Shown here: in pieces, positions 1 to 64,000 of the stretch
How the letters are laid out: the number at the start of each line of letters is the position of its first letter
How positions within the stretch are numbered: position 1 is the stretch's first letter
Assembly (NCBI GenBank): GCA_049968255.1
Contig: JBMFRB010000001.1
Location: forward strand, 333,395-397,394
Direction of reading: 5' to 3'
DNA length: 64,000 bases
From: Candidatus Sumerlaeaceae bacterium
Lineage (GTDB): Bacteria > Sumerlaeota > Sumerlaeia > Sumerlaeales > Sumerlaeaceae
Position numbers and translations under genes: made by a program
The notes under the pieces: model-generated
What the model saw: only the letters and a program-made list of their open reading frames with translations
What the model was told of the DNA's origin: nothing
Databases searched by the model: none

Positions 1-519
1 CAGCAGGATTTCGCCAGCGCCGAAGCGCTCGACGGTGCGCGCCCACTCAACGGCGTCGAGCCCGCGCGGCTTGCGTCCCCCATGCGTGAAGACCTCAAAG
101 CGAAAACGGGAATCCGTACTGCGCTTTGCGTCAATGGCCACGACGATGCATTGGCTACCGAATCGGCGTGCAGCATCGCGCACGAAATCGGGATTCTCGA
201 CGGCGCTGGTGTTAAGAGACACTTTGTCGGCGCCAGCCCGCAGGAGTGCTTTGATATCGTCGAGCGTCCGGATTCCGCCGCCGACGGTCACAGGCATGAA
301 GACTTCGGCCGCAGTGCGTTCAACAACGTCGATCATGATCTGGCGCTTTTCGTAGCTGGCAGTGATATCGAGAAAAACCAGCTCGTCTGCGCCAGCTTGG
401 TCGTAGGCGATAGCACATTCAACGGGGTCGCCGGCATCAATGAGATTGACGAAATTCACGCCTTTGACGACGCGCCCGTCCTTGACGTCGAGACATGGGA
501 TGATTCGCTTTGTGAGCAT
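1..519 (-). CDS. hisF: Imidazole glycerol phosphate synthase cyclase subunit (partial, runs off the window edge)
   Basis: Not in the ORF track; my translation of the reverse complement from 519 gives [32 protein letters not shown], the HisF N-terminal signature. Confidence 0.95.
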
Positions 520-562
520 ATTTGATCCGAATGCTAGGGCACACTGACCCGCGATCAACCTT

Positions 563-606
563 CAAAAAGCGTGCGCCCGTTTTCGGCGAAGGAAAACGGG
601 AGCACG
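563..606 (-). terminator. Probable intrinsic terminator downstream of trxA
   Basis: Stem CGTGC-g-CCCGTTTTC / GAAAACGGG-a-GCACG (570-606), followed on the minus strand by a T5 run (564-568). Confidence 0.7.
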
Positions 607-638
607 GCGCTTAGGAGCAAGCTATGGGAGAGGGGCTG

Positions 639-971
639 CTAGGCGATGTGACGGTCAATGACCTCTTTGAGCATGGGCTTGGGCAATGCGCCCACAATGC
701 GGTCGACAAGTTGACCGTTCTTGAACAGCATAATGGTGGGAATGGAAGCGACGCCGTAGCGAGCAGCCGTCTGCTGATGGTCGTCGACGTTGAGTTTGCC
801 CACCTTGAGTTTGCCAGCGTATTCCTGAGCGAGCTCCTCGATAATCGGCGCGACCATGCGGCAGGGTCCGCACCACGGCGCCCAGAAGTCCACGAGATAG
901 GGCACCGAGCTGCGAAGCACTTCCGTGTCGAAGGTCGCATCGCTGAGTTCGCTGACGTAAGGTGATGCCAT
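639..971 (-). CDS. trxA: Thioredoxin
   Basis: VDFWAPWCGPCRM active site, 110 aa. Confidence 0.97.
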   Translation of the reverse strand: MASPYVSELSDATFDTEVLRSSVPYLVDFWAPWCGPCRMVAPIIEELAQEYAGKLKVGKLNVDDHQQTAARYGVASIPTIMLFKNGQLVDRIVGALPKPMLKEVIDRHIA

Positions 972-981
972 AGATTTATCC

Positions 982-1743
982 TCAGGTGTAAGATTGAGCT
1001 AAAGCCACTGCATCGGCGAGAGAAATTCTACCGTCGTACAGTGCTTTGCCCACAATTACGCCGCGCAAGTTTGGCTTATTCAGAGCGCGAAGTCTCGCGA
1101 TATCCTCTAGCGCACCTACACCACCGGAAGCAATTACCTCGAGCGAGTCGAGGGCCAGAATCTCCTGGAGGGCGTCGAAATTGGGCGAGGTGAACATGCC
1201 ATCGCGGGCAATATCCGTGTAGATCACAGTGAGGTGCGCAATCTCGCTCACGAGCTCGCGCAAAAAATCCACGGCACGTATGTGAAGGATGTGGGTCCAG
1301 CCCCGGGTGGAAAGAAAACCATCACGCGCATCCGCTCCAAGGATGATCTTGTGGCCATGCTCAGCGATCATTTGGCGCAGGAAAGCTGGATCCTCGAGCG
1401 CTTTTGTGCCGAGAATGACATAATTGATGCCTAGATCGAGTAAGGTCTGAACGGTCCGGGCATCGCGAATTCCGCCGCCCACTTCAAGTTCTACTGTCGT
1501 GGCTTGGCGAATTCGCTGGATAGTGTCGAGATTTTTAGGGCATCCCTCAAAAGCTCCATCCAGGTCCACGATGTGAATTCTTCGCGCGCCTTGGGTTTCG
1601 TAGGTGCGTGCGACTTCAGCAGCGTCCACAACGTAGCGCGTCTGACGACTGCGCAGGCCCTGTTGCAAACGCACGCAGGCACCGTTCATGAGATCAATGG
1701 CTGGGATTACTAAAAAGGGGACGCTCCGACCGTATCCAGTCAT
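982..1743 (-). CDS. hisA: ProFAR isomerase
   Basis: IPAIDLMNGACVRL, HIVDLDGA, VGGGIRD, IYTDIARDG and IASGGV motifs. Confidence 0.95.
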   Translation of the reverse strand: MTGYGRSVPFLVIPAIDLMNGACVRLQQGLRSRQTRYVVDAAEVARTYETQGARRIHIVDLDGAFEGCPKNLDTIQRIRQATTVELEVGGGIRDARTVQTLLDLGINYVILGTKALEDPAFLRQMIAEHGHKIILGADARDGFLSTRGWTHILHIRAVDFLRELVSEIAHLTVIYTDIARDGMFTSPNFDALQEILALDSLEVIASGGVGALEDIARLRALNKPNLRGVIVGKALYDGRISLADAVALAQSYT

Positions 1744-1839
1744 GCCGTTTTCACTTTCTCAAAGGATATGGCGGCAGCGTACAAGCCACCGCCAATGCCA
1801 TGGCATTGCCAAGAGCTGCCGTAGACGAGGCCGCCTAGC

Positions 1840-3621
1840 TTACAACTGCTCGTAAAGCTCGACGAGCAGAGCGCGGCGGCTGGGGTGACGCAGCTTGTTC
1901 AGCGCCTTGGTTTCGATCTGACGCACACGCTCGCGCGTGACGTTGAAAATTGCGCCGACTTCTTCAAGTGTGCGCGGGAAATCGTTGTTTCCAATGCCGA
2001 AACGCAGGCGCAGGACTTTCTCTTCGCGATCGCTCAACGTGCGAAGAATTTCATCGATGCGCTGCGCTTTGAGCACCTGGGCAGCCTGATCAGCTGGATC
2101 AACGGCATCCGGATCACTGATGAAATCACCAAAGGTGGAATCACCCTCGTCGCCGATTGGTGTCTCGAGCGATATTGGCTGCTGCGCGATTTTTAGCACT
2201 CGGCGAATCTTTTCTGCTGGCAAGCCCATGCGCTGAGCTAACTCGTCGGCCGTGGGCTCGCGCCCCAACTCTTGCACGAGTTGGCGGCTCGTGCGGGTGA
2301 GCTTGTTTATGGTCTCGATCATGTGAACGGGGATGCGGATTGTGCGCGCCTGATCTGCGATCGCACGCGTGACTGCCTGACGAATCCACCACGTTGCATA
2401 AGTGGAGAACTTGTAGCCGCGCTGATACTCGAATTTGTCCACGGCGCGCATAAGTCCGATATTGCCTTCTTGGATGAGATCGAGAAACTGGAGGCCGCGG
2501 TTTGTGTAGCGCTTTGCGATGGAAACCACCAAACGGAGGTTGGCCTCGACGACTTTTGTCTTCGCAGCACGAGCGATTTGCTCGCCGGCTTCGATTTCCT
2601 TCACGATGACAGCAAGCTCGTCGAAGGTATTGCCCGCTTCCTTTTCCAGTTTTTTTACCGTGCGCTGGGCTTCGCGGACACGTTTGTCGAGTTTGATAAG
2701 CTCGTCGAGGGTAAGACCGTACTTTTTTTCTAGCGCCCTGGCCTCCGGCGAATTGCGGCGGGTTTTCTTGACGATGCGGCGCAGGTCGTCCTCGCTGAGC
2801 ATGGTGCTCATGACGACTTCACGAATCTGATTGTTCGCTTCTTCGATCTGCCGATAAACTTCTTTGATGTGCGTGGCAATCTCCTCGATGACCGTGAAAT
2901 TCAGGTCAATGGCAAGTAGGTGATCGAGGATTTCGCGGCGGCATTTCTCAATCTGTTTGTGAAGGGTGGATCGTTTTCGCTCCGAGAGCTCAGGATCCTC
3001 GAGCTGATCCAAGAGGGCAAAAATCTGCGCGTAGTGGTCGAGAATTTTGTCGACGTTATCCAGCACATGATGCATGTAGCGTTGCCGGACCTCGGGATCC
3101 GACTCATCAATGTGTGGGCGGAGAATGTCATCGAGATTGACCGCGCCGGATTCGACACGCGTGCGAAGTTTGCGCAACTCGTTGGCGGTAGCGCTGGCGC
3201 GGGCGATGGCTGCGGTGATTTCGTGTCGGCCTTTCTCAATCTCTTTCGCAAGCGCCACTTCTTCATCGCGAGTGAGAAGCGGGACCTTGCCCATTTCCAT
3301 GAGGTAGAGTCGGACTGGGTCGTCTATCTTGGCTCCGTCGCCGTCCTCATCGTGCACTCCATCTAATTCAATGGGCTTGTTTGGATCGAGTTCCTCCTCC
3401 AACTCCTCCGCAGCACGAGCCACTCCTGCGGCAATATCCTTGTCGTCGTAGACCTCGATATCGAGCTGTTCGAGCTCCTCGAGCAACGATTCCATATCCT
3501 GAACCGTGGCGTCCTCGGGAAGACTATCGTAGATCTCGTCGTAGGTCAGGTGCCCCCGCTCCCTCCCCAGGTCAATCAAGCTTGCAAGATCATTCGAACG
3601 TGAACTACGTCCTGGTTTCAT
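1840..3621 (-). CDS. rpoD: Primary RNA polymerase sigma-70 factor
   Basis: Region 1.1, [12 protein letters not shown] (1.2), [26 protein letters not shown], region 4 TLEEVG...TRERVRQIE. Confidence 0.98.
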
Positions 3622-4101
3622 ACTGATGCTCAGCCCCTTTGCTCAGAAAATTTCTCTCATCTTTGCTTTCGGTGCCCCTTAGGCTGTTTCTTGAGAAATA
3701 AAGTATTCCCTCACCTCCTTACTCTCTAAGTCGGAGAGAGGTCAGCATAGGACATGGCCGCGCACGAAATTTTCTCCTCTTGCTCGAACTGGGGGAAATT
3801 CATCAATCTAGGTCGCGTAGCTGGCCTGGACGGCAAAGGTTTCACTCCTCTTTCCAGAGGTTCTGTGGTGATTTTTTTCTAGCAACACGCTTGGCGTTTT
3901 TCGCGCCGAAAAACCCATCCACAAACACATGGCGCATTCGGAAATCTTCTCTTGATTTCCTTTTTTCACGCTTGCTCAAATACGTTTTTGCGTGATGGCT
4001 TATTCATTATCCCTGGCTTGCATGGCGCTTTCTCAGAATCGTTTGCATGTGTTACACAGAATCGAGTTTCATCCCTTGTTGCGCAATGAGGAGCGAAGCG
4101 C

Positions 4102-6018
4102 GTGAGACGACCCGTAGTATTCCTTGCCAATCACAGCGTTCCCAAGCCTGTGCGCGAGCGATTTCTCCGCGGACTCAGGCAAGCAGGCTTCGAGCCCAAG
4201 CCATTCGTTGCTGATCCACTTCAACGCTGCCACGCGCTGCTCGAGTTTCTCCGCCACGCAGAAAAAGACTGCATTGCCCTCTTTGTGTGCTTGGATACGT
4301 CCGAGGCCATGTTAGCGCGCATTGTGGCGGGACACGCGCAAGGGCCGGTCTATGCTGTGTTGCAAGCGACCGACGGCGAAAAGCTCGTGCTTCCCCGGGA
4401 AGAGCTTGCCCCTGCTCCGTACGCCACAGTTGTGCCCTCAACTCCTGAAGCCCTGATCAGTTACCTGACGAAAATTTCTGTATCTTCGACGACTGAGACG
4501 AATAAAACTCGTGCCGAGGTGGGGGGTTCGCCAGCTCATGCGGAAAGAGCGCCTTCGGTCACAGGGCGAAGAACGTTCAGCGAGGAAGACGCAGAATGGT
4601 TGGCGCGTCTCGCAAGCGATTTTCGGCCTCGTTTGCGCGAAGAAATTCGGCAACCTCTAAATGTCGCGAAGCAGGCCTCGCTAGACTTTTCGCACGAACT
4701 GCGGCAGATTATCTCACACGCGCGCAACCTTGCCGAGCGGCGGCGAGATGAGTTCGTCACGCCCCTGCATTATCTGGCCGCTATTGCGGGTTTTCCGGAG
4801 TGCGCAGGATATGAGCTCTTGCAGGAAATGGGCGTAGCCCTTGAAACTTTGGTGGAGCGAGTCCTAGCATCGCTTCCACCGGCGGAGGCGCCAGCACCTT
4901 GCACGTTCGCGCCGAGCGAAGAAGCTACAGCACTCGTGGCCTGCTCGAAACGCGTTGCCCGCCAGCGAAACCGGCGTGCACTCACGACGGTGGACCTTGT
5001 CGAGGGCATGGCGCAGCAAACCGAGTCGTTGGCTGCTACCATTCTTGCGGAATTTGGCGCCACGGCGGAGATGATCGCTGCGCGATTGGCAGAATTATCG
5101 ATTCGCGAGGAGCAGCCGCCTGAAGAAGCGGATTCGGGAAAAAGCCCCGCTCCCCTTCCGGTTATTGACGCGGAAAAGGTTCGCCAGCTTGAGCGCAAAT
5201 TCGTAGCAACACAGCGTGTACCGGTGGAGCAAGGCGATGCGACGAAGATCCCTGAGCAGGTGAGCCCACCCAAGGCCGAGCCTCTTTCTCATGACGCAAC
5301 CGAAGTCGTCTCGGTTTTGAAAAGCCCGAATCAACCGGAGGACATCGATTTGGTAGGCGAACGAAAAACGCCGTTGGTGCTAAAGTGTGATCCGCAAAAT
5401 CCGCCGTTGGAGGTGGTAGAAGAAGCAGCGGATTCACTGCTTGAGGGGAAGCTTGTGGCCTTCCCTACGGAGACCGTTTATGGGCTAGGAGTAGACGCCA
5501 CAAATTTGTCCGCTCTCGAACGGCTTTATGAGGTGAAAGGGCGAGAACGCACACGAGCGATAGCTTTGCTCATTCACTCAATTTCGCAATTGCGCTACGT
5601 CGTGAGGGATATCCCCGAGGGGGTTCACGCGTTGATGGAGCAGTTCTGGCCGGGTCCGCTGACCATTGTTTTCCGGCGACATCCAAACGTGTTCGCTTCG
5701 CTTGCACCGGACGACTCGATTGGCATCCGGATGCCAGATCATTATGTGGCCCTTGCGATTCTGAGCATGGTCGGGCGCCCCATCGCGACGACGAGTGCAA
5801 ACCTAAGCGGCCAGGCACCAGCCCGCGAGGCGAGTGAGATCCTGGCGCAGCTCGGAACAAACGTCGACGTTATCGTGGATGCCGGGCGAAGCGGAGACCA
5901 GCCCGCTTCGACGGTGCTCTCTGTCATTGAGAAACCTTACCGCATTCTGCGCCCGGGGCCCATTACGGCCGCGCAAATTGAGGAGGTCGCGAGAGTCCCT
6001 GTTGTGAAAGAGCCCTAG
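4102..6018 (+). CDS. tsaC: L-threonylcarbamoyladenylate synthase (TsaC/YrdC) with an N-terminal extension containing a Clp-N-like double repeat
   Basis: C-terminal ~200 aa carry VAFPTETVYGLG, KGR, FWPGPLT, GIRMPDH, TSANLSG; central FSHELRQIISHARNLA...EFVTPLHYLAAI...LTTVDLVEGM resembles Clp_N. Confidence 0.85.
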   Translation: MRRPVVFLANHSVPKPVRERFLRGLRQAGFEPKPFVADPLQRCHALLEFLRHAEKDCIALFVCLDTSEAMLARIVAGHAQGPVYAVLQATDGEKLVLPREELAPAPYATVVPSTPEALISYLTKISVSSTTETNKTRAEVGGSPAHAERAPSVTGRRTFSEEDAEWLARLASDFRPRLREEIRQPLNVAKQASLDFSHELRQIISHARNLAERRRDEFVTPLHYLAAIAGFPECAGYELLQEMGVALETLVERVLASLPPAEAPAPCTFAPSEEATALVACSKRVARQRNRRALTTVDLVEGMAQQTESLAATILAEFGATAEMIAARLAELSIREEQPPEEADSGKSPAPLPVIDAEKVRQLERKFVATQRVPVEQGDATKIPEQVSPPKAEPLSHDATEVVSVLKSPNQPEDIDLVGERKTPLVLKCDPQNPPLEVVEEAADSLLEGKLVAFPTETVYGLGVDATNLSALERLYEVKGRERTRAIALLIHSISQLRYVVRDIPEGVHALMEQFWPGPLTIVFRRHPNVFASLAPDDSIGIRMPDHYVALAILSMVGRPIATTSANLSGQAPAREASEILAQLGTNVDVIVDAGRSGDQPASTVLSVIEKPYRILRPGPITAAQIEEVARVPVVKEP

Positions 6019-7175
6019 CCATCCGCATGGTCTGCGCTCAGCAACTTGCGGTAGAGTTGGAGGGTTCGCTCGGCACGGTGGCGCTCGGTAAACTGAGAAA
6101 CGATTTTTTTGCGCGCAGCCTCGCCCATCTGGGCTGCCCGTTGTGGTTGCCCAAGGACTTCGATGAGCGCGCGACTTAGGCCGTCGACGTCGTTTTCCTC
6201 CACGAGGAGGCCATCCACACCGTGGGTGATCGTGTCGATAAGCGCCCCTTTGCGCACAGCAATGACGGGGCGCGAGGTTGCCATGGTCTCGAGCGCCGCA
6301 CGGGCGCTTCCTTCGCTACCGAGGCCGAGAAGAAGCCCTGCATCCATGGCCGAATAGGTATCGGGCAAATCGTCCGTGCGATAGCCTGCCAGCACGACCC
6401 GCCTGCGATAACGCGGTTTGCGTAATTCTTGGCGAAGAAAATCACGCAGCTCACCTTGGCCGACAATCCAGATGACCGCGTTGGGAACAGCGTCAAGTGC
6501 TGAGGGCGCGGCGGCCAGCAACCATTGAATCCCACGATTATATCCAAGATGCGCAACGAGGCCTGCCACCATGGCATCGGGTTTCTCGCCCATGTCCGCG
6601 CGAACACGGCGGCGGCCTTCCGGGTTGAAGCAAAAGCGGTCCGGATCTACACCTCCAAAAATGAGTTCAATTGGAACACCGCGATAAGCTTGGCGCAGCA
6701 GCTCGCGTTGGGGGCTCGACACCGTGATGACCGCCGCGGTTGCCTTGCTGAAAAGCCACTGGTGAAATGGATCGCGACGCAAACTCTCGTAGCGATGATA
6801 GGTGCGGATGACGAGTGGACGGCGCTGTCTGATGCCACGCATAGCAATGGCTGCAACCCAGTGATCGTGTGGGAGATGCGTGTGAATGATATCGATCCGA
6901 CGGGTTACACAGAATTCGCGCAACTTGAGAAGAAGCTGCCATTGCGTGCGCGGACTGTAATCTAGAGAAAGTGGGATCTCGCGGGCGAGTCGAACTCCTC
7001 GGCTGCTCGCGACCTCTTCAAATGAACGCCCCAAGATTCCCCCCACCCATGTTTCGCATCCCATCCGCTGTTGCCAATACGCGAGGCTGACAGCAGGTTC
7101 GGCAACCCCGGTCCAGCGATACGTGGACATGAGATGCAAGATACGAAGCGGCTGTTGAAATGCATGTGATTGCAT
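6015..7175 (-). CDS. Glycosyltransferase family 4
   Basis: RILHLMS...GVAE start, IIHTH, ALETMATSRPVIA (GT-B EX7E-like), GVDGLLV; start trimmed to MQSHAF. Confidence 0.9.
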   Translation of the reverse strand: MQSHAFQQPLRILHLMSTYRWTGVAEPAVSLAYWQQRMGCETWVGGILGRSFEEVASSRGVRLAREIPLSLDYSPRTQWQLLLKLREFCVTRRIDIIHTHLPHDHWVAAIAMRGIRQRRPLVIRTYHRYESLRRDPFHQWLFSKATAAVITVSSPQRELLRQAYRGVPIELIFGGVDPDRFCFNPEGRRRVRADMGEKPDAMVAGLVAHLGYNRGIQWLLAAAPSALDAVPNAVIWIVGQGELRDFLRQELRKPRYRRRVVLAGYRTDDLPDTYSAMDAGLLLGLGSEGSARAALETMATSRPVIAVRKGALIDTITHGVDGLLVEENDVDGLSRALIEVLGQPQRAAQMGEAARKKIVSQFTERHRAERTLQLYRKLLSADHADG

Positions 7176-7340
7176 GTCTCTAATTCGACTAACAGTGTGA
7201 TGAGGTAGAGAGTTGCAAGGATGCAAATGAGACATAGAGATCGCCGGCTACGACGAGCGCACGAGAGACGACATCGGATTGCATTTAGCAAACACTCCGG
7301 GGGGGCACATGATCCGGTGAGCGCTCATCGCTGCGCGACA

Positions 7341-10300
7341 ATGATCGCTCACATTGTACTCGGCATGGCAGTGGCCCTTTTCTGGGGAATCGGTCGAGGC
7401 TACGCAGCCAACGCTGCAGCGAAACCGGTGCCTGCGGCGGAAGCTCATCCGCTGGACCAAATTCCCAGGGATGCGAGCCTTGACGAATGGCTTACGGAAG
7501 CGGATGGCGTAATCCGCGGGCAGTTGGCCGAGCCGAAGGTAAAAGTCAAGACTCTGAAGGCCACTCCCCAGGAGCTGCGGTTCGAATTTAGTGTCGCCCC
7601 AGAAGCAGCGCGAGAGGGCAAAATTGTCATTCCGCTGGTCGTTCCACGTGGTGAGATGACGACCGCAATACTCGAACGAATTGACATCGACGGCAAAAGC
7701 ACTTCCGAGGCCGCAACGCTTGGTTTGATTAAGGTAAAAGCGCAAGAACTTGGCTACATCCGCACGTTTCGCGTAGCGACGTTTTCTTTGAGTTTCGAAC
7801 CACGTGGCCTTGGAGGGTGCGGGCTGCGTGGCGGCGTTGGGACAATCATGTTTGTTCCTCCTTCGCCGATCCGTGATTTGAGTGCAATCAAGTTCTGGGC
7901 TCGCAATCGTGTGGGCATTTTCCGCAACCTTGTGCAAAAGCTTGTGGCAAATCCCTCGGACGTGGACCGTTATATCGTGGTGCCCGAACAGGCGATCCCA
8001 CGAGCCATTGCGCCGATAAGTTCCCCTCCACCGGAACTCGAGAAGTCGCCTTTTCGCATGCGTATTCGCGTGCGCACGCCGGGAATCTATCGCATCACGG
8101 CAAGCGATCTCGAATCGTCTGGGGTGGTGGTGACATGGCTTGATCCGCACCATCTGCGCCTCTTCAATAACGGCCACGAGGTCCCCATGCTGCTGGTGCG
8201 TGGCGCCAACAGCGACGCTGCCACCATGCAGCCAGATGATCTGTTGCTTTTTTACGGCGCAGAAAACACTTCGCGGTTTTCCGCGGACAACGTCTACTGG
8301 CTTATTTACGATGAATCGCGGAGCGCCCAGGCAATGCCGCGAGCTCCCACAGCCGCGCCGACAGAGGTTTGCCAGAGCGCCTCGACCTTCCTGACGAAGA
8401 CTGTCATTGAACAGGACACGAAAGTGCTCACGCGCAGCGATCAGTTTCTCAGCATTCTGGGCTTTCGCTGGATTTGGCATGAAATTCCCACATCGGGCAC
8501 GTTTACCAGTACGTTTGACCTGCCAGGATTTCAACCAACAGGTCGAGCGCTTGCAACTGTGATGAATGTTTTTGTTCATGATCTGGGGCCGGCAACGAGC
8601 GTGACCATCTGCCTGCGTCTCAACAACGGCGCTGTGCGGCGCTTCCCCTTGGCTTCTGAGCGCGACGAACGCAAAACTTTTACCATCCCTGAGCAAGAGA
8701 TGCGGGCGCAGGGAAATCGTTTCGAGATCTGGCTTGAGGTTGAAGACCAGAAAGAAGGGTGCACCTTGCCAGTCGCCGGGACGCAGGCACCCGAAGTTTA
8801 TTTGGATAATTTTGAGATTTGGTATTCGCGTCCCTACTTTGTTGACACCTTGCCTGCCGAGGTGATGTCGCCCTACCGCGAGGACACGCACACACTTCGG
8901 CTGATGGAATACAATGTGGGACTCGCGAAACCGCAGCAGCGCATCTTCATCTTTGACGTAAGTGGACCCACGCCGCAAGTAGTTCCTACTAATATCAGAG
9001 AAACAAGTTCGGGACAGCACATTCTGAATTTCCGTGTACGCGAAGATTCCCCGCGCCGCTACATGATCACAACTCCGGAACAAGCGTTGGCGATTCGGTT
9101 CGAGCCAGCACCCACCTCAGCAGTGGACTTGCGCTCAACAGCGACGCAAGCAGATTACCTCATCATTGCGTATCCTGATTTCGTGGAGCCGATGAAAAAG
9201 TTCGCCCTCCGGAAAGAACGTGAGGGGCACAAGGTTCTGCTCGTGGATACGCAAACGATTTATGACCAGTTCGCCCATGGCCAAGAGACCCCCGAGGCGA
9301 TCAAGCGCTTTATTGATTACGCAGCGCGCTATTATGATGCGCCAGCAGGACAACCGCCAGCGAGTTACGTGCTGTTGGTGGGCGACGCAACTAGCGCCTA
9401 CAAGAATGAATTCCACAACAACGTGGTGAATTACGTGCCATCCTTTACGATGAGCACGGACAGTCCCACAGGTGAACAGTGGGCGTCGGACCACTGGTAC
9501 TCGCGGCTATTTGGGACGGACGATTTGGCGGACGTGTTCATCGGACGCTTGTCGGTAAACAATCGTAAAGACCTGGAAAACATCCTCGCAAAACTCGAAG
9601 ATTACGAGAAACAACGCACCCAAAAGGCGGAGTGGCGAAGTCGCGTAGGCTTCGTAGCTGACCACACGGAGTTCGATGCCCCAACGCGGCGCGTGGCTGA
9701 GCTAATGCCGCCCGCCTACACCATCACGCGCCTTTCGCTTTCCGAAGAGCCGTGGGAAGACAACTTCTACTTCCCCAGAGAGGTCACAGAAAGCAAAAAG
9801 GCAAAGGTCAGCCCGGAGATGACACGCAAGATCCGTGACCTGTTCAATGGAGGCGCGGCTGCGATTTTGTACTTCGGTCATGGCTCCCCCAATGTCTGGT
9901 CCACACAGCGCATCTGGTTCGGTGGTGACAGCGAAAACTCCGATAATCTCATGCTAGGCAATCGCGACCGGCTGCCGGTGGTGCTGAATATGACCTGCAA
10001 TAGCGGGGCGATTGATTATCCGCTGCCTCGCTGGAATGTATGCATCAGCGAGGATTTCCTGCGTGTACCCAATGGTGGTGCCATAGCATGCTACGTGCCG
10101 GCTGGGCCAGGGATGGCGAGCATTCACGAGATTTTCTCGCGTGAGCTGGTACGCTCGCTTTTTGCTGAACGCATGGAGCCATTGGGACCAGCGCTCATCC
10201 TAGCGACATACCGCTATCTGGCCGAGGGCAATCCACCAGATTTAGTGCGAATGTTCATTTTGCTGGGCGACCCGAGCATGCAATCCGCTATCGAAGCAAA

Positions 10301-11675
10301 GGGGGGAATGTTTGCAACTGGTCTTGGGAGCGCGAAAGATCTCAGTGTGCGGAGAAGTGCCGCGATGGTGTCCCCTTCGCGCGATGGTCAAACAACCGTC
10401 ACCATATCTCTCGACGTTTTCAACACTTCAGAAAAGCCAATCCGCGATGCTGTCTTCAATGTGACGGGCAACGGTTTCTCTGCGGAAAGTGACGCACTTT
10501 GCTTTCTGCCGCGAGAAAAGCGCGAGGTTGTGATCACCGGGCAGTCTGGCCCCGGAATAACTTCGGTGACTATCAGCGCGCGTTCCTACGGTTGCGAAAG
10601 AGATATCCCTCTCGAATTACCGGAACCAGTGGCGATTGTCGTGGGCGGCGAAGAAACATCGGCCCCGCTGCGAGTGGTGCCTGGATCTCTTCAGGTTCGG
10701 CACACAGCACAACCTTACTCGGCCGAATTATCGCTCACCGTGGCAAACGTGGGGAAAGCGAAGATCGCCAACCTGCGCGCAATGCTGGTAACAAGTCAGA
10801 CGCTGGTCCAAGAATCGCTCACAACTCTACCTCTCCTTTCGCCGGGTGAGAGCCGCCGTATCGAGCTACGGCGGACGTACATTGAATTTCCGGAACGCGA
10901 AGAGACCAACCTCGTGATCGAAGGCGAATCGGAAGAAAGCAGCCTACGCGTGTCGCTGCAAATGCCAGTGCTCTTAGGCAAAGAAGCGATGGCCGATCTC
11001 ATCATTCCCGAAGGCGGCATTATGCCCCATAAGGCACCGGTGGTCGAAGGCGAAACTGTATTTTTCCGCGTGGTGGTGGAAAACATCGGCAATTCGGTGG
11101 CGCGTAACGTCCGTGTGGATGGTTACGACGGCACAACGACGGGCGCGATGCCTTTGCAGTCGCGAGTGCTACGGCCTTATGAGCCTGTTGACATTGCTCC
11201 CCATGGACGGGCTGTTTTCACAGTTCGGTGGGATCCCACGCGCAACGCTGGAGTTCACGATTTTCTTTTCCGCACATGGTGCAGCAGCATTGATGCCGAA
11301 CGCCGCATGGATAACAATGAGCGGGTTGTGCGGATGAAAGTGCTAACAAAATCTCGATTACGTCCGTTGGGTGTATCCGTCCTTCCTCTTACGGAAGAAG
11401 ATCGCCAGAAGCGTCAACTTCGCCTGCTCGTGCGAATCGCCAATGATGGTGAAGGCCCCGCCCATGGCGTGCGGGTCGTCGTTTATGCGGACCGGCGCAC
11501 ACACGACCGAAACGCTGTCTTGGCTGACGATCTCATCGAGGCAATCCAAGGCAAGCAAGTCGTCGAGAGAAGCTTGACCTATCGTTTGAAGGAGGAAGAT
11601 CGAGGGCGACGGATCGAGCCGTGGTGCGAGGTTTTCCTCAAGGGATCCCTGCAGCGGGTGCCATGGCCGGAATGA
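7341..11675 (+). CDS. Secreted C25 (gingipain/PorU-like) cysteine peptidase with C-terminal CARDB/Ig-like domains
   Basis: Signal-peptide-like MIAHIVLGMAVALFW; GIYRITASDL...DPHHLRLFNNG; DYLIIA; YVLLVGDA; SDHWY; IGRL; catalytic YFGHGS and MTCNSG; LLGDP; CARDB-like VENIG...NNERVV. Confidence 0.85.
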   Translation: MIAHIVLGMAVALFWGIGRGYAANAAAKPVPAAEAHPLDQIPRDASLDEWLTEADGVIRGQLAEPKVKVKTLKATPQELRFEFSVAPEAAREGKIVIPLVVPRGEMTTAILERIDIDGKSTSEAATLGLIKVKAQELGYIRTFRVATFSLSFEPRGLGGCGLRGGVGTIMFVPPSPIRDLSAIKFWARNRVGIFRNLVQKLVANPSDVDRYIVVPEQAIPRAIAPISSPPPELEKSPFRMRIRVRTPGIYRITASDLESSGVVVTWLDPHHLRLFNNGHEVPMLLVRGANSDAATMQPDDLLLFYGAENTSRFSADNVYWLIYDESRSAQAMPRAPTAAPTEVCQSASTFLTKTVIEQDTKVLTRSDQFLSILGFRWIWHEIPTSGTFTSTFDLPGFQPTGRALATVMNVFVHDLGPATSVTICLRLNNGAVRRFPLASERDERKTFTIPEQEMRAQGNRFEIWLEVEDQKEGCTLPVAGTQAPEVYLDNFEIWYSRPYFVDTLPAEVMSPYREDTHTLRLMEYNVGLAKPQQRIFIFDVSGPTPQVVPTNIRETSSGQHILNFRVREDSPRRYMITTPEQALAIRFEPAPTSAVDLRSTATQADYLIIAYPDFVEPMKKFALRKEREGHKVLLVDTQTIYDQFAHGQETPEAIKRFIDYAARYYDAPAGQPPASYVLLVGDATSAYKNEFHNNVVNYVPSFTMSTDSPTGEQWASDHWYSRLFGTDDLADVFIGRLSVNNRKDLENILAKLEDYEKQRTQKAEWRSRVGFVADHTEFDAPTRRVAELMPPAYTITRLSLSEEPWEDNFYFPREVTESKKAKVSPEMTRKIRDLFNGGAAAILYFGHGSPNVWSTQRIWFGGDSENSDNLMLGNRDRLPVVLNMTCNSGAIDYPLPRWNVCISEDFLRVPNGGAIACYVPAGPGMASIHEIFSRELVRSLFAERMEPLGPALILATYRYLAEGNPPDLVRMFILLGDPSMQSAIEAKGGMFATGLGSAKDLSVRRSAAMVSPSRDGQTTVTISLDVFNTSEKPIRDAVFNVTGNGFSAESDALCFLPREKREVVITGQSGPGITSVTISARSYGCERDIPLELPEPVAIVVGGEETSAPLRVVPGSLQVRHTAQPYSAELSLTVANVGKAKIANLRAMLVTSQTLVQESLTTLPLLSPGESRRIELRRTYIEFPEREETNLVIEGESEESSLRVSLQMPVLLGKEAMADLIIPEGGIMPHKAPVVEGETVFFRVVVENIGNSVARNVRVDGYDGTTTGAMPLQSRVLRPYEPVDIAPHGRAVFTVRWDPTRNAGVHDFLFRTWCSSIDAERRMDNNERVVRMKVLTKSRLRPLGVSVLPLTEEDRQKRQLRLLVRIANDGEGPAHGVRVVVYADRRTHDRNAVLADDLIEAIQGKQVVERSLTYRLKEEDRGRRIEPWCEVFLKGSLQRVPWPE

Positions 11676-12379
11676 TTGGCGCGACACAAACGGGCGGGCT
11701 TGCCCTGGGACTGAGATTTGAGCGGTCCATGCTTGAGAGCGCCATCGTCAAAGAGCTCAAGCGAGGCCACACTGCCTTGTCTCCCGACGTGTGGCTCGTT
11801 CGGATCAACAACGAATTGGCTGTGTGGAAAGATTACGGTCGCCGAGGAGCTCTTGGGCGAGCGTGGGGTCGTTACGTAATCCATCGCGAGACGCGTGCTT
11901 TGGAGATTTTGTCGGATGTCGAGGGTGTTCCGCATCTGCTTGGCCGAGTGGGCACGACAGGTCTCGTGATGTCGTTTTGCAGTGGCACTATTGTGCCGCG
12001 TCGAGGGATTCGGCAATTTTTGCAGCCGGAGTTTTTTGACCGGGCAAGCACACTACTTCACGAAATCCATCGGTGCGGAGTGGCTCACGCCGACATTCGG
12101 AGAAAAAACATTCTTGTGCGACCTGATGGATCGCCTGCGCTCATTGATTTCCAGACAGCTGTGCTGCGCGGTGAATCGTGGTGGCGCAGCTGGTTGTTTG
12201 CTTTTTTCTGTCGCGTAGACGAATGGAATCTTCTGCGGATCAAAGCGAAATCGTTCCCACACTTTCTGACGGAAGAGGAACAGCGCAAGCTTGCATGCCC
12301 TCCATTTTGGCTTCGCGTGGGGCGTTTTTTGCGCCGCGATCTTTACAGACGCGTGAAGCCCAAAACTCGCGAACAATGA
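11672..12379 (+). CDS. Atypical kinase of the RIO/Kdo (LPS kinase) type
   Basis: AVWKDY, RE..AL, HADIRRKNIL catalytic loop, LIDFQTA; ATGA overlap with the upstream stop. Confidence 0.75.
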   Translation: MIGATQTGGLALGLRFERSMLESAIVKELKRGHTALSPDVWLVRINNELAVWKDYGRRGALGRAWGRYVIHRETRALEILSDVEGVPHLLGRVGTTGLVMSFCSGTIVPRRGIRQFLQPEFFDRASTLLHEIHRCGVAHADIRRKNILVRPDGSPALIDFQTAVLRGESWWRSWLFAFFCRVDEWNLLRIKAKSFPHFLTEEEQRKLACPPFWLRVGRFLRRDLYRRVKPKTREQ

Positions 12380-12390
12380 CACGCACTGCG

Positions 12391-14241
12391 TCACTTCACC
12401 ACGTTGTTGCGCCAGATTTGCGGTTTTGGCCGACAACCACACGTGGCTTTTTTCAGCTGCTGCAACCGTGCACCGATTTCGGTGATGCATTTTTCCCATT
12501 CGCCGCCATCTGGCTCATTCGGATAAAGAGCCCGACAGAGCTCTTTGAGTTTTTCGACCTCACGCACCACTGCGGCGCGTTCGAGCCGGGAGGCAACGTT
12601 CTCAAGCGCTTCGGAAGTGATAAATTCCATTGGCTCCATTTCCTCGACGGCAAGTGCTCGCAGGAACTGAGCATCCTCGCTATCGGGCTCCGGACAAAGC
12701 TCCCAAAGATCACTCCACGAGACGGAAAGCCCGTCGAGCAGACGATCACGGCAAAGTGCGTACCATTTTTTCACCATAGGATGGGTGAGCCACTCAGGAG
12801 GTACAAGCTGGAGGATGCTGAACTGCAGGTCCTCATTCTCGATGCACAACCGCAGCAAATAGCGCTCCTGCTTGGGGGCTGCTGGAAATTCAGGCACCGG
12901 CAGCGTTTGAGATGTCGCTGGATTTGCGGCGCGTGCGCTTTTTGCGAGTTCGCGCCGGAGGGCTGCTTCATTGGTGCCTAGGATCTGAGCTGTTCGCGCA
13001 AGGTAAGATTGGAGAGCGATGGCGTTGGTAACTTTGCTGAGAATCGGGCGAAGAAAATTGAACGCCTGCACCTTTCCTTGCACCGTGTGAACGCCGAATT
13101 GCGCGATGGCAGTGTCGAGGAAAAACTCGTAAAAATCACGGGCAGCATCGAGCTGCCTCTGAAATGCCTCTGTCCCAAACTCGAGCAAGAACGAGTCCGG
13201 ATCATGATTGTCGGGGAGCACGACAACGTTGATCGAAAACTCGTGCTCGAGCAGCACTTCGCATCCGCGCAACATGGCCTTTTGGCCAGCCTCATCGCCG
13301 TCGTAGACGAAAACGACACTATCGCAAAGCCGTCGAAGGGTCCGCACGTGATCAGGGGTAAGTGCCGTCCCACACGTGGCCACCGTATTGGTAAAGCCGT
13401 GCTGGTGCGCGCGAATGACATCAAAATACCCTTCGACCAGAATGGCTGTGCCCTGGCGCGCGATTGTCTCTTTCGCAAGGTGAAAACCGTAGAGGTACTG
13501 CCCCTTCTTGTAGAGGTCCGTTTCTGGGGAATTGATGTATTTGGGCTGGTCGGTGCCAGCATCCGGAAGGTACACACGGGCGCCGAAGGCCACAGGCCGT
13601 CCCAAGTTATCGCATATAGGAAAAATGAGCCGGCTTCTGAAGCGATCATAGAAACTGCCTTTCTCGGGATGGCGCAGAACGACACCCGCGGCTACAGCTT
13701 GGTCGGGATGGTAGCCCGCGTGACGAAGATGATCAAGAAGAGTGGTCCAATCCTCTGATGCCAAGCCGAGACGGAACTTGGCAATCGAGTCCGGATCAAG
13801 AGCGCGTCGCGCAAGGTAGATGCTGATGGGATGATTGGGGACCAGGAGCGTCTTTGAAAGTATTTTGCTAAATAATTGACATGATAATTCGTTTATTTCG
13901 TAAAGAGTTCTTCGGGCGTCCTTGTCTGGCTGCTGGCCTTCGCGTCGAAATTCAGGCATTCGGACGCCGTAGCGCTCGGCAAGCAGGCGCACAGCATCTT
14001 TCCACTCAATATGCTCGACAAGCTCGATAAACCGGAAAACGTCGCCACCAGCATGACAGCCGAAGCAGTGGAAGATTTGTTTGGGCTGGCTGACCATGAA
14101 CGACGGGGTTTTTTCACGGTGGAAGGGGCAGAGCCCTTTCCAGTTTGAACCCGTACGCCGGAGCTTCACATAGCCGTTGATGACATCAACGATGTCAATC
14201 CGGTCTTTGAGTTCATTGGCGAAAGCGACGAGCGTACCCAT
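12391..14241 (-). CDS. dnaG: DNA primase
   Basis: CPFHREKTPSF...CFGC zinc finger, YDRFRSRLIFPI, KYINSPET, TOPRIM VEGYFD and YDGDEAG, DPD. Confidence 0.98.
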   Translation of the reverse strand: MGTLVAFANELKDRIDIVDVINGYVKLRRTGSNWKGLCPFHREKTPSFMVSQPKQIFHCFGCHAGGDVFRFIELVEHIEWKDAVRLLAERYGVRMPEFRREGQQPDKDARRTLYEINELSCQLFSKILSKTLLVPNHPISIYLARRALDPDSIAKFRLGLASEDWTTLLDHLRHAGYHPDQAVAAGVVLRHPEKGSFYDRFRSRLIFPICDNLGRPVAFGARVYLPDAGTDQPKYINSPETDLYKKGQYLYGFHLAKETIARQGTAILVEGYFDVIRAHQHGFTNTVATCGTALTPDHVRTLRRLCDSVVFVYDGDEAGQKAMLRGCEVLLEHEFSINVVVLPDNHDPDSFLLEFGTEAFQRQLDAARDFYEFFLDTAIAQFGVHTVQGKVQAFNFLRPILSKVTNAIALQSYLARTAQILGTNEAALRRELAKSARAANPATSQTLPVPEFPAAPKQERYLLRLCIENEDLQFSILQLVPPEWLTHPMVKKWYALCRDRLLDGLSVSWSDLWELCPEPDSEDAQFLRALAVEEMEPMEFITSEALENVASRLERAAVVREVEKLKELCRALYPNEPDGGEWEKCITEIGARLQQLKKATCGCRPKPQIWRNNVVK

Positions 14242-14484
14242 GCACTAGCCTCAATTTCCATGCGTCGCAGGAATGGGAAGCGACGTCACGGGCAAAAAAC
14301 TACACCCGCCGTTGTTTTTGCCGCTCCTGGTCTTTTATTCGCCCCTGCGGGGGTATCTCCGAGCTTTGATCGCTGATTTCGGCAGGGCTCGTTTTTACGC
14401 AGGCAGGCACAGCCGTCGGTGCGTCGCCTTGTGCGGGGTCGAAGCTTACTCCTGAGCAAGGACGTCGGTCTGACGGGGATGGCA

Positions 14485-14525
14485 CAAGAACAAGAAACGG
14501 TGAAGGAGCGGAGGCTCCTTCACCG
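14485..14525 (-). terminator. Intrinsic terminator after the HU gene
   Basis: Perfect 12-bp stem CGGTGAAGGAGC/GCTCCTTCACCG (14498-14525) with a 4-nt loop, followed on the minus strand by TTTCTTGTTCTTG. Confidence 0.8.
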
Positions 14526-14548
14526 GTGTAGGAAAGCGAGCACAGAGC

Positions 14549-14827
14549 TTACAGCATCTCTTTAAAGCTCGAAGCCGGCTTGAACGAAACGGTCTTACTG
14601 GCTTTGATTTTGATTTCTTCGCCAGTTTGGGGATTGCGACCAGTGCGGGCCTTACGTGTTTTCACACTGAAGGTTCCGAAGCCAGGCATTTGGAACTTCT
14701 TCTCCTTCTTAACGGCCTTCATGATCTCATCGAAAGCGGCCTCGATGATGTCCTTTACCGCTGCCTTGCTCAACTCATGCTTGACGCACTTCTTGGCTAC
14801 GGCGTCGATGAGTTCCTGCTTCTTCAT
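14549..14827 (-). CDS. hup: Histone-like DNA-binding protein HU
   Basis: MKKQELIDAVA...GFGTF...RKARTGRNPQTGEEIKI; start trimmed to the ATG at 14827 after an AAAGGAG RBS. Confidence 0.95.
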   Translation of the reverse strand: MKKQELIDAVAKKCVKHELSKAAVKDIIEAAFDEIMKAVKKEKKFQMPGFGTFSVKTRKARTGRNPQTGEEIKIKASKTVSFKPASSFKEML

Positions 14828-14935
14828 AACGACTCCTTTCCTCAAGACTGAGCTTGGGTGGTCGAATGCTCGACCACTTCTATGGTTCGTACTTTTGCGG
14901 ATTAGAGTGAGAACGTCAGATCGGTCAACCGAAAA

Positions 14936-15775
14936 GTGCCAGAGCATGCAAAAAAACTTACGGGTGCACCAGCCTCAGAAAACGCAAAACTTCGGCTAGA
15001 TGCGTTAGTTGTGGAGCGGGGTCTGGCCGAAAGCCGGGAACAGGCCCAGCGGCTTATCATGGCTGGGCGCCTTGTCCACCCCCTAGGCAAGCCCCTGAAG
15101 CCAGGCATGAAGGTCCCCAAGGATTTCCCCCTTGAGCTTTTAGAAGTGGAAAAATTCGTCAGCCGGGGCGGTTATAAGTTGGAGGCTGCACTTGATCGCT
15201 TCGGTATTGTGGTACAAGGTCGGGTTTGCGCCGACGTTGGCGCTTCGACCGGCGGATTCACGGATTGCCTGCTACAGCGGGGAGCGAAGCTTGTCTATGC
15301 GGTGGACGTCGGGGACTCGACACTCCACCGGCGATTGCGGGGGGATGGGCGCGTACGCGTGCTGGACCATACGAACGCGCGCCACCTGAACCCGGCGATT
15401 TTTACTGAGTTGCCTTCGTTTGTCGCCGTGGACGTTTCGTTTATATCTGTTACCAAGATCCTCCCAGCTGTGAGGCGCTGCGTCGCGGCGGAAGGACAAT
15501 GTGTTGCTCTGATCAAGCCGCAGTTCGAAGCTACGCGTGAAGAAGTCTCGCGCGGACGTGGCGTGATTCGCGAGCCTGCAGTGCATAAAAGGATTTTGGA
15601 GCAGCTCCTCAGAGACATGCCGTTGCTGGGTTGGCACGCAGTCGGATTAATGGTCTCACCGATTCTTGGTGGGCAAGGCAACCGGGAATATCTCGCATGG
15701 CTCGAGCCAGGTAAGGGAACGGCGGAAGGAATTGACGTTGACCGCTTAGTGCATGAGGCATTCTTGATTCGGTGA
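14936..15775 (+). CDS. tlyA: TlyA family rRNA methyltransferase
   Basis: S4-like RLDALVVERGLAESR, FVSRGGYKL, DVGASTGGFTD, DVSFIS, LIKPQFE. Confidence 0.95.
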   Translation: MPEHAKKLTGAPASENAKLRLDALVVERGLAESREQAQRLIMAGRLVHPLGKPLKPGMKVPKDFPLELLEVEKFVSRGGYKLEAALDRFGIVVQGRVCADVGASTGGFTDCLLQRGAKLVYAVDVGDSTLHRRLRGDGRVRVLDHTNARHLNPAIFTELPSFVAVDVSFISVTKILPAVRRCVAAEGQCVALIKPQFEATREEVSRGRGVIREPAVHKRILEQLLRDMPLLGWHAVGLMVSPILGGQGNREYLAWLEPGKGTAEGIDVDRLVHEAFLIR

Positions 15776-16728
15776 GCAAGACGTTGTCCGGGGAGAATTC
15801 GATGAGTTCAGAAAAAATTGTGGTGATCGCCCATGCGTTGAAGTCCGAAGCATCCGCTGTGCTGCGAAACCTGCGTAAGTGGGCTGCAGGCAAGGGTTAT
15901 GACGTCGTCACAAATCTTGCGGAAGGCATAGAGCCGGGAAGCAGCGCGAGCCGGACGCAAGATATGTTACTCCCTGACGAGGAGTTGACGCAACGTTTCC
16001 AGGGCGCGCGGTGTGCAATCACGCTGGGTGGTGATGGAACGCTTCTCTACGCAGCGCATCTCGTCGCCCCGCTTGGAATTCCCGTGTTGGCAGTGCATCT
16101 GGGCAGCCTTGGCTTTCATACGCAGGTTGAAACGGCGCGGTTGCACGCATGCCTGGACAGCTTTTTGCGCGGCGAGTGCCGAATTGAGCATCGCATGCTT
16201 CTGCAGGTCATTGTAGAGACAAACGGCGGAGCGGGCACGGCCGAGCATCGCCGGAGCGAATTGCTGGCCCTGAATGACGTCGTGGTTTCGAAGAGCGCCT
16301 GGGGACGAATGGTTCATCTGCGGATTCACGTGGACGATCGGCCGGCGAGCGACCTTTATGCCGATGGTTTACTTATTGCGACGCCGACGGGCTCCTCCGC
16401 TTATAATTATGCAGCGCGAGGCCCAGTGTTAGAACCGCGAATGGAGGCCATTGTGGTAAACGCCATATGCCCGCATCGCATCAATTTTTCCCCGGTGGTG
16501 CTGGAAAAGGATCACGTCATCAAGGTTGAGTTTCATCCGCGCAAGCCAAGCGAGGAAGCACAGCTTTTGGTGGACGGCCGTCCATGGGGCACCGTGAGTC
16601 ACCTCGACATTCTAAAGATTTGTAGGGCGCCAGTGTACCTTCGATTGGTTGTGTTCGAAGACCGATTCTTTGAGAAACTGCGCGAGAAACTTGCGTGGGG
16701 AGGCCTATTCTGGAAAGCCGCTTCATGA
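15772..16728 (+). CDS. nadK: NAD(+) kinase
   Basis: LGGDGTLL, LGSLGF, ALNDVVV, DGLLIATPTGSSAY; follows tlyA as usual. Confidence 0.95.
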   Translation: MSKTLSGENSMSSEKIVVIAHALKSEASAVLRNLRKWAAGKGYDVVTNLAEGIEPGSSASRTQDMLLPDEELTQRFQGARCAITLGGDGTLLYAAHLVAPLGIPVLAVHLGSLGFHTQVETARLHACLDSFLRGECRIEHRMLLQVIVETNGGAGTAEHRRSELLALNDVVVSKSAWGRMVHLRIHVDDRPASDLYADGLLIATPTGSSAYNYAARGPVLEPRMEAIVVNAICPHRINFSPVVLEKDHVIKVEFHPRKPSEEAQLLVDGRPWGTVSHLDILKICRAPVYLRLVVFEDRFFEKLREKLAWGGLFWKAAS

Positions 16729-19373
16729 AACTCATTTTCTCTCTTTGGTGCATAGCTTGGTTGGCGGCCAGCTGCGACGCGGCAATGGCTGCATCGCCAG
16801 AGGAACTACTCAGCACGGCTACGGCGCGACGAACGGAGGCAACGACGCCAAGCTTCGACAAGAGTGGTATCGGAAATCTCCCTCATCCGCGCGCCGAATT
16901 CTCCTCGAGTTCGGTGCAGTTGGGCCGACGAGGCATTCAGATGCTCGAAGCCATTGGCTGGCTGCCAGACGATTTTTTTCTGTTCTTCGAGCGCCCCAAT
17001 TACTCCCCTGAAGAACAAAAAACACTTTTAGTCCGGCGTCACTACTGGATGGGGCAATTCTTTCTCGAGCGCGACGAATATGCGCACGCTCAGGGGGAAT
17101 TCCGTGCAGCGCTAGAACTCGATCCTTCAAACTTGCACGTGAAACTGGGACTTGCTGATGCACTAATTGGTGCGCAGCAATTTGACGAAGCCGAGAAAAC
17201 ACTCGAAGAAGCTCTGGCAACAAATCCCGATAACGAGCGCGTGCTGATCTTGCGCGCGCAGTTGTTTATAAGTCGTGCGGAAGCTGCAGGCTCGCGCAAG
17301 GATCAGGACAAGTGGCTCGACAAAGCTGTGGAAGCGCTTGAAAAGGCAAAGAGCGTTCAGCCACGTAATCTTGATGTGCTCAAGGAGCTCGTCGCTGTCT
17401 ACACGGCCAAGCGCGATATTGATCGCCTCATTGGGACTTACCGTGAGATCATCACGGCGAACCCAAAAGATACCTACTCGCTATTTGTGTTAGCAAACTT
17501 GCTTGCGAAGCGGGGGCAACGCGAAGAGGCCGCGAAACTCTATGAGAAGGTGATTGAGCAGCGCCGCAGCTTCGTGAACGCTTACGTTTACCTTGGGCTG
17601 CTGCAGGAAGAGATGGGGCAAACGGCGCAGGCCATTGACACGTACAAGCGCGCATTATTAATTGATCCGAGGAACGTTCAACTTCAGCGAATATTTGAAG
17701 CGCTCCTTGTGCGGGCGACTCAGGGGAGGGGCGCAAGCAAGCTTCTGGAAGAGTACGAAAAATTCGCTAGGGAATATCCCTACTCGACCGACATTCAACT
17801 GCTCTATGCCGATCACTTGCGACAGGAAAAACAGACAACGGCGGCGATTGCCCAGTACAGACGGGTGCTCGAGCTGGATCTCGAGAATGTAGATGCGCTG
17901 ATCGCGCTGGCCAACCTTTTGGCGCAGAACGGCAACTACGACGAGGCAGGCGAGTATTACTCCCGTGCGATGGAGGTGGCTCCGGACCGCACCGAGATTT
18001 ACGAGGCCATGGCCACGACATTTGCGAACGTTAAGGATCGGGGGCGCGCTATTGATGTCCTGAAGAAAGCTCTGCGCTTCAACCCCAAGATTCCCCTTCT
18101 TTACGTAAATGTCGCTTCTCTCTTGGAGCAAGAGAAGAAGATCGACGAAGCGAAGAAGATTCTGGAGGAGGGCATTCGCAAGGTGGGCGAGCGCCCGGAG
18201 TTTTACGTGGCGCTTGGCGAGATTGCCGAACACCAAAAGAGCTATGAGGACGCCATAACATATTTTCAAAAGGCTTGCGAGCTTGATCCCACGAACCGCT
18301 TGCTCCTTGCGCGTTTTTTCAAATTGCTCGCGGACCAAAAGCGTTGGGACGATATCGAAGCACGAGCCCAGCAGCTCGTGGAAAAATTCGGCGATAAGGC
18401 AGAGCTCTTTAGCATTGTCGGCGAGACTTTTCTTTACGAGGGCGAACTAGACCGTGCGGCGCAGTGGTTCGAGAAAGCTCTTGCGGAAGCACCTGATCGC
18501 TTCCCGATCTATGGACGCCTTGTGCAAATCTACAATGTGAGGGACGCCCACGAAAAGGCTTTTGCCATCATCGAGCGGGCCCAGAAGCGCTTTCCGGACA
18601 ATCCTGACGTGCAACGAATGCTGGCCGACACCTATGTGGATGCCAAGCAGTTCGACAAAGCAATCCCCATCTATCAGAAGCTTGTGGAAAAAGACCTGAA
18701 GAGGCTCGATGGGTATCGCTTGCTGGTAGACGCGTTGAACAAGGCAGGACGCTACGCGGAAGCGCTCGAGGTTGTGGACCGCGCCGAGGCTGTTCTCGGC
18801 AAGAACGAGGAAACGCGGCTGATGCGCGCAATTGCTCTGTACAATCAAAAACGTTATGAGGCCGCAGAAGGCGTCCTCAAAGAGATGTTACGCACACGCG
18901 GGAAAAATCGCGACGTTGTGTATTACCTGCTGGGTTCGATTGCTATCGAGCTAAAGCGCTACGATGCGGCAGAATCCGCGCTGAAAAAAGCGATCGAGAT
19001 CAACCCGCTCAATGACAGTGCTCTCAACGCCCTTGGTTACATGTATGCGGACCTGGGCAAGAAATTAAAAGACGCGCAGGAACTTATTAGCAAAGCCTTG
19101 GACATTAACCCCAATGCGCCACATATTCTCGACAGTATGGGTTGGGTTTATTTCCGTCAGGGAAAACTTGACCAGGCACGCGAGTACGTGGAAAAGGCGT
19201 GGAAGCTGATGGGCGATGATCCCGAGATTTTGAAACACCTCGGCGATATTTATTTCCGGCTTGGTGAGCGAGATAAGGCTGTCGAGTTCTGGAAGAAATC
19301 ATTGCTGCTCGACACCTCGCAGCGGGATGTACGAGCAAAAATTGCCGACTACGAAAAGAAGTCTAAGCCATAA
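16725..19373 (+). CDS. Large exported tetratricopeptide-repeat protein
   Basis: Hydrophobic N-terminus, many TPR units, C-terminal ALNALGYMYAD...DSMGWVYFRQG; ATGA overlap with nadK. Confidence 0.9.
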   Translation: MKLIFSLWCIAWLAASCDAAMAASPEELLSTATARRTEATTPSFDKSGIGNLPHPRAEFSSSSVQLGRRGIQMLEAIGWLPDDFFLFFERPNYSPEEQKTLLVRRHYWMGQFFLERDEYAHAQGEFRAALELDPSNLHVKLGLADALIGAQQFDEAEKTLEEALATNPDNERVLILRAQLFISRAEAAGSRKDQDKWLDKAVEALEKAKSVQPRNLDVLKELVAVYTAKRDIDRLIGTYREIITANPKDTYSLFVLANLLAKRGQREEAAKLYEKVIEQRRSFVNAYVYLGLLQEEMGQTAQAIDTYKRALLIDPRNVQLQRIFEALLVRATQGRGASKLLEEYEKFAREYPYSTDIQLLYADHLRQEKQTTAAIAQYRRVLELDLENVDALIALANLLAQNGNYDEAGEYYSRAMEVAPDRTEIYEAMATTFANVKDRGRAIDVLKKALRFNPKIPLLYVNVASLLEQEKKIDEAKKILEEGIRKVGERPEFYVALGEIAEHQKSYEDAITYFQKACELDPTNRLLLARFFKLLADQKRWDDIEARAQQLVEKFGDKAELFSIVGETFLYEGELDRAAQWFEKALAEAPDRFPIYGRLVQIYNVRDAHEKAFAIIERAQKRFPDNPDVQRMLADTYVDAKQFDKAIPIYQKLVEKDLKRLDGYRLLVDALNKAGRYAEALEVVDRAEAVLGKNEETRLMRAIALYNQKRYEAAEGVLKEMLRTRGKNRDVVYYLLGSIAIELKRYDAAESALKKAIEINPLNDSALNALGYMYADLGKKLKDAQELISKALDINPNAPHILDSMGWVYFRQGKLDQAREYVEKAWKLMGDDPEILKHLGDIYFRLGERDKAVEFWKKSLLLDTSQRDVRAKIADYEKKSKP

Positions 19374-19385
19374 AAGGGCGTTACG

Positions 19386-19712
19386 ATGGCCAAGAAGAAG
19401 CAGTCCAGGCAGGCGCCGCCTCCAGCACCTGTAGCGGAAAGCAAACGAGCTGGCCAGCCGCAAAAGGAACGGCGTGCGGCGGCTGGCACTGGCGAGCCGT
19501 TGAGGTTCCGCGATTACGTCCTACTCAACGTTTACTTTGATGCTTTTTGCATCGTGCAGCTTGTGCTGGCGCGATTATTTATCCGCGAAACGCGCGGACT
19601 CTATTTCTTCTTCGGCATGCTGATTATAGGCTTCCTCCTCGTGAGTCTATTCGACTACTGCTACGACAGTTTTTTGGCACAAAAAAGGGCTCAGGAAACT
19701 GCTGGCTCGTGA
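19386..19712 (+). CDS. Small membrane protein of unknown function
   Basis: Basic N-terminus then two hydrophobic segments; lies in the operon between the TPR gene and aroA. Confidence 0.65.
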   Translation: MAKKKQSRQAPPPAPVAESKRAGQPQKERRAAAGTGEPLRFRDYVLLNVYFDAFCIVQLVLARLFIRETRGLYFFFGMLIIGFLLVSLFDYCYDSFLAQKRAQETAGS

Positions 19713-19776
19713 TGTACAGCTGCGTTATCGAACATTGCCACAAGCGACAGAGAAGAGGCCGTAGCCCCCATCCATC

Positions 19777-21165
19777 ATGAACATTCTTTCCACGTCATCC
19801 ACAACTGCGCTTATTGCCCCAGGGCCACAACATCTGCGTGGCCAAATTTGGGCACAGCCCTCGAAGAATTACACTACGCGTTTGCTCCTCGCCGCCGCTT
19901 TAGCGAAGGGCAAAAGCGTGGTACGCAACGTTGCGACGAGTGAGGATGCGACAGCGCTCCAGCGCTGCCTAAACGCTCTTGGAGCTCACATCGAGCTCCG
20001 GGGGCGTCTTTATCCCGAAAACGCATCAGGCGGGGTTCCTCAAATTGATGCTTATGTGCGAGGGACAGGCGGGCGATTTCAGCTCAAAAGCGATCAGCCT
20101 CTCGACGTGGGCAATGCGGGAGCAGTTCTACGCTTTCTGCTTGCTGTGTGTGCCACGCTGCCTCGCGTAAGCTTTGTCACAGACCGGCCGGATTCGCTCG
20201 GCAAACGGCCAAATGGAGACATCTTGGAAGCGCTGGAGCAGCTCGGTTGTCGTTCAGAATCCGTCAATGGTTGCCTGCCGATTACACTTTACGGGGGGAA
20301 CCTGCACGGCGGGCGAGTGGTCATGAGCGGCGCGCGCAGTTCGCAGTTTGTGAGCGGACTGCTGTTCCTCGCGCCACTCATTGGTGAACCCGTGGAGATT
20401 CTCGTGAAAGACCGCCTGGTCTCCAAGGCACCCGTGCGCCAAACACTCGAGGTGTTAGCCAACTTTGGCATTCGCGTGAGCGCTAGTGAAGATCTCATGC
20501 GCTTTCAAATTCAGCCTCAGCGCTACACCGCAGGCGAATATCGGGTGAACGGCGATTGGCCAGGAAGTGCAGCCATTTTGGCTGCAGCGGCGGCCACAAA
20601 GTCGCAGATCAGCGTGAAAGGGCTGCGCGACGACAACCAGGGAGAAAAACTAGCCGCTGAGGTACTGCGGCAAATGGGAGCACAAGTCGAGTGTGACGAG
20701 AAAGATCTGGTCACTGTGAGAGGTTGTCCACTTTCCGCAGTAGAATTTGATGGAGACCTAGCTACGGACGCAGTTCTGGCGCTTGTGGGCGCGGCCTGCT
20801 TCGCTGTGGGGCGCTCGCGCTTTTATAATGTGGCCAACTTACGAATCAAAGAATGCGATCGCATCAGTGAGCCCATCGCGGAATTACGGAAAATCGGCGT
20901 GCGGTGTTGGGAAGGTAAAGAGGTGGGCGACAAGGATCCCGACGCCATCATTGTCGAGGGATGCCCCGACGGCTACGAGGGTGGCATCGAAGTTGATGGT
21001 CGCGGCGATCACCGCGTGATTATGCTGCTGAGCATCGTTGGTCTAGGGTGCCGACGTGGACTGCGCATTCGCGGAGCGCAACATGTGGCCAAAAGTTATC
21101 CGCTGTTCTTCGAACACCTGCGTCAGCTGGGAGCGGACATTTCCCTCCGAGGGGAAAACGAATGA
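19777..21165 (+). CDS. aroA: EPSP synthase
   Basis: PSKNYTTR, VGNAGAVLRF, SSQFVSGLL, RIKECDRI, DHRVIM, KSYP. Confidence 0.93.
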   Translation: MNILSTSSTTALIAPGPQHLRGQIWAQPSKNYTTRLLLAAALAKGKSVVRNVATSEDATALQRCLNALGAHIELRGRLYPENASGGVPQIDAYVRGTGGRFQLKSDQPLDVGNAGAVLRFLLAVCATLPRVSFVTDRPDSLGKRPNGDILEALEQLGCRSESVNGCLPITLYGGNLHGGRVVMSGARSSQFVSGLLFLAPLIGEPVEILVKDRLVSKAPVRQTLEVLANFGIRVSASEDLMRFQIQPQRYTAGEYRVNGDWPGSAAILAAAAATKSQISVKGLRDDNQGEKLAAEVLRQMGAQVECDEKDLVTVRGCPLSAVEFDGDLATDAVLALVGAACFAVGRSRFYNVANLRIKECDRISEPIAELRKIGVRCWEGKEVGDKDPDAIIVEGCPDGYEGGIEVDGRGDHRVIMLLSIVGLGCRRGLRIRGAQHVAKSYPLFFEHLRQLGADISLRGENE

Positions 21166-21821
21166 AAGAGTTTTTTCGCCAAATCGACGCCTGGATGAGT
21201 CAGTGGACAACTCCGGTTATTCGATGGCTCATCTATTCGTGCATCATCGGCTTTCTGGCGTTTGCGTTTGCCCCACAGGGGTTGGTTCTCCTTTTTGGCG
21301 CGAGCTTTCAATCCACTATCCTTCGCGGGCGCTTGTGGCAGCTTGTCACCTATGCGTTTGTTCACGCGAGTTTCTCCCATCTCTTTTTCAATCTCCTCAG
21401 CTTGTGGATGTTTGGCTCGCGCTTGGAGCAACGGTGGGGGAGCCGAACGTTTTTGCGATTTGTCGTGGTCGTAGTGGTCGGTTCGGTGCTGACGCATCTC
21501 GTGCTCACACCCATTGTGGGCGAACAGAGGACTTACATCATTGGCATTTCAGGGCTCGTTTACGGATTGCTGCTGGCCTATGCCTATTATTATCCAAACG
21601 AGACTGTCTATGTGCAATTCCTCTTTCCGCTGCAGGTGAAGTACTTTGTCGCGATTCTCGGGTTGTTAGCTTTTCTCTCCTCCGTGCAGGTGAGCGGCGG
21701 AGAAATTGCACATCTTACGCACCTTGGCGGGTTGCTTTTCGGATATGTTTTTGTTCGCAATCCGCGACTGTTTCAATGGATTCCTGTACCCGACGTGGAA
21801 GAGCGGCGGTGGCGTTGGTGA
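21162..21821 (+). CDS. Rhomboid family intramembrane serine protease
   Basis: WQLVTYAFVH, HLFFN, GISG (catalytic Ser), AHLTHLGG; ATGA overlap with aroA. Confidence 0.9.
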   Translation: MKEFFRQIDAWMSQWTTPVIRWLIYSCIIGFLAFAFAPQGLVLLFGASFQSTILRGRLWQLVTYAFVHASFSHLFFNLLSLWMFGSRLEQRWGSRTFLRFVVVVVVGSVLTHLVLTPIVGEQRTYIIGISGLVYGLLLAYAYYYPNETVYVQFLFPLQVKYFVAILGLLAFLSSVQVSGGEIAHLTHLGGLLFGYVFVRNPRLFQWIPVPDVEERRWRW

Positions 21822-21918
21822 GCAGTGCGGGCGAGCGGCAAGAGACTCAAATTTTTGCGAAAGGCTCATGTACTTTCCGGCGATAGTTTGGTGCGGTTCT
21901 TGCTGGCAGCTTTGATCG

Positions 21919-23607
21919 ATGAAAACTAACGAAGCGAGGCATTTGATGTCGCAGAAACCTTTTGGTTCCCCCTCTCGACGAAATCTCTTTTATCTGACGA
22001 TTACCCTCATTGTGATCTCGCTGACTTTCATGGGATCGTTCGCGCGTGCGGTGAAGAAGGCCGACGACGATCAGTTTTGGGAATTCACGGCAATGTTCAG
22101 CGAGATCTACAATGAGATCCAAAACAAGTACGTGGAGGAAGTCGACTCAAAGAAGCTATTCGAGGGCGCGCTCCAGGGGATGTTCCTCACGCTCGATCCG
22201 CATTCGCAATACATGGATCCCGACAACTACAGCCAACTTGAGAAAGACACCGAAGGGGCATTCAGTGGCGTGGGATTGCACATCACTATCCGCGATGGCG
22301 TATTGACCGTTATCGCGCCAATCCCTGGCTCCCCAGCAGCCAAGGCGGGAGTTCGGCCGTGGGATCGGATTGTGGAGATTGACGGCAAAAAGACGGAGGG
22401 GATCACGATCCTAGAAGCCGTCAAAAAGTTGACGGGGCCAGCAGGGACGACGGTCACGATTAAGGTGTATCGTGAGGGCGAGCCGGACTTCCTTACCTTC
22501 ACGCTTGTGCGTAAAAACATCAAGGTGGACAGCGTTTACTACAAGATGCTCGACGACAAAGTAGGCTACGCGCGCATCGCAAAGTTCAGCGATGCAACGT
22601 CGCGCGACTTGCGCAAAGCAATCGAATTTTTCAAAGAGAAGGGCGCGAAGGGCCTTATCCTCGATTTGCGCTTCAACGCCGGCGGCCTGCTGAAGGAAGC
22701 CATTGATGTGTCGGACCTTTTCCTGCCCAAGGGCAAAGTCATCGTTTCTACGAAAGGGCGAATGAAAAACCAGAATCAGCAATTCAGGTCGGAGAATGAT
22801 CCCGTGACAGATCTTCCGATGATCGTACTGGTGAACAAAGCGAGTGCAAGTGCGTCGGAGATTGTGGCGGGAGCGCTGAAGGATCACAAGCGCGCTGTCG
22901 TCGTGGGCGTAAAGGGTTCGCGCACCTACGGAAAAGGATCGGTGCAGACCATCGAGGAAATTGCTCACTCTTTTGAAAAAGATGAGAATGGCAATTACCG
23001 ACCGGCGGCAATCCGGCTGACCACGGCGAAATACTACACGCCGAGCGGCGTGAGCATCGACAAAATCGGTGTGACGCCGGACATCGCGGTAGAACTGCCA
23101 AAAGGGCATGAGGCCGATTTGTTACGTCACGGGATGTATGGCGATCCTGCGATGGATGAGGAAGAGGTCACAACGATGCCGTCAAAATTCACATGGAAGA
23201 ACTCGAAGCTCCAAAACGAAGCAACAACCTCGCCCGAGAGTTCCACGAGCGAGAAATCGAAATCCAAGAACTTGGATGAGGAACAAGAGGAGCCGCCCTT
23301 GGAAGGTTCTGCGGTGAAAAGCAAAACGGAAGAAACCACAGCTGGCGAACCGCGCAAAATAATCCCGTTGGATCGCACCTTGTTCCCCGATGCAGAGGTG
23401 GAAGGCGAGGCCAAAAAGAAAGACGAAAAGAAACCAAAGCACAACGGGGAGTTCGTGGATTACCAACTTGAGGCAGCGCGCCGATTGATGCACGCCTACG
23501 TGGACGAGGGGAAGGATTTCTTTGATCCGGAGGCGGGCATGCCGCCGAAAGCATCGGCAGAGGTCTCGAAAGCGGACGCTCCGGCGTCTCCTGCTGAATC
23601 GAAGTAA
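21919..23607 (+). CDS. ctpA: Carboxyl-terminal processing protease (S41) with PDZ domain
   Basis: LDPHSQY, PDZ GVGL, LDLRFNAGGLL, SASASEIVAGAL, YGKGSVQ, TTAKYYTPSG. Confidence 0.95.
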   Translation: MKTNEARHLMSQKPFGSPSRRNLFYLTITLIVISLTFMGSFARAVKKADDDQFWEFTAMFSEIYNEIQNKYVEEVDSKKLFEGALQGMFLTLDPHSQYMDPDNYSQLEKDTEGAFSGVGLHITIRDGVLTVIAPIPGSPAAKAGVRPWDRIVEIDGKKTEGITILEAVKKLTGPAGTTVTIKVYREGEPDFLTFTLVRKNIKVDSVYYKMLDDKVGYARIAKFSDATSRDLRKAIEFFKEKGAKGLILDLRFNAGGLLKEAIDVSDLFLPKGKVIVSTKGRMKNQNQQFRSENDPVTDLPMIVLVNKASASASEIVAGALKDHKRAVVVGVKGSRTYGKGSVQTIEEIAHSFEKDENGNYRPAAIRLTTAKYYTPSGVSIDKIGVTPDIAVELPKGHEADLLRHGMYGDPAMDEEEVTTMPSKFTWKNSKLQNEATTSPESSTSEKSKSKNLDEEQEEPPLEGSAVKSKTEETTAGEPRKIIPLDRTLFPDAEVEGEAKKKDEKKPKHNGEFVDYQLEAARRLMHAYVDEGKDFFDPEAGMPPKASAEVSKADAPASPAESK

Positions 23608-23624
23608 ATCAGCGCAAGGTGGAG

Positions 23625-23665
23625 AAGCCCCTCGCCGGCCAATGTGGTCGCGGCGGGGGGCTTTT
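23625..23665 (+). terminator. Intrinsic terminator after ctpA
   Basis: AAGCCCCTCGCCG / CGGCGGGGGGCTT stem (one G-U pair) ending in TTTT. Confidence 0.75.
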
Positions 23666-23691
23666 GAAATTGTGAGAGCAGGTTATGATTT

Positions 23692-25248
23692 TTGAAAAGA
23701 GAGGATGTGATGACAGGTTCGGGTTCATGGGATGACGTGGGGCCAAAGCAGGACGCCCTACGCGTGCAACCGCCTTCCAGCGCCAAAACGCCTCTCACAG
23801 TCAGTCAGCTCGCTGGCCAAATACGCTATCTTCTCGAACATGAGTTCTCCACTGTTTACGTTGAAGGTGAAGTCAGTGGCTTCAAGATGGCGCAATCGGG
23901 CCACGTTTATTTTTCGCTCAAGGACGAAGAAGCAGTCATAGACTGCGTGATCTGGCGACGCCATGTGCCATCGGTGGGAGAACTGCCCCAGGATGGCGAC
24001 CACGTGGAAATTGAAGGTGCGCTGACGACTTACCCGCGTGGCAGTCGCTATCAGGTCGTTGTCCACGCACTGAGGCCAGCGGGACTCGGTCGGCTTTACC
24101 AGAGATTTATCGAGCTCAAGCAACGACTGGAGCGCGAAGGGCTATTTGCGTCTGAACGCAAGCGCCCCTTGCCAGCACATCCAAGGACAGTGGGGGTCAT
24201 TACATCACCCAAAGGGGCGGCGGTTCGCGACGTCATCAAGGTTTTGCGCCGCCGGGCTCCGCAGGTGAGAATCCTCATTTATCCCACGCGCGTGCAGGGC
24301 GAGGAGGCGCCTGCGGAAATTGCCCATGCCATCCGACGCATGAACGAACTGGCTTGGGCTGACGTGCTTATTGTTGGCCGCGGTGGCGGCTCGCTCGAGG
24401 ACCTTTGGGCTTTCAACGAAGAGGTGGTGGCACGCGCCATCGCCGAATCGAAGATTCCTGTGATCTCAGCTGTGGGCCACGAAACGGATTTCACTATTGC
24501 GGATTTTGTGGCTGATGAACGAGCGCCCACACCCTCGGCCGCAGCCGAGATTGTGGCGGCAAATTCGCAAGAGCTCATCCGCCTTGTGCGAGCGAGCCAG
24601 CAACGCCTGCGCAATGCCATGGAGCGCCGCCTGCTGCCTTTACGTCGGATTCGGGATCTTCGCGCGCGACTAGTGCAAGTGCTCAGAGGACGCGTGCGGC
24701 AACTTGCGGAGGCACGCTTCTTTCGCCAACGAGCGGCGCAGGCCCTGCGCAAACGACTGGAAAATTTTAAGCGCGGGGCAATTTTGCAGGAGCGCTTGGT
24801 GGGGAAAATCCGCACAGTGGTGCAACGGCACCGCGCTGCGCTCGAGCGGCTCAGGATCCTTTTAGCTCTGCGCAAGCCGCTGACGCATGTGAACGAACTC
24901 CAGCAGCAAGTGGATGATCATGTAGCCCGGATGCGGGCGAGGATGCAGCTTGCGCTGGCGAGCCGCCGACAGCGTTTTGAGCTGCTCTCGGGCAAGCTCG
25001 AGGCCCTGGACCCGAAAGCGGTCCTGAGCCGAGGCTACTCGATCACTTTCGATGCAGTCACTCATCAGGTGGTCAAGTCAGCTCGCCGTGTGAGGGGGGG
25101 ACAAATGCTTCGCATTGTATTGCACGAGGGAGAAATTGGGGCCCAGGCGCTGAAACGCAAGATTGTGGAAGGGTCCCTCCAGCCTGAGCTTCGCCCTCGA
25201 GAGGACGAGTTGCCTTTGGATTTTGGAGATTCTGATCTTCCGCGATGA
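23692..25248 (+). CDS. xseA: Exodeoxyribonuclease VII large subunit
   Basis: VEGEVSGF..SGHVYFSLKD, RGGGSLEDLWAFNEE, SAVGHETDFTIADFVAD, RAPTPSAAAE. Confidence 0.96.
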   Translation: MKREDVMTGSGSWDDVGPKQDALRVQPPSSAKTPLTVSQLAGQIRYLLEHEFSTVYVEGEVSGFKMAQSGHVYFSLKDEEAVIDCVIWRRHVPSVGELPQDGDHVEIEGALTTYPRGSRYQVVVHALRPAGLGRLYQRFIELKQRLEREGLFASERKRPLPAHPRTVGVITSPKGAAVRDVIKVLRRRAPQVRILIYPTRVQGEEAPAEIAHAIRRMNELAWADVLIVGRGGGSLEDLWAFNEEVVARAIAESKIPVISAVGHETDFTIADFVADERAPTPSAAAEIVAANSQELIRLVRASQQRLRNAMERRLLPLRRIRDLRARLVQVLRGRVRQLAEARFFRQRAAQALRKRLENFKRGAILQERLVGKIRTVVQRHRAALERLRILLALRKPLTHVNELQQQVDDHVARMRARMQLALASRRQRFELLSGKLEALDPKAVLSRGYSITFDAVTHQVVKSARRVRGGQMLRIVLHEGEIGAQALKRKIVEGSLQPELRPREDELPLDFGDSDLPR

Positions 25249-26009
25249 CACCAGGTGTTCCGCCACTGCCCGAACCTGACGAGCTTGTTCAGCGAAAGTC
25301 TGCGCGCTCCATCCGCTCGATGTTTGATGCCATTTCGCCAACCTATGACTTTTTAAATCATTTGCTGAGCGCACAGATTGACCGACTTTGGCGACGCACG
25401 TTGGCGCGTACTGTTCTGGCTGAGTGTCCGCCGACGATCCTGGATGTGTGCACAGGAACTGGTGATGTTATCTTCGAAATCGCCAGGCAGGCGGCGAGGC
25501 GTGGCATGCAGCCACGATGCGTTGGGACGGATTTTTCTTACCCCATGCTGCAACGTGCGATGGAAAAGCGTGGCAAGCAGCCGGAATTATCGGGGCAACC
25601 AGCCTTCTTGCGTGCTGATACGCTTGAGCTGCCATTTGGCGACTGTGCCTTTGCCGCCGTGACGGTGGCCTTCGGCCTGCGAAATGTGGAAAATCTGGAA
25701 CGAGCGCTGGTAGAACTGGCACGGGTGACTCGGCCAGGTGGGCAACTCGTCGTGCTCGAGTTCTCCAAGCCACGCCTGCCCGTGGTACGGGGACTTTATC
25801 ATTTCTATTTCCACAGAATTTTACCAATGGTTGGCTGGTTGATCTCCGGAACGAAGGCCTACCTCTATCTGCCAAAATCGGTGGCAAGGTTTCCCGAAGG
25901 AGAAGATTTTGCCGCACTGATGAAAAAGGTTGGCTGGTGTGATGTGAGTTTTACATCGCTCACGGGGGGAATTGCGACACTTTACAGCGGAAAACGACCC
26001 GCGTCATAA
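25245..26009 (+). CDS. ubiE: Ubiquinone/menaquinone C-methyltransferase (UbiE/MenG)
   Basis: MFDAISPTYDFLNHLLS, LDVCTGTGD, AFGLRNV, LEFSKP. Confidence 0.93.
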   Translation: MTPGVPPLPEPDELVQRKSARSIRSMFDAISPTYDFLNHLLSAQIDRLWRRTLARTVLAECPPTILDVCTGTGDVIFEIARQAARRGMQPRCVGTDFSYPMLQRAMEKRGKQPELSGQPAFLRADTLELPFGDCAFAAVTVAFGLRNVENLERALVELARVTRPGGQLVVLEFSKPRLPVVRGLYHFYFHRILPMVGWLISGTKAYLYLPKSVARFPEGEDFAALMKKVGWCDVSFTSLTGGIATLYSGKRPAS

Positions 26010-26106
26010 AAAGCACAGGGACGGCCCGCGCCGGAGAAACTACAGTGCAACGGGCAGCCCCCTAGTGAGTTGCCCCAAATGTCAACGCCACCGAATGGCG
26101 TTGTCG

Positions 26107-26571
26107 TTATGTCGCATCCGCAACTGGCGTCATAGCGAAGCTGATTATAGCTTCGGAGGCAAGTTCGCCGTTGGCGAAGATCTTTCCTGCGGTGCGGCCA
26201 AAGTTACGTCGCCGGTAGACCTCTTCGACTTCAATACGCAGAACGTCGCCTGGTCCAATGATGCGACGAAATTTTGCTTCTTCCACGCCAGCAAGCAACG
26301 CGAGCCATCCCTTGCCCATGTGGATTCTAGCTAACACCGCACCCGTCTGGGCCATGGCTTCGATCTGGAGGACGCCGGGCATGATGGGCCGTTCAGGAAA
26401 GTGGCCTTGGAAGAACCATTCATTCATCGTCACGCATTTTACGCCCACGATGCGCTTTTCCGAGATTTCTTCAATCCTGTCCACAAGGAGAAAAGGATAA
26501 CGATGGGGGAGAATTTCCCGGATCTGGAGGATGTCGAGCGGGGCCTGGATAGAAAGTTTTTCTTCGCTCAC
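26107..26571 (-). CDS. fabZ: 3-hydroxyacyl-ACP dehydratase
   Basis: LPHRYPFLLVDRI, FQGHFP..PIMPGVLQIEAMAQ. Confidence 0.97.
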   Translation of the reverse strand: MSEEKLSIQAPLDILQIREILPHRYPFLLVDRIEEISEKRIVGVKCVTMNEWFFQGHFPERPIMPGVLQIEAMAQTGAVLARIHMGKGWLALLAGVEEAKFRRIIGPGDVLRIEVEEVYRRRNFGRTAGKIFANGELASEAIISFAMTPVADAT

Positions 26572-27473
26572 GTTTGGAGTTCCTTTCTGAAAAATCGTGC
26601 AAATGCGGCGTTGGCGCTATGGCCTGAACGCCAAACCAGAAAATGCCCGCGAACCGGCTTGCCAAGCAAAGCGAGATCACCAATGAAATCAAGGATTTTG
26701 TGGCGAACAGGTTCGTTGGGGAAACGAAGCGTCTCATTGATGATCGCTTTGCGGCCGATGACAATAGCCGAAGCAAGACTGCCGCCGCGGATGAGCCCTT
26801 GGCGGCGTAGCACCTCGATTTCGTGGAAGAACGCAAAGGTGCGGGCCGGGGCTATTTCGCGGATGTACGCTTCGGGGGTAACAACGAAGCTAGCCGACTG
26901 CGTGCGCAGAAGAGGATTTGGGGAAGAAAAGAAAAAGGTCACTCGGAAGTCGGTCGCCGGAAGAACAACAATTTCGGCCTGCTGATAGTGAAACGTGAAT
27001 GCTTCGGCAGGGCAAAGGACGGAGAGAGCCGCTTCCTGGTCGACAATCCCCGCTGAAGACAGGAGCTCGGCAAACGGCGCACTGCTACCGTCGAGGAAAG
27101 GGAGTTCGGACGAGTCTAGTTCCACGCGTAGATTCGTGATTCCCAACGCGTACGTAGCGCTCAGCAAATGCTCGACCGTGTGGACTTCTCCCCCATTGCT
27201 TCGCAGCGTTGTGCGACGCAGAAGGTCGTCCTCCGCAACAGCGTCGAGGTCGGCGGGAATCTCGGGTGAACCGGGAAGATCTCGCCGGACAAAGATAATA
27301 CCATGGTCAGGAGAGGCCGGCATGATTGCCATATGGACCAGCTCGCCGAAGTGTACACCTTTGCCTTCCACGAAGACCGTGCGAGCAATCGTCCGCTGGC
27401 CAATCACTATGGGTGTGTTGTTCTGGGGCAACTCAAACATCGATCTCGACATTGGACAAGCTGTGCGATTCAC
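26568..27473 (-). CDS. lpxC: UDP-3-O-acyl-GlcNAc deacetylase (start uncertain)
   Basis: QRTIA, TVEHLLSA, DGSS, EIAPARTF, EPVRHKILDFIGDL, SGH. Confidence 0.95.
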   Translation of the reverse strand: MNRTACPMSRSMFELPQNNTPIVIGQRTIARTVFVEGKGVHFGELVHMAIMPASPDHGIIFVRRDLPGSPEIPADLDAVAEDDLLRRTTLRSNGGEVHTVEHLLSATYALGITNLRVELDSSELPFLDGSSAPFAELLSSAGIVDQEAALSVLCPAEAFTFHYQQAEIVVLPATDFRVTFFFSSPNPLLRTQSASFVVTPEAYIREIAPARTFAFFHEIEVLRRQGLIRGGSLASAIVIGRKAIINETLRFPNEPVRHKILDFIGDLALLGKPVRGHFLVWRSGHSANAAFARFFRKELQT

Positions 27474-28267
27474 TCGGGCTGACGGTCAACGGGCCGTTTC
27501 GGCTTAGATGAGGATTCTTTAGAAGGTGTCTTGGCGGATGCAGCTTGGCGCTTTGCTGCAGGGGGTAGGGCTGGAGTGGGTTGCTGCGGCTCGGCCTCGG
27601 GCTGCTGAGGTGCTTGCGTCGTTGGCTGTTTTGCGGTGGGCGTCTCTCGCCCCTCAGGTGTGTTTTCCGGCTTCGCTCGTGTCGCTTTTGGCGCCGATGT
27701 GTCGGCAACCTGCTCGTTGAGTTTGCGGATGACTTCATCGGTAATGTCCGCAGCGCTGTTGCCGTAAAGGACCGCCTCACCGCGGAGGATGACGTCGTAT
27801 TTGTTCTCTTTTGCCACGTCTTGAATGGCGAAAAGGATGCGCTTCATCAGAGGCTCGAAGACGGTGGCATCTAGCTCGCGTGCTTTGCGTTCGGCGCGAT
27901 AGGCAAGGTCGTCCAGTTCATTGCGCAAGCGTGCAATTTCCTTGCGCTTCTTTTCGATTTCTGAAGCGGCGATGACTCCCTCGCTGCGCTGAACGTCGGC
28001 TTCGAGTTCTTTGATCTGTTGGCGCTTTTCATCAATTTGCTTCTGTAAGTCCTCGATGTCCGATTGCACGCTGTCCATGGCTTGATTCACAGCCTTGGCT
28101 TTGCGCGTCACGCGATCCACGTCGACGTAGCCGACTTTCGTTTGGGCCAAGGCATGCAAGGGTAGAACGGACAGGGCAACAGCTAAGCTGAGAATTTGGC
28201 AAGCTTTCACAAGTCGCACTCCTTTTCCAACACGCACATGGTGGGGATACCGTCCAGGTTGGCGCAT
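27470..28267 (-). CDS. skp: OmpH/Skp periplasmic chaperone with Pro/Gln-rich tail
   Basis: Signal peptide, KVGYVD, coiled coil, AIQDVAKENKYDVIL...DITDEVI; downstream of bamA. Confidence 0.88.
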   Translation of the reverse strand: MRQPGRYPHHVRVGKGVRLVKACQILSLAVALSVLPLHALAQTKVGYVDVDRVTRKAKAVNQAMDSVQSDIEDLQKQIDEKRQQIKELEADVQRSEGVIAASEIEKKRKEIARLRNELDDLAYRAERKARELDATVFEPLMKRILFAIQDVAKENKYDVILRGEAVLYGNSAADITDEVIRKLNEQVADTSAPKATRAKPENTPEGRETPTAKQPTTQAPQQPEAEPQQPTPALPPAAKRQAASAKTPSKESSSKPKRPVDRQPE

Positions 28268-28311
28268 GTTCTTTTTCGCGCGCCATCTTTCAGCGCACCT
28301 CCTCGGCAGCC

Positions 28312-30810
28312 CTAGAACGCGGAGGTGAAGGTAAAGTGGAACAGCTGTGTTTGGTCGCGTTTGTCGCGAAGGACAGGCACGGCGAGATCAAGCGCGACTT
28401 GCGCAATAGGCAAGCGGAGGCGCATACCTGTGCCTAGAGATGCTTTGGGCTTGGTGAATTCGAACGGTTTTCGCCCCAACACGCCGACGTCGGCGAAAAG
28501 CACACCGGAGATGTTTTCTGTGAATGGGTAGCGCAGTTCGTTCTGCACGAGAAGCTTCGTCGAGCCGCCGAGCGGGATGTCCTCGTTGCGGCTATCATGA
28601 GGCCCAGCGCCCCACAGTTTGAAGCCGCGCATATCTTGCGACCCGCCGAGGAAGAATCGATCGGCATAGCCGATGTTTGTCGCATCGTAGGGCATAAGCC
28701 CAGCCTGAGTGCGCATGGCCCACACCCAATCGCCGAAAGTCGGTTTATAGGTGGCGTATTGTCCCTCGAACTTGAGGAGGAAGCCATCGGCTGCACCGGT
28801 TTCCACACCGCCGTACCAGTAATGGCCGCTCGTCGGGAAGAAGGAGTCGTCGCGATCGTCACGAATAAGCCGGTAGCGAATGGTCGCCGCGACGTAGTCG
28901 TTGAACTTCTCGCGCGGCTCGTCCTTCTTATCAAAGCTAAACCGATTTGAGTCGAGACGGAACCGCCACGCTTCCTTGAGTGTATCGGTCAAAGGTTTTG
29001 TGAACTCAGCAGTCGTTCCTGTTGCAGTTTGATGGAAACCACCGGTGCGCAGGTAGCGCCGATGGTAAACCGAGAATTGTGCAGCGGTATCGGTCCCCCG
29101 CCAGTAGCGGTCGAAGTAGGTGATATCGAAACTTGTCACCTTTGAGCCAATCGCCCCTGACACGCGAAGATCACGGGCCATGCCGAAAAGGTTACGCTCG
29201 ATGTAGTTTGCGTAAATGAAGCCACCTTCGACGTCGCCAAAGCCCACCCCAAAAATGAGGCTTCCGGTGTTGCCCTGCGTCACTTCCACAATCATGTCGC
29301 GGACCGTGGGGTCAGCCGTCATCTGGCTGTGGACCTTCACATCTTCGAAGACGTTGAGCGAGAGCAGACGTTCGCGCGTGCGCACTTCCTCAAAGCGACG
29401 ATAAACCTGCCCAGGCTTTAGGCGGACTTCGCGCTGGATGACTTCATCTTTTACAGGCGGAGTAAAGCGGGAGTACCAGCGCCGGAGCCAGCCCATCGAT
29501 TCATCATCCGGATAGCTCTGCGCCACAATTTTGACGTCGCCCACATAAATCCGTGGTCCCTCCGTCACGATCACATCCACATGGACCACGCCTTGCTCGG
29601 GATCTTTGTGAAATTCAGGCTCGACCTTAGCCGAAAGAAAACCTTCGTCGCCATACATATTTTTGATTTTGTTCGCAGCGGCAGAGAATTTTGCCGCACT
29701 GTAGTATTGGCCCTGCATCGACAGGAAAGGGGCTAGAATCTCATCGCGAGAGAAAATCGTGTAGCCGCGCGCATCAATGCGTCCCACCCGATAGCGCTGC
29801 CCCTCTTTGACTTCCACGACGGGGCTAACCCATGACTGATTCGGACCGTAAATAAAGTCGCCACGGTTGACCTCAACATCAAGGAAACCACGGCCCACAT
29901 AGATGGCCTTTATGGTTTCAAGGTCCTCTTGGAAGCGCGTCTCGTTATAATAATGCTTGAAAGGCCCCCACGACCCCTTGTTCGTGGTGCGCAATTGGAT
30001 GGCAAGGTTGCTGATGTTTTTGTTTCCGCGAATGATGAAGTCTTTAATCTTGGTCTGCGTGCCTTCATCCACAGTGATTTCAAGTCGGACGCCGTTGTCG
30101 GCTGCAGGGCGTTCTTCTACACGCACGACTGCGTCAGTGTAGCCTTTTTCCTCGTAGTAGCGTTGGATACTGTCGCGGATTTTGTTTTGAGCCTGAACGC
30201 CATAGGTTTCGCCCTTTTTCACCGGAAGTTGAGCCAATAATTTGTCGGTGGGGATCTTCACATTGCCGTTGATCACGATGTCGCGCACAATGGGGTTAGG
30301 CTTGACGACATAGCGCAAAATGACCCCGTGTTCGGCGTTGTCGAGTTCGACAAGAATATCGGGCTGAAAGATACCAAGCTCAACAAGACGACGAACATCT
30401 TCGCGCTGTTTGTCGGCGTCAAGTGGCTCGCCAACTCTGCTCTGAATGACGCGGAGAGCTTTTTTCTGCTCCTCGGCTGTGGCCCCCACAATCTCGATCT
30501 TCGCGATCACAGGCGGACGTTTGCTGGATATGGCCTTTGGAGGCGGAGTAAGCTTAGCAGCCGTCGCCTGATCGTCGGCTTCGGTGCGTGGCCGCACATC
30601 AGGTCTGCCCGGCACCTGCAAATCCTCCGGCGACGATTCGTCACTCTTAGTCTCCGAGTCCAGCGATACCATCGGCGCAGGCGCGCCGGGGAACATAGCT
30701 GGTTGCGCTAACACCAGAGCAGCACACGCGAGAACAAGAACAACGCACAGTAGGCCTGCGCCCCAGAGACGTCTCATACTCCAAACCTCAATTCTCGCAA
30801 TCTTGCACAA
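28312..30810 (-). CDS. bamA: Outer membrane protein assembly factor BamA
   Basis: Five POTRA-like repeats, barrel with ERNLFG and FFLGG..MRGF, terminal Phe. Confidence 0.92.
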   Translation of the reverse strand: MCKIARIEVWSMRRLWGAGLLCVVLVLACAALVLAQPAMFPGAPAPMVSLDSETKSDESSPEDLQVPGRPDVRPRTEADDQATAAKLTPPPKAISSKRPPVIAKIEIVGATAEEQKKALRVIQSRVGEPLDADKQREDVRRLVELGIFQPDILVELDNAEHGVILRYVVKPNPIVRDIVINGNVKIPTDKLLAQLPVKKGETYGVQAQNKIRDSIQRYYEEKGYTDAVVRVEERPAADNGVRLEITVDEGTQTKIKDFIIRGNKNISNLAIQLRTTNKGSWGPFKHYYNETRFQEDLETIKAIYVGRGFLDVEVNRGDFIYGPNQSWVSPVVEVKEGQRYRVGRIDARGYTIFSRDEILAPFLSMQGQYYSAAKFSAAANKIKNMYGDEGFLSAKVEPEFHKDPEQGVVHVDVIVTEGPRIYVGDVKIVAQSYPDDESMGWLRRWYSRFTPPVKDEVIQREVRLKPGQVYRRFEEVRTRERLLSLNVFEDVKVHSQMTADPTVRDMIVEVTQGNTGSLIFGVGFGDVEGGFIYANYIERNLFGMARDLRVSGAIGSKVTSFDITYFDRYWRGTDTAAQFSVYHRRYLRTGGFHQTATGTTAEFTKPLTDTLKEAWRFRLDSNRFSFDKKDEPREKFNDYVAATIRYRLIRDDRDDSFFPTSGHYWYGGVETGAADGFLLKFEGQYATYKPTFGDWVWAMRTQAGLMPYDATNIGYADRFFLGGSQDMRGFKLWGAGPHDSRNEDIPLGGSTKLLVQNELRYPFTENISGVLFADVGVLGRKPFEFTKPKASLGTGMRLRLPIAQVALDLAVPVLRDKRDQTQLFHFTFTSAF

Positions 30811-30924
30811 TCGACTTTATGACGCTTGAACTTTCCCACGCACAACTTGAACATTGCCTAAGCCGCCAGCGGGGTATTTTCAATGCTCAAATCCTGCTTT
30901 TCTGGTGCTACGAAACAGCTGCGG

Positions 30925-32949
30925 CTACAGAAACACCGGACTAATTTTGATTCTTTGGCCCAAAGCGCGCCACTGGTCGCGCAGATACTCGTTGATCAGC
31001 GTTTCCACTTTCCGGTCAAGCACTTCGCGCACGAGTTGGGGGAGTTCCTTGCGGAACTCATCCTGATCAGGCAAACTGCGCTCCGTCAGGTGCCAAACTG
31101 CGTAACCCATGGGTTCCTTTGGTGGGCCAATGACCGAAAGCTCGATCGTGCCTGTTTTAGCCTGATCGAGTTGCTCGTCGAGATTTTCCACGGGGCCAAA
31201 CTCGCGGCGAAGTTCCGCATGTTTGAGCGGCTGCGTGCGCACCACCGTTGTCCCATGCTCGGCGGCAGCGGCCCGCAGTGCGTCGAGATTTACGGCCTTG
31301 CTCTTGATTGCTTCGGCCTTTTCTCGCACAAGCTCACGAGCTTTTTCGAGTCGGTATTCGCGTTCGACCTTGTCGTGGATCTCTTCCAATGGCGGGGTGT
31401 GAGCCGGATACTCCTGGCGCACCTCGATGACGAGATGCCGATTGGCATCACTGAGCACATCCGAGCGTCCGCCCCGCTGGAGATCCATGACCGCCTCTTG
31501 GAAATCTCCGAGGAAGCCAATCCCCGGCAAGAAAAGAGAGCCTTTGTCCACTTTCTTTGTGAGTTGGACGGGGTGGCTCGTGACCTCGGCAAGCTTGTCA
31601 AGACTGGTGTACTTTTGACTATTTTTGCGGAGTTCTTCTCCAATTTGATCGAAAACTGGCGTGGCTTTCTCGTCGAGCACTCGGTCGCGCACGAGATTGC
31701 GGACTTTTTCCAGCGGCTGGAGCTTGCCTTCTTTGCGCTCTTCGACTTTCACGATGTGGAAACCACGAGCGGTTTCGATGGGCGGGTGCACTGCGCCCGG
31801 AGCAAGGTTGAAGACAGCACTCGTCCACGCGTCGCCATAAAAAACTTTGGCTGTGTTGCGATCAATGAATCCAAGGTTGCCGCCAGCGGTGGTGTTATCG
31901 TCGGTCGCTGTGGTCTCTTCGTCGAGCGCCCGCGGCGGGAGTGGACTTGGCTCGTTGTAGCGGTCGGCAAGGGCCGCAAAGTCTTCTCCCTTCACGATGC
32001 GCTGGAAGATCTCGGTGGCACGGGCTCGCACCTCAGCTGTGCGCGAGGTTAGCTCCTCGGGCGACATCGGATTTTCGGGATCAGGCACGGGGCGGGAAAG
32101 GAATATCTGACGCACTTTGGCCTTGGGTGGCGTGCGGAAGTCCTCAAGGTGGGCGTTATAATAGCTCGTGATCTCGTCGTCGGTGACGGTAAGACTCGTT
32201 TTGACGTCGTCTTTGCGCACGAGGATGTAGGCGTACTCGACCTGATCTGGCACCTCAAACTTCTTCGCGTTCTTCTCATAGTAATCGCGCAGCTCGGCAT
32301 CCGTGACTTTGACCTTAGGGGCATAATTTTCGGCAAGGAGTTTGACGTAATCGAGAACCACCTTTTCATTTTTGGCTTTGTAGGCCAGCCACGCGTCGTA
32401 AACCGTGACGCGGGTGCGCGAGGCGAGAAGCTCTCGCACGCGGTTGAGGAGCAGGGCATAACGTTGGCGCGCGATGTAGTCATCGAAACTCATGCCTGTG
32501 CGTTGCTCGATGTACCGAATCGCCATGGCGCGCTGCTCGGGGGGGATTTGCTGCTGAAGATCGCGCAACACTTCATCTTCGGTCACGACGATGCCGTTCT
32601 CCTGAGCAAAATGTTCGAGGAGCTTAAGATTGATGGCTTCGCGCACGATCATCGCTTGGTTGACGAGTTCATCCATGGCGCGTTGATCGAGGTTTTCCCC
32701 GGTAAGATGGGCATAACCTTGCAGGCGGTTGAGCAAAACCTGGCGCGCAACGGCCATGTCAAATTTTCGGATTTCGGCTTTATCACCGAACGTTGAGAAC
32801 TTGATCGTGGCCGCAACACCCTCGGGCATACCGCCACGGCCGCCTCGGCTCTGGAAACCGTAAAAAACCACAAACGAAGGAATAACGATCGCCAACACGG
32901 CGATCATTATGCCGCGCATGAATTTTTCGTGGCGAAACTTACGTAGCAT
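30925..32949 (-). CDS. PpiD/SurA-like parvulin peptidyl-prolyl isomerase
   Basis: N-terminal TM, SurA-N-like region, rotamase GEDFAALA...GGNLGF...GFHIVKV. Confidence 0.88.
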   Translation of the reverse strand: MLRKFRHEKFMRGIMIAVLAIVIPSFVVFYGFQSRGGRGGMPEGVAATIKFSTFGDKAEIRKFDMAVARQVLLNRLQGYAHLTGENLDQRAMDELVNQAMIVREAINLKLLEHFAQENGIVVTEDEVLRDLQQQIPPEQRAMAIRYIEQRTGMSFDDYIARQRYALLLNRVRELLASRTRVTVYDAWLAYKAKNEKVVLDYVKLLAENYAPKVKVTDAELRDYYEKNAKKFEVPDQVEYAYILVRKDDVKTSLTVTDDEITSYYNAHLEDFRTPPKAKVRQIFLSRPVPDPENPMSPEELTSRTAEVRARATEIFQRIVKGEDFAALADRYNEPSPLPPRALDEETTATDDNTTAGGNLGFIDRNTAKVFYGDAWTSAVFNLAPGAVHPPIETARGFHIVKVEERKEGKLQPLEKVRNLVRDRVLDEKATPVFDQIGEELRKNSQKYTSLDKLAEVTSHPVQLTKKVDKGSLFLPGIGFLGDFQEAVMDLQRGGRSDVLSDANRHLVIEVRQEYPAHTPPLEEIHDKVEREYRLEKARELVREKAEAIKSKAVNLDALRAAAAEHGTTVVRTQPLKHAELRREFGPVENLDEQLDQAKTGTIELSVIGPPKEPMGYAVWHLTERSLPDQDEFRKELPQLVREVLDRKVETLINEYLRDQWRALGQRIKISPVFL

Positions 32950-33179
32950 CCTTTACAAAACTCCCGTCGGTTCAGAATACGTAAACTCACTCAATCGAGG
33001 CCTCGGCCCCCATGCGCTGAGGACAGCCGTTTTTGGCGCACGCAAGCACGGTCCGTTCTCAATCATGGACGCACGATAGTCCGAAGGGCAATGTCTGCAA
33101 GTCAATAAAAAGGCTCGTGCGACAATCGCCCGGCACTCCGTGGCATTGCGCCAACCGGTATTGGTGCCAACGGGGACCT

Positions 33180-34268
33180 TTACGCAATGATTGCGCCCTT
33201 GTCACCTGTCGAAACAATTCCTGCGACAAAGCGCTTGTAGGCAAAGAAGTCCTCGCAGTAGGCCGCACCTTCGTCGAATGTGATGACGTTCGCACGAACG
33301 AGATCCGCAAGCGCCTGGTCGAATGTTTGCATGCCATCGTCGCGACCTTTTATGACGGAAAAGATGTCAGGAATGCGGTTTTCTCGAATGAGCTTTGAAA
33401 TCGTGCTGTTGACGACCATGATTTCTAGTGCTGCAATGCGGCCGGTGCCATCGGCACGTTTGACTAGACGCTGAGTGATCGAAGCCTTGAGGTTCAAAGA
33501 GAGTTGCTCGCGAAGCAGATCATGCTCGTTTTCAGGGAAGTAGCCAATGATACGCTGCACGGTGTGAACTGCGCTGGTCGTGTGGAGCGTTGAGAACACG
33601 AGGTGCCCCGTTTCGGCTGCTTTGATGGCGACGCGAATGGTTTCAGCATCGCGCATTTCACCCACAAGGATGATGTCGGGGTCCATCCGCATGGCCTGGC
33701 GCAATCCGACGTTGAAGTCGGGGATGTCTTTACCGATCTCGCGCTGACTGATCACCGACTTCTTGTTCACATAAACGTACTCGATTGGGTCTTCGATTGT
33801 GATGATGCGTGCGGACTCGATATCGTTGACGTAGTCGAGCATTGCGGCCAGTGTTGTGGATTTGCCGGAGCCCGTCATGCCGGTGAGAAGGACCATCCCG
33901 CGCGGATTGCGAGCAATGGTCTTGAGCACTTCGGGTAGCTGCAGCTCATCAATTGTGGGAACGCGCAATGGGATCAGGCGCATCACAATTCCGAGCTTGC
34001 CAGTGGAATAGAACGCGACGCAGCGAAAACGAATCTCGGTGCCTAGCTGATAGCTAAAATCGCAGCCGCGCTGACTTTCGAGCTCGCGCATGAGGTGGTG
34101 CGGCATCATCTTGTGCAGAATTTCCTGCATTTCTTTGCGCGGTATGGGCGGCACTTCGACCTTCTTGAGGTCGCCATTGATTCTGAAAAACGGCGCGCTG
34201 TCCTCCATCAGGTGGATGTCAGAGGCCTTGACCTTTTTCGCACCGAGCAAAAGAGCCTCGAAGTTCAT
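33180..34268 (-). CDS. pilT: Type IV pilus retraction ATPase (PilT/PilU family)
   Basis: ASDIHL, Walker A GMTGSGKSTT, TIEDPIE, DPDIILVGEMRD, AETGHLVFSTLHT, GMQTFDQ. Confidence 0.92.
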   Translation of the reverse strand: MNFEALLLGAKKVKASDIHLMEDSAPFFRINGDLKKVEVPPIPRKEMQEILHKMMPHHLMRELESQRGCDFSYQLGTEIRFRCVAFYSTGKLGIVMRLIPLRVPTIDELQLPEVLKTIARNPRGMVLLTGMTGSGKSTTLAAMLDYVNDIESARIITIEDPIEYVYVNKKSVISQREIGKDIPDFNVGLRQAMRMDPDIILVGEMRDAETIRVAIKAAETGHLVFSTLHTTSAVHTVQRIIGYFPENEHDLLREQLSLNLKASITQRLVKRADGTGRIAALEIMVVNSTISKLIRENRIPDIFSVIKGRDDGMQTFDQALADLVRANVITFDEGAAYCEDFFAYKRFVAGIVSTGDKGAIIA

Positions 34269-34515
34269 TTTTCTTACCCGTCAATGACCTGGTTGTAGAA
34301 GTTTGTGAAGCACGTGAAACGGCACTTCGATAAATCTACCAACGGTGGTTCAAGAAAAAATTCGCACCAGAAGCATCGCACCACCAGCCGCTTGCGAAAA
34401 GTGCTCGACACGGCATGGTCCAGGGATGCATTATTAAGGATAGGACATAAGTGAAAGCACAAGACAAGACCGCTACTCGCGACACTGCGAGCAAGAAGTG
34501 AGGTAGTAGGGATTT

Positions 34516-35757
34516 ATGCCAACTTTTACCTACGTCGCACGAAACCCACAAGGGAAGGTCATCACAGGAAAAACCGAAGCAGCAACCCAGGGCATGGTGG
34601 TCAAGATCCTCAAGGATCAGGGGCTGACGCCAACCTCTATTCAGCTTGCCGCTGCGACAACCGACACACGCACTGCCTCACGTAAGCAAAAATTGAAAAG
34701 GGGGCGAGTGACGATCGAAGATCTCGTTCTGATTTCGCGGCAGCTTGCGACAATGATCCGCGCGGGCTTGCCGCTCATCGAGGTGCTCAACATCCTCGGC
34801 GATCAGGTAGATAAGCTCACGCTTCGGCTAGTTCTGCGCCAAATCGAGCGCGACGTACAGGGCGGTAGCTCGCTTTACGAGGCAATGGCGCGCCATCCGC
34901 GTGTTTTCAACCAGTTCTTTCTTAGCATGGTGAAAGCCGGCGAGGCGAGCGGTATGCTCGATGCGATCCTGGACCAAGTGGCCATCTATATGGAAAAGGC
35001 GGCCTCCATTAGGCGTAAAGTGAAGTCGGCTACCATGTATCCCGCTGCCGTGAGTGTTTTCGCTGTGTTGATTATGACGCTTATCATGTGGAAAGTTGTG
35101 CCCGTTTTCCAAGAAATTTTCGAGGGATTGGGTGGCGACCTTCCGTTGCTTACCAAAATCGTGATTGCTTCCAGCAACTTTGTGCGCGACCGCTGGTACA
35201 TTGTGCTCGCTGCAGTGATAGGCCTCGTGATTGTCCTTATCCAGTGGGGCAAGACCAAGCCAGGCCGTTATCAAATTGACACGTTTAAATTGAAGATGCC
35301 GATCTTTGGCCCACTCCTGCTCAAGGTGGCTATTGCGCGCTTTAGCCGCTCGCTTGGGACGTTGATGCGTGCGGGCGTTAACATCTTAAGCGCTCTCGAA
35401 ATCACCGCAAAGACTGCGGGCAATGTGGTGATCGAGGAGGCGGTGACGCGAACCCGTCAGGCTATCCAAAGCGGAGAGGGAATCACAAAGCCGCTGGCAG
35501 AGTCGGGGGTGTTTCCCCCCATGGTGACGCGCATGATCGAGGTGGGCGAAAGGACAGGCGCCCTTGAGAATATGCTGCATAAAATTGCTGAATATTACGA
35601 GGACCAAGTGGATGCCGCCGTGTCGGGATTGACAAGCCTTATAGAACCGCTCCTGATCATCGTACTCGGCTCGATCATCGGAATCATCGTGATCTCGATG
35701 TTCCTCCCGTTGATCAAAATGCTCGAGCTCGTGCAGCAATCTGGCCGTCAAAAATAA
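34516..35757 (+). CDS. pilC: Type IV pilus/T2SS platform protein (PilC/GspF)
   Basis: SRQLATMIRAGLP, AGEASGML, YP, VGERTGAL, LIEP...MFLP. Confidence 0.93.
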   Translation: MPTFTYVARNPQGKVITGKTEAATQGMVVKILKDQGLTPTSIQLAAATTDTRTASRKQKLKRGRVTIEDLVLISRQLATMIRAGLPLIEVLNILGDQVDKLTLRLVLRQIERDVQGGSSLYEAMARHPRVFNQFFLSMVKAGEASGMLDAILDQVAIYMEKAASIRRKVKSATMYPAAVSVFAVLIMTLIMWKVVPVFQEIFEGLGGDLPLLTKIVIASSNFVRDRWYIVLAAVIGLVIVLIQWGKTKPGRYQIDTFKLKMPIFGPLLLKVAIARFSRSLGTLMRAGVNILSALEITAKTAGNVVIEEAVTRTRQAIQSGEGITKPLAESGVFPPMVTRMIEVGERTGALENMLHKIAEYYEDQVDAAVSGLTSLIEPLLIIVLGSIIGIIVISMFLPLIKMLELVQQSGRQK

Positions 35758-35774
35758 CGCCGAATTGGGGATGA

Positions 35775-36785
35775 GTGATGGTAGATCCCGAACTTGAACA
35801 ACAATTAGCCGACACGAAAGAGCTGCTCAAGCTCTGGCAAGAGTTCTATGAATACTTCGAAATGGCGAAAAAGGGCGAGAATCTCACGCCTGAGAAAGAG
35901 GAGGCTTTCCTTGAGCTGAAGAGCAAAATCGCTATGCTCCACGACAGCTTCATGGAGGCGCTTACTCACGATCAGAACATTGGCCAGAACATACTGGATA
36001 TCGTGACGCGCTCAATCTCACTGAAGCACCTGAATCGGCAAAACGTTGCCGACATCAAGAAGATGGAAATCGAGTGGCACGAAAGTTATTTGCTGCTCAA
36101 CGAAACAATCGCTCTTCTTTCTGAGAAACGCGAGCAGCTCGCCAACATGAGCGAAGCACAAGTGCGAGCGCAAAAAGCGGCGGGATTTGCCACACAGCGG
36201 ATTTCAGCGATTTTGACGAGCATCTATTTCAGAATTGCCGTGATCGCTGTGGTCGTTTTGTTTGCAACCGTTGGTGTTCAGGTGCTTGGGATCTTCGACT
36301 GGAACACGCTCGGGAATTATCCTGTCTTCCATGCTCCCTACCGCATCGGGAAGAAGATTTACCGCGCCATTGGCGATGCAAACAGTCCATGGCCCAATAT
36401 TGCGGTAACCGATGGCGACCGCGCGGCTGTGAGCTCCACAAGATGGGCCGGCAAGCCTGAAGTACAGAATGAACCCAAAGATAAAGTCTTAGCTATGCCG
36501 GCGCTGCGCTCGTCTGGCGTGGCAGACATTCTCAAAAAGGCAACCGAGTATCGTAAAGAAAAAGTCACAAAAGGTTTGGATCAAGCTGACATTCACACCT
36601 TTCTGCTACCAGAGACCGCAGATGCCATCGCCGCTGAACAAAAGTGGAATGATTACATCAGCAAAAACCGTAAAGAGGAAAGCAAGTATCGCTTCGTTCG
36701 CAATGTTAACGTGATAACAATCATTCACAGCGACAACGAGGGATTGGTCAACGACATAAAAGTCAAAATTTACGACCAGCAGTAA
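35775..36785 (+). CDS. Hypothetical membrane-anchored protein
   Basis: 336-aa ORF with helical N-terminus and one TM segment (IAVIAVVVLFATVGV); 17 bp after pilC. Confidence 0.8.
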   Translation: MMVDPELEQQLADTKELLKLWQEFYEYFEMAKKGENLTPEKEEAFLELKSKIAMLHDSFMEALTHDQNIGQNILDIVTRSISLKHLNRQNVADIKKMEIEWHESYLLLNETIALLSEKREQLANMSEAQVRAQKAAGFATQRISAILTSIYFRIAVIAVVVLFATVGVQVLGIFDWNTLGNYPVFHAPYRIGKKIYRAIGDANSPWPNIAVTDGDRAAVSSTRWAGKPEVQNEPKDKVLAMPALRSSGVADILKKATEYRKEKVTKGLDQADIHTFLLPETADAIAAEQKWNDYISKNRKEESKYRFVRNVNVITIIHSDNEGLVNDIKVKIYDQQ

Positions 36786-36820
36786 CAAACATCGAGAGAG
36801 CCAGTGCCCACAATAAGATC

Positions 36821-38065
36821 TTATGGCGACTTTTTGCTCTGGCGAAGGCCTAAAGCAAGCGCGACGCTGCCAGCTACCAACGTGAGGTTTGCAAGCGTGG
36901 GAATGTAGCCTAAAGCATGAAGTGTGGTGTGGCGGTGAAAGCTGCTGGCCTGGAAAATGGGAAGCCAACTGAGAAGAAGCGCGATCGTCAGTACACGACT
37001 GATTTTCCCCGCTTGTGCCAAAAGGTAGTGGGCAAGCCATGCAGGCCACAGAATCACATAATGATGGCCCTCCAGAACGGGTGAGACAAGCGGAAGTGCC
37101 ACGAGGCCAACAAGCCAAGTCGAACCGAATGTGCAACCGCAGTGCTTGAGTGTGAAGAGCAGCGCAAGGTAGCCACCGCCGGCCAGCATTTCGTACGCGA
37201 GGAGCGCTGCGCGGTAGGCTTGTGGCGAACTCTCGGGCTTGATGTGAAGAAATTCGGTGAGCGCCCGGAAAAGCGAAAAAGAAACGATGTGTGCTAGGTG
37301 CGGGATCTGCGTAACGATATGAGCAAAGTAATACATCTCATCGCGCAAACGACCAAGTACCGACAACAGAACTAAATAAAGTGCGGTTAGGCCGAGCGCG
37401 ACGAAGGGAGGACGCCACCGTTTCCAGAGCACATGTGTTAGAAAAAGCAGCACCGGTTGAATCTTTACGAGACTAGCTAAAACGAGCCAAACCCCTTCAG
37501 CATGATGCTTTTCATGCTTCTGACTGGAAAACGCGAGTGTGAGCGCAAGCACGAGCAAAGGGCCGACCTGCCCCAGTTCGAGACTCCACGCTAAAGGGGA
37601 AAAGAGTGAGAGACTGGCGAGGATTCCAGTGATAGCCACGCGGCGGGAGATCACACAGCAGCTCAGCTCGGCTGCTTCATCATTCTGGTGCACTAAGGCC
37701 CCAGAAATCCACGCCGTCGCGGCGATGCAGCCGAGCATGAGAAGTTTCCAAACGATTTCCGCTTCTTCCAGCGGAAACAGTGCTAGCCATGCGGTGCACA
37801 TTGCGAGAAATTGAGGATATTTAAAAACCTCCCAATGGTCTCGTCCGATAAGCAGGGACGGCGGCAAGTAAACAGGTTCGCCATGAAAGAACTGATGCGC
37901 GGCCCGCCACAAAACGGTGAAATCTACGCCGTGCATTCCGAACGGTACAATGAGGAAATAGTAACTCAATTGAGCGAGGGCGAGACCTGTCAGACACAAA
38001 AACAGTAGGGGTTCGATGCGAATGGGGCTGGAGTTCGACAGCTGGCGCTTGTTCATCATTCGCAC
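36821..38065 (-). CDS. GT87-like (DUF2029) polytopic GT-C glycosyltransferase
   Basis: GVDFTVLWRAA...G..VY, FKYP, LELGQVG, LVKIQP, HHY motifs; many TM segments. Confidence 0.75.
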   Translation of the reverse strand: MRMMNKRQLSNSSPIRIEPLLFLCLTGLALAQLSYYFLIVPFGMHGVDFTVLWRAAHQFFHGEPVYLPPSLLIGRDHWEVFKYPQFLAMCTAWLALFPLEEAEIVWKLLMLGCIAATAWISGALVHQNDEAAELSCCVISRRVAITGILASLSLFSPLAWSLELGQVGPLLVLALTLAFSSQKHEKHHAEGVWLVLASLVKIQPVLLFLTHVLWKRWRPPFVALGLTALYLVLLSVLGRLRDEMYYFAHIVTQIPHLAHIVSFSLFRALTEFLHIKPESSPQAYRAALLAYEMLAGGGYLALLFTLKHCGCTFGSTWLVGLVALPLVSPVLEGHHYVILWPAWLAHYLLAQAGKISRVLTIALLLSWLPIFQASSFHRHTTLHALGYIPTLANLTLVAGSVALALGLRQSKKSP

Positions 38066-38122
38066 CTAATTGCTTGCGGCGGGCGTTGTTTGCAATTTTC
38101 TTCATCCGTGTGACCGAGTGAA

Positions 38123-38869
38123 ATGACACAGCGCTACTACATTGGTCCGAATGTTCCAGCGATCGGCGAACGCGTGGAGTTGGATCCGGAGGAATCACAT
38201 CACCTGGTCCGCGTCATGCGCACCCCAGCCGGAGCCCTTGTGCGTGTCTTTGGAGAAGGCCGGGAGTTCGAGGCGCGGGTGAAAACGTTGCGGCCACGTG
38301 TTGTGGTGCAAATCGAGCGCCAACTAGAATCAATTCCACCATTGCGCGTGCGTCTGCATGTGGCGATTCCTTGGTTGCGCGGCGGACGCACGGAGTTGCT
38401 TGTGCAAAAACTCACCGAACTCGGAGTGCAGGAAATTTCTGTTTACCATGCGGAGCGGTGTGTGGCTCACGGCACAAAAGATAAGGTCGAACGTCTTGAG
38501 CGTGTGGCTATTGAAAGCTGCAAGCAGTGCGAACGCGCCGACATCCCCCTAATTCGCCTGCAGCCCACTTTACGGAGTCTCTTAGAGTATCTGAAAGATC
38601 ACGCCGGATCGCGCCTCTTGCTAGCTGAGCGCGCCGAAGCCCCACGGTTGCAGAGCTATCTGCACATGCGCCAATCGGAGTGCGGTGAAGAATTCCTCCG
38701 GGACGGCCTTGCTCTCATTTCGGGTCCAGAAGGTGGGTTGTCGCCTGGAGAGCTCACCGAAGCGGAGAAATTTGCAACGTTTGTGAGTTTGGGTCCCCGT
38801 ATTCTGCGTGCAGATTTTGCGCCGCTTGTTGCTGTTGCAGTGATTCTGGCAGAGGTGGGAGAGCTGTGA
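38123..38869 (+). CDS. rsmE: 16S rRNA m3U1498 methyltransferase
   Basis: HHLVRVMR, QKLTELGV, ESCKQCER, ISGPEGG, SLGPRILRA. Confidence 0.93.
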   Translation: MTQRYYIGPNVPAIGERVELDPEESHHLVRVMRTPAGALVRVFGEGREFEARVKTLRPRVVVQIERQLESIPPLRVRLHVAIPWLRGGRTELLVQKLTELGVQEISVYHAERCVAHGTKDKVERLERVAIESCKQCERADIPLIRLQPTLRSLLEYLKDHAGSRLLLAERAEAPRLQSYLHMRQSECGEEFLRDGLALISGPEGGLSPGELTEAEKFATFVSLGPRILRADFAPLVAVAVILAEVGEL

Positions 38870-40152
38870 AACGCGGTGGGGCCCACTCCCAACGCATGCT
38901 TTTTGCGGCCACGATTGCGATGCTTGTTGTGGCCCTGGCACTTCTGGCGCATCTGTTGCGGCGCTTCGAAGGCGACATCCAGGCGAATGTACGGGGCCTT
39001 CAGCGTGTGCTCGCCACGGAAGCCCTTTTGCGCGATCCCTCGGATCCTTACGTGCGCTTCGGCCCACTTGAAGAGTTGGTGAGCAAATATGCCGAACACC
39101 CCTATTTGCGCGAGATGACCATCACCAAATACTTTCGCAATCGCGAAGTTGTTGTTTATCCCTTTTACTATCCAGCGGTACGCGAACTGCCTGAGGCCCA
39201 GCAGCGCCTCGTTGCGCGGCGTAATCCTTGGCCCGACAAGCTCGGCTCGGATGTTCTTAGGGTTCCCCTCCAGGCCCGAGGACGCTTGTTAGGAAATCTC
39301 TACGTGCGCATTGACCGTACGGCTTTGCAAAGTTTTCAGCTAGCGATAGGTTTGTTCACGCTTTTGCTGGTCGGTTTTGTCGGATTGTACGTGTCTGAGT
39401 TCCGACGACAACAAGCCGAAATTTCGCGTACAACTATCGAGCTCGAAGAAAAACGCCGCGAGTTGATGCGGCTGGAACGACTAGCGCTGGCGGGGCAACT
39501 GAGCGCGAGTTTGCTGCATGATCTGAAAAAACCCGTTCTGAACATAAAGAACGAACTGAGCGACCTGTTGGCCGTCAGCGCACACTTACCCCAAGAGGTG
39601 CGCAACACTCTCTCGCTGCTAGTATCGCAGGCACAACTTTTTTTCGGCATGCTTCGCGAAACGAACCTTGAACGTTTTGTTCGAGGCGAGGGCGAGCTGG
39701 AATATGCCGACGTCAATGAGTTGATCAAAACAAGCTTGGCACTCGTGCGTTATGAGCGGGGCCAGATAGAGCAGGAGCTTCATCTTGGCGAAAATCTCTC
39801 ACCGGTGCTTGTGCAGCCAGTGCAACTCGTCCAAGTGTTTTCTAATATCATTCTCAACGCCTATCAGGCAATGGAGGGACACGGCAAGCTGACTATTCGT
39901 TCCGCACAAGAAGGCTGCCGCATCTGGGTAGAGTTCAGAGACACAGGTCCGGGAATTTCGCAAGAGGACCTCGACAAAATTTTCGCCCCGTTTTTCTCGA
40001 CCAAAACATCGGACAAGGGAACGGGCCTGGGCCTCTATATAAGTCGCGACATTGTCCGCAATCTCGGCGGTGACATCCGAGTGACTTCTGACGACAGCGG
40101 TACAACTTTTGTCGTCGAGCTGCCGGTGAACCAAGACGATCAAGAGTCATGA
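38866..40152 (+). CDS. Membrane sensor histidine kinase
   Basis: Two TM segments, H-box LLHDLKKP, N-box [26 protein letters not shown]. Confidence 0.92.
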
Positions 40153-41219
40153 AAATCGACCTTTTCGACTACGAGCTTCCGAAGGAATTGATTGCAGCCG
40201 TCCCGGCTGAACAGCGCGATCAGGCACGTCTGATGGTACTGCGGCGCGAAACCAGCTCTATCGAACACACCATTTTTGCCGAAATTGGGCGTTATCTCAC
40301 GGCTGGCGATTTGCTAGTGATCAACGACAGCAAAGTTATTCCGGCGCGTATGCATGGAAAACGAAGTTCGACGGGAGGTGCCGTAGAATTCTTGCTTGTC
40401 GAACGAGTTGGTAGCCACGAGGGACGGGATCGCTGGATTGTCATCTGCCGACCTGCCAAGAAACTGCGACCGGGAGAAACAGTTTATTTTGCGAACAAGC
40501 GACTCGAAGCCACCATTGTCCGATACGTGGACGTGGGTGAGCGCGAGGTGGAATTCAACTGCCCGGATTTATTGCAACGGCTGGGCGAAGTTGGCGAGGT
40601 GCCGTTGCCTCCGTATATCTTGCAGCGACGGCGTGAGCTTTTTCGCAACAAAGCGCTCGTGTTACCGGAGGATTCGGAACGCTACCAAACTGTGTATGCG
40701 CGGGAGCCTGGGTCGGTTGCGGCTCCCACGGCGGGGCTCCATTTCACGTCAGAGTTGCTTGCACACCTTGAAAACCAAGGGGTGCGAATCGCGCGCGTAA
40801 CCCTGCACGTTGGGCCAGGGACATTTCGCCCTGTCGAAGTCAATGACATCGAAGAGCATCGAATGCATGAAGAGCATTACTATGTGCCTCCAGAAACCGC
40901 GGAGGCCATTCGCGCGACAAGGTTGCAAGATGGCCGCGTGGTGGCAGTGGGCACGACAGTGGTTCGCACGCTTGAATCTGCTGTAACGCAGACAGGCGAG
41001 CTACGAGCAGGTCATGGCGCCACTCAGCTCATGATTGTCCCCGGTTATAGGTTCAAAATCGTCGATGCCCTCGTGACAAACTTCCATCTGCCGCGCTCAA
41101 CACTGCTTATGTTAGTGTGCGCCTTCGCTGGACGCGAATTTGTGCTGTCGGCCTATCGCGAGGCTGTTGAAAAACGTTACCGCTTTTTCAGCTACGGCGA
41201 CGCAATGCTGATTTTGTGA
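40149..41219 (+). CDS. queA: SAM:tRNA ribosyltransferase-isomerase
   Basis: FDYELPKELIA, PLPPYI, YQTVYA, AAPTAGLHF, TNFHLPRST, FFSYGDAMLI. Confidence 0.98.
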   Translation: MKIDLFDYELPKELIAAVPAEQRDQARLMVLRRETSSIEHTIFAEIGRYLTAGDLLVINDSKVIPARMHGKRSSTGGAVEFLLVERVGSHEGRDRWIVICRPAKKLRPGETVYFANKRLEATIVRYVDVGEREVEFNCPDLLQRLGEVGEVPLPPYILQRRRELFRNKALVLPEDSERYQTVYAREPGSVAAPTAGLHFTSELLAHLENQGVRIARVTLHVGPGTFRPVEVNDIEEHRMHEEHYYVPPETAEAIRATRLQDGRVVAVGTTVVRTLESAVTQTGELRAGHGATQLMIVPGYRFKIVDALVTNFHLPRSTLLMLVCAFAGREFVLSAYREAVEKRYRFFSYGDAMLIL

Positions 41220-41232
41220 GCCTCGGCTAGGC

Positions 41233-42369
41233 TTACGATACCGAAGCGGCGGAGTTCTTGCCAGCAGCCCGCCGTTCTGCGAAGAGAACACATAGCGTGT
41301 AGGCAAGTAACACGGTGATATCGACAAAAAAGACCGACGCGAGCCAGTGTGCCGCGCCGTCGCGAAGAAGCCGGCCGCGAAGTTGCGCGAGAATGAAGCA
41401 CAGGCCCCACAGTGCAAAATTGAATGCGAGCACTTCGCCGTGCGTCCAACCGGCAACGAGCAGGCGCTGATAAAGGTGCGTCCGGTGTGCCTCGAAGATG
41501 TTCTCTCCGCGCAGCAGACGCCGCACGAGCGTGTAGCAGACATCCCAAATAAAGGGGCTCAGGGCGATCACCGCGCACCAGAAATCAAAGACGTCGAAGG
41601 TAGTTTGTTCGCGACGTAAAGCCAGCACTGCCAAAGCAAAACCAACAAACTGGCTGCCGCAGTCGCCCATGAACGTTTTGCGTTTTGGGAGTGCGCCAGG
41701 CCGATTGAAAAACTGGAAGAACCCAAATAGCGCACCTGCAAGCGTTCCAGCGGCTGTGATCTCACCCAACGTGTTTGGCAGAGCAAAGCTGGCAGCAGGC
41801 AAAACGAAGGCCACCGCTGCCAACGCACCAAAAATCGCCGCCTGCCCGTCCATTCCATCCATAAAATTAAACACGTTCATAAAGAAGACGATGAAGAAGA
41901 TGGTGAAAAGCGCCGCAGCGAACTCGCGCCAAAATGGCGCGGTGCGAGCGAGAAGAGCATCTAGAGGCTCGGGGAGCACAGAGAATCCCACTGCTACGGC
42001 TGCAGCGGCCGCAGCGAACTGGAATAAGAACTTCCATCGAAAATCAAGATGGAGCAGGTCGTCGAGCAGACCACCAACAAATGCCCATGCACCCCCCACA
42101 AGCAGTGTCGTTTTCCAGGGGGCTGGAGAAAAATAGCCTTGCGCATCTAGGAGCAACATGTGCGCATAAAAGGCCCCGACGATTCCAAGTCCCCCAAGAC
42201 GCGGCGTGGGAACGGAATGCGACGCACGCCGGTTAGGATAGGCCAGCACTCCGTAACGACGCGCCAAGACCACGCTCGCACGCGTAAGTAACAAAGCCAT
42301 TCCCCAGCCAAAGATGCCAGAGGCAAACAGATATGGCACGAACGAATTGACGATGATCATCGTGGGCAT
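41233..42369 (-). CDS. WecA/MraY-like undecaprenyl-phosphate sugar-1-phosphate transferase
   Basis: SHSVPTPRLGG, GLLDD, NFMDGMDG, FMGDCGS, HRTHLYQRL; start trimmed. Confidence 0.9.
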   Translation of the reverse strand: MPTMIIVNSFVPYLFASGIFGWGMALLLTRASVVLARRYGVLAYPNRRASHSVPTPRLGGLGIVGAFYAHMLLLDAQGYFSPAPWKTTLLVGGAWAFVGGLLDDLLHLDFRWKFLFQFAAAAAAVAVGFSVLPEPLDALLARTAPFWREFAAALFTIFFIVFFMNVFNFMDGMDGQAAIFGALAAVAFVLPAASFALPNTLGEITAAGTLAGALFGFFQFFNRPGALPKRKTFMGDCGSQFVGFALAVLALRREQTTFDVFDFWCAVIALSPFIWDVCYTLVRRLLRGENIFEAHRTHLYQRLLVAGWTHGEVLAFNFALWGLCFILAQLRGRLLRDGAAHWLASVFFVDITVLLAYTLCVLFAERRAAGKNSAASVS

Positions 42370-42595
42370 AACTCTTGCGAGTCGAAGGCAATCTGAAAAG
42401 AGAAAACTTGCCCCCACTTTGCAAATCAACAGTTCAGGTGAGTAAGCTAATCCCTTGCCGGCCAAGAACTTGGGAAAGGCGCACTAAAGAGGTTTTTGGG
42501 GCCACAAAAATCTGAGTGAAAATTCTCTTGCTGCCCCGCCGTACTTTGCTGAGACGGTTATGAACTGAATAATCGCAAAAGGTGAAAATTTGCGC

Positions 42596-43594
42596 ATGGC
42601 AAAGAAAGCACTGATCACAGGCATCACGGGACAGGATGGGTATTACCTGGCTGAGTTTCTTCACGAGAAGGGTTACGAAGTTTACGGTTTAGTGCGTCGT
42701 TCGAGCCAAAATATCGAACAGCGGCTCGGAAAACTGGCGGAATTTGTGCGTGTGGAACACGGCGATTTGACCGATAGCCTTTCGCTGCGCGAAGTGCTGA
42801 GTCGCGTTCAGCCGGATGAAATCTATAACCTTGCGGCCCAGAGCCATGTGGCGTGGAGCTTTAAGACTCCCGAGAGCACTTTCGACATCACCGGCGCGGG
42901 ATGCCTGCGCCTGCTGGAGGCCATGCGTCAAACAAGTCCTCACTCGCGATTTTATCAGGCATCTAGCAGCGAAATGTTTGGGCAAGTTCAGGAAGTGCCG
43001 CAGACGGAGAAGACGCCATTCCATCCACGAAGCCCGTACGGTGTGGCCAAAGTCGCGGCCTATTGGGCAACGGTGAACTATCGCGAAGGTTATAATTTGT
43101 TTACTTGCAATGGCATTCTCTTCAACCACGAGAGCGAGCGCCGCGGGGAAGAATTTGTGACACGCAAGATCTCGATCGGAGCTGCACGCATCAAGCTGGG
43201 ATTGCAGGATAAACTGGCTTTGGGAAATCTCGAAGCTAAGCGCGATTGGGGCTATGCGCCGGAATACGTGCGCGCCATGTGGCTGATGCTCCAACAGGAG
43301 GACCCCGACGACTACGTCATTGCAACGGGCGAGACCCATTCTGTGCGCGAGTTTTGTGAGATCGCGTTTGCCCATGTCGGCCTCGATTACCGCAATTTCG
43401 TGGTCGAAGATCCGCAGTTCTATCGTCCGGCAGAAGTAAATCTTCTCATCGGAGACGCCACAAAGGCACGCCAAAAGCTGGGTTGGAAGCCGGAAACAAC
43501 ATTCCGCGAGCTTGTGCAGCGAATGGTGGATGCCGACCTCGAGAAGCAGAAACACCTTCTGAGCCAGAGCGGACTCACACCAAAACCGCGCTAG
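42596..43594 (+). CDS. gmd: GDP-mannose 4,6-dehydratase
   Basis: [49 protein letters not shown]. Confidence 0.98.
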
Positions 43595-43785
43595 CAGGCA
43601 GGTGCCGCCCACGAGACAGTCGCCGGGTTCGTTGATGTGCGCCGCTTGCGGTTTACCATCCAGAGTACGCAATGGGCGCCGATATGGCAGCAAAACGCGA
43701 ACCGATCAAAACAAGAAACGCTGCGGCTGTGCACGCGGCTTTTTTCTGGGGAACGGTTAAGTTCGGACGTTTCGCTCCCAGTCCT

Positions 43786-44352
43786 TCACTTCTCTAGAGG
43801 TGGCTCGTTCGCCTTAGGCCCCCGAGCAGCAGGCTTGCATTCTGGAGCAAAGGTGAGCTGCGTCGGCATGCCCACGATAAGCGTCCCACCCGGGCGCGAC
43901 GACGAAGTGTGAGGAACTATGATTGGTTCGATCACGCGTTTGCCTTCTGGATAACCAGAATCAAGTTTTGACGTGATTCCCAACTGCCCATAATGATAAG
44001 ATAGGGCGGTTGATCCGGACGGTAGGCCGGTTGGCCTGGCACCGAACGTCGTGGTGCAAAAGCCCTTTAATGTACCCCCATATGCATGCTGCCATATAAT
44101 GGGTGCGCGAGGAACAGGCGGGTTCTCCCGGGGATTCAGGAAGAGACTTGTGGACTTTGGCGCATATCCGACGACCCACGAGCGCGAAGCATAGGCTGAG
44201 TACCAAAAACTTTCGTGCATAATACGCGATTCGGGAATGGGCGGAACAGCCTGTTCACTGCGGCTAGCAACCTCTTGGGCCCCCACAAGTGAAGTAGCAC
44301 AAGTCAGCCCTACAACTAGCGCGTTGCACCATGAAAGATTTGTCCTCATCAC
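43786..44352 (-). CDS. Hypothetical secreted protein
   Basis: Signal-peptide-like N-terminus ending VGA-Q; RBS GAGGGAAGGA upstream; no family recognised. Confidence 0.6.
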   Translation of the reverse strand: MMRTNLSWCNALVVGLTCATSLVGAQEVASRSEQAVPPIPESRIMHESFWYSAYASRSWVVGYAPKSTSLFLNPRENPPVPRAPIIWQHAYGGTLKGFCTTTFGARPTGLPSGSTALSYHYGQLGITSKLDSGYPEGKRVIEPIIVPHTSSSRPGGTLIVGMPTQLTFAPECKPAARGPKANEPPLEK

Positions 44353-44365
44353 GCTGGTCCTTCCC

Positions 44366-45208
44366 TCATGTGTTCGGGTTATTTGCCGGTGGCGCTATAG
44401 GGGCCAAAGGCGGCAAGCTGGAGGGCGCTGGCGCGGCCGGCGTTGGTGCTGGCGTTGCCGCGGGCGTGGGTGCCGGAGCCGGTGTTGGCGCCGCTGGTGC
44501 AGGCGTCAAAATTGGCACCTGAACTTCTGGCGAGAACGGACTTTTCTCTGCCGGCGTTGGAGTGGCTTCTTTCGCTTCAGCAGGCGCCGGAGTCACCAGT
44601 TGGCCCTTTGGCACAATCACCATTTCGCTCGGCGGCAAAGCCTGGGGTGGCTCGGGCGTTGGCGTCACCACGCAGGTAATGGGACTCACCACTTCGGCCC
44701 CGGCCACGCCAGGAGCGTAACGCTGCGCCGCATAACTGGCTTCCGCACTGAGGATAGCTGTGGCTGGCGCTTCGACATAGACGGGCAAGGTGGGCGCAAC
44801 TGGCTGCGCGCCCGCGAAACCTTGCGGCCAGAAGTAGGTGCCATAGGGCAGGCTCGTGTAGATATCAGTTCGAAGGAAAGGCGCCGATGCGTAGACATAG
44901 TTCGTCGCCTGCATGACGTTGCCCGGATAAGGCGTGACGGCCGGAACAAGGACACGCGTGACCGTCTGCGGCATGTAGATAATCGGTGGCCCCGCAAATG
45001 CGGGCGAGCGCAAATATGGCGTTCCAACGGGAGCCGCAGCGGCAAGCCCTGTACTGTAAGGGCCTAGGGCTTGTCCGGCTGGAATAGGAGTCACTGCAGG
45101 AGCGGGATACATGCGAAGGTCGCTGCCCCGCGGCGTCATGCGCGGTGACTGCGCAAACACGGCACTCGCAAGCGCCGTCACACCCACAATCACGATTGTT
45201 CTCTTCAT
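44366..45208 (-). CDS. Hypothetical secreted Pro/Ala/Thr/Tyr-rich protein
   Basis: Signal peptide MKRTIVIVGVTALASAVFA-Q; low-complexity TPAP repeats at the C-terminus. Confidence 0.75.
   Translation of the reverse strand: MKRTIVIVGVTALASAVFAQSPRMTPRGSDLRMYPAPAVTPIPAGQALGPYSTGLAAAAPVGTPYLRSPAFAGPPIIYMPQTVTRVLVPAVTPYPGNVMQATNYVYASAPFLRTDIYTSLPYGTYFWPQGFAGAQPVAPTLPVYVEAPATAILSAEASYAAQRYAPGVAGAEVVSPITCVVTPTPEPPQALPPSEMVIVPKGQLVTPAPAEAKEATPTPAEKSPFSPEVQVPILTPAPAAPTPAPAPTPAATPAPTPAAPAPSSLPPLAPIAPPANNPNT
44400..44510 (-). repeat. Coding low-complexity repeat (TPAP/PTPA units)
   Basis: Encodes TPAPAAPTPAPAPTPAATPAPTPAAPAP. Confidence 0.7.
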
Positions 45209-45397
45209 TGTTACAGCCTATCCTCGAACAAAATGGATGCTGATATTCTTGTCCGTCCTACGCCGATGACCTGCCCATTGCGGCCAGGACGGACGCATTT
45301 TGCCACCTTATTTCAGCACCGTCGCACTCTTTGTGCGGAGCTTCGGTGTTGAAAATCAATCCTAAACCTTTCGCGGCCACGGAGAAGTTTCGCGAGT

Positions 45398-46633
45398 CTA
45401 GAATTCGAGCTTTAACCGGTGCGAGAGGAATTCGAACAGCTCGTTGCACAGCTTATCCCAGTCGAAGTGTCGTTCAGCGGCTAGGCGCACTTGGGCACCG
45501 AACCGGTCCCATTCACCGCGCAGTTGGAGCATGCTACTCATTCCCTTGGCAAAACCGTAAGCGTTGGGCTCCGTAAGGAGACCAATCCTATATTTGCGGA
45601 GAAGGCGCCCGGTGGCTCCGACATCGCATGCAACGATGGGACGACCGGCCGCCACATAGTCGCTGAGTTTGTGAGGATAGCGCGCACGGTTCAACGCAAT
45701 GTTAGTCAACGGGAGCAGCAGGACGTCCGCGGCGCCAAGGTAATCGGCAACGCGCTGGAACGGCTGGCGTCCCACGTGCAACATTCGACCGCGAAGAGTG
45801 TCGAAGAGCTCTGGCGTAAGCTTCTCGAAATCTGAGCCAACAACAACGAGGAACGACTCTGGATGCTCGGCAGCGTGGCGAGCAAAAGCTTCGAGCAAAA
45901 GCTGTTCGTCGGTGTGAAAGTTTGCAACATAAACAAAAAGGGCCGCTCCCTCAGGCAAATCGAGACCGCAACGGCGGCGCGCTTCCGACTTGTTCGCTGG
46001 CCGGATCGCATCGAGAGGCGCTCCGCTGTGCATAACGAAGGATCTTTCTTGAAGCTCGGAACGCTCGACGAGGGGATGACGAAGAAACTCAGAAGAAATA
46101 AGAGTCACGGCGTCAGCAATGCGCCATACACGGGGCTCCCAGAATTGCTCTGCTGCGAAGACAAGCCGTCGCAAAGCGCGAATGGGGCGGGGAAGCGAGC
46201 AAAAAGCCGCCGAAGGAATCACGCAGGCTTGATAGAGCCCTTCAGGACCACTCCACCAATCGCTCCAATCCAAGACAACACGTCGGCTCGTCACTTGCCC
46301 CAACCAAGCAGGCACAATGCAATCCGGCTTGTGCGAAAAAGCATAGATAACATCGTAAGGCTGGCGCAAGACTTGGAGCGTGCGCCAAACGTTGTCGAAG
46401 AGTCCCCAGCCTTCCTGGCGCTCATTGAAAAAGGTGCGATAGGGGAACTCGATGAGGCGCAGAAGTCCACGCCCTACCACCTCTTCGTGAAAATCAGGCC
46501 GATATTCTTTGCGCTCGCTGACGTAGCCGAGATCTACGTCGTGGCCGCGCGCTGCCAATCGCTTGGCGATTTCCAACGCGCGAAAGTAGCTTCCGCGCTC
46601 GGGGAGATTGTGAGTCAGCAACAGCGCCTTCAT
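45398..46633 (-). CDS. Glycosyltransferase family 4
   Basis: GT-B C-terminal YLGAADVLLLP...PHKLSDYVAAGRPIVA; start MKALLL via ATGA overlap. Confidence 0.88.
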   Translation of the reverse strand: MKALLLTHNLPERGSYFRALEIAKRLAARGHDVDLGYVSERKEYRPDFHEEVVGRGLLRLIEFPYRTFFNERQEGWGLFDNVWRTLQVLRQPYDVIYAFSHKPDCIVPAWLGQVTSRRVVLDWSDWWSGPEGLYQACVIPSAAFCSLPRPIRALRRLVFAAEQFWEPRVWRIADAVTLISSEFLRHPLVERSELQERSFVMHSGAPLDAIRPANKSEARRRCGLDLPEGAALFVYVANFHTDEQLLLEAFARHAAEHPESFLVVVGSDFEKLTPELFDTLRGRMLHVGRQPFQRVADYLGAADVLLLPLTNIALNRARYPHKLSDYVAAGRPIVACDVGATGRLLRKYRIGLLTEPNAYGFAKGMSSMLQLRGEWDRFGAQVRLAAERHFDWDKLCNELFEFLSHRLKLEF

Positions 46634-47436
46634 TGTTTCGTGCTCTTGTGACAGATGAGGGTAACAAACCATGCATAGCGCCGCAACGGAGGAAACAGGC
46701 AAAAGGCAAGGCGATCCAATACGTGGAGTGGTCGCAGAAATGCCCAGAAAAGGAAGGGGACGCGTAAGCCATACTGCCAGACAAACGCCAGAAAAGAGAA
46801 AAAGTAATCGTACCGTTCGCTTACCAGGGGAAAGAGCCCTCGGACAAGCTGCGTCTGCGCCTGGTCAAAGTACTGTGCGATAGTTTGCCACTCACGGGGT
46901 GCAAATGTTTTGCGGTACACACGAACCAGGGGATGGCGCGCGAGTGGTTCGGAGAACACTGCGACCCCAGAGAGGCTCATCACCCGTTTGCACTCTTCAA
47001 GGGCCTTCGGGAGGTTTGTGTGAATCAGAACCGCACGCGTGGCGATTGCGGGCACCAGATTCGACCGAAAAGGGAGGAACTCCGCTTTGCATGCGATAAA
47101 CGAAATTCGCGAAAAGGCTTCAGGGGGCAATAACTCTTCGACAAGACGGCGCAGGAGCTGAAGGCGCGAGAGCGAGAGATCGCAGGCAATCACGCGATAG
47201 CCAAGCTGCAATAACATAATAACTTCATAACTAAGACCCGCTCCAAGTTCCACGACAAGCGAGCAGTTATTATATTTGAGGAGCTCTAGAAAGAAACGCC
47301 GGTCGGGAACAAGGTAAAAGTCTTTTTCCGCTAGCAGAGTGGCGCACGCATCAACGAGTGGGTCACCGAGATTTGTGGGATCGAGATTCTCATCCCAATA
47401 CCTGCGCTGGTCGAGTGGTCGTTCTTCAGCTTTCAT
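46630..47436 (-). CDS. Class I SAM-dependent methyltransferase
   Basis: VVELGAGLS motif I, ACDLS, AEFLPF, LIH..LEECKRV..GVAVFSEP. Confidence 0.8.
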   Translation of the reverse strand: MKAEERPLDQRRYWDENLDPTNLGDPLVDACATLLAEKDFYLVPDRRFFLELLKYNNCSLVVELGAGLSYEVIMLLQLGYRVIACDLSLSRLQLLRRLVEELLPPEAFSRISFIACKAEFLPFRSNLVPAIATRAVLIHTNLPKALEECKRVMSLSGVAVFSEPLARHPLVRVYRKTFAPREWQTIAQYFDQAQTQLVRGLFPLVSERYDYFFSFLAFVWQYGLRVPFLFWAFLRPLHVLDRLAFCLFPPLRRYAWFVTLICHKSTKQ

Positions 47437-47956
47437 TTTCCGTTGCCTTCGCAATCAGCGCGGCAATCTGCTTGCGTTGCGACCGCCAGGCTTTGTCGTC
47501 GAGACGTAAAGCAAGAAACTTTTCGAGAAGCGACTCCCAGAACTTGTCAAAGTCCTCCAGCAATTGGAAACGCACAATCAAGTACTCCCCCCCTGAACCA
47601 GCACTTGCCGGTGACGGAAGATGCAGGCCGCTCACGAGGAACCGTGCTGCATGAAAGCTAAAGGTGTAGGTGACATTCTTGAAAATGAGACGTATGTGGG
47701 CCCGGTGAACTTTCTTGTTTTCGCGAAATGCGCGCAGGGCCTCTGGCGATTCGAGCGGCATTGTCCCTTTCAGAACGACTGACGTGGCCTCGCCATAGTC
47801 GTTGACCAACTCGACAGGGGATTCGAACCAAATTTCAAAAGGCTCAAAGCCATCGAGGGCAACAGTGCCATTTCCCTTGAAGCTCAGCCAATAAAGCCAC
47901 GTAGCGAATTCTCGCCCGAGAAACTCGGACGCCTGTAGCGCTTCAACTAGTCCCAC
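47426..47956 (-). CDS. Hypothetical protein, possibly RdgC-related
   Basis: FLGREFATWL motif, which I associate from memory with RdgC-like hypothetical proteins; unverified. Confidence 0.6.
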   Translation of the reverse strand: MGLVEALQASEFLGREFATWLYWLSFKGNGTVALDGFEPFEIWFESPVELVNDYGEATSVVLKGTMPLESPEALRAFRENKKVHRAHIRLIFKNVTYTFSFHAARFLVSGLHLPSPASAGSGGEYLIVRFQLLEDFDKFWESLLEKFLALRLDDKAWRSQRKQIAALIAKATENES

Positions 47957-48144
47957 GTCGCTTTACGCTCTCCCTTGTGAGCAAAGTTGCCCAAATCAAG
48001 ACGCGCTCAGAGGGCACAAACAAGCCGAAAAGTATTGCAAGGATGCGTGAAACGACCAATGTAGCACATGTTCCGGCTGCTCTGCTCCCCTCTCGCTGCG
48101 GCACGCAGCGCCTGCTTCGTTCCCACCAAGTGAAACGCGCGGAA

Positions 48145-49314
48145 TCAACGCAACTTGAGCGTGCTCAGCCCAAGAAGGGCGAGGAGTCCCGCTACAATCC
48201 AAAATCGGATGATAATTTTGGATTCAGGAATACCTTTGCGCTCGTAGTGGTGGTGGATCGGTGACATGAGAAAAACGCGACGCCCCGTGAGCTTGTAAAA
48301 GCCGACTTGAATAATAACAGAAAGAGCTTCGATTACAAAAATACCGCCCACCAAGAGAAGGATCAAATCCTGCTTTGTGATAAGCGCGACCGTGCCAATA
48401 AGGCCGCCAAGCGACAGCGAACCAGTGTCACCCATAAAAACCTGGGCGGGATAACAATTGTACCAGAGAAATCCCAAACAGGCACCAATGAGTGCTCCGA
48501 TGAACACGACAACCTCGTCGGCGCGTGGGATGTGCGGAACCATCAAGCGCGTGGCCAGAGCCTCGCTGCTGGCCACATAGGTGAAGATCCCATAGGTCAT
48601 GGCGACGATCGTCATGATGCCAATGCACAGCCCATCGAGTCCGTCGGTGAGATTGACCGCATTCGAAGAAGCAGTGAGGACAATCACAGCATAAAGCAGA
48701 AAAAACGCGCCGAGAAAGGGATAGAGGCGCTTGAAAAAGGGTACAAGCAGATATTCGTAGCCTCTCCAAGGCCCAACCACGCTGCCGGCTTCGCGATAAG
48801 AGTATTTCACAGGTAAGACGTCGGTGTGGCCGAAGTAGTAGAGATAAAAACCGACGAAAAGACCAAGAATCACCTGTCCAAGGATTTTATTGCGGGCACT
48901 CAGCCCATCCCATTTGCGCTTTGTCACTTTGAGATAATCGTCGAGAAAGCCAATCCCACCAAAACCAAAGGCGACGAGCAGTAGAAGCCACACGAGCGGA
49001 TTCGTGAGATCACAGAAGGTGAGCACTGGGACCGTTAGGGATAGCAGAATGAGCACACCGCCCATGGTGGGTGTTCCTGCTTTTTTCCCATGCATTTGCG
49101 AGAGGTCAGGCGCGCCGTGAATTGTTACCGTCCGAATAGGCTGCCCAGCCTTGAGGGCTCGCAGCACAGCGATAATTCGGGGCCCCGTGACGAGCGAAAG
49201 AAGTAGAGCAAAGATCAGTGCGACGGCGGCACGAAAGGTCGTGAACTGGAATGGATTTACGTAGATTCCAGCGAGTTGGTGCCTGTGGAGATAATCCAAG
49301 AGGTGGTAAATCAT
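48145..49314 (-). CDS. mraY: Phospho-MurNAc-pentapeptide translocase
   Basis: KAGTPTMGG, GFLDDYLK, SNAVNLTDGLDG, VFMGDTGS, PIHHHYE. Confidence 0.98.
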   Translation of the reverse strand: MIYHLLDYLHRHQLAGIYVNPFQFTTFRAAVALIFALLLSLVTGPRIIAVLRALKAGQPIRTVTIHGAPDLSQMHGKKAGTPTMGGVLILLSLTVPVLTFCDLTNPLVWLLLLVAFGFGGIGFLDDYLKVTKRKWDGLSARNKILGQVILGLFVGFYLYYFGHTDVLPVKYSYREAGSVVGPWRGYEYLLVPFFKRLYPFLGAFFLLYAVIVLTASSNAVNLTDGLDGLCIGIMTIVAMTYGIFTYVASSEALATRLMVPHIPRADEVVVFIGALIGACLGFLWYNCYPAQVFMGDTGSLSLGGLIGTVALITKQDLILLLVGGIFVIEALSVIIQVGFYKLTGRRVFLMSPIHHHYERKGIPESKIIIRFWIVAGLLALLGLSTLKLR

Positions 49315-50705
49315 TGGGCAGAGCTAGTCACAGCTCCTTTCAAATAATCGTAAACGCGTTCAAGTTTCATAAGGCGCGACCCTTTGATGAGCAAGAGGTC
49401 CCCCGGCTTCAAAACAGCCGCAAGGTTTTGCGCAAGTTTTTCTGTGTCGTCAAAGTGCTCAGCACTGAGACCAGCTTTTGCCGCAGCCTGAGCAGTCACC
49501 TGGGATCGCGGGCCGTAGCAGAAAAGCTTTGTCAACCCGACGTGCGCTGCCACGACGCCCATTCGTTCATGATACATGTGCTCCCAAGATCCCAACTCAA
49601 GCATATCGCCAAGCACGGCGTAGCGGCGACCGGGGACACAAAAATCCTGGAGGCTCAGCAATGCGGATTCGACCGCTGCTGGACTGGCATTGTAGTAATC
49701 TTTGACGATAAAAATTCCGCCTAGCTCTTCCACTTGGCTGCGATTGTGGGCAGGCTGGAACTCCTCGAGTGCAGCGACAATGTTTTCCAGCGGCTCGTTG
49801 AAATACCGAGCGATCGCCGAGGCAGCAAGCGCATTCACCACGTTATGCTGGCCGAACATTCGCAGTCTCACCGAGAGCGATGCTTGATCCTGAATTACGA
49901 GTTTGAACGCGTAGCCAAAAGGAACTAGCGGCTCGATTTGCTTGGCACGCACGTCGGCTTCTGGTGCCAAACCAAATCGCATGACCTGACGTCCCGCGCC
50001 GAATTCGCGATAGGCGCGTTGGGAGTTTGGATCGTCGGCGTTCAAAATTAAACACGCCGTGGGCGAGGCGTAGCGCAGACTCTCAACCTTAGCCAGGTAA
50101 AGCTCCTCCGCTGATTTGAACATCCCGATATGAGCATTTCGGATGTTCGAAAGAACAACACAGTTGGGCTGAACGATTTCCGTGAGGCGGCGAAGCTCGC
50201 CAGGCGAGTTCATCCCGAGCTCGATAACGGCGGCCTTGTGTGAAGGTTCCAGGCGAAACAGTGTCAGCGGCACTCCGACGAGATTGTTGAGATTTCCTTC
50301 TGTGGCAAGCGTGGGCCTCGTCCGCGAAAGAAGTTTTGCCGCCATCTCTTTGATGGTTGTTTTGCCGCTTGAACCGACAAGTGCTGCGACTTCCACGTGC
50401 GAAACTTTTTGCCGCCAAAGTCGCGCTATTTCGCCAAGCGCATAGAGAGTATCCGGAACCACAAGTTGCGGAATGCTTCGCGGCGTTGGGACAACATGAT
50501 CCACAACTACAGCGCAGGCGCCGGCTTGCACAACTTCGGGGACAAACTGATGCGCGTCGAATGCCGTGCCACGCAAAGCAACAAAGAGCTCGCCCCCACG
50601 CAGGGTACGGGAATCGGTTGAGACATGGCGCACGACAACATTGCTAGCCTCGCCAACGATCTCTGCGTGAAGGGAACGGGCAATTTCTGTAAGCGAGAAT
50701 TCCAT
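49311..50705 (-). CDS. murF: UDP-MurNAc-tripeptide D-Ala-D-Ala ligase
   Basis: TDSR, GSSGKTTIKEM, GNLNNLVGVPLT, ELGMN, DYYNASP, GDMLELG, KGSR; start trimmed to MEFSL. Confidence 0.96.
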   Translation of the reverse strand: MEFSLTEIARSLHAEIVGEASNVVVRHVSTDSRTLRGGELFVALRGTAFDAHQFVPEVVQAGACAVVVDHVVPTPRSIPQLVVPDTLYALGEIARLWRQKVSHVEVAALVGSSGKTTIKEMAAKLLSRTRPTLATEGNLNNLVGVPLTLFRLEPSHKAAVIELGMNSPGELRRLTEIVQPNCVVLSNIRNAHIGMFKSAEELYLAKVESLRYASPTACLILNADDPNSQRAYREFGAGRQVMRFGLAPEADVRAKQIEPLVPFGYAFKLVIQDQASLSVRLRMFGQHNVVNALAASAIARYFNEPLENIVAALEEFQPAHNRSQVEELGGIFIVKDYYNASPAAVESALLSLQDFCVPGRRYAVLGDMLELGSWEHMYHERMGVVAAHVGLTKLFCYGPRSQVTAQAAAKAGLSAEHFDDTEKLAQNLAAVLKPGDLLLIKGSRLMKLERVYDYLKGAVTSSAQ

Positions 50706-50712
50706 CGAATAT

Positions 50713-52287
50713 TCATCCTTCTTTCTGGCGCGTGGCACTGGATGCGGACGATTTCGAGCGCTTACGACGCCCCAGAGAATCGAAGCGTTCGCGCAGCAGT
50801 TGCCGCGCTGTTTCCCGGTCATCATAGGGCAGTTTCACGCCGCCGATATCAATGTAAGGTTCGGCACCTTTGCCTGCAATAAGGACACAATCGCCTTTGC
50901 GTGCCACATCAAGAGCGTGACCAATCGCTTCGCGCCTATCGAGGATTACGCGCCACTGATCGGCTGGCAATGATGTGCGGCGAATCCCTTCGACTATCAT
51001 GGCAGCGATGGTCTCGGGGTCCTCGCGACGCGGATTGTCATTCGTGACGATGACGTAATCACTGACAGAAGCCACGGCTTCACCCATGAGGGGGCGTTTG
51101 CTTGGATCGCGCTCACCACCACAACCAAACACCGTAATGATTCGTCCGCTGGGCGTCATTTGGCGGGCATTGGCGAGCACTCGCTGCAACGCGTCTGGCG
51201 TGTGGGCGTAATCCACAATGACCGCAAATGGCTGGCCTACGTCTACTCGTTCAAAACGTCCCGGCACACCTTGGAGCTCGGTCACTCCGCGCTGAATCGC
51301 ATCGGAATCCACGCCTGCAGCATAAGCGGCACCTATTGCACCCAAAATGTTCTGAACATTGAAATATCCCAGAAGCGGCGAACGAATCTCAATTCTCCGG
51401 CCATCGGGCAAGGTCAGCGTGAAAGAAATTCCGCGGGAGGAAACTATGAGATTTTCGGGACGCAATTGCGCTCCTTCGTCTAAGCCAAAAGTCAAATAGG
51501 CGGCAGGGAATTCAGCAGCAAAACGCTTCCCCCACACATCATCATGGTTGAACACAGCCCAAGGTTTCGTGCCTTTCATGCGCGAGCGAAGAAGGAAATC
51601 AAAATAAAAAGTTTTTTTTGCCTCGGCGTAGGCTTCCATCGTGCCGTGGTAATCAAGGTGGTCTTGGGTGATGTTGGTGAGAATGCCAACGTCGAACTCG
51701 ATGCCAGCTATGCGTTTTTGGTGCGCGGCGTGGGAGGAGACTTCCATCGCTACCGCGCCCACTCCAGCTCGGCGCATGCGGGCAAATAGATTTGCCAGCA
51801 CTAATGCACTCGGCGTGGTGTTCGGTGCAGCTTCGCTCTGCCCTGCAAAACGATATTCGATGGTGCCGATCACCCCAGCCGACACGCCCGCCGCTCGACA
51901 AATACTTTCTAGAAGATAAGTCGTTGTGGTTTTCCCATTCGTGCCGGAGACACCAAACACAAGCATGTGAGCCGTTGGATTTCCATACCACGCATGGGCT
52001 AGGCGCCCAAGCACTTCCTTAGTGTCAGGCACCTGGAAGATATGGACTCCCCGATAGGGAGGAATCGGCTGTTCGGCGAGAATAACGCGCGCACCTTTTT
52101 CTACTGCGTCGGAAATGAAAGTGTGCCCATCGCGTTGGCTGCCTTTAATTGCCACAAAGACGGTGCCAGGCTCGACATTGTTCGAGTTATCAGTCAGCGA
52201 TGTCACGATGATGTCGGCTGGGACGTCCGCGATGTCGAGTCCGGCGCGGGCAAAAAGTTCATCCATCTTCCATTGTATTGTTTCCAC
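50713..52287 (-). CDS. murE: UDP-MurNAc-dipeptide meso-DAP ligase
   Basis: GTNGKTTT, MEVSSH, DHLDYH, DYAHTPDA, FGCGGERD, DNPR (DAP-type). Confidence 0.97.
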   Translation of the reverse strand: METIQWKMDELFARAGLDIADVPADIIVTSLTDNSNNVEPGTVFVAIKGSQRDGHTFISDAVEKGARVILAEQPIPPYRGVHIFQVPDTKEVLGRLAHAWYGNPTAHMLVFGVSGTNGKTTTTYLLESICRAAGVSAGVIGTIEYRFAGQSEAAPNTTPSALVLANLFARMRRAGVGAVAMEVSSHAAHQKRIAGIEFDVGILTNITQDHLDYHGTMEAYAEAKKTFYFDFLLRSRMKGTKPWAVFNHDDVWGKRFAAEFPAAYLTFGLDEGAQLRPENLIVSSRGISFTLTLPDGRRIEIRSPLLGYFNVQNILGAIGAAYAAGVDSDAIQRGVTELQGVPGRFERVDVGQPFAVIVDYAHTPDALQRVLANARQMTPSGRIITVFGCGGERDPSKRPLMGEAVASVSDYVIVTNDNPRREDPETIAAMIVEGIRRTSLPADQWRVILDRREAIGHALDVARKGDCVLIAGKGAEPYIDIGGVKLPYDDRETARQLLRERFDSLGRRKRSKSSASSATRQKEG

Positions 52288-52296
52288 GGCCTCTTT

Positions 52297-54825
52297 TTAC
52301 CTCTCGCTCTGCTCGGATGACTGGAGCTGCTCGTGGGCGCTGAGACGAATGTCGTAAGCACTGCGCAGCGGCACATCGTTGTTGCGTGTGGCCTCAGGGG
52401 TGCGACTTGGCGACGAACCTCCTGCAGCAGGAGCCGCATCCGGCATGATGTCAGGTTTTTCGATGACTTTTTTCCATACAGAGCGGCCAGCATCGGGTGC
52501 TGGCCCACGATAAATGCGCTGGTCGGGATCCTCTACGAGGTTCGGCTGCTCGGGCGTGGGTGCTGCGACGTGCTGCGGTGATGGCAACATCCTCGCCACG
52601 GAAGTTGACGAGCTGGTGGCGGGGTCTGTTCCCAACGGGATTTCGATCTCCCGTCGGTTCGAGACAAGCTTGAGCCTCGGCGTAGGGGCCGCGGGCACAA
52701 GGCCCGATGGCTCGGGTGTCGCTTGAGCCTGCGCGATGACTCCTTCGCCAACAAGCAAGCTCTCTTGGTACTGCTCGGGGGGCCCGAAAACGAGCTGCAC
52801 CGGCTGCGAGGGATCGAGCGACTCATAGGGGCGCGGCGTTTGGTCGACGACAACGCCACTGCCGTGCGCTTCAAAGCTGAGACCCAAGGCGGCGAGCCGC
52901 TCGTGTGCTTCGCGCATTGTCAGACCACGCAAATTCGGCATGCAGCCTGGCGCAACGTCCTCATCCTCGGGCGGCCGCTCGACGATGGCAGGCACAGCAC
53001 GCTGGTCGCGCATTTCTTCCAACGCAACGTCCACACTCTTCGGCGGTGGCTGATCCTGCATCTTGCTTGGAGGGATGCGAAGAATCTTGAGAGCCTCTTG
53101 GGCAATTTCCTTGAAGACTGGCGCCGCCACCTGTCCGCCGTAATAGACGCCTCCGCGCGGATTATCTATCCAGATGTAGATACAAATTTCGGGATCTTCA
53201 AGCGGGGCCACCCCACAAAACGACCCGATGTAGTTGCCGCGGGAGTAGCGCTTTGTTTCTGGATCAAGCTTGATGGTCGTGCCGGTCTTGCCACCAACGC
53301 GGTAGTTGGGGACGGCTGCAGCCTTGCCAGTGCCCTCGCGAACCACAGCTTCCATCAGTTCAAGCATCCGCTTTGTGGTGGTGGGAGTGCACACGCGACG
53401 AACCTTCTCCGGCTCAACCTGTTGGACAAGCTCGCCCCGATAGTTGCGTAGCTCTTTCACCACATGTGGCTTCATATAGATGCCATTGTTGGCAATTGCC
53501 GCGGCCGCAGCCACAACCTGGATAGCCGTGACCTGGAGCTCATAGCCGTAAGCCAGAGAGGCAACGCTCTGGGCGGTCCAATCCTTCACATGGCGCAGCC
53601 GTCCAGGAGCCTCTCCAGGCAGATCAATACCGGTTTTTTCCCCAAACCCAAAATCTACGAGATGCTTGTAAAAGCGCGCGGGCTGAAGACGCATGGTGGC
53701 CAGTTTCGCGGCAGCGACGTTACTGGATTGCGCAAAGGCAGTCACGATGGGGACCGCCCCCATCGCATGCGAATCAACAACCGTGCGACCGGCCACCGTC
53801 CAGCGACCGCCTGAGCAGTCGACGATCTCCTGAAATGAGCGAATTTTGTCTTCCTCGATAAGCGAGGTGTACGTGAAAATCTTCATCACCGAGCCGGGCT
53901 CGATGGCATCGCTGATCGCACGATTGCGCATAGCCAGCGGAGAGGCATGCTGGACGTCGCTGAGGCTGAAGCTTGGCACAGAAGCCATTGCAAGAATTTC
54001 GCCAGTCTTGACTGCATAGACCACTGCGACGCCCGCGTCGGCCGTGCAGGCAAGGACCTGTTTTCGCAAGGCTTTCTCTGTGACATCCTGGATGTCACGA
54101 TCTATCGTTAATACCACACTGTTGCCGTACGTGGAGGCCAACACGGCGGGATCCAAGGGTTCCAGCGGCATACCGGTCGCGGTTCTCAGCGCGCGGTCAA
54201 CACCGAACTTCCCGCGTAGCTGCTCGTTATATGATCCCTCCGCTCCGGCCACGCCTGTGTTGTCGCCAGTGTCATCGAGCATCGTGTAGCCAATGATGTG
54301 CGCGGCAAGCTCGCCGAACGGGTAACTACGTTTGTTTTCTTCCTGGATGTAGAAGGCGTTACGTGCCACGGCTGGCGGTTTCTTTTTGTCGCCCTTGTAC
54401 TTCTCACGGTACATCTGGGCTAGCACCATGACCCGGTCCATTTGCTCACGCGTCGCGCGCCGCACAATGATTTGGTCACCGCGTGTGTGGGTAAGGCGAC
54501 GATAGATCGTGTCGAAATCCATCCCGAGTTCACGTGCAAGATCGGCGGCCAGATCGCGCTTCACTTCGTCGGCGATAAGCGAAGGCGAGACGTAGATGGA
54601 AGGAACCATCTCCGTGACGGCAAGCTCGCGCGAGGACCGATCGTAGATCTTTCCGCGCGACGGGATTTTCTTGATCGTATACTCGTGGCGAGCGCGAGCG
54701 TGACGCCAGTAATGCTCGGCTTTGACAAACTGAAGTTCATGAAGCCGGCGGACAATCATGAGGGCAGCCAGCACCATGACCACTTGGAGAGACGTGAGTA
54801 TCCATTGTGGTCTGTTCTCGTTCAC
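52297..54825 (-). CDS. ftsI: Class B penicillin-binding protein FtsI with PASTA domain and long Pro-rich tail
   Basis: RGKIYDR, SVMK (SxxK), SSN (SxN), KTGT, PASTA-like MPNLRGLTMREA; dcw context. Confidence 0.93.
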   Translation of the reverse strand: MNENRPQWILTSLQVVMVLAALMIVRRLHELQFVKAEHYWRHARARHEYTIKKIPSRGKIYDRSSRELAVTEMVPSIYVSPSLIADEVKRDLAADLARELGMDFDTIYRRLTHTRGDQIIVRRATREQMDRVMVLAQMYREKYKGDKKKPPAVARNAFYIQEENKRSYPFGELAAHIIGYTMLDDTGDNTGVAGAEGSYNEQLRGKFGVDRALRTATGMPLEPLDPAVLASTYGNSVVLTIDRDIQDVTEKALRKQVLACTADAGVAVVYAVKTGEILAMASVPSFSLSDVQHASPLAMRNRAISDAIEPGSVMKIFTYTSLIEEDKIRSFQEIVDCSGGRWTVAGRTVVDSHAMGAVPIVTAFAQSSNVAAAKLATMRLQPARFYKHLVDFGFGEKTGIDLPGEAPGRLRHVKDWTAQSVASLAYGYELQVTAIQVVAAAAAIANNGIYMKPHVVKELRNYRGELVQQVEPEKVRRVCTPTTTKRMLELMEAVVREGTGKAAAVPNYRVGGKTGTTIKLDPETKRYSRGNYIGSFCGVAPLEDPEICIYIWIDNPRGGVYYGGQVAAPVFKEIAQEALKILRIPPSKMQDQPPPKSVDVALEEMRDQRAVPAIVERPPEDEDVAPGCMPNLRGLTMREAHERLAALGLSFEAHGSGVVVDQTPRPYESLDPSQPVQLVFGPPEQYQESLLVGEGVIAQAQATPEPSGLVPAAPTPRLKLVSNRREIEIPLGTDPATSSSTSVARMLPSPQHVAAPTPEQPNLVEDPDQRIYRGPAPDAGRSVWKKVIEKPDIMPDAAPAAGGSSPSRTPEATRNNDVPLRSAYDIRLSAHEQLQSSEQSER

Positions 54826-54875
54826 GACGTCCGCACCCTAGCCTGATATTCTTTACACGTTGTTTGACAGTGCAA

Positions 54876-54904
54876 GCCTCCGTGCCACATGTGGTCACGG
54901 AGGC
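54876..54904. promoter_or_regulatory. Hairpin/palindrome upstream of ftsI
   Basis: GCCTCCGTG / CACGGAGGC arms enclosing the perfect palindrome CCACATGTGG. Confidence 0.45.
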
Positions 54905-54964
54905 CTGTCGTTTTCTATTGACTATACGCCAGTGGCTCAATCTATTGCTGGCACAAAGATGAAA

Positions 54965-55218
54965 AGCCAGATCGGCGGACGCATTCGCCGGCACTGGGCG
55001 GGAAACCCGTGCGCGAATTCATCGTCGCAGGAACAGGGACTTGAAGGGCGAAAGCGCATTTTCGCCCTTCAATTGTTCTCAACTGTCGCTTGTCAGCCTC
55101 TTCCACTTCGGCGGCAACCGGAACTGTCGCAGGAGCTTCTCCGGGAACGGATTTCCAACGGTCAACTTTTGTCAGCAGGTGCATCCACGGGAACTGTCGC
55201 ACTGCCGCCGATCTGGCT
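54965..55218. ncRNA. Candidate structured ncRNA (or MITE) of unknown class
   Basis: Perfect 14-bp terminal inverted repeat, two internal hairpins and repeated 12-mers in a 458-bp gap between ftsL and ftsI. Confidence 0.4.
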
Positions 55219-55283
55219 AAACTTTTGTTTCGTCTCGTGCTCCACAACCTCCATGGCTTTTTTTATGCAAGCCGCGCCACACG

Positions 55284-55826
55284 TCACGGTTTTTCAGGAG
55301 TGATTGCGGCTTGAACTTTGGTCACTACAGCAAGTTGCTCAAGCATCTCTTGCCACAACATTAGGCTGTTTCCCGCCGAGTTGCTACCCGCAGAGGCCAG
55401 ATGGTTATTCATGGCCACGCCGCGATACTTATCGCGAAGGGCCTCAGGAACCATGACGGTCTCCCGTCGAAGGGGGTTAACCTCGACCAATCCTAGCTCG
55501 CGGCGAGCGCGATCGCGCAACACGGGTTGCTCTGTGATCAATCGCTTCTGCACCTCGAGATGCTCCTTCTCGCGCAACAATGTCTCTGCTCGGCGCTGCA
55601 AAGCTAGCCGCTCGAGCTCGTACTCACGGGCGTAAAAGGAAATCCCCACATTAGCAGCAGCCAATATGACGCCGCACAAAAACAACCCGAGCACAGTGAG
55701 AAAATAGCCCACTGTGATCCGCCGATCTACGCGTCGCACTGTATTGGCGATATACTTTGCCACTTTCGTTTTCCGCCTTTCACTAACCGCAACTTTTTCT
55801 GGGCGAGAGCTTGCCGCTTCCCGCAC
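55284..55826 (-). CDS. ftsL: Cell division protein FtsL-like
   Basis: Basic N-terminus, single TM, coiled coil, ARRELGL motif; position after rsmH. Confidence 0.7.
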   Translation of the reverse strand: MREAASSRPEKVAVSERRKTKVAKYIANTVRRVDRRITVGYFLTVLGLFLCGVILAAANVGISFYAREYELERLALQRRAETLLREKEHLEVQKRLITEQPVLRDRARRELGLVEVNPLRRETVMVPEALRDKYRGVAMNNHLASAGSNSAGNSLMLWQEMLEQLAVVTKVQAAITPEKP

Positions 55827-55843
55827 TCAAACTTTCTTCGGCT

Positions 55844-56809
55844 CTAGGCGAGACGCTCGATCACCCTGAGCTTTGCGCTACGGCTGCGCGGATTGGCCAG
55901 CATTTCGGCCTCGCTCGCGGTGACAGGCTTTCGGGTGAGCAAGCGCCAGCTGGGCTTGCGCTCGCACCGACACATCGGCCATTCCGGCGGACATGTACAC
56001 ACGCGGCTGAGGTCGCGGAACACCTGTTTCACACGCCGATCTTCGAGCGAGTGAAAGCTGATAATCGCAGCACGACCGGCCGGGCGCACAATCTGCGGCA
56101 ACTTCGCGAGGAAGCGATCGAGCTCCTGGAGCTCAGCGTTCACGACAATCCGAAGCGCCTGAAAAACTCGCGTCGCTGGATCAATTGTCGGCGGCCAATG
56201 TTTGCGCGGAATGGCCGAAGCCACCACTTCGCGTAACTGCGTCGTGGTGCTGATGGGACACAATCGCCGGCGCGCCACAATCGCCCGCGCGATTTTCCGT
56301 GCCCATCGCTCTTCGCCATAGTCGCGAAACATTTGCGTGAGCTCTTCCTCCGACGCTTGATTTACGATATCAGCTGCGGTGGGCACACTGCTGTCGGTCG
56401 GGTCCATGCGCATATCCAAGGGCCCTTCGCGTTTGAGGCTGAAGCCGCGCTCGACGATGTCGAGATGCATGCTCGACACTCCCAGATCGGCGAGCATTCG
56501 ATCCGCACCCGAGATGCGGCGGTGGGCCAGCGCCTCATCCACCGTAGAGAACCGCCGCACCTCGATGTCGAAGTGACGTCCGCGGGTGAAACCAGCTCTT
56601 ACCAGCGCCCGCTCCGCAAGCTCCGCAGCCTGCGGGTCACGATCAATGCCCAGCAGAAACCCACCAGGGCAAACTTGTCGCAATAGCGCCACAGCATGGC
56701 CACCGCCACCTATCGTCGCGTCCACCACCACCATGCCGGGCTTTGCTTCCAACAGCCTTACAACCTCCTCGAGTAGGACTGGTTTATGAATGCCTTGCTC
56801 GTCGCTCAC
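55844..56809 (-). CDS. rsmH: 16S rRNA m4C1402 methyltransferase
   Basis: HKPVLLEE, DATIGGGGH, DLGVSS, PLDMRM, FQALRI, ISFHSLEDR, NPRSRSAKLR. Confidence 0.98.
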   Translation of the reverse strand: MSDEQGIHKPVLLEEVVRLLEAKPGMVVVDATIGGGGHAVALLRQVCPGGFLLGIDRDPQAAELAERALVRAGFTRGRHFDIEVRRFSTVDEALAHRRISGADRMLADLGVSSMHLDIVERGFSLKREGPLDMRMDPTDSSVPTAADIVNQASEEELTQMFRDYGEERWARKIARAIVARRRLCPISTTTQLREVVASAIPRKHWPPTIDPATRVFQALRIVVNAELQELDRFLAKLPQIVRPAGRAAIISFHSLEDRRVKQVFRDLSRVCTCPPEWPMCRCERKPSWRLLTRKPVTASEAEMLANPRSRSAKLRVIERLA

Positions 56810-57312
56810 TCCTTGGGCATCTGACTCCGACTGAACTCACTCATCAAATCGTTGAGCCTCTTGCTGCTCTCCACGTTGAACTTTTCCCACGCGTGGCGGC
56901 GCCAAATGGCCAACTCGTCGCCACATCCGACCACCATGGCATCGCGCTCGAGTTCGATTAGCTCGCAAAGTCCCGCCGGAATCCGAACGCGGTTTTGCGA
57001 ATCGAGCTCGCAATCAGCCATGTTGCCGTAAAGCAACATCTTCAGCCTTGCTGCTTCGGGCGAAAATTTCGACGCCTGCTCGAGCTGACGGCTCATTTCG
57101 CTCCACACGGCGTACGGGACAACGCGGATGTAGCCGTCGCCAGGCATGAGCATGAGAGGATAAGCTTCGTGACCGAAGCGAGCTTCGAGTACTTCGCGGA
57201 ATTTGGCAGGAATGGGCAGACGATTTGCAGCGTCGAGCCGCACGGCATAGTTACCGAAGAAGCCGACCAGCCGCTGCGAAAGCGATGCACTATTTTTCGT
57301 CTCGTCTCCCAC
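56806..57312 (-). CDS. mraZ: Transcriptional regulator MraZ
   Basis: Two DxxxR repeats (LDAANRLPIPAKFR, LDSQNRVRIP), VVG..D...IW; first gene of the dcw cluster. Confidence 0.9.
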   Translation of the reverse strand: MGDETKNSASLSQRLVGFFGNYAVRLDAANRLPIPAKFREVLEARFGHEAYPLMLMPGDGYIRVVPYAVWSEMSRQLEQASKFSPEAARLKMLLYGNMADCELDSQNRVRIPAGLCELIELERDAMVVGCGDELAIWRRHAWEKFNVESSKRLNDLMSEFSRSQMPKE

Positions 57313-57362
57313 GATTTACCAAATTTCCACAAAATCTGCCGTGATTTACCAATATAATCCAA
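57303..57362 (-). promoter_or_regulatory. Putative MraZ-binding direct-repeat array
   Basis: Minus strand TTGGATTATA TTGGTAAATC ACGGCAGATT TTGTGGAAAT TTGGTAAATC GTGGGAGACG: (T)GG every ~10 bp, ending at the mraZ start. Confidence 0.7.
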
Positions 57363-57499
57363 AGCCGTGCAAGGGAAAAAGAGTCTCAGGCAGCACTTTT
57401 TACGAGGAAGGATAAGTCGAATTTTGACAATATATTAGAGCGCTCTTTTGGTGGGCAATCGATCAGAGAGAGAAAAAATTGAGGGAAATGACGCGGTAG

Positions 57500-58654
<1,155 letters not shown>

Positions 58655-58725
58655 TTACCAAGGGTGGAGTAGATGCTTTTTGCACAGAGAGCAAAACAGT
58701 TTGGTGCCCCAAGGAAGTAGCAAAA

Positions 58726-59286
58726 ATGATGACCTCGTCGCTGTTAGGACATGCCGCAGTGGATCGAAAACTCCTGTGGCCTACAATCTTTGCAATCTTT
58801 CTCACATGTTCTTTCGCACAGGCCGAGTATCGCATGATGGAGGTCACCGCCTACTGCCCGTGTGGCAAATGCAATGGCTACACGCGTGGGAGCTGGAAAT
58901 TTTTGAAGTTGGATTTCTGGAATCGCTATGTGAGCGAAGGTCCGAACCGTGGGTCGCGCTACACAGGACTCACTGCCGCTGGCGACAAGTTGCGAACTCC
59001 GCGGTCCGGGCTTTTCTCGCGCGATAGTCTGCAGCATCCTTGGAAAATTCCTGTGCGGCTCGTAGCGTTTCCATTCATCGGCCTGCCGCGCGCTGGGACG
59101 ATCGCTGCGGACACAGATTATTATCCGTTTGGCACGCGAATGTACATTCCCGGTTGGGGCTGGGGCGTGGTGACAGATCGCGGCGGTGCCATCAAAGGTC
59201 CGGATCGGCTGGATATTCTTTTCCCAACCCACCGTAAGGCTAACCAGTGGGGACGCCGCCGTGTCGAAGTATGGATCGATCGCTGA
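58726..59286 (+). CDS. 3D-domain (MltA-like) exported protein
   Basis: MEVTAYC, TIAADTDYYPFGT, GWGVVTDRGGAIKG, RLDILF; start trimmed. Confidence 0.85.
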   Translation: MMTSSLLGHAAVDRKLLWPTIFAIFLTCSFAQAEYRMMEVTAYCPCGKCNGYTRGSWKFLKLDFWNRYVSEGPNRGSRYTGLTAAGDKLRTPRSGLFSRDSLQHPWKIPVRLVAFPFIGLPRAGTIAADTDYYPFGTRMYIPGWGWGVVTDRGGAIKGPDRLDILFPTHRKANQWGRRRVEVWIDR

Positions 59287-59335
59287 GAAATCCAATGTCT
59301 TGTTCTGCTGCTTGGCGCTAATCGCGCAGCACACT

Positions 59336-60358
59336 TTAGCGCTTCTTTGTGATGTGTCCCTCCCAATAGCCAAGAAATTCTTCTGGCTGAGCCATGAGAC
59401 CGAAGACGCCGCCTGTGTGAACGAAGCAAATTGTTTCTCCCCGGCGGAAACGACCTTTTGCAATCTCGCGAGTGAGGCCGTAGAAAGCTTTTCCTGTGTA
59501 CACCGGATCGAGAACAAGACCGGTGGCGCGCGCAACCTCTGCAATCGCTGTGATTTCTTCTGGATAGGCAATTGCGTAGCCAGATCCCACGTAACCGTCG
59601 AGGATGTTGATGGCAATCTGCTCCGTGCGGAAGCGAGTTCCAAAACGATCGTTCATTTCTTCCAGAATGCGACGGACTTCTAGGACGAATGTTGGTGCGT
59701 CGTCGCAGACATTGACACCCCAGATCTCTGGACGACGGCGCTTAGAGAGAAGCTTGCCTGCGAGTAAGCCCGCCATGGTGCCGCCCGAACCCACGGCCGT
59801 GACAATATGATCAATGCGCACGCCCTTACGATCTGCCTGAGCGCAAATCTCCTCAAACGCTTTTACGTATCCAAGCGAACCAATCGCGTTCGATGCACCC
59901 ACCGGAATATAGTAGGCGTGCTTGCCTTCGCGCGCATAGTGCTCAATGAGTTCGGTGACGATTTCTGGTTTGCGCGTGGAGTAGACCTCGCGGGGAAAGA
60001 ATGAAAAGTGCGCCCCCGCGAGTAGATCGAGGAGCAGATTCCCTTCGGGAACGCGTGGTGGCGCCCCGCGCAAAATGAGATGGCATTCGAGACCAAGGCG
60101 AGCGCACGCGAGGGCCGTGGCACGGCAGTGATTCGACTGAATGCCTCCAGCCGTGATCACAACGTGCGCCTTTTGGCGATGCGCCTCGGCGAGAGCAAAC
60201 TCAAGCTTGCGAACCTTGTTGCCCGATAGAACGGAACTGGTGAGATCGTCGCGTTTGACGTAAAGCGTAACCCCCAACCTGTCGCTCAAGTGCACAGCAG
60301 GTTCAAGCGGCGTAGGGAGCTGAGCCAGTCGCAGTCTTGGAGGAAATTTCATCAACAT
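59336..60358 (-). CDS. D-cysteine desulfhydrase / ACC deaminase family PLP enzyme
   Basis: PTPLE, VKRDD, GNKVRKLE, QSNHCRA, GSGGT, LDPVYTGKA, HTGG. Confidence 0.92.
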   Translation of the reverse strand: MLMKFPPRLRLAQLPTPLEPAVHLSDRLGVTLYVKRDDLTSSVLSGNKVRKLEFALAEAHRQKAHVVITAGGIQSNHCRATALACARLGLECHLILRGAPPRVPEGNLLLDLLAGAHFSFFPREVYSTRKPEIVTELIEHYAREGKHAYYIPVGASNAIGSLGYVKAFEEICAQADRKGVRIDHIVTAVGSGGTMAGLLAGKLLSKRRRPEIWGVNVCDDAPTFVLEVRRILEEMNDRFGTRFRTEQIAINILDGYVGSGYAIAYPEEITAIAEVARATGLVLDPVYTGKAFYGLTREIAKGRFRRGETICFVHTGGVFGLMAQPEEFLGYWEGHITKKR

Positions 60359-60502
60359 GCATCAAACGCTTATCCCCGACGGGAGGAATTTCAATCGCAG
60401 AGGACATGGATTTGCAGCGGGAGGAACGCAAATGCCGCACCGCTCACAGAAAAGAACGATGCGGCACTCAACTCGTGAAAACGTGGCAGAGCGAGTTGCG
60501 GC

Positions 60503-60703
60503 CTAATTGGCGCGGGCTATCGCTTTTTGCACGCGTCCGGATCGCAGGCAATCGGTGCAGACATTCAAGCGTCGCACGCTCTGGCCCACGACTGCACGCA
60601 CACGCTGCAAATTCGGAAGCCAGCGCCGCTTGCGGCGGTTGTTTGCGTGACTCACATGGTTGCCGATACCCGGCGATTTTCCACACACTGCACATCTAGC
60701 CAT
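60503..60703 (-). CDS. rpmB: 50S ribosomal protein L28 (CxxC/CxxC form)
   Basis: MARCAVCGK...GNHVSHANN...PNLQ...CTDCLRS; GAGG RBS. Confidence 0.95.
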
Positions 60704-60835
60704 GATTGCTCACCTCGCGTATGTATCCGAGCGTGCGGACATTGATGGCGAAATCGCACGCCTTCGCAAAAAGCAGCGCTTTTCGATTATTCTGAGCTCT
60801 TTTGTCTATTCACTGCAGAAACAGGTCCAGTTGAT

Positions 60836-62776
60836 TCACTGACGGGCGCTTGGATCTTGCGCGAGCTTCTCTTCTAGAGCTTTGAGGCGCTGGCGTGCCT
60901 CCGCATTTTCTGGATCCAATTCGAGGGCTCGCTGAAACATCCGCACAGCTTCGTGTTTTCGTCCTGATTCCGAGAGGAAATGGCCGTAGCTAATCCATAA
61001 CAGTGGATTGTCAGGGCGTGCCACCAGTCCGTCCTGCAAAAGTTGCTCAGCTTCGGCTAGGCGGCCGCGGCAGAAGTAGCAGTAAGAAAGCCCCAGAATG
61101 GCCTTGACGTCGCGCGCGTCGCGGTCTAGCGCGGCGCGGTAAGCCTCTGCTGCTTCGCGAAGCTTGTTCTGCTTCAAGTAAACATCGCCCAGATGCGCAT
61201 AAGGTGCGGCGAAATTCGGCCGCAGTTCAATAGCGCGGCGCAGGTGCGCGAGCGCAGCCGTGGTCTCGCCGCGCCAAACGAGGAGTAGCCCCAGATTCGA
61301 ATGCGCGCGTTCCTGAACGGGGTCAAGCTCTAGAGCACGTTTGTTTGCAGCAATGGCATCATCGGTGCGATTCTGGAGCGCGTAGGCCGCTGCTAGGTTT
61401 GCAAATGCAACGGCGCTACGGGGCGCCACACGAATGTTATGCTCCCAGAGCGTAACCGAATCGCGCCACACGCGTGCTTGACGCCATGACAAGGCGATGA
61501 GCGCAATCCCCAACAACGCAGTGAGAGACGCAGTGACCGATAAGCGAGCAGGCCATTTTCCAACTATCCGCCAAAGGCCAGCACTCACCGCACATCCCAC
61601 GCCAATCATAGAAAGGTAAACGTAGCGATCCGCCACCGTCGAGAAGCGTTGAAACGCGAAAGGTAGCAGCCCGAGCACCGGCGAAACAAATACTAAAAAG
61701 ATCATCGTCGCTGTTGCCCAAACGGTACTGCGTCGCAGAAAGAAAACGAGCGCGACAACAACGATGGGAAGAGAAAACCAGAATAGGCTTGTCTGACTAG
61801 CAGCCAAGGGTGTGTGTCCGTAGGCTGCAGCGAAGTTAAACGGCCAAATAATTTTCTGCACATAGAAGAGTAGCGCGTCGGTGGCAACAAAGGGGCGCAT
61901 CCAGCTCGGCGTGAGCTGCGCTTTCGCCTGTGCTGAGATGTCTTGTGTTCCCGCTGTCGCGATTACCCACAAGATTGCTGCAGCGAACCACCAGGCATAG
62001 CGACGAAACATCACACTCCACTGTGGCCGTTCGAGGATCCAATCTGTGGCAACCAGTGCGAGAGGCAAAGCCACGCTGGCAGGTTTGGCAAAAAGCGAAG
62101 CAACGAAGAACACAAAAGCTGCGCGGTGAAACCAAGCTTTGGCGGGCTGGAGACTTTCTCGCGCACGCCAAAGAAGCGACCAGGAAGCAAGGACAAGAAG
62201 GGCTGCGAGGAGATCTTTTCTCCCGGTGGCCCAAGCAACAACCTCCGTTTGGATAGGATGCACGGCAAAGATGAGCGCACCCGCAGTCCAGCAGAAGAGA
62301 AACGCGGGGCTTACCGCGAGATTCCTGAGTTCGAGATGATCAGAGTGAGTCCAAAGCTGGCGCAACACGTAGGCGGCAAGGGCACTTGCTGAAGCGTGAA
62401 GGACCAGGTTGACTGCATGCGTGACGAAACCAAGGGGGCGGCCGCCAGATAAGAACAAATCGAGATAATAGGAAACGTAAAAAAGGGGCACATAAAGATT
62501 TTCGTATGGGGCAAGCCAAAGCTGTTGAAACCCCCACCAGCTTGGCGGGCGAAGAAATGGATTATCAGTGAGATTGACGTTGTCGTCCCAGTTCGTAAAA
62601 CCGTTTTGAACCGCCGGCAAAAAGGCGACGAATGCGACCATCGCAACGATGGAATAAACGAGAAGGTGCACACGCGGCGTGATGCTCGTGGCGACGGAGA
62701 GAGTTTCGGGATTCTTGGCTTTTCGTCGTCGCGGCTGTTTGGGACCCATGACTTTCCTCGCTATTGCAGCCACCAT
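60836..62776 (-). CDS. TMTC-like GT-C glycosyltransferase with C-terminal TPR repeats
   Basis: NGFTNWDD, FAVHPIQTEVVAWATGRKD, ADRYVYL, W.DS.TLW, then TPRs. Confidence 0.82.
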   Translation of the reverse strand: MVAAIARKVMGPKQPRRRKAKNPETLSVATSITPRVHLLVYSIVAMVAFVAFLPAVQNGFTNWDDNVNLTDNPFLRPPSWWGFQQLWLAPYENLYVPLFYVSYYLDLFLSGGRPLGFVTHAVNLVLHASASALAAYVLRQLWTHSDHLELRNLAVSPAFLFCWTAGALIFAVHPIQTEVVAWATGRKDLLAALLVLASWSLLWRARESLQPAKAWFHRAAFVFFVASLFAKPASVALPLALVATDWILERPQWSVMFRRYAWWFAAAILWVIATAGTQDISAQAKAQLTPSWMRPFVATDALLFYVQKIIWPFNFAAAYGHTPLAASQTSLFWFSLPIVVVALVFFLRRSTVWATATMIFLVFVSPVLGLLPFAFQRFSTVADRYVYLSMIGVGCAVSAGLWRIVGKWPARLSVTASLTALLGIALIALSWRQARVWRDSVTLWEHNIRVAPRSAVAFANLAAAYALQNRTDDAIAANKRALELDPVQERAHSNLGLLLVWRGETTAALAHLRRAIELRPNFAAPYAHLGDVYLKQNKLREAAEAYRAALDRDARDVKAILGLSYCYFCRGRLAEAEQLLQDGLVARPDNPLLWISYGHFLSESGRKHEAVRMFQRALELDPENAEARQRLKALEEKLAQDPSARQ

Positions 62777-62911
62777 TCAAAAGCGGACATCTAACTTTAG
62801 ACAAGCGAAGTGTGTCTGCGAAAAAAGGCGAGGGTGCGCATTTGCCCAAAGGTAGAAAACGTGCGCCGCTCGTTGGACGAACGGCGCACAATAGTCACTC
62901 GTTTTCTTCAA

Positions 62912-63925
<1,014 letters not shown>

Positions 63926-64000
63926 CTACGGGAATAAAGGCGAGATTTTGGGCGATGAAGTGGTGCCGCGCATGTCGTCACGCACGCGAGTGGGTGTGCC

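Follow-up and report, generated by a model that had tools for sequence, protein, structure and literature searches.

The spacer between ftsL and ftsI in the dcw operon of a Candidatus Sumerlaeaceae bacterium contains a conserved and previously undescribed structured RNA element that matches no described RNA family. The comparison of this spacer with its counterparts in related genomes leaves us highly confident that a conserved structured RNA exists there in the sense of the operon. In this element a long-range closing helix of 12-16 bp (P1) encloses a pyrimidine-rich array of same-sense GYUCCYG motifs together with one or two hairpins, and a U-rich tract comes after P1.

In the window (the whole stretch of 64,000 nucleotides that was analyzed), the dcw operon is encoded by the minus strand, as determined from the list of open reading frames (ORFs) and from Pfam matches; the initial annotation had left this direction unstated. 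The features of the locus are collected in Table 1. As a rule, the junction between ftsL and ftsI is tight. In the window the two genes are separated by 458 bp (54826-55283), just as had been annotated, with the PBP gene identified by Pfam and ftsL by its place in the operon. The 180-aa ftsL-like ORF had no Pfam match, and its name is a positional one only. The perfect 14-nt inverted repeat, hairpin A with both of its stems and its loop, the perfect 13-nt arms of hairpin B, the AAA on both flanks and the string TTGACT-N17-TCTATT (54918-54946), whose role as a promoter is a separate claim that is taken up below, are likewise present as first described. The two arms of the inverted repeat, which form P1, are 226 nt apart, and 55218-55205 pairs with 54978-54965. 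The Shine-Dalgarno-like box on the ftsL side of P1 has the consensus AAAGGAG within the family, and hairpin C, on the ftsI side, is retained within the genus with an altered loop. The host genome (G000) comprises 3.1 Mb in 31 contigs and is 95.75% complete. The sequencing runs listed as containing the stretch were two DNA runs from one hot-spring study, under the label "hot springs metagenome", and no RNA run was among them.

Table 1. Features of the ftsL-ftsI spacer and its neighbors, in window coordinates and in the order of the operon.
Feature	Position	Strand	Basis or remark
mraZ	57312-56806	-	Pfam MraZ
rsmH	56809-55844	-	Pfam MraW methylase
ftsL-like ORF, 180 aa, upstream neighbor of the element	55826-55284	-	ORF; named from its position between rsmH and the PBP gene
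Shine-Dalgarno-like GGAGG	55248-55252	-	~30 nt 5' of P1 in operon sense
P1 5' arm, preceded by an A-rich flank	55205-55218	- (operon sense)	14-nt perfect inverted repeat
Repeat region, GYUCCYG-type motifs and three GCGACAGTT words	55083-55204	-	
GYUCCYG copies in the repeat region	55188-55194, 55142-55148, 55130-55136, 55118-55124	-	
Hairpin B, T-rich tail	55073-55082	+	
Hairpin B, GC-rich 13-bp perfect stem	55041-55053 / 55060-55072	+	
Two more GYUCCYG copies, between hairpins A and B	55028-55034, 55034-55040	-	Plus-strand reading CAGGAAC, CAGGGAC
Hairpin A, ATTCGC/GCGAAT plus GCAC/GTGC, loop GGGAAACCC	54983-55018	-	Immediately 5' of the P1 3' arm
P1 3' arm	54965-54978	- (operon sense)	14-nt perfect inverted repeat
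U-rich tract directly 3' of P1	54949-54964	- (operon sense)	T at 7 of its first 10 nt
Predicted antisense sRNA, ~130 nt	54953-55086	+	Start inferred from the TTGACT box; end at hairpin B and its T tail
TCTATT	54941-54946	+	Candidate -10, N17 from TTGACT
TTGACT box	54918-54923	+	Candidate antisense promoter, -35-like
Hairpin C, GCCTCCGTG / CACGGAGGC, on the ftsI side of the TTGACT box	54875-54906	unassigned	
ftsI (PBP gene), downstream neighbor of the element	54825-52297	-	Pfam Transpeptidase, PBP_dimer and PASTA (PASTA C-terminal)

A nucleotide search of 41 relatives recovered the spacer in G001, in G006 and, at 82% over 363 nt, in G002, and the best-kept block in G006 comprised the 5' arm of P1 and the first repeat. 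Family loci were then anchored on the N-terminus of FtsI, by which ftsI was located in 11 of 13 family genomes, the two genomes without a match being 66% and 89% complete. All 11 carry an ftsL-ftsI spacer of the same architecture, with lengths of 378-641 nt. For the class as a whole, the survey was confined to genomes that are at least 90% complete; an FtsI match was obtained in 43 of 44, and 30 loci were listed. Twenty loci from outside the family were examined, with locus L065 (genome G022) left out because its FtsI match started only at residue 54. In nine of these 20 genomes, which represent six other families, there is a perfect 11-16-bp long-range inverted repeat upstream of ftsI, and this repeat again begins with ..CCAG and finishes with CTGG... 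The total of genomes with P1 at the same position is thereby 20, from seven families. P1 was not found in 11 of the 31 genomes examined, where a relaxed search gave helices at chance level only (at most 11.5 of 14); in six of those 11 genomes, TCCYG is still 3 to 10 times as frequent as its complement in the region before ftsI. A hairpin lies directly 5' of the P1 3' arm in every relative inspected, although its sequence differs among them, and hairpin A itself shows compensatory changes in G001.

The perfect terminal inverted repeat and the AAA on either side of it had also raised the possibility of a mobile insertion, such as a MITE, for which the 14-bp arms would be the terminal repeats and AAA the duplicated target. 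We now regard the probability of this origin as negligible, and several observations have turned against it. The element is single-copy in the 3.1-Mb host genome, in which the sole full-length match was the element itself. It is syntenic across a class: 20 genomes from seven families have it in the same place, with arms that covary rather than having been copied. When a strict pattern for the arms was searched in 73 genomes of the class, the dcw locus was matched only inside the family, and no other family locus was found apart from one unrelated match in G005. That match and five others, in four genomes of other families, lay on other contigs or in coding-like sequence, and a reversed-pattern control matched two genomes.

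Evidence for an RNA helix comes from the covariation of P1. In an alignment of its 12-bp core over the 20 genomes, 234 of 240 cells are paired (97.5%), and a single misaligned row (G026) accounts for four of the remaining six. Both sides change in nine of the 12 pairs, with 41 compensatory cells. None of 500 shuffles did as well, and sliding the partner strand by one to three columns left pairing at 17-42%.

The same alignment indicates the strand on which the helix is formed. Over 14 columns (-3 to +10), the non-Watson-Crick cells of P1 read in operon sense comprise 12 G·U versus 3 A·C, and in the 12-bp core 6 G·U versus 1 A·C; these counts are non-independent, as they come from related genomes, two pairs of which (G013 with G032, G010 with G011) are almost identical. 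The cells occur at different positions and in at least six lineages. The helix of G065 measures 22 bp in operon sense, 3 of its pairs being G·U, versus 14 bp in the antisense. Because the variable cells are G·U on the operon-sense strand and become A·C mismatches on the plus strand, P1 is, on the evidence of its pairing pattern, a helix of the operon-sense (minus-strand) RNA.

This assignment bears directly on the alternative, one of those in the initial annotation, of a stand-alone plus-strand ncRNA that would comprise the entire 254-nt element from one arm of the inverted repeat to the other. Folding does not separate the two strands: a 266-nt stretch out-folded all 200 shuffles on both of them (z -3.71 for the minus and -3.41 for the plus strand), a result in excess of chance, and the two strands fold equally well (-106.9 kcal/mol for the plus and -106.7 kcal/mol for the minus strand). 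A -35-like box upstream would also be in keeping with a plus-strand transcript. We nevertheless reject this reading and consider it very improbable, inasmuch as P1 mispairs on the plus strand, where the 12 G·U cells would be A·C mismatches (12 versus 3), and a conserved plus-strand terminator, hairpin B, stands in the middle of the element. The array motif would moreover read CRGGA on that strand, yet CsrA was not found in the host genome.

P1 is closely associated with the genes on its two sides in some of the relatives. In G006 it starts 10 nt past the ftsL stop codon and in G036 it ends 25 nt ahead of the ftsI start; this leaves no room for promoters on both sides, and P1 must therefore be co-transcribed with these genes. 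Judged from these spacings, the element must be part of the dcw polycistronic RNA. The flanks of P1 differ from genome to genome. The 5' flank is A-rich, and the 3' flank has at least 5 T per 10 nt in 14 of the 20 genomes, with a weak U-tract (2-4 T of 10) in the GC-richer members G065, G026, G054 and G058. Measured against the definition of an intrinsic terminator, P1 offers a GC-rich helix of 12-16 bp and, in 14 of 20 genomes, a U-rich tract, but the enclosed loop of 200-430 nt is atypical of such a terminator, for which 3-8 nt is usual.

Searches for known RNA families were consistently negative. A scan of positions 54700-55400 against Rfam 15 at E values up to 10 gave four chance-level matches, none of them inside 54965-55218, and a scan of the loci of 13 relatives at E values up to 1 gave nothing beyond one miRNA match (E 0.91). 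The absence of a known family, which had been surmised from the window alone, extends to these relatives. The original description of a multi-stem non-coding element has been borne out, and the element is conserved. A literature search (dcw, ftsL or ftsI intergenic RNA; Sumerlaeota/BRC1), made without supplementary files, revealed no RNA between ftsL and ftsI. A riboswitch was also considered and rejected: the interior of 196-445 nt is built from repeats, and there is no invariant core outside P1, with only five invariant columns in the alignment.

The interior that P1 encloses consists of short repeats, all in the same sense. Across the element set, read in operon sense, TCCCG occurs 79 times versus 2 for CGGGA, TCCTG 37 times versus 4 for CAGGA and CCCG 136 times versus 10 for CGGG, whereas a strand bias of only ~two-fold is expected from base composition (an estimate from base frequencies). 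The consensus of the array is G-Y-U-C-C-Y-G-Y-U, and 75% of 114 copies have a G at position -2. There are 5-15 copies per array, most often 6-7 nt or 12-14 nt apart, and a 10-11-nt phasing is absent. The array of the host genome is a short one, with 5 TCCYG copies in 254 nt versus 0.5 expected (the genome mean is 1.97 per kb per strand). At least 5 copies are attained by 25 windows of the host genome, the top one, with 7 copies, being antisense to an HslU-like coding gene, and a genome-wide window count found no second non-coding array of the motif. The extended motif GYTCCCGYTGA, with one mismatch allowed, is not enriched in the window (5 matches versus 5.7 expected). The enrichment in the host genome is thus modest, and the array signal therefore rests on its conservation across genomes. 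The ratio of C to G is 1.1-1.7 in seven of the 11 family arrays and 0.73-0.97 in the host genome and its three closest relatives, the value for the host element being 0.82. Taken by itself, the host array is not convincing as a rut site or as a protein-binding platform.

Arrays of this kind invite comparison with RNAs that act by titration, and it can be imagined that the element is excised as a stable ncRNA sponge, with P1 as a processing stem (for example, for RNase III) and with the array titrating an RNA-binding protein or G-rich RNAs in trans. The candidate partners would be the KH-type proteins KhpA/KhpB, Hfq, S1 and Rho. Stable processed RNAs typically have their two ends joined by a near-perfect helix such as this one of 12-16 bp, and the number, common sense and 6-7-nt spacing of the motifs would suit such a role, as would the fact that UCCC motifs are reported as pairing modules of sRNAs such as RsaE and LhrC. 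The host genome has genes for Rho, for Hfq and for two KH proteins of the KhpA type; no result ties any of them to the element. We consider a sponge of this sort unlikely. Motif copy number is low in the genus of the host, the host genome has yielded no second array locus, and CsrA (PF02599), the classic sponge partner, was not found in it at 95.75% completeness, although the control genomes gave matches. The specific case of a sponge of the CsrB/RsmZ type was rejected on the same finding for CsrA and on the observation that the GGA reading falls on the strand where P1 mispairs.

Within the family of the host, the operon-sense element is overlapped by features that point in the opposite direction. 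Hairpin B is found in all 11 family genomes, and six of its 11 stem pairs covary. On the plus strand, 5-7 of the 10 nt of its tail are T in all 11 genomes, versus 1-4 when the operon strand is read; stability favors the plus-strand fold in eight of the 11 and the operon-sense fold in one, and the two are equal in two. In G003, G007, G005 and G011, A·C cells in the interior of the operon-sense stem are G·U pairs on the plus strand, and a consensus scan called a terminator at 55041-55072 on that strand. Because the stem carries its T-rich tail on the plus strand, hairpin B is, by its sequence characteristics, an intrinsic terminator for a plus-strand antisense transcript, and it is specific to the family. 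Its G·U bias is opposite to that of P1, which argues against a general mutational skew as the source of either. The strand preferences of hairpin A and of the internal hairpin in the larger versions of the element are mixed and uninformative. Folding energies of the whole region in the larger versions favor the G-rich antisense strand; this is an effect of composition and therefore no evidence of strand.

The start of the presumed antisense transcript is marked less distinctly than its end. An invariant TTGACT box is located 39-47 nt outside P1 in nine of the 11 family genomes, at a spacing suited to a transcript that would begin shortly ahead of the complement of the P1 3' arm. A good -10 box is lacking, with TCTATT or TCTAAT at 17-18 nt in only four of the nine genomes that have TTGACT, and the consensus scan found 0 sigma-70 sites, the TTGACT box being no exception. 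The module from hairpin B to P1 keeps a length of 124-139 nt throughout the 11 family genomes. For the predicted plus-strand RNA of 134 nt, the folding energy is -55.3 kcal/mol (z -4.07). In the other six families, neither hairpin B with an A-tract nor a TTGACT box was seen, except for AGTCAA in G040. The TTGACT box and hairpin B together suggest an antisense sRNA of ~130 nt in the family, and we would give roughly even odds that it is expressed. The earlier proposal of a plus-strand RNA beginning at TTGACT accordingly remains plausible in this shorter form, with hairpin B as its terminator; it does not hold for the 254-nt element closed by the inverted repeat, and its TCTATT is weak.

It might be asked whether this ~130-nt antisense sRNA is the main product of the locus in the family, with the operon-sense helix merely its target site. 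The terminator in 11 of 11 genomes, the fixed distance of TTGACT in nine of 11, the constant length between hairpin B and P1 and the favorable folding of the predicted sRNA would all agree with that arrangement. It appears improbable to us, given that the -10 box is weak and that P1 and the array are present in six other families that, with the one exception in G040, lack the box and hairpin B. From this distribution it follows that the operon-sense RNA is the older and wider feature.

The opposite directions of P1 and hairpin B are also informative with regard to readings of the spacer in which RNA structure would play no part. Either a small protein, encoded by a 147-aa ORF on the plus strand or a 101-aa ORF on the minus strand, or a DNA site, such as a cruciform or a binding array resembling the MraZ box, might account for the conservation of the spacer; we consider the chance of this to be very slight. 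The 147-aa frame is open in G002 as well as in the window, but it is broken or shifted in G001 and G006, and no conserved ORF or start codon after the Shine-Dalgarno-like box was found among the relatives compared. Neither ORF has a Pfam match, and the changes in the P1 arms are compensatory and not synonymous. The coding reading was rejected on these grounds, and the initial view that the spacer holds no credible gene has stood up, the overlapping ORFs being neither conserved nor matched in Pfam. A DNA site might be suspected from the repetition of the motifs, but the 10-11-bp phasing is absent and the G·U asymmetry is opposite in P1 and hairpin B, which therefore are features of RNA and not of DNA. 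A link to MraZ was likewise rejected, since the repeats upstream of mraZ read TGGTAAATC and are unlike the array.

The nearest precedent for an ncRNA within a dcw transcript is the UpsM/StsR pair of Rhodobacter sphaeroides, as far as can be judged from the accessible part of the report (PMC8266604). UpsM is derived from the dcw 5' UTR through partial termination and is subject to RNase E cleavage triggered by the sRNA StsR, whose pairing alters the structure of UpsM and the level of the downstream dcw mRNA (PMC8266604, in the part accessible). In those accounts UpsM is situated upstream of the whole cluster, whereas the element described here lies between ftsL and ftsI; neither a repeat array nor a long-range closing helix is described for UpsM in the portion available, and StsR is trans-encoded there, in contrast to the cis-antisense sRNA that is the candidate here. 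We found no relation between UpsM and the element in sequence or in Rfam. The multiple unpaired C-rich UCCC motifs of the sRNAs RsaE/RoxS and LhrC constitute another likeness. According to partial accounts, these are trans-acting sRNAs of ~100 nt from Firmicutes, with 2-3 loop motifs that pair with ribosome-binding sites; the present element has 5-15 copies in an operon spacer, and a pairing target was not found for it.

Other known systems resemble single parts of the element. The mraW RNA motif (Rfam RF01746) of Actinobacteria is a conserved structured RNA of the dcw cluster, but it is positioned upstream of mraW/rsmH, belongs to another phylum and is much smaller, and the Rfam scans gave no match between it and the element. 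In the attenuation of the Bacillus trp leader by TRAP and in the CsrB/RsmZ sponges, arrays of same-sense motifs serve as platforms for oligomeric proteins that decide on terminator formation (TRAP) or on protein titration (CsrB/RsmZ). The likeness to these systems consists in an array of short same-sense motifs that are a few nucleotides apart; the differences are that the motif here is GYUCCYG instead of (G/U)AG or GGA, that CsrA was not found in the host genome and that a helix closes the entire array. Countertranscript attenuation, as in pT181 and pIP501, provides a model for a cis-antisense RNA that selects the helix to be formed in a nascent sense RNA, and rRNA operons provide one for a long-range helix around a large RNA that is used in processing (the RNase III stems). 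The former serves the control of plasmid replication and the latter rRNA maturation, whereas the element lies in a dcw operon; to our knowledge, neither attenuation of the pT181/pIP501 type nor processing stems of the rRNA type are known from such an operon.

Among the alternatives offered by the initial annotation, the results agree best with a cis-regulator that acts on ftsI and the mur genes, the wobble pattern of P1 being that of the operon-sense strand. Whether the element is in fact an attenuator or processing module by which the operon controls ftsI and the mur genes appears to us evenly balanced on the sequence comparisons. In the mechanism that we envision, P1 and the U-tract would act as a conditional stop or processing point between mraZ-rsmH-ftsL and the ftsI/mur genes, and would thereby set the share of transcription, or of intact mRNA, that passes into the latter. 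The repeat array would be the sensor or regulatory surface: a factor bound to it, possibly an oligomeric RNA-binding protein, might bring the distant arms of P1 together or hold them apart. Alternatively, Rho might be loaded on the C-rich array. In the family of the host, the predicted ~130-nt plus-strand antisense sRNA, bounded by the TTGACT box and by hairpin B as its terminator, would add a further layer. Its complementarity to hairpin A and to the 3' arm of P1 would put it in competition with the 5' arm, and it could block P1 or trigger cleavage. A more far-reaching proposal, which we put forward as speculative and rather doubtful, is that the element represents a new kind of operon RNA, in which P1 closes an expandable GYUCCYG array that wraps or recruits an oligomeric factor (KhpA/B, Rho or another protein) controlling the pairing of the arms, with the antisense sRNA as a second input in one family.

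What is known of the control of the ratio between early and late dcw products comes largely from a few model species. The ftsL-ftsI element is a large, class-wide RNA domain at a junction of the division operon in an uncultivated phylum, and it offers a testable handle on the post-transcriptional control of division. Its repeat array is unusual and strand-specific, and its P1 helix is established by covariation. As a new RNA family it would be eligible for Rfam, and it is a candidate platform for finding an RNA-binding protein of the Sumerlaeota. In the one family where the sense helix and the antisense terminator overlap, the locus may represent a compact natural case of control by sense and antisense RNA. 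If the array does respond to a bound factor in the manner proposed, the dosage of the ftsI/mur products relative to those of mraZ-rsmH-ftsL would depend on how much of a global RNA-binding protein is free.

Within the dcw operon, an AAAGGAG box resembling a Shine-Dalgarno sequence lies 25-45 nt from P1, the long-range closing helix of the folded RNA element in the ftsL-ftsI spacer, and it is placed on the 5' side of that helix in the window as well as in the family loci L030-L039. The box is not followed by a conserved ORF. It may act as a stand-by site for ribosomes, as a stabiliser site, or as a pairing partner of the CUCC-type repeats.

Two further hairpins were noted. The GC-rich hairpin listed in the table below recurs with an altered loop in the close relatives G001 and G002, and on the plus strand a T-rich run follows it on the 3' side, immediately preceding TTGACT. 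The larger family spacers (G003, G007, G008, G010 and G011) have in common an additional internal hairpin framed by GACGCC and GGTACTGTTCCCG, the stem of which varies in sequence from genome to genome; among the family spacers compared, it is missing in the window's genus.

Short arrays of ATCCYGT-type words are numerous in other Sumerlaeota genomes, with matches exceeding those of a reversed-pattern control in G027 (61 vs 25), G054 (23 vs 5) and G013 (21 vs 2). Some of these arrays occur in facing pairs that form REP-like palindromes, and at one locus in this set two inverted tandem heptamer arrays are ~600 bp apart.

Features of the dcw region and repeat-word arrays in other genomes
Feature	Location	Strand	Remarks
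ftsI	window 52297-54825	-	C-terminal PASTA domain, residues 629-681
9-bp GC-rich hairpin	window 54875-54906		arms GCCTCCGTG / CACGGAGGC; between ftsI and TTGACT box
SD-like AAAGGAG	window 55248-55252; equivalent position in L030-L039	-	conserved
Two direct TGGTAAATC words	window 57313-57400	-	immediately 5' of mraZ start
ATCCYGT-type arrays	G027 C181:9749-9801; C130:10312-10382		examples
ATCCYGT-type arrays	G054, many contigs
ATCCYGT-type arrays	G013 C11:1384-1444 and 2024-2063
Tandem TCCTGT hexamer run	G003 C12:294-322		family member; close to contig end, outside dcw locus

The FtsI protein of the window continues beyond its PASTA domain into a low-complexity, Pro/Ala/Ser-rich tail of ~160 aa. 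The TGGTAAATC words upstream of mraZ differ from the ftsL-ftsI spacer repeats and are candidate MraZ boxes.
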